DNA of 64,000 nt from positions 11,422-75,421 of the IMG/VR virus record IMGVR_UViG_3300031552_000003, one strand, 5' to 3'. This document shows, in pieces, positions 1 through 64,000 of this stretch (positions are counted from its first letter, which is position 1; every line of letters begins with the position of its first letter). Origin of the DNA: a virus. The notes beneath the pieces are model-generated. The model saw nothing but the letters and a program-made list of their open reading frames with translations, was not told the DNA's origin and ran no database searches. Position numbers and translations under genes: made by a program.

Positions 1-1
1 T

Positions 2-256
2 ATGTTTCCTGATAAAATAGTAAAAAGAATTTATTTATATGTGCTTCCTTTGTTTTTTAGTATTGTTTGTTTGTATTATTTTATTTGTTTATTTAAAATT
101 AATATATTTCAAGGAAGTGATGCTGTAATGTGGGGAAAAATATGGAATGGTATTTTTTTGTTTTGTTTAAGCATAAGTTTGTTGATAATCTTTATTTATA
201 TAAATAGATTTAAAATTTTAAACTATGCCAGAAAGTTTAAAGAAAAAATTAGCTAA
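2..256 (+). CDS. Small two-TM membrane protein (holin-like candidate)
   Basis: Two hydrophobic stretches and a basic C-terminus. Confidence 0.4.
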   Translation: MFPDKIVKRIYLYVLPLFFSIVCLYYFICLFKINIFQGSDAVMWGKIWNGIFLFCLSISLLIIFIYINRFKILNYARKFKEKIS

Positions 257-668
257 TATTTTGCTATCTGCATTAGTTTCTTTTGTAGTGTTTTTATTAG
301 GTGTATGGGTAACTGATATAAAGGCAAGTAAGAAAGATATACAAACTGCATTAAATGAACGTCCAACAACAGATTATATAGAAAATAAATGTCAGAAAAT
401 AACAGATTATGTTATTATGCAGGATAATGAAATTAAAATTACTGTGGCAGAAAATAAAAAGGAAGCTTCTCAACAACGACTTGATATGGAGAATAGATTT
501 TTTAAATATATAGAGCAAATATTAAAATCAAATGAAATAACACAACAAGATGTTCGTGACTTAAAAATATATATTTTGAATGGGCAAAATAAACAAAAAA
601 CTGTGGGCAATTTAAAAAATATGGGATTATCTTTAGATTCTTTGTTATTTCCTAATATTTTTAATTAG
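225..668 (+). CDS. N-terminally membrane-anchored coiled-coil protein (lysis accessory candidate)
   Basis: Single TM ILLSALVSFVVFLLGVWV followed by a helical charged region. Confidence 0.4.
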   Translation: MPESLKKKLANILLSALVSFVVFLLGVWVTDIKASKKDIQTALNERPTTDYIENKCQKITDYVIMQDNEIKITVAENKKEASQQRLDMENRFFKYIEQILKSNEITQQDVRDLKIYILNGQNKQKTVGNLKNMGLSLDSLLFPNIFN

Positions 669-690
669 CACATATTAAAATTGATATAAA

Positions 691-2109
691 ATGAAACGCG
701 CAATAAAATCAAAAGAAATAACATCAAATACGGATTTGCAAACATTAAGCACGTTAGTATCACGCATGGCTTTGGCGAGTTCTCTTGGGCAGCAAACATA
801 CGGAGGGGATCGTGATATATATCAGGCTCTCGGATATCCTGTGGATATAAAATATAAAGATTATGTTGCACGTTATTTTAGACAAGATATTGCAAAAGCA
901 ATTATAGACCGTCCAGTAAAAGCGACTTGGCAAGGAAAATTAGAATTGGTAGAATCTGAAAAGGAAGAAACCCCATTTGAAAAAGCTTGGATTGATTTAA
1001 ATGATAAATTTGGGTTACAATCAATATTTTCCAGGGTAGATCGTTTAACTGGTATTGGAAAATATGGTATTATTTTATTGGGTTTAGATGATGTTCAAAA
1101 AAATGATGATTTTCAAAAACCGTCTATAGGAAAAAGAAAATTAATTTATTTGATGCCTTTTGGAGAAGGGTCTGCTGTTATAAATACATATGAAACAGAT
1201 GCAAGAAACCCGAGATATGGAAAACCTTTAACTTATTCTATTACTGTACAACAAATGGAAGGTGGTGTAAGTACAGTTATTGAAGTACATTACAGCAGAA
1301 TAGTACACATTATAGATAATCCATTAGAATCTGATATAGAAAGTACCCCTGTTTTAGAAGTTGTCTTTAATCGGTTAATTGATTTGGAAAAACTTGTAGG
1401 AGGGGATGCGGAAATGTTTTGGAGAGGGGCACGGCCAGGTTATGCGGGTTCTGTTGATAAAGATTTTCAAATGACCCCTAAAACAAAAGCTGATTTAAAA
1501 GAACAAATTGATGAGTATGAGCATAATTTACGGAGGATATTGGTTAATGAAGGCGTGGATTTAAAAGCATTAGCACAGCAAATTGCAGATCCTATAAACC
1601 ATGTTGATGTGCAAATACAAATGATATCAGCAGTTACAGGTATTCCAAAAAGAATATTAGTAGGAAGTGAACGTGGAGAATTATCAAGTGCGCAAGATAC
1701 ATCAGAATGGAAAACATATGTACGCATACGTAGGCAGGAACATGCGGAACCTCATATTATTCGCCCTTTTGTAACTCGCTGTATGGAGCTTGGGGTTCTT
1801 CCAAGATTAACAACAAGTAGATATTCTGCGACTTGGGAAGATTTATTTGCTTTGAGTGAAGGCGATAGGGTTAAAATTGGAAAAGAAAGAGCATCAGCTT
1901 TGAAAGACTATACTTCAAGCCCAATGTCGGAAGCAGTATTATCTCCGGAAGCATTTGTAGAATTTTGTATGGGGTTTACCTCAGATCAAATTAACAAGTT
2001 AAAACAAATGATGGGAGGGCCTGAATCTTTAGAACAAAAAAGTATGCAAAAATTTAAGGAAATTACAGAGAAACAAGCTCCTTTAGAAAAAAAAAGATAC
2101 CAAAGATAG
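691..2109 (+). CDS. Portal protein (DUF1073-like)
   Basis: 472 aa; IAKAIIDRPV, ISAVTGIPKRILVG motifs; first gene of head module. Confidence 0.85.
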   Translation: MKRAIKSKEITSNTDLQTLSTLVSRMALASSLGQQTYGGDRDIYQALGYPVDIKYKDYVARYFRQDIAKAIIDRPVKATWQGKLELVESEKEETPFEKAWIDLNDKFGLQSIFSRVDRLTGIGKYGIILLGLDDVQKNDDFQKPSIGKRKLIYLMPFGEGSAVINTYETDARNPRYGKPLTYSITVQQMEGGVSTVIEVHYSRIVHIIDNPLESDIESTPVLEVVFNRLIDLEKLVGGDAEMFWRGARPGYAGSVDKDFQMTPKTKADLKEQIDEYEHNLRRILVNEGVDLKALAQQIADPINHVDVQIQMISAVTGIPKRILVGSERGELSSAQDTSEWKTYVRIRRQEHAEPHIIRPFVTRCMELGVLPRLTTSRYSATWEDLFALSEGDRVKIGKERASALKDYTSSPMSEAVLSPEAFVEFCMGFTSDQINKLKQMMGGPESLEQKSMQKFKEITEKQAPLEKKRYQR

Positions 2110-2120
2110 TAAAATAGATA

Positions 2121-3050
2121 ATGATGTTTAGAAATAAAATAGATATATACAAACAATATGATCCAACACGCACAACAGTGTTGCGAAATTTATTTACGCG
2201 TGATATGCTTCGTCGTTTTGACATAATAATTTCTATTATTATGAAAACAGTAGTTGATAATGATTGTTTTGGTTTACAAAAAAACATTCAAATAAATCAG
2301 GTACTTCCAGCAGGGTGGCAAGCTTTTAATTATCGGTTAAGCCAGGAAAAGATTACAAAATTTATGGAATGGTTGAGAATACAAGTAAATTTGGGTATTC
2401 TTGATATAAGGGAATTTGAACAAATAGGTGATGCTGTTAATTTTGCCTGGACTAATAAGTATGTGTTTGATTCATATAAAAGAGGAGTAATTAGGGCACG
2501 ATATGAGTTACAGAAAGCAGGATTTAAAGTACCATCTATAGATGATACCGGAGGAATTGAAATATCTATGGCTTTGCCTATTCATCTTGATAGATTAGGA
2601 ATATTATATGCCCGGGTTTATTCAGATTTAAAAGGAATTTCAGAACAAATGGATGCTTATATAAGCCGTATTTTGGCACAAGGTATAGCAGATGGGGACA
2701 GTCCATTGTTGCTTGCTCGTAAATTAGTTTCTGTTATTAATGGACAAGGTATAGGTGATTTAGGTGTTACGGATACATTAGGGAGGTTTATTTCTGCAAA
2801 AAGACGGGCAGAAATGCTTGCGCGGACGGAAATAATACGGGCACATGCGGAAGCTCAATTGCAAGAATTTAGAAATTGGGGTGTTGAGGGGGTTAGTGTT
2901 GAAGCTGAATTTCAAACAGCAGGTGATGATAAGGTTTGTTCGGAATGTGAAAGTTTGCAAGGAAAAGTATTTACATTGGATGAAGCGAGTGGGGTAATTC
3001 CTGTACATCCTTTTTGCAGATGTTGTTGGCTTCCTTCAATTAAAGAATAA
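2121..3050 (+). CDS. Minor head protein, Mu gpF / SPP1 gp7 family
   Basis: RAEMLARTE, TAGDDKVCSEC and IPVHPFCRC motifs; follows portal. Confidence 0.9.
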   Translation: MMFRNKIDIYKQYDPTRTTVLRNLFTRDMLRRFDIIISIIMKTVVDNDCFGLQKNIQINQVLPAGWQAFNYRLSQEKITKFMEWLRIQVNLGILDIREFEQIGDAVNFAWTNKYVFDSYKRGVIRARYELQKAGFKVPSIDDTGGIEISMALPIHLDRLGILYARVYSDLKGISEQMDAYISRILAQGIADGDSPLLLARKLVSVINGQGIGDLGVTDTLGRFISAKRRAEMLARTEIIRAHAEAQLQEFRNWGVEGVSVEAEFQTAGDDKVCSECESLQGKVFTLDEASGVIPVHPFCRCCWLPSIKE

Positions 3051-3088
3051 GGAGGTATGAAAATAAATAAAATTAGGAGGAAAATAGT

Positions 3089-4702
3089 ATGTGGAAAATA
3101 TCAGATGTAGAATCTCACAAAAAGGGGCTTTCCCCTGAGCAAAAAAAGAGGTGGGTATCTGTGGCTAATTCTATTTTAGCTAAATGCATAAAAGATGGAG
3201 GTTCTGATAGTAGTTGTGCCCCTACAGCTATAAGACAAGCCAATAGTGTGGTTGCAAATAATCAACTTTATGTAAATACATCAAATACAAATTACACTAT
3301 AAGAGAGGAGATACACCAAGGGCGCAAGCATATTGTTGTTCCTGTTGTGATGATGGTAGAAGGTGTGCACAATGGAAGTATGGGGCCTTTGTTGCATACT
3401 GCGGAAGAACTTGGCAAGTATCCGGAATCATGGAACGGTATTCCGGTAGTAATAAATCATCCTGTAAACAATGAAGGGGATAATATTTCGGCAAATTCTC
3501 CTGAAATAATTGATTCAGAAGTTACAGTTGGAAAAGTATATCATACACATTTAGTTGATACTAAATTAATGGCTGAAGCTTATTTGGACGAAGAAAAACT
3601 AAACAATATTTCTTCCAATGCTTTGTTGGCAATTATGAATGGAGATCCACTTGAAGTTAGTATAGGTGTTTTTAATGATACAAATATTGAGCCGGGACAA
3701 TGGCATAATGAAAAATATAACGCAGTAGCTATCAACCATAGACCAGACCATCTTGCTCTTTTGCCCGGGGGGATTGGTGCTTGTTCGTGGGAAGATGGTT
3801 GTGGTGTTCGTGTAAATCAAAAAAAGAAAGGAGGTAAAAATATGGTTGTTGATGATGCAGCACAAATTAATGAGGAGAAACAAAAACATATACAATCTAT
3901 TCTTGATGCTAATATGGATCAAGGATATAGGTATATGATAGAATCTGCTCAAAATATGTTGAATAAGATGGATTCGGAAAATGCTTATCATTATTTGGAA
4001 GATATGGATAATACTCATGTGATATATTCTAAAAGAGATAAAAATGATAGGAAAATGCTTAAACAATCTTATGAAATAAATGAAAGCGGGGTTCCGACAT
4101 TGATTAACAATCCAATTGAAGTAAGACAAAAAATAGATTATGTGCCTGTGGTTACTCACATGGTGAGAAGTAAATTTAATGTTAATAAAGGAGGTAAAGC
4201 AATGAATAATAAAGAAGAATGTGGGCAGTGCATGGAGAAAGTTGTAGCTATTATAAATAGTAATGCTGCTGGAATGACTGCTGAAAATCGTGAATGGCTT
4301 TTAACACAGGATGAGCCTGTTTTGGACATGCTTTTGTCCAAGAAACCTGTTGAAAAGAAAGTAGAAGTATCTGCAAAACTTACTTCGGATCAGATATTGG
4401 ATGCAATGTCTGCTGAGGATAAGGCTGCTCTTGCTTTTGGTAGAAAACAATTAGCTGATAAAAGAGCTAATATGATAAAAGGGATTCAGGACAATACTGA
4501 AAAAGATTTATGGCCGGAAGCTGTTTTAAATACCCTTAGTGAAGATTTTCTTGAAAAACTTTACAATTCTGTAAATGTTAATAATAATGATGATGTAGAA
4601 GCTAATTATGCCTTAAATGGCAATTCTCATCGTATGAATGTTAACTTTAATGATGAGGAAGCTTTGTATCCGGTTGGAGTAGAAATTGAAACTACAAAAT
4701 AA
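3089..4702 (+). CDS. Prohead protease/scaffold (DUF2213-like)
   Basis: WNGIPVVINHP, EVSIG, PDHLALL and GACSWEDGCG motifs; helical C-terminal part; strong SD AGGAGG. Confidence 0.8.
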   Translation: MWKISDVESHKKGLSPEQKKRWVSVANSILAKCIKDGGSDSSCAPTAIRQANSVVANNQLYVNTSNTNYTIREEIHQGRKHIVVPVVMMVEGVHNGSMGPLLHTAEELGKYPESWNGIPVVINHPVNNEGDNISANSPEIIDSEVTVGKVYHTHLVDTKLMAEAYLDEEKLNNISSNALLAIMNGDPLEVSIGVFNDTNIEPGQWHNEKYNAVAINHRPDHLALLPGGIGACSWEDGCGVRVNQKKKGGKNMVVDDAAQINEEKQKHIQSILDANMDQGYRYMIESAQNMLNKMDSENAYHYLEDMDNTHVIYSKRDKNDRKMLKQSYEINESGVPTLINNPIEVRQKIDYVPVVTHMVRSKFNVNKGGKAMNNKEECGQCMEKVVAIINSNAAGMTAENREWLLTQDEPVLDMLLSKKPVEKKVEVSAKLTSDQILDAMSAEDKAALAFGRKQLADKRANMIKGIQDNTEKDLWPEAVLNTLSEDFLEKLYNSVNVNNNDDVEANYALNGNSHRMNVNFNDEEALYPVGVEIETTK

Positions 4703-4717
4703 GAAAGGAGAGTAATT

Positions 4718-5233
4718 ATGAAATACAACACAATTAAATTAAAGAATTATTTACATATTCGTGAAGAATATACTGCGGCAGAAGCTATCCTTCCGGGGAT
4801 GTTGGTTGAATTAAACAGTTCCGGGACACTTCAAAAACATTCAGGGGCAGGACAAACAGCTCTTCCTATGTTTGCGATAGAAGATGCTTTACAAGGTAAA
4901 GCGATTGATGAAGCTTATGCAGCTTCAGATAAAGTACAAGTATGGGTCCCTACAAGGGGGGATATTGTATATGGTTTGCTTGCAGATGAGGAAACTGTTG
5001 TTATTGGTGATTTTGTTGAAAGTAATGGGGCTGGGTTTCTTCGTAAATTAGTCCGTACAAATGAGAGTTGGGAATCTGATGATGATGCCCCGGGTGGAGG
5101 GGATCATACTATTTATGATATGCACATTGTAGGACAAGTGCTTGAAGCTAAAGATTTATCTTCTCTTGAAGGTTCTGAATCCAGTGCAGCTACGGCCACA
5201 ACTACGCAGTACACTCAAATTAGAATAATGTAA
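4718..5233 (+). CDS. Head decoration/cement protein
   Basis: Between scaffold and capsid genes; AAEAILPGMLV beta-rich pattern. Confidence 0.7.
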   Translation: MKYNTIKLKNYLHIREEYTAAEAILPGMLVELNSSGTLQKHSGAGQTALPMFAIEDALQGKAIDEAYAASDKVQVWVPTRGDIVYGLLADEETVVIGDFVESNGAGFLRKLVRTNESWESDDDAPGGGDHTIYDMHIVGQVLEAKDLSSLEGSESSAATATTTQYTQIRIM

Positions 5234-5252
5234 TTAAAGAAAGGAGAAGAAA

Positions 5253-6356
5253 ATGAAAAACAACGTAAATGTTGATTTATTAGGTAATGGAGGCGGGAAT
5301 GGACAGGTTGCCAAGATGTTATTGTCTAATGGCAAGCTTAATCCCGGGACAATGCGGCCTTTTATTGGAAATGATGGTAATTCGTATATAACTTATTATA
5401 AGGGGGGTAATCCAAATAAACCGGCGAATTATGTCACACAGCGTATTAATTCAAATGCCACACTTCGTCGTGACGAATGGAAAGCGTTAGATGAATCTTT
5501 GCTTGAAGTAGCTCGTCAACGTCTTGGAGGGGTTCAGGATTTGATTGATAGCGGGCTTACCTATAATTTAGGTAATGCAATGGGTACTACAGTACTTGAA
5601 TATCATGATGTAAGCGATGCAATGGAAGCTGACCTTACTATGGATGGTATTACCCGTGGTAAAAATGATCGTCCTGATTTTAATTATCATTATTTACCTA
5701 TTCCCATAATTCATGTTGATTATGAAATCAATGCTCGTGAATTAGCGGCAAGTAGAAATCTTGGTAATCCTTTGGACACAATTGATGCTCAAACTGCTGC
5801 AAGAAAAGTAGCTGAAAAGTTAGAAGCGATGTTGTTTACCAATACTGATTATTCATTTGGTGAAAAAGGATCGAATGGACGAAATACTATCTATAGTTAT
5901 ATCAACCATCCTGACAGGAATTTGGTTACATTGGATATACATTGGGACGATTCTCCGATTACCGGGGCATTGATTGTACAGGATGTTCTTGCATTAAAAC
6001 AGGCATCTATTGCTGATTATCATTATGGCCCGTGGAAATTATACATCCCGACCAATTATGAAACAGTGCTTGATGGTGATTATGATTCTACTACACCTGG
6101 TACAACTATTCGTGAACGTATTATGAAAATTGCTGGTATTACCGGTATTAAAGTAGTAGATACTTTACCTGCGGACAATGTGCTTTTGGTACAAATGACG
6201 AGTGATGTTGTTCGTTTAGTCCGTGGCATGGGTATTCAGAATGTGGAATGGAAGTCAGAAGGCAATATGGTGACAAATTACAAAGTCATGACAATTCAGG
6301 TTCCGCAGATTCGCAGTGATTATAATAAACGGTCAGGAATTATCCATTTGGCTTAA
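5253..6356 (+). CDS. Major capsid protein (HK97 fold, encapsulin/linocin-like branch)
   Basis: 367 aa; TLRRDEWKALD, LPIPIIHVDY, YGPWKLY motifs; strong SD; synteny. Confidence 0.9.
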   Translation: MKNNVNVDLLGNGGGNGQVAKMLLSNGKLNPGTMRPFIGNDGNSYITYYKGGNPNKPANYVTQRINSNATLRRDEWKALDESLLEVARQRLGGVQDLIDSGLTYNLGNAMGTTVLEYHDVSDAMEADLTMDGITRGKNDRPDFNYHYLPIPIIHVDYEINARELAASRNLGNPLDTIDAQTAARKVAEKLEAMLFTNTDYSFGEKGSNGRNTIYSYINHPDRNLVTLDIHWDDSPITGALIVQDVLALKQASIADYHYGPWKLYIPTNYETVLDGDYDSTTPGTTIRERIMKIAGITGIKVVDTLPADNVLLVQMTSDVVRLVRGMGIQNVEWKSEGNMVTNYKVMTIQVPQIRSDYNKRSGIIHLA

Positions 6357-6400
6357 TTTAAAATTGACTAATCAGGTTAATTAATTTAAAAATTGAAAAA

Positions 6401-6772
6401 ATGATACGAAAAAATAAGGAAAATATTAATACACCATCTTCATTTAATTCTATTACAGAAGGCAGGATTCTTTGGAAAAATAATGGTGGGACTTTGAGGC
6501 TTAGAAAAAATAAAATTATTAAGCCGGGAGAAAAATTTAAAGCTTATCCACATGAAATTCCAAAAGCATTTCGGGATGTTATTATTGCATTAGAACCTGT
6601 TACAGATTTTAAAGAAGTTGAAATGAACATTCCTTCAATTACATATACATTGAAACCAAGTGATGAAAATGAAGGGTTTTTTGACATTTATAATTCTCAG
6701 AATAAAAAGATGAATGAACTTCCATTGGAAGAAGAAGTGGCTAAGCAGTTAATTAAAGATTTACAAAGTTAA
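6401..6772 (+). CDS. Hypothetical capsid-adjacent protein
   Basis: Directly follows the capsid gene; begins MIRK. Confidence 0.5.
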   Translation: MIRKNKENINTPSSFNSITEGRILWKNNGGTLRLRKNKIIKPGEKFKAYPHEIPKAFRDVIIALEPVTDFKEVEMNIPSITYTLKPSDENEGFFDIYNSQNKKMNELPLEEEVAKQLIKDLQS

Positions 6773-6776
6773 TTAT

Positions 6777-7499
6777 ATGTGGCATGTTCCTGAAATATGG
6801 AAGAATGGAGAGTGTTGGATATTAGGGGGAGGGCCCTCGTTAGTAGAACAATTTAATATTCCTAAAAATATTGTTCAAAGTGTTATCGAAGGAAAAACTA
6901 CCCCTAATGCTTATTCTCCGTACATGGAAGCTATACATGATAAGCATGTGATAGGGGTTAACATGTCTTATAAAATAGGAAATTGGATTGATTTTGTTTT
7001 TTTTGGGGATAGTGGGTTTTTTGTTAGAGAGAAAAACAACATATCAATTTTCCCAGGAATAAAAGTATCATGTCATCCACAAGTTGAAAAATGTCCTTGG
7101 GTGAAATATGTTGGAAGGGATACAAAGCACCCAAAAGGAATCAGTTCAAATCCTAAAATGGTTTCATGGAATGCAAATAGTGGTGCAGCATCAATAAGTT
7201 TAGCTGCACACCTTGGGGTAAAGAGAATTATTTTAGTAGGATTTGATATGAAATTAGATGATAGTGGTAAACAACATTGGCATGATTTGTATGGTAAGTT
7301 AAAAAACTTAAATATTAATGCTGGAAAAGAAAAAAGAAGGGGGCCAGGAGGATTGCCTTTTAACAGGCATTTATTAGGATTTTCTCAAATTGCAAAAGAT
7401 GCTAATAATATGGGAATTGAAATTTTAAATGCATCTATTAATAGTGCTATACAAGAATTTAAAAAAGTAAATGTAAAAGATTTAATTACTGTTAAATAA
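6777..7499 (+). CDS. Maf/DUF115 (MptE-like, sialyltransferase-like fold) putative glycosyltransferase
   Basis: ILGGGPSL, IGVN, NSGAASISLAAHLGVKRIILVGFDM motifs. Confidence 0.65.
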   Translation: MWHVPEIWKNGECWILGGGPSLVEQFNIPKNIVQSVIEGKTTPNAYSPYMEAIHDKHVIGVNMSYKIGNWIDFVFFGDSGFFVREKNNISIFPGIKVSCHPQVEKCPWVKYVGRDTKHPKGISSNPKMVSWNANSGAASISLAAHLGVKRIILVGFDMKLDDSGKQHWHDLYGKLKNLNINAGKEKRRGPGGLPFNRHLLGFSQIAKDANNMGIEILNASINSAIQEFKKVNVKDLITVK

Positions 7500-7511
7500 T
7501 TATAATCAATA

Positions 7512-8291
7512 ATGAATACAGTAAGGATTTGTGGAGGAGTTGGAAATCAATTGTTCCAGTATGCTTTTGGAAAATTTCAGGAATTTTTAGGAATATCGGT
7601 AGATTATGATATTTCGTGGTATAATAAACCACAAGTTCCACCAAGGTTATTTAGGTTATGTAAATATAAGATTGATTTAGATAAAAAATTAATTACATCT
7701 AAAGTATATAAAAGAACAATATTAGAAAAAGGGTTTAATTCTAAATCTATTATTGATATTGGGTATAAGTATAGTGGATATTGGCAATCTTCTTTTTATC
7801 ATACAAATATTTTTCCAGTATTAAAGAAAGAATATCAGGTTAAGGAAAATTTTTATACTAAGGAATTTTTAGATTTAAAAAGAAAAATCACACAAAGTAA
7901 TTCAGTTTCTTTGCATGTAAGAAGAGGGGATTATCTTGGAAAAAACAACCAATATGTTTTGCCATTAGAATACTATATTAATGCATTAAAGATATTATCT
8001 TTATTAAAAGGAAATTATGTTGTTTTTGTATTTAGTGATGATATTGCTTGGTGTAAGGAATATTTTCCTAATTTTTATTTTGTACAATTAGATGATTATC
8101 TTGAATTAGAATTGATGAGTTGTTGCAAACATAATATTATTGCAAATAGTACATTTAGTTGGTGGGCAGCATATTTAAATAATAATTCAAATAAAATTGT
8201 AATAGCTCCTAAAAAATGGGTAGCAAGGAAAAAAGATCAAGATTTGATAGATAGAAAAAGGCTTATTTTGCATGATTGGATAAAATTATAG
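7512..8291 (+). CDS. GT11 alpha-1,2-fucosyl/colitosyl-transferase
   Basis: GGVGNQLFQYA, GYWQS, HVRRGDY, NSTFSWWAAYL family motifs. Confidence 0.93.
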   Translation: MNTVRICGGVGNQLFQYAFGKFQEFLGISVDYDISWYNKPQVPPRLFRLCKYKIDLDKKLITSKVYKRTILEKGFNSKSIIDIGYKYSGYWQSSFYHTNIFPVLKKEYQVKENFYTKEFLDLKRKITQSNSVSLHVRRGDYLGKNNQYVLPLEYYINALKILSLLKGNYVVFVFSDDIAWCKEYFPNFYFVQLDDYLELELMSCCKHNIIANSTFSWWAAYLNNNSNKIVIAPKKWVARKKDQDLIDRKRLILHDWIKL

Positions 8292-8294
8292 TTT

Positions 8295-9041
8295 ATGTAT
8301 GATATTTTAGTCCCCGCGCATGAAAAAGATTTTACAAAATTAAGTTTTGTATATGATTCTATTATAAAAAATATTGAAGGATTTAAGGATATTTACCATA
8401 TAACAAATACAAAAGTTCCAAAATATTTAAGAATTTCAGGAATTAATTATTTTTTAGATGATGAAGTTATTGATTTTGATTTTAGTTTGTTTAGAAATAC
8501 GATAAAGAAAAGAACAGGATGGTATCGTCAACAGTTTGTTAAATTATTTCAAAATGTAACTGGGGATGAGTATTTGGTCACAGAAGCTGATAACATATAT
8601 AATAGGAAGATAAATATTATTGAAAACAATAAACCTGTTTTTTTCTTAGGAAAAGACCAAAATCATGCTCCATATTATAAGATAATGCAAAAGTTATTAG
8701 GCTATGGCAGGGAGTATAATTTTTCGTTTATCAATGAGATTATGTATATAAAACGGGAGTATGTAAAAGAACTTGTTGCTTTAACTAAATTAAATAAATA
8801 TGGGTTTTTTGAGTTATTTGCAAATGAATTAAATCGCACACAAGAAACCAGTGGTTGTTCTGATTATGATTTATATGGAAATTTTATTGCTAAATATCAT
8901 GAAGATGAATATTTATATAAACATGTTAAAACTGTTGTAACAGCTAAACATTCGGAATGGTCAGAAAGTGATATTAAAAAACAAATTGATTTATATAAGA
9001 ATACAGATAATATAATGATAAAATTGCATACATGGATTTAG
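8295..9041 (+). CDS. GT-A-like protein (DUF6492-like)
   Basis: GWYRQQFVKL, EAD (DxD-like), SDYDLYGNF; lies within glycan cluster. Confidence 0.55.
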   Translation: MYDILVPAHEKDFTKLSFVYDSIIKNIEGFKDIYHITNTKVPKYLRISGINYFLDDEVIDFDFSLFRNTIKKRTGWYRQQFVKLFQNVTGDEYLVTEADNIYNRKINIIENNKPVFFLGKDQNHAPYYKIMQKLLGYGREYNFSFINEIMYIKREYVKELVALTKLNKYGFFELFANELNRTQETSGCSDYDLYGNFIAKYHEDEYLYKHVKTVVTAKHSEWSESDIKKQIDLYKNTDNIMIKLHTWI

Positions 9042-9910
9042 TGATGTTTCATAGTGGAGAAAAGTTTCCTAATTATCTTGGAGATACTTTTAAACAAATA
9101 CGCATGTTTAACCCTGAATTAAACATTCATTTTTTAGTAGATTCTAAATTTTTGCAAAATAAAGTTTTTATTGATTATAATATAATTGTAGTTAATAAAG
9201 ATTTATATTATACAGATAAGATACATGAGTTAAATCTATTATATAAAAGAAAAGCAAATGATTTTTGGACAATTACAACTACACGTTTGGTTTATATTGA
9301 AAATTATATTGAAAAAAAGGATTTAACAAATGTATATCATTTTGAAAATGATGTATTATTATATCGTTCTTTAAAAGATTTTCATACTTTGTTTACTGTA
9401 AAATATCCATATTTAGCTATTACAGCAGGAAGTAAATATAAATATATGACAGGATTTATGTTTATTAAGAATTATATTGCTATTTCTTTAATGACAAGAT
9501 TTTTTATAGATTTATTAAGTACATATGGTAAAGAGAAAATTATTCGCAAATATAATTTAGGAATGATTCATGAAATGGGATTGATGGGGATTTATGGAAT
9601 TGAAAGAGGTTATATATTCATTACAAAACTGCCTACACTACCAAACTCACCAAATTTTGAAGATTTTAATTCTATTTTTGACCCGGCAGCGTGGGGACAA
9701 TTTGTAGGGGGTACACAAAATGAAGGCCCGGGGGCAAAACCTACAGATCATGATATTAGTCAAGTTTTAATAAAACATCCTGAATATAATGTGATTTGGG
9801 TTAAAGATATTGAAGGTAGAAAAATTCCTTTTTTTAAAATGGGTGATGAGCATATTCGAATTAATAATTTACATATACATTCAAAAAATTTACATTTATA
9901 TTTAAGCTAA
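9032..9910 (+). CDS. Putative GT-A fold glycosyltransferase
   Basis: HFENDVLLY, IFDPAAWGQFVGG, NLHIHSK; cluster context. Confidence 0.55.
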   Translation: MDLVMFHSGEKFPNYLGDTFKQIRMFNPELNIHFLVDSKFLQNKVFIDYNIIVVNKDLYYTDKIHELNLLYKRKANDFWTITTTRLVYIENYIEKKDLTNVYHFENDVLLYRSLKDFHTLFTVKYPYLAITAGSKYKYMTGFMFIKNYIAISLMTRFFIDLLSTYGKEKIIRKYNLGMIHEMGLMGIYGIERGYIFITKLPTLPNSPNFEDFNSIFDPAAWGQFVGGTQNEGPGAKPTDHDISQVLIKHPEYNVIWVKDIEGRKIPFFKMGDEHIRINNLHIHSKNLHLYLS

Positions 9911-10641
9911 TGTTTGATTTTATTCAAGGGGAGAAGTTTGAAAGTTTAGCAGATGGAAAAAACATTTTCTATTGTCATACGCATGATATTAAAGAATTTT
10001 TAAAAAAACATACAAATACTCCACCTTATATTTTAATTACGCATAATAGTGATAATTGCATTGATTTTAATGCCCCGGACAATGTTATTAAATGGTATGC
10101 ACAAAATGTAAATATAATTGACCCTAAAATAGAATCTTTACCTATTGGTCTTGAAAATGCTAAATGGTTGAAGCGTATTCCTAAGATTAAAAAAATGGAA
10201 GAGAAACTTTTACAACCAAGAAAATATAGGAATCTTTTATATGTAAATCATACAATAGCACATAATCCGGAACATAGATATAAACCATATCAAATATTTA
10301 AGAATAAAACATGGGTTACGATGCAATATGGGCATAATGGAAAAGATTTTGATACATATCTTGATAATTTGTATAATCATAATTTTACTATTTCTCCACA
10401 GGGAAATGGGATAGATTGTCCGCGAACCTGGGAATGTTTGTATATGGGGACGGTCCCAATTGAAAAAAGAAATATAAATAATCAATTTTATACAGACTTA
10501 CCAATATGTTTTGTAGATGATTGGGAGGAAGTAACTGAGGATTTTTTAGTATCAGAATACATAAGAATAAAAACTGGTAAATGGAATATGGATAAATTGA
10601 ATTTTGAATATTGGAAAAACAAAATATTTAACTACGTATGA
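9910..10641 (+). CDS. Exostosin/GT47-like glycosyltransferase
   Basis: ISPQGNGIDCPRTWECLYMGTVP motif. Confidence 0.7.
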   Translation: MFDFIQGEKFESLADGKNIFYCHTHDIKEFLKKHTNTPPYILITHNSDNCIDFNAPDNVIKWYAQNVNIIDPKIESLPIGLENAKWLKRIPKIKKMEEKLLQPRKYRNLLYVNHTIAHNPEHRYKPYQIFKNKTWVTMQYGHNGKDFDTYLDNLYNHNFTISPQGNGIDCPRTWECLYMGTVPIEKRNINNQFYTDLPICFVDDWEEVTEDFLVSEYIRIKTGKWNMDKLNFEYWKNKIFNYV

Positions 10642-11705
10642 AAATAATTGTTATTGGTGCAGGAATATTTGGGATTACAATAGCTTTGGAATTATCTAAA
10701 AAGTATAAGGATATTACTTTAGTGGATATGAATAATGATATTATGCAAAATGCATCAAAAGTAAATCATAATAGATTGCATTTCGGTTTCCATTATCCCA
10801 GAAGTAAAACAACTGCTGTGCAAAGTTTGGACGGGTATAAATTATTTCATGATTGTTTTAGTAATGCTATAACTTCTGATTTTGAAAATTATTATATGAT
10901 TGAAAAAAATAGTTATGTTAATAGTGAAAATTATGAACATTTTTGTGATGATTTACATTTGATATATAAAAAACAATCTCCTAAGTTAGATATAAATTTT
11001 GATAGGGTTGAATCTTCTTATTTAACAAATGAACCTATTTTTGATTATGATTTAATAAAGTTGAAATTAGATAAAGATTTGAAATGTTCAGGAATTAAAC
11101 TTCTTTTGAATAAGAGAATAACAAATAAAAAAGATTTAGAAGGATATGATGTAGTTATTAATACTACTTATTTTAATATTAATAAAATAAAAGGTATTTT
11201 AGATTTACCACAAACTAAATTAAAATTACAAACAGTAATCATTCCAATTTTTAAGTATAAAGCACATAAGGTGGGATTAACTATAATGGATGGAAAGTTT
11301 TGTAGTATTATGCCAAAAGGGTTTAATGATAACACATTTTTATTATACCATGTTAAAGAATCAGTTGTATATCAAACAGAAAATATGGAGATTCCGAAAA
11401 TATGGTATTATGGAAAAGAAATTATAAAAAATAATTTTTTGAAAAAGCATGTGTATGATAATGTTATAGTTAAACATCAAGTTAATAAAATAGTGAAGGA
11501 ATCTCAAAAATATTTTAGATTTATTGAAAATTGTGATTTTGTGGATTATTGGCAAACTGTAAGGGCTTTACCAATTAATGATGATGATGAGAGATTAAGT
11601 ATATTTGATATATTAGAACAAAATAATCAGAAAATTGTATCTGTATTGTCTGGCAAAATATCAACTTGTTTATTAATTGCAAATAATATATCTAAATTGA
11701 TATGA
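10638..11705 (+). CDS. FAD-dependent oxidoreductase (DAO-like)
   Basis: IGAGIFG dinucleotide-binding motif; NRLHFGFHYPRS; SGKIST. Confidence 0.85.
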   Translation: MKIIVIGAGIFGITIALELSKKYKDITLVDMNNDIMQNASKVNHNRLHFGFHYPRSKTTAVQSLDGYKLFHDCFSNAITSDFENYYMIEKNSYVNSENYEHFCDDLHLIYKKQSPKLDINFDRVESSYLTNEPIFDYDLIKLKLDKDLKCSGIKLLLNKRITNKKDLEGYDVVINTTYFNINKIKGILDLPQTKLKLQTVIIPIFKYKAHKVGLTIMDGKFCSIMPKGFNDNTFLLYHVKESVVYQTENMEIPKIWYYGKEIIKNNFLKKHVYDNVIVKHQVNKIVKESQKYFRFIENCDFVDYWQTVRALPINDDDERLSIFDILEQNNQKIVSVLSGKISTCLLIANNISKLI

Positions 11706-12451
11706 TGAATAGTATTTTATTTGGTAATGGGTATTGGGCTAATATAGTTAAAGAGAAGATTGTTAGTTTGACGAATTTAGTATTAATTGTGGATTCAAAA
11801 ACTGATATTAGTATTTGGAATAAGATTAATGTGGATATAGCTTTTGTTTGTTCATCAACTTCAAGTCATTATGATATAGTTAAAAAATGTTTGGATAACA
11901 ATATTAAATATATCTTTTGTACAAAACCATTTACAGGGGATTATAAGAAAGCTAAAGAATTATTTAGTATAGCAAATCGAAAAGGAATTTTTATTTTTAT
12001 TGATAATCTATTTTTATATAGAAAAGAAATTATTGATATTAAATTAAAAAATATACAAAATTTTGTTTTTCATTGGGAGAAACCACATAAAATAAACATG
12101 GAAAGCATATATGATAGTTTACTTTATCATGATTTATATTTATTGTTAAAATGGAGTAAGTCTAAAAAATGGAAGGTTATTTTTGTTGATAGATATGATG
12201 ATTCATTATATCTATACATGATTAATGAATATTATCAAACTTGTTATTTTGAGTATAATATAAGTGGAAGAAAAAATAAATGGATCATATTTGGTGATTT
12301 TGTTGTAAATTTAACAACAACAAAACAAGATTCATTAAAAGAGTGTATTATTGATATGTTGCAAGGTGATATAGATTTTGATTCAAATAAAAAGGTAACA
12401 TTAGATACTTTGAAATTGTTAAATTTTATTCAAAAAAACCATGATAAATGA
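11702..12451 (+). CDS. Gfo/Idh/MocA-family NAD(P) oxidoreductase
   Basis: GNGYWA; HYDIV; IFCTKP (EKP variant); HDLY. Confidence 0.7.
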   Translation: MMNSILFGNGYWANIVKEKIVSLTNLVLIVDSKTDISIWNKINVDIAFVCSSTSSHYDIVKKCLDNNIKYIFCTKPFTGDYKKAKELFSIANRKGIFIFIDNLFLYRKEIIDIKLKNIQNFVFHWEKPHKINMESIYDSLLYHDLYLLLKWSKSKKWKVIFVDRYDDSLYLYMINEYYQTCYFEYNISGRKNKWIIFGDFVVNLTTTKQDSLKECIIDMLQGDIDFDSNKKVTLDTLKLLNFIQKNHDK

Positions 12452-13022
12452 TAAATATGTTGATTTATTAAAAGATGAGTATAAGCAATCGTATTTATTA
12501 TATAAAAAAGGCTTATTAAAATTAGAAGCTTGGAGTTCTCATCAACCTTTGTTAATCCATGTTTTAAATACAATTAAAAGTGGGGATGTTTTAGAATTTG
12601 GTACAGGATATAATAGCACTCCAATAATGCATATCATTTGTGCATTTCAACAACGAAAATTGTTATCAATTGAAACAAATAAAAAATGGGTAGAAAAATC
12701 ATTGAAATGGAGAAATATTAATCATGTAATTGAATTAGTTTCTTCTAAAGAAATATTAAAACATTCTCTTTTTAGACATAAATTTTCAATAGCTTTTATT
12801 GATGGTGCCCCGGCGGAGGTTCGTCAACCTTTTTTAGAAAAAGTACAAGCAGATTATCTTATTGTACATGATACAGAATGTGTAGTAAGAGGAATTAAAA
12901 ATGTATATGGTTATGATTTTTCTATGTTTAAACATGTTTATCATTTTAAAAAAGATTCTACTATGACTACATTATTAAGTAATTTGGATAAAATTGATAA
13001 AGATTTATTAACTATATTTTAA
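12441..13022 (+). CDS. Class I SAM-dependent methyltransferase
   Basis: VLEFGTGYNST, AFIDG, IVHDTE motifs. Confidence 0.75.
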   Translation: MINDKYVDLLKDEYKQSYLLYKKGLLKLEAWSSHQPLLIHVLNTIKSGDVLEFGTGYNSTPIMHIICAFQQRKLLSIETNKKWVEKSLKWRNINHVIELVSSKEILKHSLFRHKFSIAFIDGAPAEVRQPFLEKVQADYLIVHDTECVVRGIKNVYGYDFSMFKHVYHFKKDSTMTTLLSNLDKIDKDLLTIF

Positions 13023-13027
13023 AAAGT

Positions 13028-14203
13028 ATGATTCCATTGATGCGAAATACATTTTTAAATGAATGTGATACTAAACAAGCTCTTGCAAAATTTATTATAG
13101 GAGCGGAAGTATTAAGCATGAATATTCAATGCAAGTCTTTTGAAATAGCTTTTGCTCAAAAGCAAAACAGGGATGAAGCCATTCTTTTTAATAGTGGAGG
13201 GAGTGCTAATTTAGCTTTGTTGCAATCTTTAAAGAATTTAGGTCGAATTAAAGAAGGGGATAAAATAGGGTTTTCTGCATTGACTTGGGCGACAAATGTG
13301 ATGCCTATCATACAAATGGGATTTGTTCCGGTGGCAATAGATTGTGAGGTGAATACATTAAATATAAGTCCAGAACAATTATTATCTGTTATAAAAAATA
13401 TAGATTTAAAAGTATTATTTCTTACAAATGTATTAGGGTTTATAGATAATATTAATGGTATTAAAAATATTTGTGATGAGTGGGGGATTATTTTACTTGA
13501 AGATAATTGTGAAGCATTAGGGACTGAGACTATATATGGAAAAACAGGTAATTTTGGAATTGCCTCTACTTTTTCTTTCTTTGTAGCTCACCATATGTCA
13601 ACTATTGAAGGGGGGATGGTTTGTACTGACAATGAAGAGTTAACCGAAATGTTAAAAATAGTACGTGCGAATGGGTGGGATAGAAATCTTTCAATTAAGC
13701 AACAAAGAAAATGGAGAGAAAAGTTTGATATAAAATCTGAATTTGATGCAAAATATACTTTTTATGATTTAGGATATAATTTAAGGCCTACTGAAATAAC
13801 AGGTTTTTTAGGTTGTTTACAATTGGAATGTTTGAATGATAGTATTAGTAAGCGAGAAATGAATTATTTATTAATTGAAGATACAATAAAGGAAAATAAT
13901 GATTTTATAAATATTAAGCATGATCATATTGTTCAATTATCACCATTTGCAATTCCAATAATTTGTAAAACCCCTGAATTAAAAAAGAAATATTTATCCA
14001 AATGTTTTGATTCGGGAATTGAAACCAGGCCAATGATTGCTGGAAACATGCAAAATCAACCATTCTATAAAAAATATGTAAAACAAACGTATAATTTACC
14101 AAACAGTGATTTTTTACATAATAATAGTTTTTATTGTGGAAACTATCCTGAGATGACAAAAGAAGATTTAAAAATAATAAAAGATGTTTTAATCAAAAAC
14201 TAA
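13028..14203 (+). CDS. colD: DegT/DnrJ-family PLP enzyme, ColD-like GDP-4-keto-6-deoxymannose 3-dehydratase
   Basis: NSGGSANL, LEDNCEALG, SFFVAHHMSTIEGG (His where aminotransferases have the Schiff-base Lys), RANGWDRNL, GYNLRP; no Fe-S Cys cluster. Confidence 0.78.
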   Translation: MIPLMRNTFLNECDTKQALAKFIIGAEVLSMNIQCKSFEIAFAQKQNRDEAILFNSGGSANLALLQSLKNLGRIKEGDKIGFSALTWATNVMPIIQMGFVPVAIDCEVNTLNISPEQLLSVIKNIDLKVLFLTNVLGFIDNINGIKNICDEWGIILLEDNCEALGTETIYGKTGNFGIASTFSFFVAHHMSTIEGGMVCTDNEELTEMLKIVRANGWDRNLSIKQQRKWREKFDIKSEFDAKYTFYDLGYNLRPTEITGFLGCLQLECLNDSISKREMNYLLIEDTIKENNDFINIKHDHIVQLSPFAIPIICKTPELKKKYLSKCFDSGIETRPMIAGNMQNQPFYKKYVKQTYNLPNSDFLHNNSFYCGNYPEMTKEDLKIIKDVLIKN

Positions 14204-14207
14204 GAGT

Positions 14208-15146
14208 ATGAATATTGATAGTAAAATATTAGTAACAGGTTGTCAGGGAATGACTGGTTGGGCAGTTATAAGAGAATTGAATAGGCAGGGATATGTAAAT
14301 ATTTATTGTGTTGACAGAGTTGATTGTGATTTATTAGATCAAAAGAGAGTATTAACTCTTTTTGAAAAAATAAGACCAGAATATGTTTTTCATATAGCAG
14401 GAAAAGTAGGAAGTATTTATGCAAATGATACTCAAAGTGGGGATTTTATTTATGAAAATCTTGTAATGCAATGTAATGTTATTGAATCTGCAAAATTATA
14501 CAATGTAACGAAACTTTTATTTTGTGGTTCCGCTTGTGTTTATCCAAATTCTGATTCTCAACCTATTAAAGAAGAAGATTTATTAACCGGGCCACTTGAA
14601 AAAACAAATATAGGTTATGCTATTGCTAAAATAGCAGGTGTCATAATGTGTCAAATGTATAATAAGCAACATAGATGTAATTTTATTTCTGCTATACCTG
14701 CAAATATTTATGGGATAGGAGATAACTTTAATTTAACTTCGGCGCATGTGGTACCTGGTTTAATTAATAAATTTCATGAAGCAAAGACAAGTAAAATTTC
14801 AAGTGTGGAAGTTTGGGGGACGGGGGAAGCTTGTAGAGAATTTATTTATGTGGATGACCTTGCGAAAGGTTTAGTTCATATAATGAATAATTATGATAAT
14901 TCAGAAGTTATTAATATAGGCACGGGTATTAGTATTCAGATTAAAGATATTGTTAGAATTATAAAAGATGTTGTAGGATACACAGGTGAAATAATTTATA
15001 ATAATAATTTTGAAGGTGTCCGGGATCGTTGTTTAGATATAACTAAAATAAAAAGTCTTGGATGGGAAGCTAAGACTGATTTTAGAGAAGGTATAAAAAA
15101 TGTTTATGATTGGTATGTTAATAATTATACTTTTTTAAGAAAATGA
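14208..15146 (+). CDS. fcl: GDP-L-fucose synthase / ColC-like epimerase-reductase
   Basis: TGCQGMTG, GSACVYP, YAIAK (YxxxK), PANIYG, HVVPGLI, WGTG..REFIYVDD. Confidence 0.9.
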   Translation: MNIDSKILVTGCQGMTGWAVIRELNRQGYVNIYCVDRVDCDLLDQKRVLTLFEKIRPEYVFHIAGKVGSIYANDTQSGDFIYENLVMQCNVIESAKLYNVTKLLFCGSACVYPNSDSQPIKEEDLLTGPLEKTNIGYAIAKIAGVIMCQMYNKQHRCNFISAIPANIYGIGDNFNLTSAHVVPGLINKFHEAKTSKISSVEVWGTGEACREFIYVDDLAKGLVHIMNNYDNSEVINIGTGISIQIKDIVRIIKDVVGYTGEIIYNNNFEGVRDRCLDITKIKSLGWEAKTDFREGIKNVYDWYVNNYTFLRK

Positions 15147-15820
15147 GCACAATAAAAACTATAGTATTAGTATTAAGAAGTGGAAAGGATTTTTCCATGA
15201 GTGATGTAGAATTGATTAATAGACATATTAATATTAAATGGCAATCAGAAGAAAAATTTCGTGTAATTTGTTTATGGGATAAGGCTACCCAACATTATAA
15301 ATTAGGCAATTTGGAATTGATTCCATTGAAAAATAATTACCCGGGCACGTGGTCTCGTATGCAATTATATAGTCCTGAAATGGAACAATATCGTCCTTTT
15401 TTATATATAGACTTGGATACAGCAATTATTACTTCTATTAAAAATATTTTTGATTTGGTAAAAGATGAATCAAAATTTATTACACTTGAAGATTTTTGGC
15501 AAAAGAGACAATTAGCTACAGGCTTAGTTTGGTTTCCAAATAATTCACAAAAAATAAAACATGTGTGGGATATATGGATAAAAGAACACCAAACAAGAGG
15601 GTCAAGAATGGATATGTTTTTACGTAAACATATTGAAGCAGATATTTTTTGGCAGCAATTAACAGATTTAATTGTTGATTTTAAACCAAAAAACAGACAA
15701 CTTGTAACTAAATTGCCAAAAGATGTTAATTTGGTATGTTTTCATGGTAAACCACGGGTACATCAAGCTATAAATATTGCATGGGTAAATGATTATGTAA
15801 ATTATGAATTATGCGTGTAA
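15143..15820 (+). CDS. GT-A (GT8-like) glycosyltransferase
   Basis: LYIDLDT (DxD) and VCFHGKPR motifs. Confidence 0.75.
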   Translation: MSTIKTIVLVLRSGKDFSMSDVELINRHINIKWQSEEKFRVICLWDKATQHYKLGNLELIPLKNNYPGTWSRMQLYSPEMEQYRPFLYIDLDTAIITSIKNIFDLVKDESKFITLEDFWQKRQLATGLVWFPNNSQKIKHVWDIWIKEHQTRGSRMDMFLRKHIEADIFWQQLTDLIVDFKPKNRQLVTKLPKDVNLVCFHGKPRVHQAINIAWVNDYVNYELCV

Positions 15821-16425
15821 GTATTATAATCCCATATAAAGAAGATAGAGGATGGTTAAAAAAAGCTGTTAAGAGTGTCCCAAAGAAGAATGTGCAGCTT
15901 ATCCTTAGTCAGGGAGAAGGAAATTGGCCTCAAAATTTTAATAAAGCATTATCACAAGCTGATGGTGATTTAATAAAATTTTTGCATGAAGATGATATGC
16001 TTACACCAAATGCAATTGAAAGTTATATTAAGGCATTTAGAAGCCCGTCATTTAAAGATATTCATTTTGCACATGGGAATGCTTGGGAAATATTTATGTG
16101 CTCAACACGCCCTCCTAAATTGTATATACCAAGAATTGTATTGCCCACATTTGAAAATTTATTAATGCGAAATACTATACATAGTGCTTCTTTGATTTAC
16201 AGAAGGGAAGTATTTGAAAAAATTGGGAATTTAAATGAATCAGAAAATGTATATTCTTTTGAAGAGTATGAATTTAATTTACGTTGTTTAAAAGGAAATT
16301 TGAATATTGGTTATATTAACATACCTTTGGCATATTATCGCCGTCATCCTAAACAAATTATAAGAACTTGTAATATTTCTGAAAGAAAGCAAAACAGGGC
16401 TGAACTTTTAAAAAAATACATATGA
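15811..16425 (+). CDS. GT2 glycosyltransferase
   Basis: VSIIIP, FLHEDD, RREVFEKIG, EEYEF, YYRRH. Confidence 0.9.
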   Translation: MRVSIIIPYKEDRGWLKKAVKSVPKKNVQLILSQGEGNWPQNFNKALSQADGDLIKFLHEDDMLTPNAIESYIKAFRSPSFKDIHFAHGNAWEIFMCSTRPPKLYIPRIVLPTFENLLMRNTIHSASLIYRREVFEKIGNLNESENVYSFEEYEFNLRCLKGNLNIGYINIPLAYYRRHPKQIIRTCNISERKQNRAELLKKYI

Positions 16426-17120
16426 TTAAAGATAATTCAAATATTCCAATTTTTATTACAGGGGCACAGCGTTCTGGAACAACAATCATTGCAAAGATTA
16501 TAGGCATGTGCGATGTTTTTACAGGGGATATATCAGAGATGATGGAAAATGGTTCTATTAAAGAATTAAATACAATATATATTGGTGGAGTTTTAGGAAT
16601 TGATGAAAGGGGGCAATTTCCGTTACCAGATACAAAAGAATTATTAATTCCAATGAATTGGAAAAAATGTGTCCATGATATTTTAGTTGAAGAAGGATAT
16701 GATAAAAATAAGATATGGATGTTTAAAAGCCATGCTATTTGTCAATTATGGCCTATATGGAATCATGCATATCCAAATGCTAAATGGATTATAGTACGCA
16801 GGCGTACTGGTGATATTATTTATTCATGTATGAAAACAGCATATATGAATGCTTTTAAAGATAAGGTAATTCAAAAAGCAGTAGGTGCAAATAATGAACA
16901 GGAAGGTTGGCTTTGGTGGGTACGGCAACATGAAAAATTATTTGTTGAAATGATTGAAGCTGGGTTAAATTGTAAAGTTATTTGGCCTGAGCGTATGGTA
17001 AATGGTGATTATTCCCAGATATATGAGATGCTTGAATGGTTAGGTTTGAAATGGGATGATTCAATTGTAAAAACTATTGATCCGCTTTTATGGAACAGCA
17101 GACAAAAGGAAAGGAAATAA
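16422..17120 (+). CDS. PAPS-dependent sulfotransferase
   Basis: FITGAQRSGTT PSB loop; PNAKWIIVRR...S. Confidence 0.8.
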   Translation: MIKDNSNIPIFITGAQRSGTTIIAKIIGMCDVFTGDISEMMENGSIKELNTIYIGGVLGIDERGQFPLPDTKELLIPMNWKKCVHDILVEEGYDKNKIWMFKSHAICQLWPIWNHAYPNAKWIIVRRRTGDIIYSCMKTAYMNAFKDKVIQKAVGANNEQEGWLWWVRQHEKLFVEMIEAGLNCKVIWPERMVNGDYSQIYEMLEWLGLKWDDSIVKTIDPLLWNSRQKERK

Positions 17121-17123
17121 GAT

Positions 17124-17504
17124 ATGGCAGTAAGGGTGACAGCTGATGAGGTAAAAGAAATAATGGATGGTGTTACATCATCTGATCCTACTATAGAAAT
17201 ATTTATTACAGCAGCAAGTGCTGTAATAGATAATGTATTTACAGGGGATACTGTAATAGGGACAACTTTATTAAAGGAGCTTGAAAGATGGCTTACGGCA
17301 CACATGTTAGCTTCTACTCTTTTTAGAATGTCTGTACAAGAAAAACTTGGCGAAGCTGAAGTAAAATATATGGGAAAATGGGGAGAAAACCTCGCGTCTA
17401 CACCATATGGTCAAATGTTAAAAGTGCTTGATACAACCGGTAAAATAAGCCAATTGGGGAAATCTTCTGCTACTATGTATGCTATAACAAGTTTTGATGA
17501 TTAA
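17124..17504 (+). CDS. Head-tail adaptor (connector)
   Basis: WLTAHML and LASTPYGQ motifs; synteny. Confidence 0.75.
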   Translation: MAVRVTADEVKEIMDGVTSSDPTIEIFITAASAVIDNVFTGDTVIGTTLLKELERWLTAHMLASTLFRMSVQEKLGEAEVKYMGKWGENLASTPYGQMLKVLDTTGKISQLGKSSATMYAITSFDD

Positions 17505-17516
17505 TGAAAAGAAAAT

Positions 17517-17912
17517 ATGAGCATTATCTCTATGATTATTCGTAATTGCAAACAAACCGCTGTATATTGGGGAAATCCGGTTAATGATGGTATGGGTGGG
17601 TTTACTTTTGATGACCCTGTTGAAATTGCTTGTAGATGGGAAAATATAAATGAAATTTTCATAGCTCCTAATGGGGATGAATTGGTTGCAAAATCAATTA
17701 TATATGTTTTACAGGATGTAGATCATGAAGGTTGTTTATATTTAGGCACTTTAGATGATTTATTAGAAAGTGATGGTGAAAGTATAGGAGAATTAGTTCC
17801 AAGCGAAATAGAGGGAGCTCAAATTATAAAAAGATTTGATAAAATACCTGTATTAGGTTCAACTACTGAGTTTTTAAGAAAAGTATATTTAACCAGTAAA
17901 AACATGTGGTAA
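17517..17912 (+). CDS. Head closure / head-tail joining protein
   Basis: QTAVYWG..DGMGG...PVEIACRWE; synteny. Confidence 0.7.
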   Translation: MSIISMIIRNCKQTAVYWGNPVNDGMGGFTFDDPVEIACRWENINEIFIAPNGDELVAKSIIYVLQDVDHEGCLYLGTLDDLLESDGESIGELVPSEIEGAQIIKRFDKIPVLGSTTEFLRKVYLTSKNMW

Positions 17913-18451
17913 TGGCAGGGACATATAGCATAGGAAATACAAAAATAAAAGGGTTTGATGAAGTGATGCATAATCTTAATACTGAGATTCAAAAGATTGA
18001 AGGACGAACTATGGAAGGGTTGATTAGAGCTGCAGCAACAATACGAAAAGATATGGATAAAACACCTCCTTTAATTCCAGTTGATACTGGAAATATGCGG
18101 GCATCGTGGTTTGTTGTAACAGCAAAAGGAAATCAAGAAAATGCCCCTGTTTTTAAAAATACTACTACAAAAAAATTAGCATTATTAAATTCATCATATA
18201 ATGCTGCGGTTTCTGAATCTGAAAGTTTAGTAAAGGCATCAAGTAAAGAAAATCCATTTCTTATAATGGGATTTGGAGCTAATTATACTATGCCTGTACA
18301 TGAGATGTATGTAGGAGGGAGTAAAAATGTTAAAGGGGAGGTTGGTTGGGGAAGAAAAAGTTTAGCAGGTCCAAAGTTTTTCGAATCTGCTGTAAAAAGA
18401 AATAAAGATAAAGTTTTAAAAATAATTGCAGATAAAGCTAAAATAAAATGA
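17906..18451 (+). CDS. HK97 gp10-like tail completion protein
   Basis: PVDTGNMRAS, Y..VHE, KFFESA motifs. Confidence 0.75.
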   Translation: MVMAGTYSIGNTKIKGFDEVMHNLNTEIQKIEGRTMEGLIRAAATIRKDMDKTPPLIPVDTGNMRASWFVVTAKGNQENAPVFKNTTTKKLALLNSSYNAAVSESESLVKASSKENPFLIMGFGANYTMPVHEMYVGGSKNVKGEVGWGRKSLAGPKFFESAVKRNKDKVLKIIADKAKIK

Positions 18452-18649
18452 TTATCTTATTTTAAATGATATGGTCATAGTAAAAGTTTTACCATGTTTT
18501 TCCTTTAAAATAGAGGATTCCTCTAAAAAAGGGCATAAATTTATTAGTTTGTTAAAATTATATTTAGATTTTTTTATATCAGAAAATGTTTCAAAATATT
18601 GTAGTACTTTAATTAAATCTTCTGTGGTTGTTTTTTTATTGTAATGCAT
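18452..18649 (-). CDS. Small antisense moron-like hypothetical protein
   Basis: 65 aa ORF filling the gap in the tail operon, with its own promoter motif upstream. Confidence 0.5.
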   Translation of the reverse strand: MHYNKKTTTEDLIKVLQYFETFSDIKKSKYNFNKLINLCPFLEESSILKEKHGKTFTMTISFKIR

Positions 18650-18671
18650 AATTTTATTTATTAGTATAATA

Positions 18672-18679
18672 CAAATATA
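18672..18679 (-). promoter_or_regulatory. Bacteroidota-type -7 box TATATTTG
   Basis: Matches TAnnTTTG; flanking AT-rich sequence resembles that at 40695. Confidence 0.55.
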
Positions 18680-18735
18680 AATAAAATTTTTAATTTAAAA
18701 ATTAAATTTAATAAAATTTAATAAAATATTTTAAA

Positions 18736-19146
18736 ATGAATATTTCTTCGATTGATATTAAAAATATGCTTGTAGCAGAAAGTTCTTTAGGGCTTATTTT
18801 TGCTACTAATTTATTTATAGGGAAAGAACCTGCAACACCTAAAAATTGTGTAACAATATTTGATACACCAGGTTTTCCAGATGAATTATTATTAACAGGG
18901 AGTGAAAATGGAAATAGTTATCAATACCCATCTGTACAAATACGGGTACGAAATACAAATTATTTGAATGGATGGGATATTATAGAAAGCATAAAGAATA
19001 CATTACATGGCCGGGCAAATGAGACATGGGATGATTCTTTATATTTAATAATTTATTGTTCCAGTGGTCCTGCTTTATTAGACTGGGATGATAGTTCAAA
19101 TGTTCGGTTTATTGTAAATTTTAATATAAATCGGCGGAAAGTTTAA
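18736..19146 (+). CDS. Tail terminator / minor capsid family protein
   Basis: IFDTPG, YPSVQIRVR, FIVNF; precedes tail tube gene. Confidence 0.75.
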   Translation: MNISSIDIKNMLVAESSLGLIFATNLFIGKEPATPKNCVTIFDTPGFPDELLLTGSENGNSYQYPSVQIRVRNTNYLNGWDIIESIKNTLHGRANETWDDSLYLIIYCSSGPALLDWDDSSNVRFIVNFNINRRKV

Positions 19147-19173
19147 TTTAAATTTAAAAAAGGAGGTAATAAT

Positions 19174-19602
19174 ATGAGTAATGCTATAACAGGGGTAGGT
19201 ACTATATTTCGCAGGTGGAATGGTTCTGCCTGGGAGAATATTGCTGAAATTAATTCGATTAACGGTCCTGGTATGTCAAGAGATACAATTGATGTGACTT
19301 CTCTTGATTCTACCGGGGGGTATCGTGAATTTATCGCGGGTTTTCGTAATGCTGGGACAGTAACTCTTGCAATGAATTTTACAAGGGATACGTATGATCT
19401 GATGAAAACAGATTTTGAGGATGATGATTTACAAAATTACGAAATAGTTCTGCCAGATGTTGAAAATACCACGTTGGAATTTGAAGGTTTGGTAACTGAA
19501 TTGCCATTATCTATATCGGCAGATGATAAAATTACTGCGGATGTGACACTTCAGATAAGCGGACAAGTAACGGTTAATTCCGGGGCAAGTTCTGGTGTAT
19601 AG
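19174..19602 (+). CDS. Major tail tube protein
   Basis: RDTIDVTSLDS..YREFIAG; LQISG; strong SD AAGGAGGT. Confidence 0.9.
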   Translation: MSNAITGVGTIFRRWNGSAWENIAEINSINGPGMSRDTIDVTSLDSTGGYREFIAGFRNAGTVTLAMNFTRDTYDLMKTDFEDDDLQNYEIVLPDVENTTLEFEGLVTELPLSISADDKITADVTLQISGQVTVNSGASSGV

Positions 19603-19658
19603 GTTAAAGAATTATCTAATCAAGGTATTTTATTGTTAAATTTTAAAAATAACTAATC

Positions 19659-20084
19659 ATGAATATATTAAACAGAGAAAATTTATTAAAAAAAGAAAAA
19701 CTTGAAATCGAACAAGTTGATTTAGGAAATGATGAACACGTATTTGTTCGCCAAATGACTGGCAGGGAGCGTGACCGGTTTGAACAATCTTTGCTTAAAG
19801 AAATAAAGGACAATAAAGGGGATGTTGTGAGTTATGATCGTTCATTGGAAGATTTTAGGGCAAAATTAGCTGTTGTTACACTTTGTGATGAAGAAGGGAA
19901 ATCTTTGTTACGTCCGGAAGATTATACTATTCTTAGTCAAAATATGAGTGCCAAACGATTGGAAGCAATTGTTAATGTAGCACAACGTTTAAATAAAATA
20001 TCAGATGATGATAAAAAAGCTTTGGTAAAAAACTCCGAAGCCGGCCTGGACGACAATTCCAGTTCCGGCTGTGCCGAGAATTAG
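19659..20084 (+). CDS. Tail assembly chaperone (gpG-like)
   Basis: VFVRQMTGRERDRFE; ends near a slippery VKN site. Confidence 0.85.
   Translation: MNILNRENLLKKEKLEIEQVDLGNDEHVFVRQMTGRERDRFEQSLLKEIKDNKGDVVSYDRSLEDFRAKLAVVTLCDEEGKSLLRPEDYTILSQNMSAKRLEAIVNVAQRLNKISDDDKKALVKNSEAGLDDNSSSGCAEN
20027..20033 (+). other. -1 programmed ribosomal frameshift site A AAA AAC
   Basis: In-frame X XXY YYZ heptamer; the -1 frame is open (LRSRPGRQFQFRLCRELG...) into the 20108 ORF. Confidence 0.85.
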
Positions 20085-20482
20085 GGTTTGCTCATCCAGA
20101 TATACTTTTGGATGAGCTTACTTCTGTTCAAATAAGTGAATGGGAAGCCTATGATAAAATAGATCCTATTGGTACTTGGAGAGATGATTTTAGAATGGCT
20201 AATTTAGCTGCTATAATTACAAACATTGTAAATTGTTTATATTCAAAGAAAGGATCACAGCTAAAGTTAACCACTCCATTAGATTTTATGCCTGATTGGA
20301 GTAATGACAAAAAAGAAGTTTCTATAAAACAAAGTCCGGAAGAAATGAAAGAATCTCTTTTAAGATTTGTAAAAATACATAATAAAAAAATAGAAAGTCT
20401 AAAAACAAGCAGGGTTCCAAAACAAACAAGAAAAAAAAGAAACGATGAACATAGGAACAATGACAGCAACCCTGGGGGTTAA
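20033..20482 (+). CDS. Tail chaperone frameshift extension (gpT-like, DUF4035-like)
   Basis: EWEAYDKIDPIG..RDDFRMA, PLDFMP; ORF-track TTG start at 20108 has no RBS. Confidence 0.8.
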   Translation, partial: LRSRPGRQFQFRLCRELGFAHPDILLDELTSVQISEWEAYDKIDPIGTWRDDFRMANLAAIITNIVNCLYSKKGSQLKLTTPLDFMPDWSNDKKEVSIKQSPEEMKESLLRFVKIHNKKIESLKTSRVPKQTRKKRNDEHRNNDSNPGG

Positions 20483-23387
20483 TACAGCAGGGTTGCAAAT
20501 GGCAGAAGCAGCAATGCAACGTTTTCAACAAAAAGCGAATATTTCAATGGCAAATGTTACTAAAACTCTTGATAAAACAGGGCGGAATATGTATTATTTT
20601 GGAACTGCTGCCGGAAGATTTTTAACATTGCCATTAGCATTGGCCGGGGTTGCTGCTTTTAAAGCTGCAAAGGATTTTGAAAGTTCCATGCAAAAAATTG
20701 TTGGTTTAGTTGGTGTTGCACAAACACAGGTAAATGAATGGCGCCAGGAATTGTTAAAATTAGGGCCTGAAATAGGCAAAAGCCCTAAAGAATTGGCGGA
20801 AGCTTTGTATTTTATAACATCATCAGGGTTTAAAGGTGCAGAAGCAATGACGATATTGACTGAATCTGCAAAAGCTGCTGCTTCTGGTTTAGGTGAAGCA
20901 AAAGATATAGCTGATTTAGCTACCTCTGCGATGAGTGCTTACAAAAGTTCAGGGTTAACAGCAAGCCGTGTAATGGATGTATTAACTGCTGCTGTACGTG
21001 AAGGGAAAGGGGAAGCATCAGAGTATGCAAAACAAATGGGTGATGTTATTCCAATAGCATCTAAAATGGGGGTTAGTTTTGATCAAGTAGCATCAGCAAT
21101 GTCTGCTGTTAGTTTAACAGGGACAGGGGTAGCTGAAGCTTCTACGCAGATAAAACGAATATTAATTTCATTACTAAAAGTAACACCACAAGCAGAGAAG
21201 GCTCTTAATGACATGGGGACTTCCGGACAGGAAATGCGGGATATATTTAGAAATCAAGGAATGCTTGAAGGATTGATAAAGTTAAACAAATTGTTTAATA
21301 AATTTGGGGAGGATATGGTAGGGAAAGTATTTCCAAATGTTCGGGCATTACTTCCTGTTTTATCATTAACAGGTGATCGTTTAAATGATAATATAAAATT
21401 GTTTAAAGCTGTGGATGAATCTTTAGGAAGTGCAAAAACAGCATATGAAGTTACAGCTAATACTATTGAGCGAAAATACAATAAAGCATTGGCTTCTGCT
21501 CAAAGTTCCATGATTACTTTTGGAATGGCGTTGAAAGGTCCGATTGCTTCTTTTCTTGAAGGGTTTTCAAATAAAATACAAAGTTTAACAAATTGGTTTA
21601 GCAATCTTACTAAATATCAGCAAGAATGGGTATTTCAAATAGGAGTTACTGTTGCAGCAATAAGTCCTTTAACTATTGCATTAGGATTAATGATGAGGGG
21701 GCTTAGTGGGATAGCTGCTATTGTGACTTGGTTAAGTGCTAATCCTATTGTAATAGCAGGGGCAATAGCTGCTACGGCTATAGCTATGGCAGCTCATTTA
21801 ATAATAATAACTAATACAAATAAGGAATTACAAACATATTCTGAAAAATTAGAAGATTTAGGTGGAAGTACAAAATCTTTTACAGATATGTTAAACAAGG
21901 AAACAGCACAAATTTCATTATTGTTTTCTACATTAAAAGTAAGTAACAATAGTTTAAATGTGCGAAAAGCATATGTTGATGAAATAAATAAAAAATATAA
22001 AGATTATTTACCTAATTTACTTTCTGAAAAAACAACATTAAATGAAATAAATGAAATTGAAGCTAAATTGATAGATAATATAAGAGCAAGAATGGCTGCA
22101 CAATTTGAAAGTAAAAAGATAACTGCCATTTTAGATCAGCAAATAGAAAGAGAAAGTGAAATGCTAAATTACTTATCTTCTGCAAAAGTTCCGTTAGCAG
22201 TTTGGGTAGCTGCTTTTGAAGAAGCTTATTCTAATGTAACTAAATTTGGGAGGGCATATGCTGAATTTTTTGACCCTGAAGGAAATAAAATAGGAGAATA
22301 TACAAAAGATATTGATGCTTTGGCTAAAATACTGAATATAGAACCAAAGTTATTGACAGGTACTTATTTTGAAAATATGCGAGGAAAATTTACTCCAGTT
22401 TTTGATGATTTAATTGCATATAGATTACAAGATACTAAAGCAATAGAGCGCACAAAACAAGCAATGAAGGAATATATTTCTTTAATTGAAGAATCTGTAA
22501 AAACTTCTGAAAAAGGAAAAGGTGGAAAGGGTAAAAAAGAAATAGATTATTCAACCATGTTTGGAAATCCAAAAGAGGCTTTAGAATGGTATCAAAAGGA
22601 ATTAGACAAAGCTAAATATTTTAAATTTGAAATGCCTGAATTTGAAGAAACTGATTATACAAATTTTTTTAAAAAAATAGGAGATTCTGCTACACCTTTA
22701 GAAAATTTAAACAATCAGCTTGCTCGCATTGCTTTGCATAATTCTTTAGTTGCAGATTCTTTTGATAGCACTTCTTTAGCTTCAAAAACATTAAGTGAAC
22801 AAATTGCTTTTACACAACAATCATATGATGCATTATTTGAGTTATATCCAATGGGAAATGAGTTATTGCAAATACGTATTGATAAATTAAAAGAATTAAA
22901 AGAAGTTCAAGAAAAATCAAATAGAGCAGCAGAAATAGGAAGTACAGTTGCAAGAGAATTTTCACAAGCATTGCAAGGAAATATTGAAGATGCACAAGAT
23001 TTAGGTAATGCTTTGCGTAGAGCTGCTATAAATGCGATTGCAGCATATATAGCCGAAGCAGTAGTATATAATGCTAAAAATGCGATAACAACTTCTAAAA
23101 ATCCTTATACAGCATTGATTAAAGCTGCTGCTATTTCTGCGGCTACACGAGCATTATTAGAAGGGATTGTGCCTAAATTAGCAGAGGGTGGAGAAGTTCC
23201 TCCCGGATACCCAGCAGACACATATCCAGCATTGCTTACATCAGGGGAAATAGTAACACCCCCAGGTAAACTACCATCTATAGAAAATCAAAGTTCTTCA
23301 ATGAATGGTGAGGTTGTATTTCGTATTGATGGATATGAGTTAGTAGGGATTCTTAAAAAATATGATCAAAAATTAAGCAAAATATAA
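20445..23387 (+). CDS. Tail tape measure protein
   Basis: 980 aa, Ala-rich and helical; TP901-type core (AAKDFESSM); hydrophobic segment; LAEGG near C-terminus. Confidence 0.93.
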   Translation: MNIGTMTATLGVNTAGLQMAEAAMQRFQQKANISMANVTKTLDKTGRNMYYFGTAAGRFLTLPLALAGVAAFKAAKDFESSMQKIVGLVGVAQTQVNEWRQELLKLGPEIGKSPKELAEALYFITSSGFKGAEAMTILTESAKAAASGLGEAKDIADLATSAMSAYKSSGLTASRVMDVLTAAVREGKGEASEYAKQMGDVIPIASKMGVSFDQVASAMSAVSLTGTGVAEASTQIKRILISLLKVTPQAEKALNDMGTSGQEMRDIFRNQGMLEGLIKLNKLFNKFGEDMVGKVFPNVRALLPVLSLTGDRLNDNIKLFKAVDESLGSAKTAYEVTANTIERKYNKALASAQSSMITFGMALKGPIASFLEGFSNKIQSLTNWFSNLTKYQQEWVFQIGVTVAAISPLTIALGLMMRGLSGIAAIVTWLSANPIVIAGAIAATAIAMAAHLIIITNTNKELQTYSEKLEDLGGSTKSFTDMLNKETAQISLLFSTLKVSNNSLNVRKAYVDEINKKYKDYLPNLLSEKTTLNEINEIEAKLIDNIRARMAAQFESKKITAILDQQIERESEMLNYLSSAKVPLAVWVAAFEEAYSNVTKFGRAYAEFFDPEGNKIGEYTKDIDALAKILNIEPKLLTGTYFENMRGKFTPVFDDLIAYRLQDTKAIERTKQAMKEYISLIEESVKTSEKGKGGKGKKEIDYSTMFGNPKEALEWYQKELDKAKYFKFEMPEFEETDYTNFFKKIGDSATPLENLNNQLARIALHNSLVADSFDSTSLASKTLSEQIAFTQQSYDALFELYPMGNELLQIRIDKLKELKEVQEKSNRAAEIGSTVAREFSQALQGNIEDAQDLGNALRRAAINAIAAYIAEAVVYNAKNAITTSKNPYTALIKAAAISAATRALLEGIVPKLAEGGEVPPGYPADTYPALLTSGEIVTPPGKLPSIENQSSSMNGEVVFRIDGYELVGILKKYDQKLSKI

Positions 23388-23391
23388 CAAC

Positions 23392-25491
23392 ATGGCATAC
23401 GGGTTAAAATATGAATGTTTATTATATCCTTTTGGAACAGAAGAAGAGGTTTATCTCCGTATTTATGAAGATGAATATTCCGGGGGATCTTCTGCTTTAA
23501 CAATTGCTAAAGATGGTATCAGCATTATGATGGATAAAACAGATTATTTTGATTCTATTGTTTCAGTTAATGCAGAAATTCAAATTATAAATGATTTAGA
23601 TGATTTTTTTGAATTAGATACTTTATTTTCAGTAAATGATTTTCAATATTATGTAAAAATTGTAGGAGGAACAGCAACATATTTTGAAGGGTATATTCCA
23701 TGTGATACTATAGAACAAACCTTTTTGCCAAAAGGGACAGTTATTATAAATGCTTCTAACAATTTAAAAAGATTAGACGGGTTTATTCCAACAATGTTTA
23801 CATATAGAACAACATATACTTTGATTAGTATTATCAAACACTGTTTATCATTTACCGGATTGTCTTTGCCTATTTATGTAAATTGTTCGTTGTATGAATG
23901 GCAAGCTGATTCAGGGTATGTGTATTCTACAGCAGTATATTCTGTTTTTGAAAAATATATACATTCTGATTTGTTTTTAAAAAATGACAATGAATATCAA
24001 GATTGTTTAACTATTTTAAAAAGTATTTTAGAATCATTTGATTGTAAAATTTATTATTGGGATGAAAAATGGTATATTGAACGTGTAAAAGATTTGGGAC
24101 ATTCAACAAAACATTATGTTGTTTATTTAACAAACGATACAGGAACGGTTGCTAATGAAACTAATACTTTATATGAAACAGGCAATACAAATACAAAATT
24201 AAGGTACACTGCACGATCACAAAAAATTTCATATATTCCGGGGGCAAAACAAATTCGTATAAATTTAAATGAAAAATTAAAAATCAATTTATTAAATTAC
24301 TATTATGATAATTTAATTGTAAATAGTGGAGATTATGCAGAAAATTTTCAACCTACTTATTTAACATGGGAAGTTGATAAAAATACAATTTATGATAATA
24401 AATATAATATTTATAATATGTCAAATGAAGTAGAACTGTATAATAATTCACAAAATTTTACAACATATTGGACACATTTTGAATGGTATATTCTTGCTAC
24501 AACAGCTTCTTATTATTATACAGCTCTTAGAGAATCTATATCTGGTGTATATACAAGATTTAGATTTATTATGAATGAAGAAGGTGATACAAATATGACA
24601 ATTAAATTTAAATTTAAACTTCCACAAGATTTATTAGAAAATGAAAAACTTCAATATTTTATATCAGACAGAAATTTACATCCAAATAATCATATTTTTT
24701 ATGTGAGATTTTTTTTACGTGAAGATTTTTATGGAAGTGGGGGATTTGTTGTATATGACCGGGATAATGGGAAATATGAAATGGTTTTTAGAGATGATAT
24801 TATAGGTTGGCCAACAGTGGATCCTTTAATAATAGTAAAAGAAATTTCCTTTGATAATTTCACACACCCAGAATTTTTTCAATCAGAAGTAGAAATAACT
24901 ATTCCAATTTCTGATTTTTCAGAAAATTTACAAAGTACTTCTCCTACATTTTTATTTGGATTATGTCAATTAGGATACTCTGGACCACCAGATGTTCAAA
25001 TTTTTGATCCTATTGATACTGGGAGATATATGGAAGCGGGTTGTGCTATAAAAAAATCAATTTATGGAGATGTTGTAATTAGTGTAAATGAAGATGTAGG
25101 TGATAATGTTCATACTGGGGGAGTTTCTACTAATTTTGTAAATACATTAGAAGTTGGAATGGTTTTGTATGATGGGGTTTCTTCTAATGTATTAAATTCA
25201 ATAATAAAAGCAGATGGTTTCAGTATAACTACACAATGGGAAGATGCTTTTAGCCAAGCTCATTTACCATTAGTTAAAAAATCAATAGAAGATCGTTATC
25301 AAATTTATAATAAAGTTAGGCATGAAATAAATAGTGATTTTTTTTATGGGATATTAAAACCATTTAGTTTAGTGGATGCTCAATATTTTGATAATAATTT
25401 TTATGTAAATGGTTATCGGTATAATTTAGCTTCAAAAAGTTATTCTAATTTGAATTTAAAAGAATATGTAGATGATGATGATGTATCTTAA
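23392..25491 (+). CDS. Tail tip/hub protein
   Basis: MAYGLKY start; ILESFDCKIYYWDEKWYI; follows tape measure gene. Confidence 0.6.
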   Translation: MAYGLKYECLLYPFGTEEEVYLRIYEDEYSGGSSALTIAKDGISIMMDKTDYFDSIVSVNAEIQIINDLDDFFELDTLFSVNDFQYYVKIVGGTATYFEGYIPCDTIEQTFLPKGTVIINASNNLKRLDGFIPTMFTYRTTYTLISIIKHCLSFTGLSLPIYVNCSLYEWQADSGYVYSTAVYSVFEKYIHSDLFLKNDNEYQDCLTILKSILESFDCKIYYWDEKWYIERVKDLGHSTKHYVVYLTNDTGTVANETNTLYETGNTNTKLRYTARSQKISYIPGAKQIRINLNEKLKINLLNYYYDNLIVNSGDYAENFQPTYLTWEVDKNTIYDNKYNIYNMSNEVELYNNSQNFTTYWTHFEWYILATTASYYYTALRESISGVYTRFRFIMNEEGDTNMTIKFKFKLPQDLLENEKLQYFISDRNLHPNNHIFYVRFFLREDFYGSGGFVVYDRDNGKYEMVFRDDIIGWPTVDPLIIVKEISFDNFTHPEFFQSEVEITIPISDFSENLQSTSPTFLFGLCQLGYSGPPDVQIFDPIDTGRYMEAGCAIKKSIYGDVVISVNEDVGDNVHTGGVSTNFVNTLEVGMVLYDGVSSNVLNSIIKADGFSITTQWEDAFSQAHLPLVKKSIEDRYQIYNKVRHEINSDFFYGILKPFSLVDAQYFDNNFYVNGYRYNLASKSYSNLNLKEYVDDDDVS

Positions 25492-25503
25492 ACTAATATA
25501 ATT

Positions 25504-28236
25504 ATGGCAGGAGAAATTTCATATAATGCATATCGAAGAAATAATTATGATGAAAAAGAATATTACTCTATGATTGGTGGATATTCAGGAAGTGGTGTTT
25601 TAGGTAATTATTTATTAAAAACAGGGGATACTGCTACTGGAAGTTATACGTTTGATACAGATACATTATTTATTGATGCGGACAATCATGCAATAGGTAT
25701 GGGTATAGGTTCTGATTCCCCGGGTTCTTTATTAGATATGGAAGGGGCCTTGACTGTTCGTGGAATTTCTGCTCCTGGACTTTCTTCTGCGGGACAAGGT
25801 ATTCTTTATTTTGATGTTACTTCCAATGTTTTTAAAATATCTGAAAATGGAGGAACTTACAAAAATATATTTGGTGGATATTGGACTGCAAATGAGAATG
25901 ATATTTATAATAATAATTCTGGTGGAGTTGGGATTGGAATAAATTCTCCTATAGGAATGTTGCATCTTAATGGAGATGCGGAATTTTCAGGTAATGATTT
26001 GGTGATTCAAAATAGCTCTAATAACTGTGGTTTAACTATAATAAGTGATGTGAGTTGTTATGTTTATTATAAAATTTCAAGTACTATAGGCGCTGCAATA
26101 GGTATAGAAAGTAATGGTAATCTACGATTTTGGAGAAATTACTCAGGATGGGTAGAATCCATAACATTACAAAATACATCTGGTAATGTAGGAATAAATA
26201 ATTCGGATCCAGCTTTTACATTAGATGTAGATGGTACGGGGTATTTTACAGGTGAAGTTCTTTTAGAAGATAATATAGGCAGTGATACTTTTTTTAGTGG
26301 ATTTGGAGGAAGTGGGTGGAGGTTAGATGCAGATTCTTCGGGAGTAAATACATTATCTGTTGATAATTTATATGTTCGTAAAGCAATGAATGTTTATGAA
26401 CTTATAATTAATCAAATACGTGCTACAAATGGTTCTTTATGGGTGAGTGATTCTGTAAAAATTACAAATTTTGAATTAGCTCCATATTATGATGATCCTC
26501 CTGGTTCAGGAACAGGATATACAGTTTATATAGATACAGAAAATTTTACATATTCATCATTACCAATTCATCCCGGAGATTTTTTGAGGTGTCAAAAATG
26601 GACTGGTTCCGGGGTTAAATATTATACTGCCCATATAGATGCAGTGAATAAGACTGGTCCTACATATTATGATTATTTTAACATGCATATAATAGATGGT
26701 GCGGGAATTCCTGAAATTGGAGATGTTCTTGTTCGCATAGGGCATGGGTATGATACAAATAGACAAGGAGCTATCTATTTAACTGCAAGTGACACAAATG
26801 CCCCTTATATTGATATTTTAGATGGTGTGGATGGTGCTTCTTTTGCAGGTAAAACAAAAGTTCGTTTAGGACATTTAGCAGGTATTACTGATGCAGATTT
26901 TGGAGGAACTTTAAGTGGGTATGGTTTATACGCGAGTAATGCTTATTTAAAAGGTGAATTGATTATGGTGGCAAATTCATCTAAAAGTGGCATTCCTGAA
27001 TCATATAACTTTCAAAGTTCATCAGATGGCTGGCAAATTGCATATGGGACAAAAACTGAAAATACAAATACGATAACAATTGAATCAACATATACTACAA
27101 ACCCTGTTGCATTGTTTAGGCACAACCTGTATTTTCCGGGAAAATCATTACATATTTTACAAGTACGAATAAAAAGGATAACGGATGGTAGTAACTGGGT
27201 TGGTAAATGTTATTATAAAACAAGTGGACATGATTATACAGATAGTTATTATAAATCATTTAATGAGAGTGATATTACAACTGAATGGGGATCACTTTGT
27301 TTAGACATGTCTGAATTAACCGCAGGAGGAACAGATTTTATTGATAATACTATATTATCATTATATTTCTTTTTCGGATATGATGATGGTGGGGGTGTTC
27401 CTGATAAATATGAGATTGATCAAATTGTTATAGGTGATGGCACAAATTGGGGGGCAGTAAAAGGTATTCCTTCTATGTTAGAACCACCAACTGGTACTGG
27501 TTTATTTTTATCTGCTACTCACATGGGATATTATACAGCAAGTGCATGGAAAACTTATATGGATAATGCTGGAAATATGGTATTAGGTGATTATGCTGGA
27601 GGTAATGCAGGATTGTATTGGGATCAAAGTGGGGCTGCATTAAATATACGAGGAATTATTCGTGCAACATCTGGTGATATAGGTGGTTGGACAATAAACA
27701 GTGCATATCTTGCAAAAGATACAGGCACAGATGCTACAAGTGCAGGAATGGCCCCTACTGATTATCCTTTTTATGGAGGGGCTACTTATGCGAATAGGGC
27801 AACAGCCCCTTTTAGAGTAACTAATGCTGGGGTTTTAACAGCATCTGATGCTTTAATAACAGGAACATTACAAACTGGGGCATCTGGAAAAAGAGCAGTG
27901 TTAAGTGGTGTTGATAATAATATGCTTTTTTATGGAACGGATGGTAGTTTAATTACTATTGATGATAGTTTACTCACAGATGATACTCATTGGGAAGCTG
28001 AACCTGGTATAAAAATCGAAGGTACAAGCTATTTTTCATACCCATCATGTTTAGTATCTTCTATGGTTTTTGAAATGCTAAATTACACTTATAGTCATCA
28101 ATTTTATGTGAAGACAAATGATACATATTTAGAAATATATGCAAAAGATATGTATCATTATACTGGTGGAAATGGGAATGTAAAAAATTTATGTATAGAT
28201 ACTGTAACAGGAAGAATTATGTGTAATTTTTCTTAA
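25504..28236 (+). CDS. Tail fiber / receptor-binding protein, mosaic
   Basis: VGIG..P fiber repeats; VDNLYVRKAMNVYELIINQIRATNGSL segment typical of Bacteroidota phage tail proteins; putative beta-sandwich insert; GDIGGWTI repeats. Confidence 0.7.
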   Translation: MAGEISYNAYRRNNYDEKEYYSMIGGYSGSGVLGNYLLKTGDTATGSYTFDTDTLFIDADNHAIGMGIGSDSPGSLLDMEGALTVRGISAPGLSSAGQGILYFDVTSNVFKISENGGTYKNIFGGYWTANENDIYNNNSGGVGIGINSPIGMLHLNGDAEFSGNDLVIQNSSNNCGLTIISDVSCYVYYKISSTIGAAIGIESNGNLRFWRNYSGWVESITLQNTSGNVGINNSDPAFTLDVDGTGYFTGEVLLEDNIGSDTFFSGFGGSGWRLDADSSGVNTLSVDNLYVRKAMNVYELIINQIRATNGSLWVSDSVKITNFELAPYYDDPPGSGTGYTVYIDTENFTYSSLPIHPGDFLRCQKWTGSGVKYYTAHIDAVNKTGPTYYDYFNMHIIDGAGIPEIGDVLVRIGHGYDTNRQGAIYLTASDTNAPYIDILDGVDGASFAGKTKVRLGHLAGITDADFGGTLSGYGLYASNAYLKGELIMVANSSKSGIPESYNFQSSSDGWQIAYGTKTENTNTITIESTYTTNPVALFRHNLYFPGKSLHILQVRIKRITDGSNWVGKCYYKTSGHDYTDSYYKSFNESDITTEWGSLCLDMSELTAGGTDFIDNTILSLYFFFGYDDGGGVPDKYEIDQIVIGDGTNWGAVKGIPSMLEPPTGTGLFLSATHMGYYTASAWKTYMDNAGNMVLGDYAGGNAGLYWDQSGAALNIRGIIRATSGDIGGWTINSAYLAKDTGTDATSAGMAPTDYPFYGGATYANRATAPFRVTNAGVLTASDALITGTLQTGASGKRAVLSGVDNNMLFYGTDGSLITIDDSLLTDDTHWEAEPGIKIEGTSYFSYPSCLVSSMVFEMLNYTYSHQFYVKTNDTYLEIYAKDMYHYTGGNGNVKNLCIDTVTGRIMCNFS

Positions 28237-28262
28237 TTTTTACTAATCAAATAAATATAAAT

Positions 28263-28559
28263 ATGAAAATTAAAATTAATGAATGTTTAAAAGGAGTTGA
28301 TGGGGTTAGTCCTATTGTGGAAAAAGAAATTGTATTAACTTTAAAAGAGGTGTGCATTGCAGCAGTGTTAACCCCAATGGAAGGAGAAGATCAAAAGAAA
28401 AAATTTGAGAAGTGGGAAATTTACAAAAAACTCCGGGACAGTGTAGAAACTGTTGAATTGTCCGTAGAAGAAATATCTGCAATTAAAGCTTCAATAGGTA
28501 AGTTTTATCCACCTTTAATTTTGGGACAAAGTTTTGAAATGTTGGAACAAATTATCTAA
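28263..28559 (+). CDS. Hypothetical protein (tail fiber chaperone candidate)
   Basis: Last gene of the late operon. Confidence 0.5.
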   Translation: MKIKINECLKGVDGVSPIVEKEIVLTLKEVCIAAVLTPMEGEDQKKKFEKWEIYKKLRDSVETVELSVEEISAIKASIGKFYPPLILGQSFEMLEQII

Positions 28560-28584
28560 CATATATTTTGCATAGACTTTTTAT

Positions 28585-28620
28585 AAAAATCCCGACACTG
28601 TGATAGTATCGGGATTTTTT
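28585..28620. terminator. Bidirectional intrinsic terminator
   Basis: AAAAATCCCGA...TCGGGATTTTTT hairpin between convergent operons. Confidence 0.85.
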
Positions 28621-28957
28621 ACATTACTCGTTTCCATTCAAATCCAGCGCATGTTTTTTTAATCCCTCTAACTGTATTATTTAAAGCCCCTTTAGTTACA
28701 CCCATAGCTTTTGCAGCAACAGTACCATTTCTCCATGTTTTTATTACTTTACCATCTTTTATTTGAGCTACTTTTTTACCAATGTGCCTTTCCATACGGG
28801 CGTGCTCATGTCCAATAGTGTAAACAATATTTAAATAATATTTTAAATAGCGTATAGGAACATAATGATCAATAGTAGGTGTATAATCTTCTGTTGAAAG
28901 GATGCTTCTTTTACGCATTTCTAAAAGTATCTTATCTATTAATTCATCTTGTTGCAT
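28619..28957 (-). CDS. NUMOD1-type DNA-binding domain protein
   Basis: KVAQIKDGKVIKTW...AAKAMG...CAGFEWK. Confidence 0.65.
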   Translation of the reverse strand: MQQDELIDKILLEMRKRSILSTEDYTPTIDHYVPIRYLKYYLNIVYTIGHEHARMERHIGKKVAQIKDGKVIKTWRNGTVAAKAMGVTKGALNNTVRGIKKTCAGFEWKRVM

Positions 28958-29584
28958 TTATTTTAAGTATTTTACTTTGGATATTTTATTTTTGATACTT
29001 ATTTCAAATACTTTATCAGCTGTTTCAATAATATCTTCACGTGGAATTCTTTCATCACTAACAGTGATTATCTGCATACCTATGCGTTTAGATATTTCTT
29101 TTATCATTTCAAGTACCCTTTTGTTTGGTTCGACCCCTTTTAAATGCTTGAAAGGCTCATCTAATAATATAATCGGGCTTGTATGTGGTACTTGCATTGT
29201 CCATGATGCTACACGTAAAGCAAATGCAGCCACGTCAACTGCCCCTACACCGGAAGCAGTTTTTGGATTGACAATGTTTCCATCCCTGTTAAAAGAAAGG
29301 TCACATTCTGTTTTATTTCTGCGTTGGACAAAATCTACTTCTAAAGAATATGGTTCCGGAAAAACGCTCTCAAGTGCAAGAGAAGTAATGTCAGATATAT
29401 GTACAGAAAGTTGTTCCTGTGTTTTTAGGCCCACTTCTCGTATAATTTCTCGTGCTTGTTCATGTTTATGCAAATCACGTTTTTTTTCTTTTATTTCAAT
29501 TTTGAGAGAAGAGATATTTTTTTGTATCTGATTTTTTTGGCCCTTCAACCTTTCCAAGGAATTTCTCAGGTTTTTTACGTCCAT
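28958..29584 (-). CDS. Rad50/SbcC-like ATPase, C-terminal half
   Basis: Coiled coil, ASGVG signature, IILLDEPF Walker B. Confidence 0.8.
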   Translation of the reverse strand: MDVKNLRNSLERLKGQKNQIQKNISSLKIEIKEKKRDLHKHEQAREIIREVGLKTQEQLSVHISDITSLALESVFPEPYSLEVDFVQRRNKTECDLSFNRDGNIVNPKTASGVGAVDVAAFALRVASWTMQVPHTSPIILLDEPFKHLKGVEPNKRVLEMIKEISKRIGMQIITVSDERIPREDIIETADKVFEISIKNKISKVKYLK

Positions 29585-29661
29585 GTGGAATTAATTTTAT
29601 TAGAAATATTAAACTTTTAAAAAAATAAGCAATTAAATATAGAATAGGAATTGCAATTGCT

Positions 29662-29847
29662 TTAAGTACATTTTTCATGTTTTTGTTTTTTTTGAACATT
29701 AAAAGAAATGTTATGTACATTAAAATCATCTAATCTATTTGCGGGCAGTTCAACAGCACCAATAATCCTAACATCAGATCGACTAAGTAAATGTATTAAC
29801 ATCAATTTAAGTTCTTTGTTTTTTAAAATTCCTGTTGTATTTTTCAT
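29662..29847 (-). CDS. Hypothetical protein
   Basis: ORF coupled to neighbours. Confidence 0.35.
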   Translation of the reverse strand: MKNTTGILKNKELKLMLIHLLSRSDVRIIGAVELPANRLDDFNVHNISFNVQKKQKHEKCT

Positions 29848-30080
29848 GACAATTCATATTTAGATTTAAGTTCTTCAATTCCTGTTTCAATTTGCTGAGA
29901 AATTTTCTCAATTTCTTTGTTCATCAACTTTAATTTCTTTTCAACATCTTCAACAGAATTACATTCCCAATCGTTTTTAAGTTGTTTGAGCAAAGCTGTT
30001 TTGTGCCCGGTTAATTCACTAACTTTTGTTTTAGCTTCATCAACTTGCTTTTTTAATTCTAATAAATCTTGTTCTGTCAT
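29844..30080 (-). CDS. Short coiled-coil protein
   Basis: Heptad pattern; likely start MTEQD at 30080. Confidence 0.6.
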   Translation of the reverse strand: MTEQDLLELKKQVDEAKTKVSELTGHKTALLKQLKNDWECNSVEDVEKKLKLMNKEIEKISQQIETGIEELKSKYELS

Positions 30081-30274
30081 GATTTTAAAGGTTTTATTAT
30101 TATAGTACATTCTGATAAATCAACAGGTTTAATTGTTCTATTTTTATTATTAAATTCTTCTCCTTGCATAGTATCTAAATCAATCCAACTTATATAAGGT
30201 AATTTTCCGTATTTATGATGTTCTATATTTATTCTATTTTTATTAGAATGGTTTATTATTAAGATATTATTCAT
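30077..30274 (-). CDS. Hypothetical protein
   Basis: ATGA overlap with next gene. Confidence 0.4.
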   Translation of the reverse strand: MNNILIINHSNKNRINIEHHKYGKLPYISWIDLDTMQGEEFNNKNRTIKPVDLSECTIIIKPLKS

Positions 30275-30325
30275 AATTTCTAATATTTATTATTTATTAT
30301 TTTTTATTTTTTTGTTTCCAATCAT

Positions 30326-30874
30326 TTATTTGCTTTTATAGATTATTTTATAATTTTTATCATATAATAACTGGTAAATATCAGTTATATGCACGTCCCC
30401 GTAATTTTCAGGGTTTAAATTTTTTCTACACATCATTTCACTCTCATAGCAATAAGTAAACCCGTCTTTATCTTTTGTAAAGATGTTTAATCTTAAATAA
30501 ACCAATGATAACCATTGTACAAAATTCCAATATTGATATGTTTTAGATACAGTATCTAAATGCATACAATAATTTTTTGTTTGGTTTATTTCTTTTATAG
30601 AAAGTTCCTCATTTCTGCGCATAATTGAAAAATCATCTTTATCCCAATTATAATGTTTATTAAAAACAATTGGGTTGTATCCGTTGTCAACAGACCCAAA
30701 TAAATACAATTCACCGGCAAACCATACAAACCTGGCTGCATGGGAATAAATCATAGAAGTATTATATCCTATTTTCTTCCCCCATTTTTTCATTACTGCA
30801 CAAATCGCTTTACTAAGAAAAGTGTTTGATTTTACAAGAAAAGTATCCCCTGTTTTTACATCATTTATATCCAT
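30326..30874 (-). CDS. Permuted papain-like NlpC/P60 (YiiX/YebB-like) protein
   Basis: GDTFLV, YSHAA (His before Cys), YCYE. Confidence 0.6.
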   Translation of the reverse strand: MDINDVKTGDTFLVKSNTFLSKAICAVMKKWGKKIGYNTSMIYSHAARFVWFAGELYLFGSVDNGYNPIVFNKHYNWDKDDFSIMRRNEELSIKEINQTKNYCMHLDTVSKTYQYWNFVQWLSLVYLRLNIFTKDKDGFTYCYESEMMCRKNLNPENYGDVHITDIYQLLYDKNYKIIYKSK

Positions 30875-30904
30875 AGCTTTTTTATTATATTAGTTAAACA
30901 ATAT

Positions 30905-31096
30905 TTAGTATCTATTATTTTTTTGTTTCCAATCACTAATTTCTTTTTGCAAAACATCCCAATTCATCAAGATATATAATTCCACTTCTTTTGTAGCCCT
31001 ATGCTTATTGTGTAGCCAAATAAGATAATAGGCAGGAATATTTGCCATCGGGGTTCCTTTATATTTGCCGTAAGGCATTAAATCTGTGTCTTTCAT
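30905..31096 (-). CDS. DUF3820-like small protein
   Basis: MPYGKYKG..MANIPAYYLIWL. Confidence 0.75.
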   Translation of the reverse strand: MKDTDLMPYGKYKGTPMANIPAYYLIWLHNKHRATKEVELYILMNWDVLQKEISDWKQKNNRY

Positions 31097-31099
31097 AAT

Positions 31100-31540
31100 C
31101 TATAGTATAAAATTTAAACCAATACATGATTCCCAATTCCATAAATCTGACATAAATAAAATAGAAAATTTTTGTGTTAATTTACCACTTATTCCTAAAT
31201 CAAAAGAAGTTTTAATTATATTATCTATATTATTTAGTGTTGAATTTTTAGTATAATCAAAAAAGAAACTACGATTAATTCCAATATAAAAAAATGCTTT
31301 ATCAGGAATTGGGAAAGATGCCCCTATACCTGTTTTTATATTTTGTGTATAAAAATAATCACATTCAATTTTTTTTCTAATATCACCATACCAAATTTTC
31401 CCATATAATCCAAATTTATGAAAGTTGTGATTATATACAATTCCGGTACGGAAATAAGCAGGTTCAATAGTTATAAACAATTGTGCTTTTACTACAATTG
31501 TTAAAAACATAATAAATAACAATACAATTAATTTTTTCAT
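31100..31540 (-). CDS. Secreted outer-membrane beta-barrel-like protein
   Basis: Signal peptide ending VKA-Q; alternating aromatic beta strands; C-terminal IGLNF. Confidence 0.55.
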   Translation of the reverse strand: MKKLIVLLFIMFLTIVVKAQLFITIEPAYFRTGIVYNHNFHKFGLYGKIWYGDIRKKIECDYFYTQNIKTGIGASFPIPDKAFFYIGINRSFFFDYTKNSTLNNIDNIIKTSFDLGISGKLTQKFSILFMSDLWNWESCIGLNFIL

Positions 31541-32409
31541 CTTTCTAAACTTTGATAAACTATGTTCATTACACTTTTACGTATTTGGTTTTTCTTTTCA
31601 AACCTTTCTAAATTGTCTTCAAACGACATAGAAGCTTTCCACTTTTCGTTTAATTGGGAAACAAAACTTTCTATGCGTTCGTTTCGTTGTTCTTCCTTTT
31701 CTAAATGTTCTCTTGTAATAACATTCTCTTCAATTGGTATAAAAACAGGCTCTACGGTGTTTGATTCTGCATTATAAAGGTAAACACGTGGTAAATGTGT
31801 TTCACTTGCACGTTGACGTGATAGTGAGCCTGGATTTACTAAAATTCTACCTTCATATTCTTGTACAAAAGGTTGATGATTATCGCCTGTTACAATTAAA
31901 TCATAATTCGGATATTGTTTCAACAATTTACTTGCTTTTGGTTCTGTACAATCTGGCCAAGGTTCTTTACCTTGATATGTAAATTTATGCCAAGCAAGGG
32001 TTTTAGCCATATCTTGTGGTACACTACCCCAACTACACATTTCAATATCTTTGAAAGTATATGTTATAACTTTCCCAGCTCTATAAAGTGTATATAATCC
32101 ACACTTTTCAATTAAATCAAGATTATGTTGTGGAAGATCATGATTTCCATATACTGAGAAAAATTGTTCCGGTAAATGTTTCATTGTTTTAGAAAGTAAC
32201 CATGGAGAAGGTTTCCATGTGTGGAAAACGTCCCCCCCGCAAAGTACAGGGCAATTATACTTTTTTTGTAAATTAGAAATAAAATCGAGTTTTCTCCATT
32301 GTGTAACATTTACAAAATCATCAGTACGACAAACAGGTTTATCTTCTCGTAAATGAATATCAGCACACAGTATTAAATCAATTTTCTTTATTTTTGTTTT
32401 TCGTATCAT
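31537..32409 (-). CDS. sbcD: Mre11/SbcD-like metallophosphoesterase nuclease
   Basis: ADIH, GGDVFH, GNHD, WH, GDNH, NPGS motifs. Confidence 0.9.
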   Translation of the reverse strand: MIRKTKIKKIDLILCADIHLREDKPVCRTDDFVNVTQWRKLDFISNLQKKYNCPVLCGGDVFHTWKPSPWLLSKTMKHLPEQFFSVYGNHDLPQHNLDLIEKCGLYTLYRAGKVITYTFKDIEMCSWGSVPQDMAKTLAWHKFTYQGKEPWPDCTEPKASKLLKQYPNYDLIVTGDNHQPFVQEYEGRILVNPGSLSRQRASETHLPRVYLYNAESNTVEPVFIPIEENVITREHLEKEEQRNERIESFVSQLNEKWKASMSFEDNLERFEKKNQIRKSVMNIVYQSLER

Positions 32410-32681
32410 TTTGTTTCAGTTTGTAAATTTCCATTTTCATCTTCATACCAAACAGAACCTCCAATTCCTTTTTGCCTACGTAAAATTAATTCTTGAACAT
32501 GTTTAAATGCCATATTTAATATATTACAAGAAATATTTAATTTTCCTTTAGCAAATCTTGGATTAGAAATACCGTGTTTTTCTCTAATTTCTAAAACACG
32601 TTCCTCAGATTCCGCTTTAATAATATGATGCCCCTGTACTTTTTTTCCATAGACACCTAAATCAAAATAATATTTTTCCAT
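32406..32681 (-). CDS. Hypothetical protein
   Basis: ORF coupled to nuclease gene. Confidence 0.5.
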   Translation of the reverse strand: MEKYYFDLGVYGKKVQGHHIIKAESEERVLEIREKHGISNPRFAKGKLNISCNILNMAFKHVQELILRRQKGIGGSVWYEDENGNLQTETK

Positions 32682-32713
32682 AATTTTTATTTTTTAATTG
32701 TTTGATTACTTAC

Positions 32714-32929
32714 TTATTCTGTTTCGTCTTTCGTATCATTATTTTCAATTAAAGAATATGATTTAAAAACATCTGTTATTTTATTTTCTATATCAATATT
32801 TTGTATGGTAGTTATTATAGCTTCTTTTCCTGCTATAAGATGTATGTGTATTTCTTTTACATTATTAGGATTTAATCCTAATGTTTCACATAATTTGCTA
32901 CCTAATTCAATAGATGATATCTTATCCAT
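32714..32929 (-). CDS. Hypothetical protein
   Basis: Likely start MDKISS at 32929, overlapping the Rad50-N stop. Confidence 0.45.
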   Translation of the reverse strand: MDKISSIELGSKLCETLGLNPNNVKEIHIHLIAGKEAIITTIQNIDIENKITDVFKSYSLIENNDTKDETE

Positions 32930-34004
32930 ATTTTTGTTTTTTAATTGTTTGATTACATAAAGGACAAATTTTTGGCATATTATCTTCAAATTTTTCATGT
33001 AGTTTATCATAATTCTTTTTAGATGTTTCAAACACCTCATCAGTACTTTTTATGTTATTTATAGCACGTTGTAATTTATTTTTTTCTGATAATAAACTAT
33101 CATATTTTTTAAATAATACAAGTAAAGTATCAATAGTTTTTCCGGCAGGGATTAATTTTTCATTTTTTTGTATTTCAAAAAGAGTTTTATTTATTATCCT
33201 GTATAATTCTTTTAATTGTTTTTGCTTTAATTCTAATTTTTTTTGTTTTTCAATATTTTGAATAATTTCATTTATCGAAGTTTCTATTTGTAGCAATTCT
33301 TCATATTCATTAACTTCAATTTGTACTTTTTTTAAAGCAGAACAAATAACAGATAGTTTTTTAGCTTGATTTTGCTTATTAGCTAATTGTTCTTGCATAT
33401 TTTCTAAAACCTCAACCTCTATTTCCACTTTTTCAAGATAATTGAAATTTGAAAGCGTATCAGTGTTTTTTTGCAATTCTGTTTCTTTATATTTAATATC
33501 TTGGTTTAAGGAATTAATCCAAGAATTAATATTTGAATTTGCAAAATCTATTTTATCAAACTTGGAAACTTTGTTAAAATGTTTAGCTACTTCCCCCGGG
33601 GTATTGCTAAGAAGAAAATGTGATGCTAATTGTGTTTGTATATTTGTTTCGTCAATATTTAAAATGTCTGCTATTTCTTCTGGCACACCATTTTTAATAG
33701 CATTGAAATGTGATTCTGGTTCATTTTTTGTTAAATCAAGTAAAACATACCCGTTTTCTTTTTCATTGCGTATTCGAGTAATTTTATAGGTATTATCAAT
33801 CACTATTTTAACAGACGTAGCACCACCCCACCATGAACGAAAAGAATCTCCAGAAGGCTCATTTTTTATAACCCATTGCAAAGCATTCATTATAGCAGAT
33901 TTTCCAGAATCACTTAATCCTACAAGCACATTTACCCCATTAGCAAAAGTAAACTCACTGTGTTTATGAGAAAGGAAATTATTTATTTCAAGTGATGTAA
34001 TCAT
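32922..34004 (-). CDS. sbcC: Rad50/SbcC-like ATPase, N-terminal half
   Basis: LEINNFLSH, GLSDSGKS Walker A, Q-loop, coiled coil, terminal CPLC zinc hook. Confidence 0.85.
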   Translation of the reverse strand: MITSLEINNFLSHKHSEFTFANGVNVLVGLSDSGKSAIMNALQWVIKNEPSGDSFRSWWGGATSVKIVIDNTYKITRIRNEKENGYVLLDLTKNEPESHFNAIKNGVPEEIADILNIDETNIQTQLASHFLLSNTPGEVAKHFNKVSKFDKIDFANSNINSWINSLNQDIKYKETELQKNTDTLSNFNYLEKVEIEVEVLENMQEQLANKQNQAKKLSVICSALKKVQIEVNEYEELLQIETSINEIIQNIEKQKKLELKQKQLKELYRIINKTLFEIQKNEKLIPAGKTIDTLLVLFKKYDSLLSEKNKLQRAINNIKSTDEVFETSKKNYDKLHEKFEDNMPKICPLCNQTIKKQKYG

Positions 34005-34025
34005 ATTTTTTATAATGTTTTATTT

Positions 34026-34544
34026 TTAATTTTTGTATTCACTTTTAGCAAGTTCTAATATCCATAAAGCATCTGCTTCATTATCATTATTTCCTAAATA
34101 ACCTAATTTTTCTTTTGCTGCAGCAATCATAGCAGGTTTTCCACAATTACCTTTTCCAGTAGCAAATTGTTTTATTTCTTTAGCTGAATAAGCTCTATAA
34201 TTTATTCCTCTTTTTTCACAAGTAGATTCTATAATAGCTACTAACTTTGCAGCATGAATTAAAGATGACTTAAACCGCCCTGCAACTCTTTCATAAACTA
34301 CTAAATTAATTTTAGACAATTCAATGACTTCAATCAATTTTGCCTCAAATCTAAGTAATTTCATACCAATAGATTCATCTTTACGGGTAGTTAAATCCCA
34401 TATCCCATAAGAATCCTTTGATAATGCCCACCCTAATTTGGAAGCTTGATCAAGTGCGAGAATATTGCATGTTTTTATAGATTCCAGTTGTGTGCTACAA
34501 TAATCCCCTACTTTTTTAAGTGTTTCCTTTTTAGTTCGTATCAT
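34026..34544 (-). CDS. ruvC: RuvC-like Holliday junction resolvase
   Basis: ILALD, VVYE, IKQFATGKGNCGK, DNEADAL. Confidence 0.85.
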   Translation of the reverse strand: MIRTKKETLKKVGDYCSTQLESIKTCNILALDQASKLGWALSKDSYGIWDLTTRKDESIGMKLLRFEAKLIEVIELSKINLVVYERVAGRFKSSLIHAAKLVAIIESTCEKRGINYRAYSAKEIKQFATGKGNCGKPAMIAAAKEKLGYLGNNDNEADALWILELAKSEYKN

Positions 34545-34726
34545 TTTTTCAATTTATAAATAGCATAAGTAAATTGTTCGATTAAATGTTTTAAATTTTT
34601 TTTATGAACCAAATGGGTTATCATATCAATATCACCTTTTTCATACATTTTAATTGATTTATCAAGTGATTTTTCGTATTCTTTAAGTTCTTTTTCTAAT
34701 AATTGTATAGGGGTTAAAACAGACAT
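34541..34726 (-). CDS. Hypothetical protein
   Basis: ATGA overlap with RuvC gene. Confidence 0.45.
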   Translation of the reverse strand: MSVLTPIQLLEKELKEYEKSLDKSIKMYEKGDIDMITHLVHKKNLKHLIEQFTYAIYKLKK

Positions 34727-34908
34727 TATCTTTCTTTTTTAATATATATTAAACATTCTCTTTATTTTAATCACATCCTCCGTAGTAAGTTTTTTTTGAG
34801 TATTTACTGTAATATTTTTTACTTTTTTTACTTTTTTTACTGCAACAGCAGATTCCTTGGTTTTCGAAAACCAAGGCCAGTAGGACAGTATTAATGGAAA
34901 TATTATCA

Positions 34909-35952
34909 TTATCTTTCTTTTTTACGATTAGAATTAAATTTACTTTGTATTTCTCCCCAAAGGTCTATAACATCATTTTTAAGTTCTTTGATAAGTTTTG
35001 GGTCTTTTTCAATTATTCTAATTGATGCTTCCATAGACTTATCAAGAATTTCTCCACGGTGTATATATACAGTAGCTCCGGTAAACCTTTTAATATATTG
35101 TAAATTTTCACGAATATCATCAATTCCATAATCAAAAATTATAGTAACAGGAGCTACACCAAATGGTCTCCAAATAGAGGATTTAAATACTTCAAAATTA
35201 GTTCTTACCCCTATTGCTTTTTTTACAGTCTTGCCTTTTACTGTTATTTCTTTATAAATTCGTTCCGGGGACATAGCCCTAAGGCGAAGCGAAGCATAAA
35301 AACCAATAGCAAAACCGCCAGGTGATTTTATTCCACCTGTATCAGCGTTTTCCCGTATCTGATTAGAACAAACCATTAAATAATTTTTTTGTTTTAATAT
35401 CCTGGCATTTTTTCGGAATCCTTCACTAAATTCTTTTGCCCTACGCATTCCCATTTTATCACCCTCATCTTTATCCATTTCTAAATTAGTAGAAAGAGCA
35501 GCAAGAGAATCAGTAAATGTTCCATTTACAATATTCTTTACCTCTTTTGGTTGCCATTCACGAATATTTTCAAATACTTCTGTTACTTTATCAGGTGTAG
35601 CATATTTGATATTTTTAATATTTAAATCAAATAATTGTGCAAATTGTTTATTCAATCTTGCTTCCGGGTCATCAAACCTTACTTCTCCACCTTTACGTTG
35701 AATACTCCCAGCTATTTCACAAAGCAAAATAGTTTTTCCAGCACCGCTTGGCCCAAATATTTCCATAAAAATCCCCCCAGGTATTCCCCCACCCCTAATT
35801 TGTCCTCCACTTATTTCAAGATCAAGGAGTGTAGAACCTGTTGAAATTACTGTTTTAAAATCACCTTCATATTCTTTTTTTTCTTTTATTTCTTTCGAAA
35901 CATATTGTTTTATTTGCTTACTCAAAAGTTTTGGTTTTTTTGCCCGTATCAT
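34909..35952 (-). CDS. recA: RecA/UvsX recombinase
   Basis: ISTGSTLLD, EIFGPSGAGKT, DSLAAL, NQIR, PGG.AIGFYASLR. Confidence 0.93.
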   Translation of the reverse strand: MIRAKKPKLLSKQIKQYVSKEIKEKKEYEGDFKTVISTGSTLLDLEISGGQIRGGGIPGGIFMEIFGPSGAGKTILLCEIAGSIQRKGGEVRFDDPEARLNKQFAQLFDLNIKNIKYATPDKVTEVFENIREWQPKEVKNIVNGTFTDSLAALSTNLEMDKDEGDKMGMRRAKEFSEGFRKNARILKQKNYLMVCSNQIRENADTGGIKSPGGFAIGFYASLRLRAMSPERIYKEITVKGKTVKKAIGVRTNFEVFKSSIWRPFGVAPVTIIFDYGIDDIRENLQYIKRFTGATVYIHRGEILDKSMEASIRIIEKDPKLIKELKNDVIDLWGEIQSKFNSNRKKER

Positions 35953-36213
35953 TGTATATTTGTTAGAATTGTTATACCATTATTTGAAATAAATGTGTGT
36001 ATAGGTGTGACATCCCCTTCTATGAGCACTTCTAAAATTGAAGCATTTTTTACTATTTATGATCATTCCAACAATCCCATTTTTTACAATAAGGGCAAAT
36101 AGCATAAGAAGTTATTTTATTATCACTACCAATCACATTTCCATATAAAAGTTTTTTATATGGGATTGGTTTATTGCAATTTTTGCAAATTAATTTAAGT
36201 TTTTTAAGTTCCA

Positions 36214-36573
36214 TTAGATATTTTTTAGAATTAATTTGATATTTTCAGTATGAATCCCTTTTCTTTTCAATTCACTTTTAAGTTCTTTTTTAAAAGCTGC
36301 AAAAGATTTTTCAGGCTTCTTTATTTTTAAAACCTTCCATTCTTCTCTGATTTTTGCAGAAATTTCTTCTATTAAAATATCTTCTTTTCCTTCTATATGA
36401 TTTTTAGCTAAATCATACCAACGTTCCATTTCTCGTTTAACTATTATTGACTTAGTTAAACCTTTTGCAAGGGCAAATAGAGAAAAGTAGGAATGTAATT
36501 CCTTTGGAAATACAATCCCTACTAATTTTCCATCTATACCTTTACTTTTACTACTGCTTTTTAGTATAGACAT
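36214..36573 (-). CDS. Putative DNA-binding protein (RHH-like)
   Basis: LVGIVFP strand followed by two helices; basic. Confidence 0.4.
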   Translation of the reverse strand: MSILKSSSKSKGIDGKLVGIVFPKELHSYFSLFALAKGLTKSIIVKREMERWYDLAKNHIEGKEDILIEEISAKIREEWKVLKIKKPEKSFAAFKKELKSELKRKGIHTENIKLILKNI

Positions 36574-36578
36574 TGTTT

Positions 36579-37742
36579 TTATTTTTTACTTAGTTTTTCT
36601 TTAGCATCAGCACAAGCATCCCAAATTGTACAATCATCACACTCATCAAACTTTTCAGAATCTTTTCCGAATTTATGACCATGTGGGCATTTTTTTCCTC
36701 TTACTACTGTTTTAGTAGGTTTTTCTTCTTCCTCTTCCTCCTCTTCTTCTTCAATTTCAACAGGTTTTCTTCCTGTACCTTTGCAAATAGGGCACTTTCT
36801 TCCTTTTGAATTTTTTCCTGTTCCCTGACAAGCTGTACATCGTTCTTTTTTTGGGATTATTATTTCTTCTTCCTCTTCTTCCTCTTCTTCCTCTTCTTCC
36901 TCTTCTTCCTCTTCCTCTTTTATTTTTCTTTTAGACGAAATTGTCTTTTTATGTCGTTTTGACGTATTTTCTTCCTCATCATCGTCAGGCAAACTTCCCC
37001 CCTCTTCTTCCTCATCTATTTCAAAAAAAACAGCTTTTAATTCTTCATAAGAAAGGACAGAATCTTTAATTATTTCATCAAGATTTGGAATATCTTCTAT
37101 AATACTTTCATCATAAGGATCACGATCTTCAAAAGAAATATGCCTAACTTCCGGATAAGGATTACTATCACCAATAGTTTTCCATTTAATATCACATTCT
37201 AATGTTTTACCTTCTTCCAAATCTGGAAATATTTCCATGTCCGGGTCTTTTTCTAAAGCATCATCAAGAGCATCATTAAATAGTGATTCTGCCATATCCC
37301 ATACATATACAGGTTCTGCTTCATGTTTTTTAGAATCAAGTGGAATTGGGGCATACAAATCCCTGTTTTTTGGGTACAATTTAATGGCCCCTTTTTTATC
37401 TGTTTTAAATAATTCAGTTTGATAATCACAGATAGGGCATTTTTTTCCAACAGATTGTAAACAGATAAAACTTTTGTTTTTTGCACCTATACCTCGATGC
37501 AGTTTATAAGGCCGCCGATACCATGGAAATTCAACCTGAGCACCTAAATCTTTGTCAGGGTGTTTAGGATCGCTTACAATATAAGGCATTAAATCTAATT
37601 GTACAGATTTTACTTTATCATCAAAAATAAGTAAAGAAATACCTTCTGGGAGTTTTAAATAATGTCCTCCTCCTGTTTTTAATTGTTTTTTTGTGCTTGC
37701 GTGTACCCGGCCTTTGAAATAACTTTCTTTTTTCTTTTTCAT
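36579..37742 (-). CDS. Single-stranded DNA-binding protein (gp32-like) with poly-Glu tract and zinc fingers
   Basis: H...C....CPIC zinc site; acidic tail; CxxCxGxG twice; lies between RecA and UvsY-like genes. Confidence 0.7.
   Translation of the reverse strand: MKKKKESYFKGRVHASTKKQLKTGGGHYLKLPEGISLLIFDDKVKSVQLDLMPYIVSDPKHPDKDLGAQVEFPWYRRPYKLHRGIGAKNKSFICLQSVGKKCPICDYQTELFKTDKKGAIKLYPKNRDLYAPIPLDSKKHEAEPVYVWDMAESLFNDALDDALEKDPDMEIFPDLEEGKTLECDIKWKTIGDSNPYPEVRHISFEDRDPYDESIIEDIPNLDEIIKDSVLSYEELKAVFFEIDEEEEGGSLPDDDEEENTSKRHKKTISSKRKIKEEEEEEEEEEEEEEEEEEIIIPKKERCTACQGTGKNSKGRKCPICKGTGRKPVEIEEEEEEEEEEKPTKTVVRGKKCPHGHKFGKDSEKFDECDDCTIWDACADAKEKLSKK
36864..36918. repeat. GAA/GAG 9-bp periodic repeat encoding poly-Glu
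   Basis: (TCTTCTTCC)n on + strand. Confidence 0.85.
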
Positions 37743-37762
37743 ACTAAATCATTTTAAAATTA

Positions 37763-38260
37763 TTATTTACTCCTATGTAATTTTGTGGCAATTCCTTTAT
37801 TTATATTATTGCTTTTGGCTTGTTTTTCTTCTTTTAGTTTACGTTCATTTGATAAATCACGTGGAACCCTTGGTCCTGCAAAATAACTTTGTCCATGTAG
37901 TTGCACAAGTAATTCGAGCATTTTCTTTCTTTGGTCAACTGCTTTTACTGCACCCGAAGCTACATTAAATTCAAAACATTTTTCTAAATAATCTTCGTTT
38001 GCTTCTTTGTACTCATCACTTTGTAAAATAATAGCTGCAATAGCCCCTTCCGTAACTTTTTCAAGTTTGAATTTTTCAGGGCTTGTTCGAATCTTTTTAT
38101 CTAATTCAGCTTTAACTAAACCTAATGCTTCTTTTGACAAATCCCTTTCTTTTTCACACTTTGCAGAATTTCTACAATACTTCATCATCAATACTGCTTG
38201 TTCCAAACATTCTACGTCTAATGACGTTTCATCAATCTCAACATCTTTTTCGTAATTCAT
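37763..38260 (-). CDS. UvsY-like recombination mediator
   Basis: Helical; IDETSLDVECLEQ, KVTEGAI; adjacent to SSB. Confidence 0.55.
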   Translation of the reverse strand: MNYEKDVEIDETSLDVECLEQAVLMMKYCRNSAKCEKERDLSKEALGLVKAELDKKIRTSPEKFKLEKVTEGAIAAIILQSDEYKEANEDYLEKCFEFNVASGAVKAVDQRKKMLELLVQLHGQSYFAGPRVPRDLSNERKLKEEKQAKSNNINKGIATKLHRSK

Positions 38261-38728
38261 AACTTTTCTAAAATTTTAGTTAATATTTTTATTGTTGTGC
38301 TATTTTCAAAAGCATCTGATAAAGCATTTACTAATTCTTGTTTTAAATCATTGGATTCTTCTTCACTTTCAATTAAAATGTTAATTGAAAAAGGTTCAAA
38401 TTTTTGTATTTTTTCTACTTTCATAATCATTCAATTTAAAATGGTTAAAATAAACTAATTAAAATTATCAAAAAAACAATGATTATTGGAATTGCAAATA
38501 TTCCACACCCAATATTCATAAATGAATTTCCTAATTTTGTTAAATCTTGTTCAATCATAATCATTCTGTTTTAATTGTTTGTGTATTTCTTTTCCTAAAT
38601 TTTTTTATTGAATTATCTGCAAAATCTTCTGGATATTGTACTTTTGTAACAGCTCTTTTATAAATATCAATCCATAGCATTTTTTCAATATCATTTTTTA
38701 AAATTAATTTTTTCATAATCATTTATTT

Positions 38729-38935
38729 TTAAGATTCCATAAAACTTATTTTACAAGTAGATCCAACCATTTTATTATACTCAATTTGAGTTTTAGCTGA
38801 CCCAATTATTTTTCCGGCTACGTTAGCTGCTTCTTTGGCTTCATTTACACCAATTTCATTATTCCGTAAACTATTATACACATTAGTTAAATCATTACGT
38901 AAATCAATCATGTTTTTTACATCAATCTTTTTCAT
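38729..38935 (-). CDS. Hypothetical phage protein
   Basis: AKEAANVAGKII helical ORF. Confidence 0.6.
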   Translation of the reverse strand: MKKIDVKNMIDLRNDLTNVYNSLRNNEIGVNEAKEAANVAGKIIGSAKTQIEYNKMVGSTCKISFMES

Positions 38936-38951
38936 ACTATTTAAATTTAAA

Positions 38952-39374
38952 TTAATAATTTTTTAAAATTCTATTTATTTGCATTTGTAAACGTTTTGCT
39001 TCTATTAATTCTGGATATTGCCTGAGTTCATTTAATGGTATTTTCATAGTTGCTGCAATGTAACTATCTGCTAAATTTACTATATTGTTTTTTATTTTAT
39101 AAATTCTTAATCTTTCTTTACATAAAAATAACCTATGTATAGCATCAGCACATTCGATACAATAAATTGAGTGTTCCCTTGTCAAAATATTTTTTGATTT
39201 TTTAAATTCTTTAATTCTCTTTTCTTTTCCACATCTATAACAAACATGTAATTTTACACATAAAGTAAAAGTTTCTTCTAAATTTTTATGATGCTTTTTT
39301 TGATAATCAATAATATATTCACAAGTTGTTTTGTTTAAAATTAAACTTGGTAAGATATATTGTATTCCATTCAT
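38952..39374 (-). CDS. Hypothetical zinc-ribbon protein
   Basis: CYRC...CIEC; PELIEAKRLQ tail. Confidence 0.55.
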   Translation of the reverse strand: MNGIQYILPSLILNKTTCEYIIDYQKKHHKNLEETFTLCVKLHVCYRCGKEKRIKEFKKSKNILTREHSIYCIECADAIHRLFLCKERLRIYKIKNNIVNLADSYIAATMKIPLNELRQYPELIEAKRLQMQINRILKNY

Positions 39375-39377
39375 AAT

Positions 39378-40289
39378 TTATTCTCCTTTCACAATTGAGT
39401 AACATTTAAAAACAAGGCCAGGAAAACCTGTATTATAAAATGGTTCGTACATTTCTTCCATAATCAACCCTGCCCTCATATTATCTTCTTTTAATAATAT
39501 TGACTGACAATAACCAAGTACAAGCCTACGAATACTTTCTGGTTCTTGATTTTTTAAACCATTTAATATAAAAGAAATTTCTTTCCATCGAGCACCTTGT
39601 ATTAACTTTCGACAAAGTTCGATGCTTTGTGTTTGTTCTTCGGCTGATTTATGGGCTACATTTAAACGATTTTCAACAGGTGAAGAAAGCACCTGTTCTA
39701 AAATGTTAAGTGCATTACGGGGATGTCCTAAGCTATCTTGGACTATTTGTTCATATACTTCTTTTTGCAAACTTTCATTTTCGCTTCGAACAATTTTACG
39801 TAACAAACTTGTTAATTGTTCATCATTTAATGTTTTTACTTGTAATTGGATGCAACGACTTTTTATTGTATCAAGTATCTTTTGAGGCTCTGTTGTACAA
39901 AGAATAAAATATACATTCAGAGGTGTATCTTCCAAAATTTTGAGTAATGCTGACATCGCATCACTGGTCAACTTTTGGATTTCATCCAATATCCAACATC
40001 TGTTTTTTCCTTCCAGTGGTTTATAAGAACTATTTGTACGAATTTCACGAATCGTATCTATCCCACGAAATTGCCCAGAATCTAATTCTTTTAAATCATT
40101 CCCAACACAATCCAGTTGTGATGCAATTATACGAGCTATGGTAGTTTTTCCACAACCATAAGCACCATGTAAAAGATATACATGAGGTGGATCAGGCTTA
40201 CTCAACATTGTTTGTAAACCTGAAATTATATCTTCATTTCCTTTTACTTGTTCGAATGAAGATGGGCGGTAACGGTGATAGAGGCTCAT
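39378..40289 (-). CDS. dnaX: Clamp loader, DNA polymerase III gamma/tau-like
   Basis: LYHRYRP, GAYGCGKTT, LDE, ALLKILED, SRC motifs. Confidence 0.92.
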   Translation of the reverse strand: MSLYHRYRPSSFEQVKGNEDIISGLQTMLSKPDPPHVYLLHGAYGCGKTTIARIIASQLDCVGNDLKELDSGQFRGIDTIREIRTNSSYKPLEGKNRCWILDEIQKLTSDAMSALLKILEDTPLNVYFILCTTEPQKILDTIKSRCIQLQVKTLNDEQLTSLLRKIVRSENESLQKEVYEQIVQDSLGHPRNALNILEQVLSSPVENRLNVAHKSAEEQTQSIELCRKLIQGARWKEISFILNGLKNQEPESIRRLVLGYCQSILLKEDNMRAGLIMEEMYEPFYNTGFPGLVFKCYSIVKGE

Positions 40290-40291
40290 AT

Positions 40292-40519
40292 TTATGTCCC
40301 TTCATTAATTTGACTTCTTTCACTTTTTATAACAGTTGGAATTGTGCGATTTTTTATTTCACATACTTCATCTTTAGATTCTAAACACCAATTTAAAATA
40401 GAAATACAACGAATAGATTCTTTTATAATATTTTCATTATAAATAATAACTTTTTTTGCTTCTTCTATGCTACGTTGATTTATGCGAATTTCATTTTTTA
40501 TTTCTTCTTCTGTTTTCAT
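40292..40519 (-). CDS. Hypothetical protein
   Basis: ORF abutting dnaX. Confidence 0.45.
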   Translation of the reverse strand: MKTEEEIKNEIRINQRSIEEAKKVIIYNENIIKESIRCISILNWCLESKDEVCEIKNRTIPTVIKSERSQINEGT

Positions 40520-40694
40520 TTCTTTAATTTTTTAAATGATTTTAACGCAAATCCTGCATTATTCATAAAAGAAGCTTTTTCTCGTGATACAGCTACTAAA
40601 GTGTATTCATAACCATATTTGATTATTTTTTTCTTTAGTCTATTGTCTGGCTTTTTAATAATATTGTTTGTTTTCATAAAGTATAATTTAAATA

Positions 40695-40702
40695 CAAATA
40701 TA
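40695..40702 (-). promoter_or_regulatory. Bacteroidota-type -7 box TATATTTG
   Basis: TAnnTTTG in AT-rich intergenic gap. Confidence 0.55.
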
Positions 40703-40742
40703 ATATAATTTTTAATTTAAAATAATATTTAATAAATAATTT

Positions 40743-41132
40743 TTAAAATGGACATTTTTCTTCTCTCATTTTCCATTCATCATCTATATCTAATAAAACA
40801 CCTCTTGCTCTTTTTGAATTATCAGAAACAGTAATAGCTCGAATATTATCCTTATGATACCCTTGTGATGGGTCTATTCTATCTATAGATAGACAATTTG
40901 CTGTTCTACCTTTTAATTTATCATATCCAGTTTGATTACAAAATTCTTTAAAATCATTAAGAGTTATTGTGACTTCTTTATTACGCCTACGTGCATTGTT
41001 TTTAAATTTATCATACCAATAAGCAAGAGGGTTCATTTCTTTTTTTCTTCTTGATTTACAAGTCCAACATAATTTTCTACCTTTACTTGCTTTATTTTTA
41101 CATCCTGGTGTAATGCATTTTTTTTGTTTCAT
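40743..41132 (-). CDS. HNH-like endonuclease
   Basis: SIDRIDPSQGYHKDNI...N; N-terminal Cys cluster. Confidence 0.75.
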   Translation of the reverse strand: MKQKKCITPGCKNKASKGRKLCWTCKSRRKKEMNPLAYWYDKFKNNARRRNKEVTITLNDFKEFCNQTGYDKLKGRTANCLSIDRIDPSQGYHKDNIRAITVSDNSKRARGVLLDIDDEWKMREEKCPF

Positions 41133-42592
41133 ACTAAATCATATTTACTTTTTTCATACCATGAACCATCAACAGGAGCTAAATCAGCATCAACTTCTAA
41201 AGGAATATCAATCCAATCCCAATGTTTAGGTAAATCAATAGTTGTAATTTTATGCACAGTTTTACTGATTAACTTTAATTCTTTTGGATTTACATCAATA
41301 ATAAGTGAATCATGTACCTGTCCAATAATTTTACTATCAAGATTATTATCAATAATAAATTTATCTAATTCAATTAATGAAAAAAGCAAACAATGGAAAG
41401 CAGAACCTTGAATCGGATAATTACTTACTTCTTTTTTGTTCATCACACCTGAACAACGAAACCCTGTATAAAAATCAAAATAACCTTTCTTTTGATATTC
41501 TTCAAACCAATCTATTTTCCATTGTTTATACTGTTTATACCTAACATTCCAAAAATTTTCTTCTATTTCTTTTATGTGTTTCATAAACCCAGTAGCAACC
41601 CATCCTTTTTCAGTTTTTTTGACTGAACCAAATTCTTTTATTCCTTTTGATATTAAATGATCTGATAAATAATAAGGTTTAAATGGTTTTCCCATCTCAT
41701 CAACAATAGGACCTTGTCCATATTTCCATTTTCCTGTTTTTGGAAGTTTTCCCCAGTTATTTGCAAGGTTTTCAGCAGTATTTTTATAATAATCCCCATA
41801 AAATTCAGCAAATACAAAGCCATTTTTTGCAGCTTGACGAAGTAATTTGTGCCCGGGTTTATTTTTATCAAAATTATCAATCATAAATATTTCTTTAGCC
41901 ATATCAGTATGCATATCACCATGTAAAATATCATATCCTAATTTTTCATCTTTATTATAGCAATAGCTTATACGTACTTCGAGTTGGCCAAAATCAACTT
42001 CTAACAATTGATGCCCTTTACGTGGAAATAAAGCACTTCGACACAATTTTTGCATTTCAGCATCCCGTATGGGAATATTTTGGAAGTTTGGAGAATCTGC
42101 TGAACTACGAAAAGTTCTGACTAAGTGCAAGTTATAAAATGGATGTATAATTCCATCCACTTGTTCATTGTAAAACCCGGTTAAAACATCAATTGATTTT
42201 TTAATCTTTCCTTTTTCAAGCAATAAATCTAATTCTGGTATTTCTAATTGTTTTAATGCTTCTTCGTCAGTAGAGCCTTTCTTGCTTTCTCCTGTTTTAC
42301 CCCCTTTAGTATATTTAACAGGAGTAATTCCCTTTACTGTATAAAGAAAATGCCCTAATTGAATTCCTGAATTGATATTTATTTTGCCTTTCGTGTGTTT
42401 TTGCCAATCTTGAAAAAATTCAGATTCTTTAAATTTATGTTCAAAGCGTTCTATTTTACGTTGCAGGAAATTAAGTTTTCTTTTTACATATTCCACATCT
42501 ACTCGGAACCCTTGCATTTCTGCACGTGCCAAAGCAAAAATACCATTATGAAAAAGTTGATAAGCTTCGTTACTATTTGGATGTACTTTCAT
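41129..42592 (-). CDS. polA: Family A DNA polymerase, polymerase domain only
   Basis: PNFQNIP, motif A DFGQLEVR, motif B RQAAK...FYG, NYPIQG, motif C VHDS. Confidence 0.93.
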   Translation of the reverse strand: MKVHPNSNEAYQLFHNGIFALARAEMQGFRVDVEYVKRKLNFLQRKIERFEHKFKESEFFQDWQKHTKGKININSGIQLGHFLYTVKGITPVKYTKGGKTGESKKGSTDEEALKQLEIPELDLLLEKGKIKKSIDVLTGFYNEQVDGIIHPFYNLHLVRTFRSSADSPNFQNIPIRDAEMQKLCRSALFPRKGHQLLEVDFGQLEVRISYCYNKDEKLGYDILHGDMHTDMAKEIFMIDNFDKNKPGHKLLRQAAKNGFVFAEFYGDYYKNTAENLANNWGKLPKTGKWKYGQGPIVDEMGKPFKPYYLSDHLISKGIKEFGSVKKTEKGWVATGFMKHIKEIEENFWNVRYKQYKQWKIDWFEEYQKKGYFDFYTGFRCSGVMNKKEVSNYPIQGSAFHCLLFSLIELDKFIIDNNLDSKIIGQVHDSLIIDVNPKELKLISKTVHKITTIDLPKHWDWIDIPLEVDADLAPVDGSWYEKSKYDLV

Positions 42593-42596
42593 AATT

Positions 42597-43829
42597 TTAA
42601 AAAGGTAAAGGTGAGATTAAGTTTATTTGTTTCATGAATAATCGAAACTCGTTAATCGAATCATATGCACAATATTTTAACAACTTTTCTTTTCCTCCAG
42701 GCATTTTCAAAAGTTCTTCTATTTGATTAATATCATTAGCACTATTTGAAACTTTAGGACGTAGATACGGTGCTATTTCACTATCATAATCAACAATTCC
42801 AAAATTCACATAGTTTTGAAATTTCAACCCGGTTATGCCAGTCCTGTTATCTAAAATATGTGCTGCTTGCATTGTATCATGATACCACCCTTTCACTTCT
42901 GTTCGTAACTTTACTTGTGACCAAACATGCTCGTATTTACAATTTTGAGCTATTTTATTAATGTTTTCATTATTAAGAAAATTAAGAAATGGTTTTAATT
43001 CTCTTCGTGTTTCAGGCATCATAAAAACATATGCATGATTTTCTGAATCTGCAATAGAACAACAAATTATTTTATGTCCTTCTGCATGTGGTTTCAACCC
43101 GGTAGTTTCATAATCAAATGCAGCAAAATTAGGAGAAATATGCGTTTTAACGGAACCTATTTGAGTATATTCAATTTCTTTTAAATCAGTTATAACTTCA
43201 ATCTCAGGTTCTTTCCATATTGGAAATGGTTTATCAAGATGTTCGATAGCTTGTCTCAAATCAAGCTTCCAAATAGTTTCAATTTCATCACGTTGTTCAT
43301 TTAAAATAGTAGAAGGATTAAAAATAGGGCAAATCCATGTTTTAAAATCTTGGTCTGGAATTGCAAATCCTCTCCATTTATCAATATTCCCTAAGTCTTT
43401 TTTCCAGCGATTTCCTATGATGCTATAAAGAGCAGAATTACCAAGCAAAATAATTACTTTTGGTTTATATTTTTCAATTGCTTTTAATACCATTATAGAG
43501 CGACAACAATCTATTTGATGATTTGTAGGTTTATCAGTAGTACAATTTACAGCATTTAAGTTTATACAATCTTCAAATAAATCAATACCTAATTTTTCAT
43601 AAGCCCGTTGTAATTTTCTACCTTCTTTTCCTTGCCATTGTTGCCCACGTTCACTATCTAATTCAGATGGACATTCTCCTATGTTCATTATGCCTTTTTT
43701 GAAATTTCCATAAGGTTTCATTTTTGGATTTAATATCTTTTTGTATAATCCGCAAGATGAGCATGAGAATATTTTACCTGTTGGCCTGGTTTTAGATTCA
43801 GTTTGTTTTTGTGTGAAAAATCCTGCCAT
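42597..43829 (-). CDS. Family-4 UDG-like domain fused to 3'-5' exonuclease (N-terminal part of split PolA)
   Basis: CSSCGL, IGECP, NAVNC, ILLG; then Exo I FDYETTG, Exo II QNCKYE, Exo III YCAYD. Confidence 0.85.
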   Translation of the reverse strand: MAGFFTQKQTESKTRPTGKIFSCSSCGLYKKILNPKMKPYGNFKKGIMNIGECPSELDSERGQQWQGKEGRKLQRAYEKLGIDLFEDCINLNAVNCTTDKPTNHQIDCCRSIMVLKAIEKYKPKVIILLGNSALYSIIGNRWKKDLGNIDKWRGFAIPDQDFKTWICPIFNPSTILNEQRDEIETIWKLDLRQAIEHLDKPFPIWKEPEIEVITDLKEIEYTQIGSVKTHISPNFAAFDYETTGLKPHAEGHKIICCSIADSENHAYVFMMPETRRELKPFLNFLNNENINKIAQNCKYEHVWSQVKLRTEVKGWYHDTMQAAHILDNRTGITGLKFQNYVNFGIVDYDSEIAPYLRPKVSNSANDINQIEELLKMPGGKEKLLKYCAYDSINEFRLFMKQINLISPLPF

Positions 43830-43844
43830 TTTTTAGTTATTATT

Positions 43845-44048
43845 TTATACATTAATTTGAATATCTATTTTACTAAGCAGCAATTCAAAATCTTTTTGAC
43901 TGACATGTTTAGGTTTTGAAATATAAAGCATCGGAAAAGATGAATTACTTTTATTTGAATGGCCCCAAACAATGCCTGATTTAATACCGAAAATTTTTCT
44001 TCTATTTTCGTCAAATTCAAATGATTTTATTGATTCTATAATATTCAT
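43845..44048 (-). CDS. Hypothetical protein
   Basis: Small ORF in accessory array. Confidence 0.5.
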   Translation of the reverse strand: MNIIESIKSFEFDENRRKIFGIKSGIVWGHSNKSNSSFPMLYISKPKHVSQKDFELLLSKIDIQINV

Positions 44049-44105
44049 AATTAAAATTGTACGGTTTAATATTTTAAACTGTTGTTATTTAGATGTTAGT
44101 GCCAA

Positions 44106-44672
44106 TTATAAAACCGCCCGCTTGATATCAAAGTCGCATTTACGAATTTTGCACATACGCCCATCGGTTTTGTGATGAAAAACAATTCCTTCAATATCTA
44201 ATTCTGAGTTTGATAAGTAGTTTTTTAACCCATCAAAAGAAAAGTCAGTTACTGGCAATATTTCAATTCCATGTTTAACTAAAATATGCCCAGTTAAATG
44301 TTCTGGGTTTCCTTGTAATTTTTCGCCACAAAGTTCGTAAGTTCCATTTTCTTTGTTTTTTAAGGCATCAAAGCCAACAAAATGCCATTTATCGGTTGGG
44401 TTATTTCGGTCGCATTTAATCCAATGTGGCCAGTGTCCTGTTATTTCATCAGGTTCTTGGCATGGTATCGCATTTGCTGGTACTTGTTTGCCTTTTTTTA
44501 CATCATAGCGTTTATATAATTCGCCATTAATAATTGCGGTGGCAGTTCCATCAAACTTGCGTGTAGGAATACCTTCGCCATCAATTACCCATTTGTTTTC
44601 GGGTGCAATTTCATTAATTACCCTGCTTAAATCATTCGGGTCTTTTTTGTAAAGTGTGCTAATTTTCTTCAT
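44106..44672 (-). CDS. ATP-dependent RNA ligase-like nucleotidyltransferase (DUF5565 / C12orf29-like)
   Basis: Motif I RKFDGT, YELCG, EGIVF, MCK. Confidence 0.7.
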   Translation of the reverse strand: MKKISTLYKKDPNDLSRVINEIAPENKWVIDGEGIPTRKFDGTATAIINGELYKRYDVKKGKQVPANAIPCQEPDEITGHWPHWIKCDRNNPTDKWHFVGFDALKNKENGTYELCGEKLQGNPEHLTGHILVKHGIEILPVTDFSFDGLKNYLSNSELDIEGIVFHHKTDGRMCKIRKCDFDIKRAVL

Positions 44673-44856
44673 TGTATTTTAATTTTTAAAAGTTGATAAT
44701 CAAATAAATAACTGCCACTAACACCGCGTATAGGTAATGTGGGTTTTTCGTTTAATTCATTCATTTGTTTATATCTATTAAGTTTATACTAAATTGATAA
44801 GTTTAAAATTTTAAACCGTTGTTTTTGCTACGTTTCTGCTCATGAGTAATGTGACA

Positions 44857-45057
44857 TTAATCACTCTGCACATGCACAATACCACTATCAAGTAGGCATA
44901 TTTCAATCTGTTTCCCATCTTCAAGTAACAATTGTAATTCATCACCATCTTCATCCTTGTGTAAGTATATATCTACAATCTTTTTACCAAGGATTTCTTT
45001 GGAGTCGAGCATCCCATATTCTATTGTTTTGCTTGCTTTATATTTTCGTTTTCCCAT
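44857..45057 (-). CDS. Hypothetical protein
   Basis: Small ORF between repeats. Confidence 0.55.
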   Translation of the reverse strand: MGKRKYKASKTIEYGMLDSKEILGKKIVDIYLHKDEDGDELQLLLEDGKQIEICLLDSGIVHVQSD

Positions 45058-45135
45058 AATATTTGTTTTTAAGTTTATACTAAATTGATAAGTTTAATAT
45101 TTTAAACTGTTGTTATTGATATGATAGCAAACATA

Positions 45136-45381
45136 TTAAGAATTCGCTTCGTCTAATAGTTCAGAAGCATTGCCTTTCATATATTCACTAATTTTTTGAT
45201 ATGATTTTGAAACACTATCGTTGTCAAATCCACGAAATTTAACTCTGGCAGGATAAACAGATTTTACTACATCACCATCCATAACAAAAACTATTGCCCA
45301 CCCAAACACATGTAATATTTGATTAATGAAAAGAAGCAAACCTGTACTTCTAAATTCTGACCATTCTTTTTTTGTTACCAT
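45136..45381 (-). CDS. Conserved-looking hypothetical phage protein
   Basis: WSEFRSTGLL..INQILHVFGWAI...YPARVKFRGF. Confidence 0.65.
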   Translation of the reverse strand: MVTKKEWSEFRSTGLLLFINQILHVFGWAIVFVMDGDVVKSVYPARVKFRGFDNDSVSKSYQKISEYMKGNASELLDEANS

Positions 45382-45456
45382 TTTGTTTAAATATTTTATT
45401 TATGTATTTAATTAATAATCAGATAAAAAACAGCTGATAACACGTAATAAACAATG

Positions 45457-45672
45457 CTATAACTTCCCGCTTAATATATCTAATCCGACTGAAGATACTG
45501 TGTTATCAAATACTCTTGGTTTTGATTTACTTGCTTTTGCAACAATGTAAGCATCACGTAGTTTTTGCATTGCATCAATAAAGCTTTCATAATGTTTTTC
45601 ATCTAAGTTGGTAATATCTACCAAATTACCTGTACTTGTTTCCTGTACTAAAATTTTGTTAAAGAATCCCAT
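45457..45672 (-). CDS. Hypothetical protein
   Basis: Small ORF; shares upstream repeat with 44857 ORF. Confidence 0.55.
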   Translation of the reverse strand: MGFFNKILVQETSTGNLVDITNLDEKHYESFIDAMQKLRDAYIVAKASKSKPRVFDNTVSSVGLDILSGKL

Positions 45673-45767
45673 AATATTTGTTTTTAAGTTTATACTAAAT
45701 TGATAAATGTATTCATTCTATTAAGTTTGTGAGGGCTACACATCATATATTCAACATTATAAACAAA

Positions 45768-45986
45768 CTAATTTCCAAAGCCACTAATTAAGTATTTTAG
45801 TAATTGAATACATTTCAACGTGCTTGATTCGGCTTTTATTTTATCAACTATTTTTTCAAGTTCTAATTCATAATCAGATAATCCAGATAATTGAGCAGTT
45901 TCTTGCATCCATTCTACTGTCGATTTTCCACTACCGACACTAAATGAAGGACGTAATTCATCGTTAAATCTATTTTCTTTATTCAT
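45768..45986 (-). CDS. Hypothetical protein
   Basis: Small ORF in array. Confidence 0.5.
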   Translation of the reverse strand: MNKENRFNDELRPSFSVGSGKSTVEWMQETAQLSGLSDYELELEKIVDKIKAESSTLKCIQLLKYLISGFGN

Positions 45987-46010
45987 TATTTGTCTGTTTT
46001 TGTAGTGACA

Positions 46011-46214
46011 TTAAAGCGTAATTTCAAATATACCTTCTATTTCTGCTTTAGTGCCATAATCAACTTTTCCAATATTAAGTTCATAAGCATCTTCATACAC
46101 AACTATATATCTATCTTTAAACCCAGTTTTAATTACGTGTATTAATTCTGGTTCATTTTGTAATCTAAATGTTTTAGTTACATTACCGCTTTCAATCCAT
46201 TTTAAGTTTTCCAT
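46011..46214 (-). CDS. Hypothetical protein
   Basis: Small ORF in array. Confidence 0.5.
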   Translation of the reverse strand: MENLKWIESGNVTKTFRLQNEPELIHVIKTGFKDRYIVVYEDAYELNIGKVDYGTKAEIEGIFEITL

Positions 46215-46321
46215 AATAATAACGCCACATAATAATGCATTGTCTTTATGGTCTTTTTTAAGTTTATACTAAATTGATAAGTTTAAAATTTTAAACTATT
46301 GTTATCGATATTAGATACAAT

Positions 46322-46543
46322 TTAATGTCCACAATATTGCGAAATGAGTTTGATAATTTCATCTTTAAGTACATCTGGCATATTGGAAGTTATTAACGTT
46401 ATCGGTTCATCAATGGGATATTTTTCCAAAATTATTGGTATTTCATCATTTGGTTTGCTTCCAATCATCCTAAACTGGTTGTATGTTAAATTATCAAACT
46501 CAAACTTAATTTCTTTTTCTGGTATTTCTAAAATTGCTTTCAT
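46322..46543 (-). CDS. Hypothetical protein
   Basis: Small ORF in array. Confidence 0.5.
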   Translation of the reverse strand: MKAILEIPEKEIKFEFDNLTYNQFRMIGSKPNDEIPIILEKYPIDEPITLITSNMPDVLKDEIIKLISQYCGH

Positions 46544-46579
46544 AATTAGTATTATAAATTGTGACTAAAAGCTAACTTT

Positions 46580-46834
46580 TCATATTATTATCGCACGCAT
46601 TGTATCTATTATTTCTTCGGTTGTAAATCCAATCTTACTTATCATTCCACCAACTTTCACCATCGCTTCTTTTATTTCTTCATCTGCCATATTAGAAGTA
46701 TCATGTCCGAAAAAAGCAAGTTCGGATCTAAATTTAGCAATTACTATTCGCTCTTGTTTTTCCACGCTTAAAAAGCGCATAACAATGCGTAAAATCCATT
46801 GCTTACGTAGTAGGTAATTTGCAAATGTTTTCAT
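46580..46834 (-). CDS. Hypothetical protein
   Basis: Small ORF; reads through a GTTATGCG core (IVMR). Confidence 0.5.
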   Translation of the reverse strand: MKTFANYLLRKQWILRIVMRFLSVEKQERIVIAKFRSELAFFGHDTSNMADEEIKEAMVKVGGMISKIGFTTEEIIDTMRAIII

Positions 46835-46844
46835 ATAATTAACA

Positions 46845-47855
46845 TTATTTACTTTTAATCACAGTTACATATGTCCAATTATCACCAGAAAACTTTATCC
46901 TGTTTTTTGCTATAATACAATTAAGTGTTTCAGAAAGTATATCTTTCAAAAAATATGGGGATATTGAAAAAGATACAGGCTCCTCATTGTATTTTATTTT
47001 TACTACTTCTTCAAACCACCCACTATCTGATTTACTTGATATTTTAAATTTGTTATTTTCTAAAATTATATCTACAGGCATTTCAAAACCATTATGTTTA
47101 CAAAACACCATAGCTTTGTCTAAAATTTCCTTAGTAGTTTCTGGTAATTTTACTTGTGTCCCTTCTATTTTAAAAAAAGAAGCTGTATCAGGAAAATTAT
47201 CATCTGCAAATATTCTACATGATATTATAACACCCTCATTAGTTTTAAAATGAACCCATCCTTTCCCTTCTGCTATTTTAATAGGGTTCATTTTAGCTAC
47301 TTTTACAACTGATATTGCCGGGATAAGAAAAGTTTCAACAGGAAGCTTATCTTCTAACATTATCTTTGAAATTCGGAATGAATCAGAAGCTTCTACAAAC
47401 CCTTCCTTGTTTACATGTACACATGTTAAAATTGGTTTTGTTGAATCTTGTGAAGCTGTTTTACCTGCAAAAAATATTGCTTTTAATAAATCATCAGGTA
47501 TATTTTTCCACATGCCTTTTTCACCAATACTATCTATTGGTAATTTAATTTCTGATTGTAATGTTAAACCAGCTTTTGACCTGCCACATTTAATCCTAAG
47601 TTCTGTTTCTTCTACAGTTAATTCAATTTCATCTTTTTTTAATTTACTTAGTAGGTTATATAATTCAGTAGCATTTACCGCACCTGTTATATCTAAACCT
47701 TCAACGTGATAAGAAATACTAATTTCATCGTTGTACGTAACAATTTTATCCCCTATAAAAGCAAATGATGTCGATTGTTCTATTAATTCTCTGTTTGCAA
47801 GCCCTGGACGGACTGTTTCAAGTGCTTTTAACAATTCTGTTTTATTTATAATCAT
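46845..47855 (-). CDS. dnaN: Sliding clamp, DNA polymerase III beta-like
   Basis: 336 aa; KPILTCVH, EASDSFRI, FPD, ISPYFLKD patterns. Confidence 0.8.
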   Translation of the reverse strand: MIINKTELLKALETVRPGLANRELIEQSTSFAFIGDKIVTYNDEISISYHVEGLDITGAVNATELYNLLSKLKKDEIELTVEETELRIKCGRSKAGLTLQSEIKLPIDSIGEKGMWKNIPDDLLKAIFFAGKTASQDSTKPILTCVHVNKEGFVEASDSFRISKIMLEDKLPVETFLIPAISVVKVAKMNPIKIAEGKGWVHFKTNEGVIISCRIFADDNFPDTASFFKIEGTQVKLPETTKEILDKAMVFCKHNGFEMPVDIILENNKFKISSKSDSGWFEEVVKIKYNEEPVSFSISPYFLKDILSETLNCIIAKNRIKFSGDNWTYVTVIKSK

Positions 47856-48133
47856 TTTAATAAAATATTAGTTTGAAAAACACTTCTTTTAGTTCCTTTT
47901 TTGTTTGGTGTATTATCTTTTCTTAATTCTACCCCACTATATACACATTCTGGAGGATTAGAAAAATAAATACGAATAACTTCAACTTTAATAGACCCAG
48001 CATGATCTTTAATAATATCACCTATTTTAACAGTATTTTTTGAAATAGCAAAATCTCTTCCTACTTCTTTTTTTGCATTTTTAAAAACAGTATTTAAAAA
48101 TTTTATTTTTTCGTTATATTGTTCTATTGTCAT
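47852..48133 (-). CDS. Hypothetical protein
   Basis: Likely start MTIEQ; YSGVELRKD.TP. Confidence 0.55.
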   Translation of the reverse strand: MTIEQYNEKIKFLNTVFKNAKKEVGRDFAISKNTVKIGDIIKDHAGSIKVEVIRIYFSNPPECVYSGVELRKDNTPNKKGTKRSVFQTNILLK

Positions 48134-48146
48134 AATATTTAAAGTT

Positions 48147-48464
48147 TTAAGCGTGAATATATTTAATAGGTTTTCCAAGCATTTTTGCATATGCGATTTC
48201 TATTTTTACACCTTTTGATTTTTCCCAACATGATAATAGTAAAACATGCAACTCATCACACCATTCAATAAAAGATAAATCTTGTTGCATCCAAAATTCA
48301 TGGTCTAAAGGCAAATCACATTGTTTTGATATTGGATGACTATGAGAAATAGGGGAAAATACTATATTTCCTTGTAACATCAATTCTGCCGCTTTATTAT
48401 TAGCTAAGAAATATCCATAATTTGGGTCTGCTGAATATGGGACTGCTAAATATATTTTTTTCAT
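48147..48464 (-). CDS. Nucleoside 2-deoxyribosyltransferase-like (DUF1937)
   Basis: IYLAVPYS, FSPISHSH, WEKSKGVKIEI. Confidence 0.8.
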   Translation of the reverse strand: MKKIYLAVPYSADPNYGYFLANNKAAELMLQGNIVFSPISHSHPISKQCDLPLDHEFWMQQDLSFIEWCDELHVLLLSCWEKSKGVKIEIAYAKMLGKPIKYIHA

Positions 48465-48475
48465 GTTAATCTATT

Positions 48476-49360
48476 TTAAGCATTATATTTTTCCCAAGAA
48501 ACTGTATTAAAAATTTCTTTGCGATTTACCCATCTGGCAAAACGTTTTAAATGTATATTAGGTTCTTTGTTTGTTTCAAAATCACGATAAGGTTGGGCAA
48601 ATGGATTACAATGTTTTTCTTTTAAAAAATTAACACGTTCTAAAGCATCAGGAATATCTTTTACTAAAACATAAACAAAAACACGATAATTTTTAAATCC
48701 GAATTTATTTAAGTTTTGTAATGCTTTTTCAATTTGTGGTATTTGATTTTTAGTATCACATGCCATACGTAATACACTTTTCCATTTTACTTTACTAAGT
48801 AATTCAGCTATTTCAATATTTTTTGCAATTATTCGAGCATCTAAACCTTGGTTAAAATCTACTTTAATTTTAAGTTTAACTATTTTTTCAATTTGTTGTA
48901 AACCATGCTCATGGGCAAGTACATTATTATCCATTAAAATTGCAGACTTTCTTCCTTGTAAAATTTCTTCTATATCTGCGTAAGGTTTAATGATCCCTTC
49001 CTTGCGAGGTACGATACACCATTCGCATTTATTAGGACAGCCACGGGTAAGAAAACCATAAGCATCAGGATACTGAGGATAAATAGAATAGTCACATGGT
49101 AAATTATCTATGTTTTCTGGAAGAGTTTTGGAATATAGCTTATATCCGGTCCCTCCTTTTTCAATAACAGCAGATTCGTTAAATCCAAATTTAAAATCAG
49201 GAGTATATGTAAAAACTTTACTCATGTATATCTTATCAAAATTCCCCAATGTAACAAATGAAACAGAATCCCCTAAATTTTTATGATATTTGGAAATTTT
49301 CATTAAAGCTAAATTAGGGAAATTATGCCCATCTACATCAATTAATCCTATTTTACACAT
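48476..49360 (-). CDS. Radical SAM protein
   Basis: TRGCPNKCEWC (CxxxCxxC); DNN; FNQGLDAR. Confidence 0.9.
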   Translation of the reverse strand: MCKIGLIDVDGHNFPNLALMKISKYHKNLGDSVSFVTLGNFDKIYMSKVFTYTPDFKFGFNESAVIEKGGTGYKLYSKTLPENIDNLPCDYSIYPQYPDAYGFLTRGCPNKCEWCIVPRKEGIIKPYADIEEILQGRKSAILMDNNVLAHEHGLQQIEKIVKLKIKVDFNQGLDARIIAKNIEIAELLSKVKWKSVLRMACDTKNQIPQIEKALQNLNKFGFKNYRVFVYVLVKDIPDALERVNFLKEKHCNPFAQPYRDFETNKEPNIHLKRFARWVNRKEIFNTVSWEKYNA

Positions 49361-49374
49361 ATATTAAGATTAAT

Positions 49375-49406
49375 AAAACGAGAAGAGTTTAAAGCCTTCT
49401 CGTTTT
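49375..49406 (-). terminator. Intrinsic terminator
   Basis: AAAACGAGAAG...CTTCTCGTTTT hairpin. Confidence 0.7.
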
Positions 49407-49430
49407 ATGATTGTTATTTTGTTTGTTTTT

Positions 49431-50099
49431 TTACTTTGGCTTGGTAATATGATTATTTTTTTCTAATAATTCCAAAACACGTTTTACAATAAGATTAGCA
49501 TTTCTTATCCCATTACTTTTAGGGTCGGCCCCTTTTTTTGTCATTTTATCTCTTAATTCTGATAATGACATCCAGGGATTTTTTCCAATAATTTCTAATG
49601 CTGTTGCAAAATCAGAATTTCTTTCTCTTAATTTCTTTTCTTTTACAACCTTCTCCTTTTTTTCTGCTTTTACTTTCGCTGGTTTTTCTTCTTCAACCAC
49701 AACTGGTACTTTTTTTCCTTTTGCAAGGGCTGCTGCCGGAACTTTTTTAGATTCTTTTTTTGCAGGTTTTTCTTCTTCTACTTCGTTAATCTCATTTTCA
49801 ATATCATCGTCATATTCTTCTTCAATTTCTACTGCAATTGGAGCTTTTTTACCTTTTGTTGTTGGGGCTGTTTTCTTTTTTGGTGAAGCTATAAGTTCAT
49901 TGATAATTGCATGTGCCCCTTCAGAAATTTCATCATCTTCAGTCATTTCCATAACTGCATTTTTGATTATTTCCACTATCTCATCTTCAGTTGCTTTTTT
50001 CTGGATTATGATAGGCTCTTCAGTAACCTCATCAATTAAACCAAGGACATCAATCAATTCTTCAGCAACATTTCTTAACTGTTTTACTGTTATACTCAT
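49431..50099 (-). CDS. Acidic/Lys-rich low-complexity protein, possibly nucleoid-associated
   Basis: KGKK-P repeats and Glu-rich segments; own promoter and terminator. Confidence 0.6.
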   Translation of the reverse strand: MSITVKQLRNVAEELIDVLGLIDEVTEEPIIIQKKATEDEIVEIIKNAVMEMTEDDEISEGAHAIINELIASPKKKTAPTTKGKKAPIAVEIEEEYDDDIENEINEVEEEKPAKKESKKVPAAALAKGKKVPVVVEEEKPAKVKAEKKEKVVKEKKLRERNSDFATALEIIGKNPWMSLSELRDKMTKKGADPKSNGIRNANLIVKRVLELLEKNNHITKPK

Positions 50100-50138
50100 A
50101 ATTTTTAAAAATTTTAAATTAATATTAATTTTGAATCA

Positions 50139-50170
50139 CAAAAATACATTCTGATTTTATATAAAACAAA
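50139..50170 (-). promoter_or_regulatory. Bacteroidota sigma70 promoter
   Basis: TTTG - 20 nt - TATTTTTG. Confidence 0.65.
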
Positions 50171-50222
50171 TGTTTTTTAATATTTTTTTAAATATTTTAT
50201 TAAAACATTTATTTACCTGTTG

Positions 50223-50717
50223 TTAAATAGTTTTAAAAGTTTTAGTATTCATATCGGGCCAAAGGTATTTCCCATTATTAAAACCTTTATCTTCTGGAAA
50301 CAATGGAAGATAAAATTCTTTATTCTTTTCTATTAATCTCGATCGCATAGCACGGTGAAAGTCTCCATTACCAAGCCACCAAGGAAGGGAATATTGTAAA
50401 TCCAAAACAGAACCACATATTTTCCCAAATAAATCATCTTCTTGTAAAGCAATTGTTTCATACTTGGTATTGATATTATGTTTGGTTTTACAAATAATAA
50501 GAAACATGTTAAAATATGCTTTTAAAGCACAACCATACCCCACCCACATTTTAACTGCTGGATGTTCTCCCCATGGTACTTTATCTTTTGGACATTCTTC
50601 TAAATGTGATAATATTGAGATTATCTGTTTAGCTTCTACAACTTGTTTCCAACATCTCTTTTTATCCATAACTTTAGCGCTATGTAAAAAATCCGGGTAA
50701 GGTAAAAATGTGTTCAT
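50223..50717 (-). CDS. Pyrimidine-dimer glycosylase / MSMEG_6728-like protein
   Basis: MNTFLPYPDF, KQVVEAKQI, HPAVKMW, PWWLG..FH...RSRL. Confidence 0.8.
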   Translation of the reverse strand: MNTFLPYPDFLHSAKVMDKKRCWKQVVEAKQIISILSHLEECPKDKVPWGEHPAVKMWVGYGCALKAYFNMFLIICKTKHNINTKYETIALQEDDLFGKICGSVLDLQYSLPWWLGNGDFHRAMRSRLIEKNKEFYLPLFPEDKGFNNGKYLWPDMNTKTFKTI

Positions 50718-50746
50718 AAATTTTAAGTTTTAAAATTAAAAATGAT

Positions 50747-52291
50747 TTACCAGTATGAACCGAGGCAGGGTCGCCCACGTTTTAAATTCTGCAAAACATG
50801 CACCTGGTTTTTAATATTGTACTCCCCTTCACGAATAGCTAATTGATTTATTCGCATCACCCCTATTTCTTTTTCTCTACCATGGTGATCTTGGTTTAAC
50901 CCATAAAAAGCAGTTACATGACCATATTTGCGCTTGTCCTCAGAAAAATTTCTTAATTTTAATAAATCATGCTCATAGCTATCCGCATCTGATTGTGTAA
51001 CTGTTATTGTTAAACAATGACGAATATCTGAGACACCCCGCATATCCATCCATATTTTATTTTGTTTTGTTCGTTGTTCTTTTTCATATTCATCTGTCAT
51101 AATATCTGGATAATCATAAAACACAACGTCAGGAATAAACCCTTCTTTTTCCCAAATATCCATTATGCTTAAAGATTTTTTTACAGTCAATGTGCCACTT
51201 GGTGTGGTATGTATTTTAAATTGTCGCTTATATTTTATAAAAAAGTTTGTTATTTTTTTTATTGCCTCATCTACTGTTAATGGTTCCCCTACATCAATTT
51301 CTTTTAACCATACAGTCCCCCAATTATTCATTTTAAATTCATCACAAGCTGTACATGGGATGTAATCTGTGTTTTTTTTATACGCTTCAACCAATTCTTT
51401 TTTTGTGACCTCCTTTCTTAATTCCAAAGTTTCTATTTTATTTTTTTTAAACACACCATAGCAGTTCCTACGATCGTTTTTATCACACAAATCCGCTTGA
51501 TTAAACACACAATCTACCCCAGGGTGGTATATTGTTCCACTGTACTCTTTTTTGTTTGATTTACACGCCAAATAAATGGAAATACGAATTAGCAATTGAT
51601 CCTCGTTCATATCCCCTGCTTCAAAAAAAGCGACACGCTTGCCTTGTTTAACCGCACGCATCGCCATATCAACCATAAACCACGTCTTCCCCCTTTTTTC
51701 AGGGGACAACAAAGCAACAAATCCTCCGCGGACTAATTCGCTATTCCAAAAAGAACCCAAAGCACCATTGTATTTAATTAAACATTCAGAAGTATTATTA
51801 AAAGCATGTTCAACTTTAGTTAAAACGTTTTTATCAGACATGTCAAACCATTGCCCGGAATCTTTTGCCATTGGCTTGAATGTCGTTGCTAATTTTTCCG
51901 CTTCTAATGATTTTCCTACTTCTAACAAATTTATTACTTCCTCAAAATGCTTTCGCATATGACGTTCATTGAAGTATTGCTTGGTAATGTCCACCAGGTA
52001 ATCTACATTTACCCCTTCTTGCTCGTATTCTTCCGACAATCCTGGCAGGATAGACCCTTCCATTTCTTCGGTTAAATCCTTCGGTAAACCGTTTTCTTTC
52101 TTTTTGTAATAAATCGTCTCTATTTCTCTTCCGGGTGCTTTGGAATATTTATCAAAATATTCCATACACCATGCAGCAATTCTTTTTGCTGTAGATGATT
52201 CAAATAATTGAATTGTCCAATAATCTTTAATTCTCTGAGTATATTCAGTGCTTGTAATAAGCCCTATGATTATCTTTCTTTCCTCTATCAT
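50747..52291 (-). CDS. dnaB: DnaB-like replicative helicase
   Basis: Walker A SPEKRGKT, FFE.DM, FYDYPD, VTQ, SEDKRK. Confidence 0.8.
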   Translation of the reverse strand: MIEERKIIIGLITSTEYTQRIKDYWTIQLFESSTAKRIAAWCMEYFDKYSKAPGREIETIYYKKKENGLPKDLTEEMEGSILPGLSEEYEQEGVNVDYLVDITKQYFNERHMRKHFEEVINLLEVGKSLEAEKLATTFKPMAKDSGQWFDMSDKNVLTKVEHAFNNTSECLIKYNGALGSFWNSELVRGGFVALLSPEKRGKTWFMVDMAMRAVKQGKRVAFFEAGDMNEDQLLIRISIYLACKSNKKEYSGTIYHPGVDCVFNQADLCDKNDRRNCYGVFKKNKIETLELRKEVTKKELVEAYKKNTDYIPCTACDEFKMNNWGTVWLKEIDVGEPLTVDEAIKKITNFFIKYKRQFKIHTTPSGTLTVKKSLSIMDIWEKEGFIPDVVFYDYPDIMTDEYEKEQRTKQNKIWMDMRGVSDIRHCLTITVTQSDADSYEHDLLKLRNFSEDKRKYGHVTAFYGLNQDHHGREKEIGVMRINQLAIREGEYNIKNQVHVLQNLKRGRPCLGSYW

Positions 52292-52899
52292 ACTTCTCTA
52301 TAATTAATATCATTAGTTTTTACTATCCTGCACATTTGTTGTATTCGTGAAGTAATTCTTTCATCCCCTAACTTTTCAGCTAATTCTGGTAAAGTAAAAT
52401 TAGAAGTAAAAATTGTTGTTTTTTCATTTTCGTAACGATGGTTTATAATTAAGTAGAGTGTTTGTAATGCCCATTCTGTTGTTTTTTCTGCCCCAAAATC
52501 ATCAAAAACTAAAAAATCAAGATTCTTGTATTTAGAAATTATTTCGAACTCACTCAAGTTTTTTTCTTCTTTATCATTTTTTAAATTAAAATTGAAACAC
52601 ATTTTAAGTTTCAATAAAAAATCAGGAATTGAAATAAATTCTGCTGTTTTTCCCCAATCAGCATGTATAAAATTATTTTTTAGATAAGTGAGCATCATAA
52701 AAACAGCATATAAAGTTTTACCGGAACCTATTTTTCCAGAAACAAAAGAACTTTGTATAGTATCTATTTTTGGAAACGGAAGGGTGTTTATATCTTTTTG
52801 GATTCGTTTAGAAAATTGTTGCGTTTGTAAATTAAACTCAGTTTCGTCCCATTCAACAATTCTTCGTTGCTTTTTTTCTTCCGGGGTATATTGTTTCAT
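52288..52899 (-). CDS. DnaC/IstB-like helicase loader ATPase
   Basis: GKIGSGKT, LVFDDFGAE, IINHRY, FTSN, RITSRI. Confidence 0.9.
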   Translation of the reverse strand: MKQYTPEEKKQRRIVEWDETEFNLQTQQFSKRIQKDINTLPFPKIDTIQSSFVSGKIGSGKTLYAVFMMLTYLKNNFIHADWGKTAEFISIPDFLLKLKMCFNFNLKNDKEEKNLSEFEIISKYKNLDFLVFDDFGAEKTTEWALQTLYLIINHRYENEKTTIFTSNFTLPELAEKLGDERITSRIQQMCRIVKTNDINYREV

Positions 52900-52900
52900 A

Positions 52901-53800
52901 TTAATATTTATTGATTATTAATTCTGGTTCTTTGTATTTCATTGTTGGCTTATTCCCGTTTTTTAATGTCCCTATAGAATTTGGGTTTGATTTGTAATTA
53001 TTTGTATTTTTATAACCATCTCTTTCCATTGCACTTTCTAAACGAATAAACTTAGCATGTAAAGAAGAACCTGATTCAATAACTGGAATATATGTCCCTC
53101 CTATGTTTTTTGCATACCAATTCAATGCTTTTCTTACTCGGGAATAACTCACACCATCTGTTTCAATTAATTTTCTAATATCATTTGCCCATGCTTGTAA
53201 ACGATTTGGTGTAATTTTAATGTTTTTATTGGAACAAATAATTTTAGATAAATTTTCTGCTAATGGAATATATTCTTTGTTTTTTTCTTTGGAAAAAGGT
53301 GGTGGACAAAGAGTATTTATTTTATTTTTTTTATTAGAACTTAAAGCATTTATATTTATATTAGAACTTAAAGCATTTACGGCCGATTTTGCCACCGGTG
53401 GCAAAACAGGGTGGGTGGCTCCACCCACCCTATTATCAGGTAGGTGGTTTTTGCTCCAAATAAAATTCACTTTAATATAATGATTTTTAATTTGATTATT
53501 TTTATTTTTAGTTTGTATATCTTCAATTAAACCTAACATTTTTAATTTCTTTTTTATTGATTGTACCTTATTTTTCCCCCAATGTAACCCATTCTGCACA
53601 TAAGTTGATGTTGCTTTTGGTTGATTTGTTTTTTGCCATTTTGCAGTATAATAATAGAATCCATATAATGCAAATAATTCTGCAAAATTTGGTTGCATCA
53701 ATAAAATATCCATTAAATGTTTTGATAAAACGATAGGTTCTTCGTTTTGATTATAGTCATAGGTATTTTTTTGTATTTTTGAATGTTTTGTTCGTACCAT
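52901..53800 (-). CDS. Replication initiator protein
   Basis: N-terminal wHTH-like region, repeat-containing linker, C-terminal WANDIRKL domain; upstream of loader and helicase. Confidence 0.75.
   Translation of the reverse strand: MVRTKHSKIQKNTYDYNQNEEPIVLSKHLMDILLMQPNFAELFALYGFYYYTAKWQKTNQPKATSTYVQNGLHWGKNKVQSIKKKLKMLGLIEDIQTKNKNNQIKNHYIKVNFIWSKNHLPDNRVGGATHPVLPPVAKSAVNALSSNININALSSNKKNKINTLCPPPFSKEKNKEYIPLAENLSKIICSNKNIKITPNRLQAWANDIRKLIETDGVSYSRVRKALNWYAKNIGGTYIPVIESGSSLHAKFIRLESAMERDGYKNTNNYKSNPNSIGTLKNGNKPTMKYKEPELIINKY
53332..53431. repeat. Putative replication origin inside initiator gene
   Basis: Two 21-bp direct repeats (53332, 53359), 20-bp perfect palindrome 53387-53406, 11-bp inverted repeat 53408-53431, next to an AT-rich tract. 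Confidence 0.6.
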
Positions 53801-53804
53801 ACAG

Positions 53805-53911
53805 AAGGGGGGATTAAAAAACCCGAGGGATTTCAGGTGTGGCCCCCTTACTCTCCATCAGGTTTATGTTTACAAAACTATAATATTTTAATTGTTGCGG
53901 CCACACAACAA
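53805..53911 (-). promoter_or_regulatory. Structured 5' leader of initiator gene
   Basis: Two hairpins with complementary loops GUGGCC/GGCCAC; promoter-like TTTG-20nt-TATATTTA upstream (53933-53964). Confidence 0.5.
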
Positions 53912-53987
53912 ATAGATTTCAAAAATATTTTGTAAATATAAACCTTCATAAATAAAAAACCAAATAAAATTTTTAATTATCTATTTT

Positions 53988-54191
53988 TTAAGAACTTAAT
54001 TTATTTATTCTTAGTTCAGATTCAAATTGTTCCCGGTCGTTTGGATGACAAAAACATAACAATATTTCATTTGTTTTAAAACAAAGATATTCCCATGATA
54101 AACAATTGTTATGCGCCATTGCATTTCTAATTATTCTGATTCTTATACTATCACTTTTTAGAAGTGATGTAGGTTTAGTTGTTCGTACCAT
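53988..54191 (-). CDS. Hypothetical protein
   Basis: Starts MVRTTK. Confidence 0.55.
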   Translation of the reverse strand: MVRTTKPTSLLKSDSIRIRIIRNAMAHNNCLSWEYLCFKTNEILLCFCHPNDREQFESELRINKLSS

Positions 54192-54197
54192 AATTTT

Positions 54198-54638
54198 TTA
54201 TTTTATAAAATCAATGAATATTTGTTGTAATTTTTGAGAATAAGTTTCTTTTGCAACATAAGTAGCAACATAAGCAACATAAGCAACATAAGCAGCTGCT
54301 TTTCTTTTTTCTATTAAAAAATCAAGTGATACTTTTCCAGAATAAAAATCTTCTGTAGCTTGTAAACATTCTCTTATTCGTAAATCATTTGGATATTTTT
54401 TTTCATAAATAGGTAAAACTGCCCAAGCTAATTGTAAACTTAATTTTTTCTTTTCATCTAATGTTAAATCACAGTTATTATAAATAAACCATCTTTTATC
54501 TTTTATAGAAATTTCAGATTCAAAAATTGTTTGAATATCAATTTCCTGATTGTTGATAAAAGATAATTGCTCTACTTGTTTTGTGGTATAACACCCTTTA
54601 CTTTGTAAAATTTCTTGTTTTGTGAAAATTGTTTTCAT
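54198..54638 (-). CDS. Imm5-like helical phage protein with AYV repeats
   Basis: VLPIYEKKYPNDLR.R; 9-bp repeat GCAACATAA; likely start MKTIF. Confidence 0.6.
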   Translation of the reverse strand: MKTIFTKQEILQSKGCYTTKQVEQLSFINNQEIDIQTIFESEISIKDKRWFIYNNCDLTLDEKKKLSLQLAWAVLPIYEKKYPNDLRIRECLQATEDFYSGKVSLDFLIEKRKAAAYVAYVAYVATYVAKETYSQKLQQIFIDFIK

Positions 54639-54649
54639 AAATAAAATAT

Positions 54650-54877
54650 TTAAGTTAATAATTTGATACATTCTTGTAATGCTCTTTTATGTAAAATATG
54701 ATAGTCATGTTTATTTTTACTAAATGCACATAATCTTGAAAAACAATAATCATATTTTTCAATTACAACATTCATTGCATGGATTGTATTTACAAATAGA
54801 TATTTGATATTCTTTCTTCTTAAATCTATAGAAGAAGGTTTTGCAGACATTGATGATATTGTGAATGTAGTTTCCAT
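54650..54877 (-). CDS. Hypothetical protein
   Basis: Coupled ORF. Confidence 0.4.
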   Translation of the reverse strand: METTFTISSMSAKPSSIDLRRKNIKYLFVNTIHAMNVVIEKYDYCFSRLCAFSKNKHDYHILHKRALQECIKLLT

Positions 54878-55107
54878 TATTTTGTACGTGTGTATTTGAT
54901 GTAATTAAACTCATTTTGCATAATATAAGCAGGATAACCATTTCCCATTACCCAAACCCCTTTTTCACTATTTTTAGTAATGCCAGGTGGTTTTATTATT
55001 TTGTGCATGGTATTTGGGAGCAGGTTTTCGTAGATTTCCCCTTTAGGCCAGACTTCAGTTATTCTGATTTTTTTTCCTACATAAGAATATTTAGATCGGA
55101 TTATCAT
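54877..55107 (-). CDS. Hypothetical protein
   Basis: MIIRSK start, GVWVMGNG, YTRTK end. Confidence 0.55.
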   Translation of the reverse strand: MIIRSKYSYVGKKIRITEVWPKGEIYENLLPNTMHKIIKPPGITKNSEKGVWVMGNGYPAYIMQNEFNYIKYTRTK

Positions 55108-55274
55108 AATCTATTTGATTGAATGGTTCAAAATTATACACAAGCCATTTATTTTTACTTAATTTATTATCTAAATAAGCTATGATTTGTGTTTTTGTAT
55201 AATTTTCAGGGATATAATCTTCCACATCATTACATTCCATCATATTTACAGCAATATAAATTTTTTTCATGGTT

Positions 55275-56255
55275 TTAAGATATTAATTGTTTAACTAAAT
55301 AATCTGCTTCACTTTGAGACAAAGATGCCGGATCCCCTTTAATGGAAACTTTAAAAGCATCTATTCCACGAAACCGTAATTCTGCTATCAGTGATTTAGC
55401 TTGTTGTTTTGACTGAATTTCTTTGCTAAGGGCAAGATTTTTTTTGATTGTTTTTAAATCAAAAAAACCTTTTTCTTTTTCCTCTCCTTCGTCAAACAAA
55501 ACAGCAACCCGTTTAAACGTTTTTGCAATTAAATTTACTTGTTTTGGTGTATAAGCTATCCCGGAAGTAGCAAAAGCATATCTACCAAGTCTCCACACAT
55601 CTGTAGTACCCTCTACACAAATTCCGGTAGTTCCCCAACTTTCTTGTTTTCCATATAAAATGCTCTTGTGCGGGATTATTTCACGCTCTAATGGACATGC
55701 CATATACTTTACAGAAGTTTTGCCTGTTATATCGCGAGCATCAAACGATATTTGTTTCCCTGACCAAATATATGGGATAATGATTCTAAATCGAAAATCA
55801 AGCATATAATCATCCTTTTTAAGGGTACTAACAGGACCTGTACCAACTAATTTCCATTCTTGCTCTAAAAAATCCGGATCAAACCCTCTTTTTTCCAAAT
55901 ATTTTTTATGGGTTTTTTGTAAAGGCATGGTGTTGCTTGGCAATTTATGTGGTTTAGTATTTTGATGTGATAATTTTTCAATATGTTTAATGTATGTATG
56001 TCCTCCATATTGGTTAATAATTTCTTTTGCTTGTTGCCAATTAATATTTAACAAAGCAATTATAGTATCATTTATGGAATGCCACCCACAACGATAACAA
56101 GTAAAATAATTACCACTTAGATTAAATCCTAAGTGGTAATTTTGTGAACCTTCACAAAATGGGCAATGTATATTTGCCCATCCTTGTGAAGTGTGTTTAT
56201 TCCCTTCGGTTACATAAGGAATTGAAAAATCTTCAAATAATTGTATGATGTTCAT
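55275..56255 (-). CDS. DNA primase (zinc finger + TOPRIM)
   Basis: CPFC...H...CYRC; RIIIP; VEG..D; LFD; GDP. Confidence 0.88.
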   Translation of the reverse strand: MNIIQLFEDFSIPYVTEGNKHTSQGWANIHCPFCEGSQNYHLGFNLSGNYFTCYRCGWHSINDTIIALLNINWQQAKEIINQYGGHTYIKHIEKLSHQNTKPHKLPSNTMPLQKTHKKYLEKRGFDPDFLEQEWKLVGTGPVSTLKKDDYMLDFRFRIIIPYIWSGKQISFDARDITGKTSVKYMACPLEREIIPHKSILYGKQESWGTTGICVEGTTDVWRLGRYAFATSGIAYTPKQVNLIAKTFKRVAVLFDEGEEKEKGFFDLKTIKKNLALSKEIQSKQQAKSLIAELRFRGIDAFKVSIKGDPASLSQSEADYLVKQLIS

Positions 56256-56429
56256 AATTAATTTGATTCAAGTGGCATTATTTTAAGTTGAAAAAGCACA
56301 ACCACAATGAAATAATCCAGGTTGTACATTATAGTTTTCGTCATATATTGGATATGCTTTTGTAACAAAATACTTACCACATGAATCACATTTTTTCTTT
56401 TTTATTGTTTTCATGATTAAAAAGTTTTA

Positions 56430-58181
56430 TTATTCCCAATTGTATTTTTTATGAAATGTAAATTTTCCTGAATCTTGCATTTCTTTTTTTATTTCTTTTG
56501 CTGTTGTTATCATTTTATCTAATTCAATATAAGAGTTCATTAATTCCATTAGTAGTGATTCTTTTCCGGTTTCAATTCCATCAATTACACCGTCGATTAT
56601 TTTTCTTTTTTTGTCTAAAAGTTCGGCAATCTTTTCTTCAATTGTATTAAGTGCAAGCAAATAGTAGATATTTACCCCACGTGTTTGTCCAATACGATGT
56701 ACCCGATCTGCGGCTTGATCCATTATTTTTGGGTTCCAACCAAGTTCTAACATTACCACATCACTTGAAGCAGTTAAAGTTATTCCTACCCCACCTGCTT
56801 TTAAGTTCATGATGAATAACTTATAAACAGGGTCTTTTTGAAAATTATCAACAACTTCCTGTCTTTTTTCTCCTGTTATTGTCCCATCAAGTTTAAGGCT
56901 GATTCCGGGAAAAGCTTTTATAAGTTCATCGATGACAAAAGTATGGGTAGTTACAATAACTAATTTTCTATCACATTCAAGAAAATCTTTAATCCAATTA
57001 ATAGCACCTTTTAGTTTTCCTTTTACAGCAAGTTGTTTTAAAGTTTCTATTTTTTGGATTGATTCTGCATTGCTTGCACGTTCAGCAGCTTCATGCCCTT
57101 TTTGTTCTCTTACAAATTGTATAAAATCTTTTTCAGCAAAATCATACTCTTTTTGATTAGTTAATTCAATGGGTATAAAAGATGTTGTTTTTTCAGGCAA
57201 TTCTAATAAAACATCTTTTTTTAACCGTCGCAACATAATTGATTCAGTTAATATTTTATGTAATTTCGGAATATTTGTCGCCCCTGAATAAGTCCACCCA
57301 TACTCATTGTTAACAGGATTACAAAATTCCCAATAAAAATCCCATGCCACAGGAAATAAAGCAGGATTAATCATGTTAATTGTATTATATAATTCTGATG
57401 GATGGTTTTCAATAGGGGTTCCGGTCAAGGCCATAAAAGTTGAAATACTTTTTTTAATTTTTTTAAAAGCTTTTGTCCTTTTGGCGGAGCTGTTTTTTAT
57501 CGCTTGCGTTTCATCAGCAATAATCATGTTAAAAGGGTATTTTCCTATTACATTTGTCCAATGCGTTAAAATATCATAGTTTATAATGCAAATATCAGCA
57601 TGTATTTTAAAAGGGGTTTCCCCTGACAAAATTTGAACGTTAGGAGTTGGGCTCATCCATTTTTGGATCTCCCTTTTCCAGTTAATTTTTACAGCTGCTG
57701 GTGTTACTATTAAAGCTGGCAATTTTTCTTTTCTTAGTTGTAAGTATGCAATTGTTTCAATTGTTTTGCCTAACCCCATATCGTCGGCATTAAGAATATT
57801 TCCATTTTTTGCATCTGCAAAAATAACGCTTGCTTTTTGAAATGGGCGCAATTTTCCTTTTAAACCCGGGATAGACAAGTTTATTTTTTCCATTTCAGCA
57901 AACTTTGTTTTTTTGATTAATTCTTGTGTGTTTTGATAATACTCTTTTAATTTATCATCTATAGAATACCCCCAGGAAATTAATATTTGTAATGATTCAA
58001 CAGATAATGGACAAGACCAACATTTTAATCCACTATGATATTTTCTACCATACAATGTTCGAATATTGTTTAAATCATTATGATTGAAAGGAAATTTGAT
58101 TTTGATAACTAACATGCCTTTTTCATTTGTAACAAGGGATGCGGTTTTAAACATTACTTTAGGGTAAGTTGTGCTTTGCAT
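56430..58181 (-). CDS. SNF2-family (HARP/SMARCAL1-like) helicase
   Basis: ADDMGLGKT, DETQ, LTGTP, LRRLK, GVGITL, QAADRVHRIGQ. Confidence 0.93.
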   Translation of the reverse strand: MQSTTYPKVMFKTASLVTNEKGMLVIKIKFPFNHNDLNNIRTLYGRKYHSGLKCWSCPLSVESLQILISWGYSIDDKLKEYYQNTQELIKKTKFAEMEKINLSIPGLKGKLRPFQKASVIFADAKNGNILNADDMGLGKTIETIAYLQLRKEKLPALIVTPAAVKINWKREIQKWMSPTPNVQILSGETPFKIHADICIINYDILTHWTNVIGKYPFNMIIADETQAIKNSSAKRTKAFKKIKKSISTFMALTGTPIENHPSELYNTINMINPALFPVAWDFYWEFCNPVNNEYGWTYSGATNIPKLHKILTESIMLRRLKKDVLLELPEKTTSFIPIELTNQKEYDFAEKDFIQFVREQKGHEAAERASNAESIQKIETLKQLAVKGKLKGAINWIKDFLECDRKLVIVTTHTFVIDELIKAFPGISLKLDGTITGEKRQEVVDNFQKDPVYKLFIMNLKAGGVGITLTASSDVVMLELGWNPKIMDQAADRVHRIGQTRGVNIYYLLALNTIEEKIAELLDKKRKIIDGVIDGIETGKESLLMELMNSYIELDKMITTAKEIKKEMQDSGKFTFHKKYNWE

Positions 58182-58187
58182 TTTGTT

Positions 58188-58712
58188 TTAAGATTTATAT
58201 ATTATTACCTTTTGGATGAAATTTAAATATTGCTTTGCATATATGCAATTTTCACCATATACAGTAATTACACGGTTTTTAAATTCATCAATAGTCCCTT
58301 TAAAACAACCACATATAACCAATTCTTTTTTATCAGTCCAATATACAGTAGTTTGCGCATTTCTTGATCCTATTTTTGAAGATACAATTCGCTGTGGGTT
58401 TTCTTCAAAATCACTGCAACCACTGCAACCACTGCAACCACTGCAACCACTGCAACCACTGCAACCACAGCAACCACAGCAACCACAGCAACCACTGCAA
58501 CTACTGCAATCACTGCAACCACAGCAACCACTGCAATCACAGCAACCACTGCAATCACTGCAACCACTGCAATCACTGCAACCACTGCAATCACTGCAAT
58601 CACTGCAATTTACTAAAGATTTACTTTTTAAAATGGCTGTTTCTTCTGTTTCAAATATACAGTTCCATTTATTATTGTTTTCATCGATCCAATAATTATT
58701 TATTTTTTTCAT
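58188..58712 (-). CDS. Cys-rich CxX tripeptide repeat protein with DUF5758-like C-terminal domain
   Basis: 22 CSG/CSD/CCG-type units; C-terminal GSRN...CGCFKGTIDEF...Y. Confidence 0.75.
   Translation of the reverse strand: MKKINNYWIDENNNKWNCIFETEETAILKSKSLVNCSDCSDCSGCSDCSGCSDCSGCCDCSGCCGCSDCSSCSGCCGCCGCCGCSGCSGCSGCSGCSGCSDFEENPQRIVSSKIGSRNAQTTVYWTDKKELVICGCFKGTIDEFKNRVITVYGENCIYAKQYLNFIQKVIIYKS
58410..58607. repeat. 9-bp tandem repeat, 22 units
   Basis: (AYCACWGCA)n on + strand. Confidence 0.95.
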
Positions 58713-58732
58713 GATTAGAAAATTTAAAAATA

Positions 58733-59227
58733 TTAAGAATTGTTTTTGATTTTATTATATCGCTTTACAAAATTTTGTACATATTTAGGCACATTATACG
58801 CCACACCATACCTATTGATACCTATTTTCTTTTTCCAGTTAACATGTGTCCCGGAATTCCATTTAGCAGCAATTTGTTGTATAGTGTAACCAGCATCAAC
58901 CCAATCTGTAATAACAATATTTACTATTTTGTTTTGATTTTCTATGGTCATTTTTAAATGGTGCCCAAAATATTTGACACACCAATAATTCCATGTAGCT
59001 GGCATTATTTGATATTCCCCTCTTTCACCGGATCCCCCATGTGCCTGATTATTTCCTCGTGATTCTTGCCAGGATATTGTTTTAATTATTTTATGCACAT
59101 ATTCGTTTTTTTCTGATAAAACTTTTAATTTTTCATACCATGATATGTTAAAAATTTTATCATTTATAGGAGAAAAAGCATACAAAGGAACAATAATCAT
59201 TATTAACATTAATATTGATTTTTTCAT
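58733..59227 (-). CDS. Lytic transglycosylase (SLT-like) with N-terminal signal/anchor
   Basis: QES catalytic Glu, GEYQIMPATW, WNSG, YV. Confidence 0.85.
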   Translation of the reverse strand: MKKSILMLIMIIVPLYAFSPINDKIFNISWYEKLKVLSEKNEYVHKIIKTISWQESRGNNQAHGGSGERGEYQIMPATWNYWCVKYFGHHLKMTIENQNKIVNIVITDWVDAGYTIQQIAAKWNSGTHVNWKKKIGINRYGVAYNVPKYVQNFVKRYNKIKNNS

Positions 59228-59409
59228 TTTTGCTTATTTTTAGTGAATACTAATTTTTTTTTCAAAAAATTTAATTGGTTGAAATTCATTTGTGTAAGTA
59301 AATTGGCAGTTTTTTTTGAGGTTATGTTTTGTTCTTTTATCAAAGAATTTATTAGAATTTCTTTATATAGTTTCATAATGATTAAATTTAATTGATTTGT
59401 ACCTATAAA

Positions 59410-59436
59410 ACCTCGTATCCTTAACGAATACGAGGT
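59410..59436 (-). terminator. Hairpin, probable terminator
   Basis: ACCTCGTAT...ATACGAGGT with a U-tract on the minus strand. Confidence 0.55.
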
Positions 59437-59469
59437 AAAATCTAATTTAACCTATGAAAAAACCTAATA

Positions 59470-59477
59470 CAAATATA
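59470..59477 (-). promoter_or_regulatory. Bacteroidota-type -7 box TATATTTG
   Basis: TAnnTTTG, intergenic. Confidence 0.5.
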
Positions 59478-59485
59478 TAATTTAA

Positions 59486-59785
59486 TTAATTATTTAAATA
59501 ATTGAATAATTTAGGATGAATTTCTTTTGCTTGTTTTTCAGATATTCGTTTACAATTATTATGTAAATAAGCAGTTGAACATCCGGAAAAACAACAATTA
59601 GAATTACGTATAAAAGAAACACCTGATATACAATCTATGGTTGTAGAATTGTTATGATATAAAGGCTTATTACCGTCAAGAAGTATAGCTAAACAATTTC
59701 CTGTATGGTTACCTAAATTTTTACGGGTTGCTTTTCTTTTTTCTTTTGTAGAATCATATTCTACATAAAATCTAAAGTTTTTCAT
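59486..59785 (-). CDS. Hypothetical protein
   Basis: YL...CKRISEKQAKEIHPKLF.YL. Confidence 0.6.
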   Translation of the reverse strand: MKNFRFYVEYDSTKEKRKATRKNLGNHTGNCLAILLDGNKPLYHNNSTTIDCISGVSFIRNSNCCFSGCSTAYLHNNCKRISEKQAKEIHPKLFNYLNN

Positions 59786-59795
59786 AATGATTAAA

Positions 59796-60041
59796 TTAAT
59801 TTTTAATAGTTTTAATAAAACAAAATTTTTTTACCAAACCGGGAGAATTATTAAGATCATTGTTTTTTGAATAGTAAACAGGGGAGTTAATTATATGTGA
59901 AAAAGAATCTATCCGCATATTTTTTAACCATAGGAAAAGTTCTTTTTTTTCTTTTTCAAATAATCCTGTACAATCATTATATAATAATAGTTTTGTGTAG
60001 ATGTTTGGTAAAACAAATGTGTAAATTATATTTCTTGTCAT
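59796..60041 (-). CDS. Hypothetical protein
   Basis: ORF in early array. Confidence 0.5.
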   Translation of the reverse strand: MTRNIIYTFVLPNIYTKLLLYNDCTGLFEKEKKELFLWLKNMRIDSFSHIINSPVYYSKNNDLNNSPGLVKKFCFIKTIKN

Positions 60042-60055
60042 ATGATAAGAAGTTT

Positions 60056-60268
60056 TTAATTTTCAGAAAACTTTTCATTTATTACTACTTCAAAATCAAT
60101 ACCGGCCAAGATATATTCTATACTATCAATAGTACTATCAAGTTTTTCACTTGCTATATCCATTTTAAAAACAGTAGGCAGTATATACTTTCCCTCAAGA
60201 ATAGTATCTAAATGTTTTTTTGCTTCTTTTACATCGTTTGGGTTGATAATAAAAAATACTTTTTTCAT
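60056..60268 (-). CDS. Hypothetical protein, paralog of 62012-62221
   Basis: Colinear similarity (FII...DVK...HL.T...P.VFKM...TI..I..IL.GI). Confidence 0.65.
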   Translation of the reverse strand: MKKVFFIINPNDVKEAKKHLDTILEGKYILPTVFKMDIASEKLDSTIDSIEYILAGIDFEVVINEKFSEN

Positions 60269-60315
60269 AATGATTAGAATTTTAAACTGTTATTATTTAG
60301 ATGTTAGGGGCGACA

Positions 60316-60681
60316 TTAAACAGCTACTTGCAAAAGTTCAGCGTTTTGATAAATATTACCAATTACATCAATAAAGCATATTTGTAATTCGCCAATTAAT
60401 CCGTATTGTTTACCGTTACAAAATGCCATAAAACAACCATATTCAAAGTGAACCTCAAATATTTCTTTTTCGGTACCAAGTTTAAAAATGTCACCTTCGT
60501 AAATTTCCTTCCCATTTTTGTCTTTAAGTCCTGTAAATTGCATCAAAATATCCCCATCATCTACTTTTACTTTCCCATTTGAAGCTTCTTTAATTGACCA
60601 TAAATAAGCAATTTCAGTTTCGGGCGAATACATCACTTTTAATGTATTACTGTAAAGTCTAAATTTAATTTCTCTGTCCAT
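60316..60681 (-). CDS. YopX family protein
   Basis: REIKFR, LMQFTGLKDKNGKEIYEGDI, VIGNIYQN. Confidence 0.92.
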   Translation of the reverse strand: MDREIKFRLYSNTLKVMYSPETEIAYLWSIKEASNGKVKVDDGDILMQFTGLKDKNGKEIYEGDIFKLGTEKEIFEVHFEYGCFMAFCNGKQYGLIGELQICFIDVIGNIYQNAELLQVAV

Positions 60682-60720
60682 ATATCTATTTTTAGTAAGT
60701 TTTTAATTTCTACCGCCAAA

Positions 60721-60746
60721 ACCCCGGCACTCGAAAGATACCGGGG
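60721..60746 (-). terminator. GC-rich hairpin
   Basis: CCCCGG...CCGGGG followed by UUUU on the minus strand. Confidence 0.5.
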
Positions 60747-60889
60747 CAAACCAATAAAACTAAATGAAAAAACAAATTTACTTTTGAAAATGAAAATTTC
60801 TGGTAAAAAAACAAGCAGAAATATAAGCAACACTAAAGATTAAAATAATTACTATCATAATTGAAAAAGTTTTAAAGTGATTATTATTA

Positions 60890-61291
60890 TTATTCTATTT
60901 CTTGCATTTCTTCAATTTCATCAGTTGAAAAAAGATAACAAACGCTCGAATATTCATCTTTTACAGCGTTGTATGTTTTTTCAGCTTTTTTACTATCAGT
61001 ATCATATCCAAAGTCAGAGCAAAAATCCTCAAATGTTCCAGGATCATGTTTTGTTAAACATGCTAAAACATCATATTCATTAGGCATTTTACGACTAATT
61101 TTTCTGCTTTCGAGTATGCTTTGTCCGAACGTAAAAGAATACGAGCGGGGGCCACGAATTAAAGTGATATTATAAATATCTCGCTCTTCTTTGTCATCAG
61201 GAAAGTATTTATCTGTTTTTAAATACTCTGTTTTAAATGTTGTTTTTGTCTTTTTTAAAAAGTCTGTTGCTTTTTTAATATAAGTTTTCAT
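60890..61291 (-). CDS. Hypothetical conserved phage protein
   Basis: YDVLACL...DPGTFEDFCSDFGYDTDS. Confidence 0.7.
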   Translation of the reverse strand: MKTYIKKATDFLKKTKTTFKTEYLKTDKYFPDDKEERDIYNITLIRGPRSYSFTFGQSILESRKISRKMPNEYDVLACLTKHDPGTFEDFCSDFGYDTDSKKAEKTYNAVKDEYSSVCYLFSTDEIEEMQEIE

Positions 61292-61333
61292 GGTTAAAAA
61301 GTTTTAAGTATTTGGTTTATATTATGTAATATT

Positions 61334-61567
61334 TTAAATTTCATAGTTGAAATTAAAGTTTATGAAATAAACGACTTCGTCCCATTTTTTTGTCCACAAT
61401 TCCGGGTGTCCATTTATTTCTTCGATTTCTTCATCAGATAGGTACCAAAAAAAATAGTTATCGTTGTTGTAAGCTTCAGAAATTAGGTATTCGGCTACGT
61501 TTCCTTTTATAAACGATTTATTATCGTTTACGTAGCATTGTGTTAAGGTAAGGATTGATGTTTTCAT
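61334..61567 (-). CDS. Hypothetical protein
   Basis: Shares leader TACTTAAAACTTTTTAACC-ATG with 61291. Confidence 0.6.
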   Translation of the reverse strand: MKTSILTLTQCYVNDNKSFIKGNVAEYLISEAYNNDNYFFWYLSDEEIEEINGHPELWTKKWDEVVYFINFNFNYEI

Positions 61568-61653
61568 GGTTAAAAAGTTTTAAGTAAACCGGGGCCGTAG
61601 CCCCACGCACGGTTTACACGCTTTAATCATTGTTTTTTAGCTATTGTTATTTA

Positions 61654-61810
61654 GTTATGTGCTATTTATAATTCAGGATAATCTGATCTATCCATTCTCA
61701 TAGCATATTCAAAACTGTCTGCAAGTTTTTTATTACATTTTTTACATAGGTTACAGTTTGTAATTTTAACAAACTCAATGTTTTTATTACTACCACAAAT
61801 AGCACATAAC
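61654..61810. repeat. Perfect 14-bp inverted repeat GTTATGTGCTATTT / AAATAGCACATAAC
   Basis: Arms at 61654-61667 and 61797-61810 bracket the 3' part of an ORF. Confidence 0.8.
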
Positions 61811-61995
61811 AAAGTATGTATGTCAGTTGCGGTTTTGTAGTTATTTGAAATTTTGTTCATTAATTCCCATTTCCATACTGTATAAATCAATTTACCCGTT
61901 ACGTGCTTAAAATCGTGTTTGTTCATAAACCTGAATCTTTCAGGTGCGGATAATGTTTGCCACCATTCGATATGTTTTCCTTTATTGTAGTTCAT
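61666..61995 (-). CDS. Hypothetical protein with C-terminal zinc ribbon
   Basis: Likely start MNYNK; CAIC...CKKC. Confidence 0.55.
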   Translation of the reverse strand: MNYNKGKHIEWWQTLSAPERFRFMNKHDFKHVTGKLIYTVWKWELMNKISNNYKTATDIHTLLCAICGSNKNIEFVKITNCNLCKKCNKKLADSFEYAMRMDRSDYPEL

Positions 61996-62011
61996 TTTGT
62001 TAAGTTCTTTT

Positions 62012-62221
62012 TTAGTTAATAGAAAATAAATCATTTACAATAATATCATAGTTAATCCCGGACAAGATAAAATCAATTCCGTTTATAGTGCCGTTAAAAT
62101 TTTCCTCTGCAACTTCCATTTTAAACACATTAGGATGAATAAAAGAGCCTTTTAATGTGTTTAAATGTTCACGCGATTTTTTCACGTCATATTTTTCGAT
62201 TATTAAAAATAAGTTTTTCAT
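62012..62221 (-). CDS. Hypothetical protein, paralog of 60056-60268
   Basis: See paralog. Confidence 0.65.
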   Translation of the reverse strand: MKNLFLIIEKYDVKKSREHLNTLKGSFIHPNVFKMEVAEENFNGTINGIDFILSGINYDIIVNDLFSIN

Positions 62222-62320
62222 GATTTAAAGGTTGTTAAATTGAATATTTAAACTAAAGACATGTAATTGTACAAATCTATATCGTAAGTTTAACCTACGC
62301 ATGATTAAACATGTTTTTAG

Positions 62321-62986
62321 CTATAATTCAGATTCGACAAAATACCCTGATTCATCTTTTTTTATTTCGGATGGCAAATTATCAATAGGTACATCATAAT
62401 CTTTTAAGATTATTTCTTCATCTGTAGCAATTCTTTCAATACCTATAATACCGTTTTTTAAAGTAATTATAATCATAGCTTTATTTTCAAAATTGGTTTT
62501 ATTTTCTTTGTCCCAAACAAAACTGTATTGTATTGCTTCCGCGATATGGCAAGCTGTAATAATCTTACTAAATTCCATTTGAGCAATTACATTACTGATT
62601 TTTTCAATTAAATCAATTCGAGATAACGACAAATCAAGTTTATCAATTGCATTTTTTAATAAACTGTTTATACCAATATCCGGTTTCCAAACAGGAGACG
62701 GGGATTGTTTTGATTTAATAATTCTTTTTTTAATATCTTCAATAGTTTCAAAGTGTTTTTCATTTTCAAAAAACGAAAGGGCTGGTTTTGATAATTCTAT
62801 GTTTATATCCCCATTTTTTGAAAAGTTACCAAAGAACCCTTTGCAAAAATCTTTGATTGTTTGATAATCACTTTCAGCGTTAGGGTATTCTTGTTTATCA
62901 AACCAAATCGATATACTAAAATTTCCTGTTTTTGCAATTTCAATAGCCCTAAAAAGATTTGGCCAAATTCCTATGATGTTTTTCAT
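62321..62986 (-). CDS. ComM/YifB (Mg-chelatase-like) derived protein lacking the ATPase core
   Basis: RAIEIAKTG and LS...IEKISNVIAQME...HIAEAIQY resemble ComM segments; no Walker A/B. Confidence 0.55.
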   Translation of the reverse strand: MKNIIGIWPNLFRAIEIAKTGNFSISIWFDKQEYPNAESDYQTIKDFCKGFFGNFSKNGDINIELSKPALSFFENEKHFETIEDIKKRIIKSKQSPSPVWKPDIGINSLLKNAIDKLDLSLSRIDLIEKISNVIAQMEFSKIITACHIAEAIQYSFVWDKENKTNFENKAMIIITLKNGIIGIERIATDEEIILKDYDVPIDNLPSEIKKDESGYFVESEL

Positions 62987-63016
62987 GATTAAAAAGTTTT
63001 AGTTTATACCTGTAAA

Positions 63017-63043
63017 ATCCGCTATCCAATGTGAATAGCGGAT
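63017..63043 (-). terminator. Hairpin, probable terminator
   Basis: ATCCGCTAT...ATAGCGGAT followed by UUU on the minus strand. Confidence 0.6.
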
Positions 63044-63066
63044 AAACTTATATTTTTATTGAAACA

Positions 63067-63333
63067 TTATAATTCATCATCAACCTGACAACAATATTTT
63101 GCATCATCAAAATCATCGTATTCCAGATGGCAACATGGGCAAACATATACAGTTTTGTATTCCTGATAATCATTAAATCCGCAACGATAAGCGGTAGGAT
63201 CAACACTTTGTAAGATATCCGAAGGAAGATACCCCATAAATTCAGGATAACATTCATCTAACATATCATCATAGTCTTCCATTGTGTACATTTCCACTTC
63301 TTTTGAAGTAGGATTAATAAGTTTAGTTTTCAT
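63067..63333 (-). CDS. Acidic hypothetical early protein
   Basis: Likely start MKTKL at 63333; YDDMLDECY, VDPTAYRCG, CPCC. Confidence 0.65.
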   Translation of the reverse strand: MKTKLINPTSKEVEMYTMEDYDDMLDECYPEFMGYLPSDILQSVDPTAYRCGFNDYQEYKTVYVCPCCHLEYDDFDDAKYCCQVDDEL

Positions 63334-63350
63334 TGTATTAAGTTTTAATT

Positions 63351-63405
63351 GGTTAAGATACATTATCAAATGTATTTCGGCTATAAAAGCACTCATCAGT
63401 TAACC
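63351..63405 (-). ncRNA. Type I hammerhead ribozyme
   Basis: GGUUAA CUGAUGA GUGCU-UUUAU-AGCC GAAA UACAUU-UGAU-AAUGUA UC UUAACC: full catalytic core, three stems, AUC cleavage triplet. Confidence 0.88.
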
Positions 63406-63541
63406 TAAAAAAAAGAAAATCAAAAAGGGGGAATATAATTAAAAAAAAATATCAAAGAGTAATCAACTTTGCTTGTTATTTCAATATCAAAAATCATAAA
63501 CCCCTTTTTGATTATCTAAAAAAAGCCTATTTTGTTTTAAT

Positions 63542-63720
63542 CAACGCTATTTACGTATTTATCCCTTTTGGTTGGCCGATGTTTCAGGCCGATTGTCCTG
63601 GTTAAAGTAAAAGGGCAAATCCCTGGTTTATACGAAACCGACGTTGGTAGATATTCGCTTTTGGGTATGCACAGGAGTAATCTACATCCCTTCGTTTATC
63701 AGTGAAATAAACCTCACTTC
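63542..63720 (-). ncRNA. Candidate structured non-coding RNA, class unknown
   Basis: ORF-free and GC-enriched; six nested or serial stems; starts just downstream of a promoter. Confidence 0.5.
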
Positions 63721-63731
63721 AAAATCATAAT

Positions 63732-63763
63732 CAAAGATACTATACAAAATCATTATCACCAAA
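63732..63763 (-). promoter_or_regulatory. Bacteroidota sigma70 promoter
   Basis: TTTG - 20 nt - TATCTTTG. Confidence 0.65.
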
Positions 63764-64000
63764 AACCACCACCTTGATACATAGCCATAAAACAACAATC
63801 TTAAATTAAATTATCAAACTTAGATTAATTTGTGATAATAAAAATACGGGCTTAAAAACAGTATAAAAACCAACCTTCAAAAAAAAGAAAAAAACCAAGC
63901 TATAAAAAAACAATAAAATTAACTAAAACTATATAGTAATGTAAGTACAATAGAGAAAAGAGAAAGGGTGATAATATAAAGGTGATAATAGGGTAAAGGG

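Follow-up and report, generated by a model that had tools for sequence, protein, structure and literature searches.

A hammerhead ribozyme and its probable untranslated leader at the head of an early operon in an uncultured phage

At the head of the minus-strand gene arm of one IMG/VR virus genome, a promoter-like site, a non-coding stretch and a hammerhead motif follow one another in the same orientation. The question raised by this arrangement is whether they make up an RNA gene of their own or the front part of the message that follows. The original prediction took the former view and described a structured RNA of about 370 nt that releases itself. Our analysis points to the latter, and the interval is probably the untranslated 5′ leader of the minus-strand early/replication operon together with an insulator-type hammerhead, rather than an RNA gene standing by itself.

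The window, meaning the whole 64,000-nt stretch analysed here, comprises bases 11422–75421 of a 75,421-nt virus record rated complete. The two ends of the record overlap by 13 nt (window 63988–64000 equals L002:1–13), hence the assembly is circular, despite the IMG/VR class of the record, which is linear. Plus-strand genes in the left part encode TerS-like, terminase, portal and tail proteins, and the replication genes, including SNF2 helicase, primase and PolA, run on the minus strand from ~63333 down to ~30000. The flagged interval lies on the minus strand at the head of this second arm, within a gene-free divergent zone of 1.73 kb (record 1–1060, that is L002:1–1060, plus window 63334–64000). 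GATAAT-type repeats are enriched 5–8× in this zone (~19 sites), with 15 copies of TGATAAT against 1.9 expected by length and four of GGTGATAAT against 0.2, and one site lies inside the promoter spacer (63752–63760) and one in the 5′ arm of a long inverted repeat; they are candidate operators or origin iterons. The phage is apparently of Bacteroidota type. GenBank phages gave no DNA match and no protein match to P0002, and their closest PolA was at most 27% identical, so no cultured phage is close. A 69.7-kb genome found among the IMG/VR relatives of PolA (61% identical), here called G001, provides the comparison for the leader. Listed from the promoter-like site towards the first gene, the features are as follows.

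63732–63763, minus strand: promoter-like TTTG-N20-TATCTTTG, a pattern match of the Bacteroidota sigma-A type.
63752–63760, unstranded: repeat unit GGTGATAAT in the promoter spacer, listed for its count enrichment.
63647–63685, minus strand: hairpin A, GUAGAU/AUCUAC, with a 27-nt loop starting UACUCC and ending GAAU; homologue in G001.
63642–63646, minus strand: linker CAACG (part of AAUAUCNACCAACG), identical in G001.
63625–63639, minus strand: hairpin B, GGUUU-CGUAU-AAACC; counterpart in G001.
63542–63624, minus strand: lineage-specific, GC-richer body (CCCUUUU/AAAAGGG, GGCC/GGCC, GCGUUG), fold z −0.28.
63414–63517, minus strand: long hairpin with 17-nt arms (13 bp perfect) and a 70-nt interior, fold z −3.43.
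63407–63413, minus strand: U run directly 3′ of the long hairpin, reading UUUUCUUUUUUUU with the end of the arm included.
63351–63405, minus strand: type I hammerhead, recognised by a leave-one-out model (R3), with the predicted cut between 63357 and 63356.
63334–63356, minus strand: 23-nt A-rich leader (UUAACCAAUUAAAACUUAAUACA) that cleavage would leave on the first early gene; same layout in other family members.
63067–63333, minus strand: first early ORF, P0001, 88 aa, Cys-rich, ATG at 63333.

The ribozyme had been proposed from the letters of this one sequence, and comparison with relatives bears it out. Position 63405–63351 scores 56 bits (E = 1.7e-13) against R3, a model built without the window copy, with all pairs standard and the extra U accommodated as a bulge. 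The conserved core is complete, with CUGAUGA at 63399–63393 (C3-U4-G5-A6-N7-G8-A9) and GAA at 63378–63376 (G12-A13-A14), and the three helices around it show the G10.1-C11.1 and A15.1-U16.1 pairs and a non-G at position 17 (C17). Stem I (GGUUAA/UUAACC) has 6 bp, stem II (G(U)GCU/AGCC) has 4 bp and one bulged U, a variant common to L031, L042 and L045, and stem III (AUACAU/AUGUAU) has 6 bp. With a slash for the cut, the motif reads GGUUAA-CUGAUGA-G(U)GCU..AGCC-GAAA-UACAU..AUGUA-UC/UUAACC. It is the only copy in the ~75.4-kb genome, where the next R3 match reaches 12 bits. Read by eye, stem I may extend further and hold an internal loop (U run/AAUUAAAA), a possible place for a stem I/stem II tertiary contact.

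A pattern scan of JGI metagenomes uncovered the family behind this model, whose members share stem I and vary in stems II and III. Stem I is nearly invariant (GGUUAA/UUAACC) and stems II and III covary strongly, as was already so in the first alignment. Among 33 distinct copies, 98.9% of cells are paired, 10 of the 14 pairs changed on both sides (88 cells in all), and none of 500 shuffles reached the observed value on any of the five covariation measures. The score under a model blind to the window copy, along with this covariation, argues that the hammerhead is genuine by sequence and structure, and it is predicted to cleave itself. The Rfam scan proposed as a check found no family at gathering score in the region; at E ≤ 10 it gave only chance snoRNA-like matches, and no model matched the window hammerhead. 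Family relatives reach 27–29 bits in Rfam hammerhead models, against thresholds of 48–56. One metagenomic contig, L035:1–6288 (Ga0182017_10011388), holds 14 family copies in 6.3 kb, before almost every small ORF, and its sub-threshold Rfam scores are 28.5 bits for HH9 and 25.8 bits for RAGATH-1-hammerhead. Copies with a near-invariant stem I are also present in L027–L045.

Throughout the family, UUAACC is followed by an A-rich leader and an ATG 13–25 nt after the cut, before unrelated genes and also at internal operon positions. The window copy is placed in the same manner, its cut lying 23 nt before ATG 63333, at the first ORF of the minus-strand arm. The constant partner of the ribozyme thus appears to be the downstream start region and not the upstream RNA, which suggests that the ribozyme serves to leave the following cistron with a 5′ end that is short, unstructured and rich in A. 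Such an end would be well suited to hosts whose translation starts without Shine-Dalgarno pairing (PMC9723704). As the same family stands before many unrelated genes, with up to 14 copies per contig, the hammerhead most likely acts as a 5′-end standardiser or insulator of the downstream cistron. Targets in trans were also considered and rejected, the substrate-like word TTAACCAAT occurring 48 times in the window against 64 expected.

Among the IMG/VR relatives of PolA, the hammerhead model matched G001 twice and G005 once, all at the heads of early arms. The G005 copy is preceded by a leader of ~170 nt that has no detectable similarity to the window leader. In G001, the counterparts of hairpins A and B are separated from the GGUUAA-type hammerhead by a 49-aa ORF, a hammerhead of another kind, a 121-aa ORF and one more ORF. 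This separation, together with the dissimilar leader of G005, indicates that leader hairpins and ribozyme are separate modules, and argues that the released upstream piece is a leader fragment and not a purpose-built non-coding RNA. The second G001 hammerhead (L122:1501–1565, minus strand) has AAUUGU/ACAAUU as stem I, follows the 49-aa predicted membrane ORF and gives a sub-threshold match of 27 bits to Rfam Hammerhead_3. The G005 family copy (L120:1501–1595, plus strand) has large insertions in stems II and III and stands opposite a TerS-like gene.

Among sequencing runs, none of RNA was listed for this stretch, and a close relative of the locus was present in one DNA run, X1, from a salt-marsh metagenome, as a 577-nt contig; window positions 63554–63838 are not covered. 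Over 62980–63425 the contig has 31 differences, of which 28 are listed, all at or below 63337, and the three unlisted ones must sit close to one or other end of the alignment. Positions 63338–63425, which include the hammerhead and, at 63414–63425, part of the 3′ arm of the long hairpin, carry no listed change. Positions 63499–63546, holding the whole 5′ arm, are unchanged as well, and 63426–63498 (the hairpin interior and the last five bases of the 3′ arm) are replaced by 72 unlike letters. In the P0001 ORF, 25 nt (9.4%) and 10 of the 88 residues differ. With changes at this rate, a run of 58 unchanged bases over the ribozyme has p ~0.003 and one of 48 unchanged bases p ~0.009, which indicates that the ribozyme and the long-hairpin stem were kept and the interior was swapped.

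Upstream of these elements, the promoter noted at 63732–63763 is present as TTTG-N20-TATCTTTG. In Bacteroidota the sigma-A −7 box TAnnTTTG occupies −12 to −5 (PMC9723704), and fitting TATCTTTG to that position puts the predicted start near 63727, 371 nt before the ribozyme cut. The pattern occurs eight times in the window against 6.5 expected, so it is not above chance in this AT-rich genome and position is the sole support for the site; transcription would nonetheless probably begin near 63727, from a Bacteroidota-type promoter amid the GATAAT repeats. The segment downstream is free of ORFs and GC-enriched, as the original prediction stated: no ORF of at least 50 aa occurs on either strand in 63400–64000, and GC content is 0.41–0.43 at 63550–63700 against 0.20–0.30 in the flanks. 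Small minus-strand ORFs do not offer a coding explanation either, none being common to the window phage and G001.

The stems listed for this segment are all in the sequence, and most of the fold that they were said to form lacks thermodynamic or comparative support. The 193-nt core folds no better than shuffles (z −0.83; reverse strand z −1.04), the same is true of the GUUUAU/AUAAAC sub-hairpin, and the CCCUUUU/AAAAGGG and GGCC domain is at shuffle level. The body at 63542–63624 finds no sequence match in G001, and its proposed fold is unsupported. Neither the long-range pair CAACGU/GCGUUG nor the UCCUG/CAGGA pseudoknot has a counterpart in the G001 leader, the only homologous leader found. 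The leader also contains small repeats, namely AACCAGG twice (63627–63621 and 63603–63597) and GGGAU three times. One further minus-strand word, UUAACCA at 63599–63605, copies the substrate strand of the hammerhead and could compete for pairing with the 5′ strand of stem I.

The long hairpin gives a different result. The 13-bp inverted repeat that had been noticed (63418–63430/63501–63513) is the perfect core of a 17-nt repeat with 94% complementary arms (63414–63430/63501–63517), and its 131-nt region folds with z −3.43, which none of 200 shuffles equalled. A U run follows it on the minus strand only. An intrinsic terminator has a GC-rich stem, a loop of 3–8 nt and a U run directly after the stem; this hairpin departs from that form in its 70-nt interior and in GC pairs that lie far from the U run, and a terminator scan returned no sites, the 8-nt loop limit being exceeded. 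It is a candidate pause/termination element or RNase III-type processing element. If it terminates efficiently, the hammerhead would rarely be transcribed from the 63732–63763 promoter. The interior is filled by a 25-aa ORF (63420–63497, minus strand) with AAGGGG 5 nt before its ATG and its stop in the 3′ arm, which could be a leader peptide or a chance occurrence; in the X1 relative the interior that holds this ORF is the part replaced by 72 unlike letters.

Comparative support among the proposed leader hairpins is limited to GUAGAU/AUCUAC and GGUUU/AAACC, which recur with compensatory changes in one other genome. Upstream of its first small ORF, G001 carries GGAUGUUGAUCACUCC..AAUAUCAACCAACG and then GAGG-ACGUAGA-CCUC, where the window has GGAUGUAGAUUACUCC..AAUAUCUACCAACG and then GGUUU-CGUAU-AAACC. 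Hairpin A of G001 is GUUGAU/AUCAAC with the loop CACUCCGAAAU, its stem differing from the window stem by one compensatory pair, and hairpin B lies in the same place with three pairs changed on both sides and its CGUA loop kept. The conserved loop letters are YACUCC, GAAU and CGUA, and apart from paired change two blocks of 16 and 13 nt are letter-perfect between the phages. In both phages the hairpins lie 47–48 nt after a (T/G)AnnTTTG −7-like box. The G001 site scores 23.4 bits (E ~1e-4) with a model made from the window copy alone, against ~12 bits for the best background match in whole genomes, and the motif is single copy in the window phage. The leaders as a whole align better than 300 of 300 shuffles.

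Covariation between two sequences is, in this case, only suggestive, with 4 of 11 pairs changed on both sides and 31 of 500 shuffles doing as well; all of the pairs are Watson-Crick, and there is no G-U pair to mark the strand. Covariation among homologues, which had been named as a check, is strong for the hammerhead family and is seen with one other genome for hairpins A and B. Hairpin A arms are 27 nt apart in the window and 11 nt apart in G001, and RNAfold prefers a competing helix on the window sequence and does not recover hairpin A. Plus-strand ORFs opposite hairpin A share ...RS[ND]xHPF[VF]Y in both phages; this candidate was rejected, since a 16-nt indel shifts the plus-strand frame and the nucleotides stay conserved, hence the conservation over hairpin A is not protein-coding. 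Pattern scans for the leader motif in IMG/VR and GTDB returned G001 alone plus chance matches in coding DNA, and the JGI metagenomes gave no match. A descriptor scan did not find the motif in the related phages G002–G005. The single-sequence leader model R2 found nothing in a fast first look at 46 related records, nor in the hammerhead-family loci with filters off.

Taken together, these elements are consistent with the following course of events. Transcription would start near 63727, at a promoter embedded in GATAAT repeats, and the first ~100 nt would carry hairpins A and B joined by CAACG, whose distance to the −7 box is kept in one related phage. The lineage-specific body would follow, and after it the long hairpin of ~100 nt, with its conserved stem, swappable interior and U-rich tail, as a possible site of pausing, termination or RNase III-type cleavage. 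The hammerhead would finally cut between 63357 and 63356, and the first gene would retain 23 nt of unstructured, A-rich leader with a 5′-OH. The downstream cistron would thereby gain a standard 5′ end shielded from structure further upstream, and the ~371-nt leader would be released as a by-product. For hairpins A and B, the most likely role is a cis effect on early transcription or on the fate of the RNA, as a site for binding or of antitermination type, and this is the weakest step of the scheme; they lie shortly downstream of the early promoter and before a hairpin with a U run, a position in keeping with control in cis of transcription or RNA processing. A bolder extension, which we hold to be rather unlikely, is that hairpins A and B (GGAUGUNGAUYACUCC...AAUAUCNACCAACG and the CGUA-loop hairpin) and the long hairpin form a new cis-acting early-transcription module, for example for antitermination or attenuation, in an uncultured Bacteroidota-type lineage, or that the released 371-nt leader persists and acts in trans.

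Of the other explanations, the one closest to the original prediction is a dedicated, structured early RNA of ~370 nt, released by the ribozyme and acting in trans, for example by sequestering a defence or regulatory protein as a decoy. The shared orientation of promoter, ORF-free GC-richer stretch and hammerhead agrees with it, and does mean that the upstream piece of a read-through transcript would end at the cut, so this part of the claim stands; the self-releasing RNA as a dedicated product is unsupported. The upstream fragment of a hammerhead cleavage ends in a 2′,3′-cyclic phosphate, which with a compact ribozyme fold could stabilise it, and the conserved letters YACUCC, GAAU and CGUA in the loops resemble protein-binding RNA. 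Against this, what the hammerhead family consistently accompanies is a downstream start codon and not an upstream RNA, three ORFs and another hammerhead separate the hairpins from the family hammerhead in G001, and most of the proposed fold is without support. Furthermore, scans of IMG/VR, JGI metagenomes, GTDB and related genomes gave no second genome with the whole unit, hence the conservation with covariation in several genomes that a stand-alone structured RNA should show was not found. We consider this explanation unlikely.

Quite improbable, in our judgement, is that the interval holds DNA-level signals of the divergent control region, such as origin iterons, operators, or cruciform or single-stranded hairpins for priming or packaging, with any RNA structure incidental. 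In its favour are the gene-free zone of 1.73 kb with its repeats, enriched 5–8× and present within the spacer of the promoter as well as the 5′ arm of the long repeat, the very AT-rich stretch at 63400–63500 (GC 0.20) and hairpins without strand-marking G-U pairs. The arm spacing of hairpin A, 27 nt here and 11 nt in G001, speaks more for a folded single strand than for a dimer operator, however, compensatory changes preserve pairing, and the U run after the long hairpin is on the minus strand only, matching promoter and ribozyme. Very unlikely, finally, is that the hammerhead alone is functional and 63410–63730 is a functionless spacer or leader, its stems and its likeness to G001 reflecting common descent. 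This would account for chance-level fold energies and for the absence of the hairpin A/B motif from other relatives, and relatedness by itself can mimic covariation when only two genomes are compared. Yet PolA is only ~61% identical between the phages while the 16-nt and 13-nt blocks are letter-perfect barring paired change, the nucleotides are conserved across a 16-nt indel that shifts the opposite-strand frame, and X1 keeps the stem of the long hairpin with its interior replaced.

Our preferred reading, an operon leader trimmed by an insulator-type hammerhead, can be compared with several known systems. The window copy has the full core, three helices and H17 of the hammerheads in Rfam clan CL00010 (RF00163, RF00008, RF02275-7) and of RAGATH-1-hammerhead (RF03152); it falls below gathering score and outside E 10 in every Rfam model. 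A layout of early leader and hammerhead is already known in phages: in the haloviruses HF1/HF2 the first early ORF lies 13 nt after a hammerhead, and the 5′ end mapped for the transcript coincides with the cut site (PMC3088659). As in this HHphage arrangement, the window hammerhead precedes the opening ORF of an early polycistronic transcript by a few nt (23 here, 13 there). It differs in being type I with a near-invariant stem I and a standard A-rich leader, in the apparently Bacteroidota-type phage that carries it, in cleavage that is predicted from sequence, and in what precedes it, a leader of ~310 nt that contains the two conserved hairpins and the long one. Clustered hammerheads that flank single genes were described in prophage operons by Perreault et al. 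2011 (Figure 3; PMC3088659). Other members of the window's family likewise flank single genes with several ribozymes; unlike those punctuated operons, the window genome has a single copy, with two in G001 and 14 in L035.

RiboJ-type insulators (Lou et al. 2012) are engineered hammerheads that include a 3′ hairpin and reportedly make expression independent of upstream sequence. The window hammerhead similarly separates a variable 5′ leader from the region of ribosome binding, although its function is deduced from the constant position of the family before start codons. The lambda nut sites and HK022 put RNAs are cis-acting antitermination elements in early leaders. As a positional analogy, hairpins A and B are also small hairpins with conserved loop letters, placed between an early promoter shortly upstream and a hairpin with a U run; unlike nut and put, the window leader has no sequence similarity to them, no boxA, no identified N-like protein and no demonstrated terminator.

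What this locus adds is a leader motif with two members and a sizeable subfamily of hammerheads missed by Rfam. It would illustrate cleanly how a hammerhead can trim an early phage message immediately upstream of the first gene, and the family appears to act as a natural 5′-UTR insulator in phages of hosts that do not rely on Shine-Dalgarno sequences. If hairpins A and B are functional, they would offer a handle on early-transcription control in such phages, and the support for this is thin.

P0001 has relatives in IMG/VR at 38–56% identity, without hammerhead and without a match to the leader. Other relatives of P0001 are 62–71% identical, and P0002 has relatives at 80–81% identity. A P0002-alignment scan of the metagenome and genome collections and a TerS scan of IMG/VR gave no match. 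The closest relative by helicase (L018, 75% identical) is not syntenic upstream; on its plus strand, L018:3830–4140 is a gene with ~35 tandem 9-nt repeats that place a Cys at every third residue (..NCRNCSNCSYC..).
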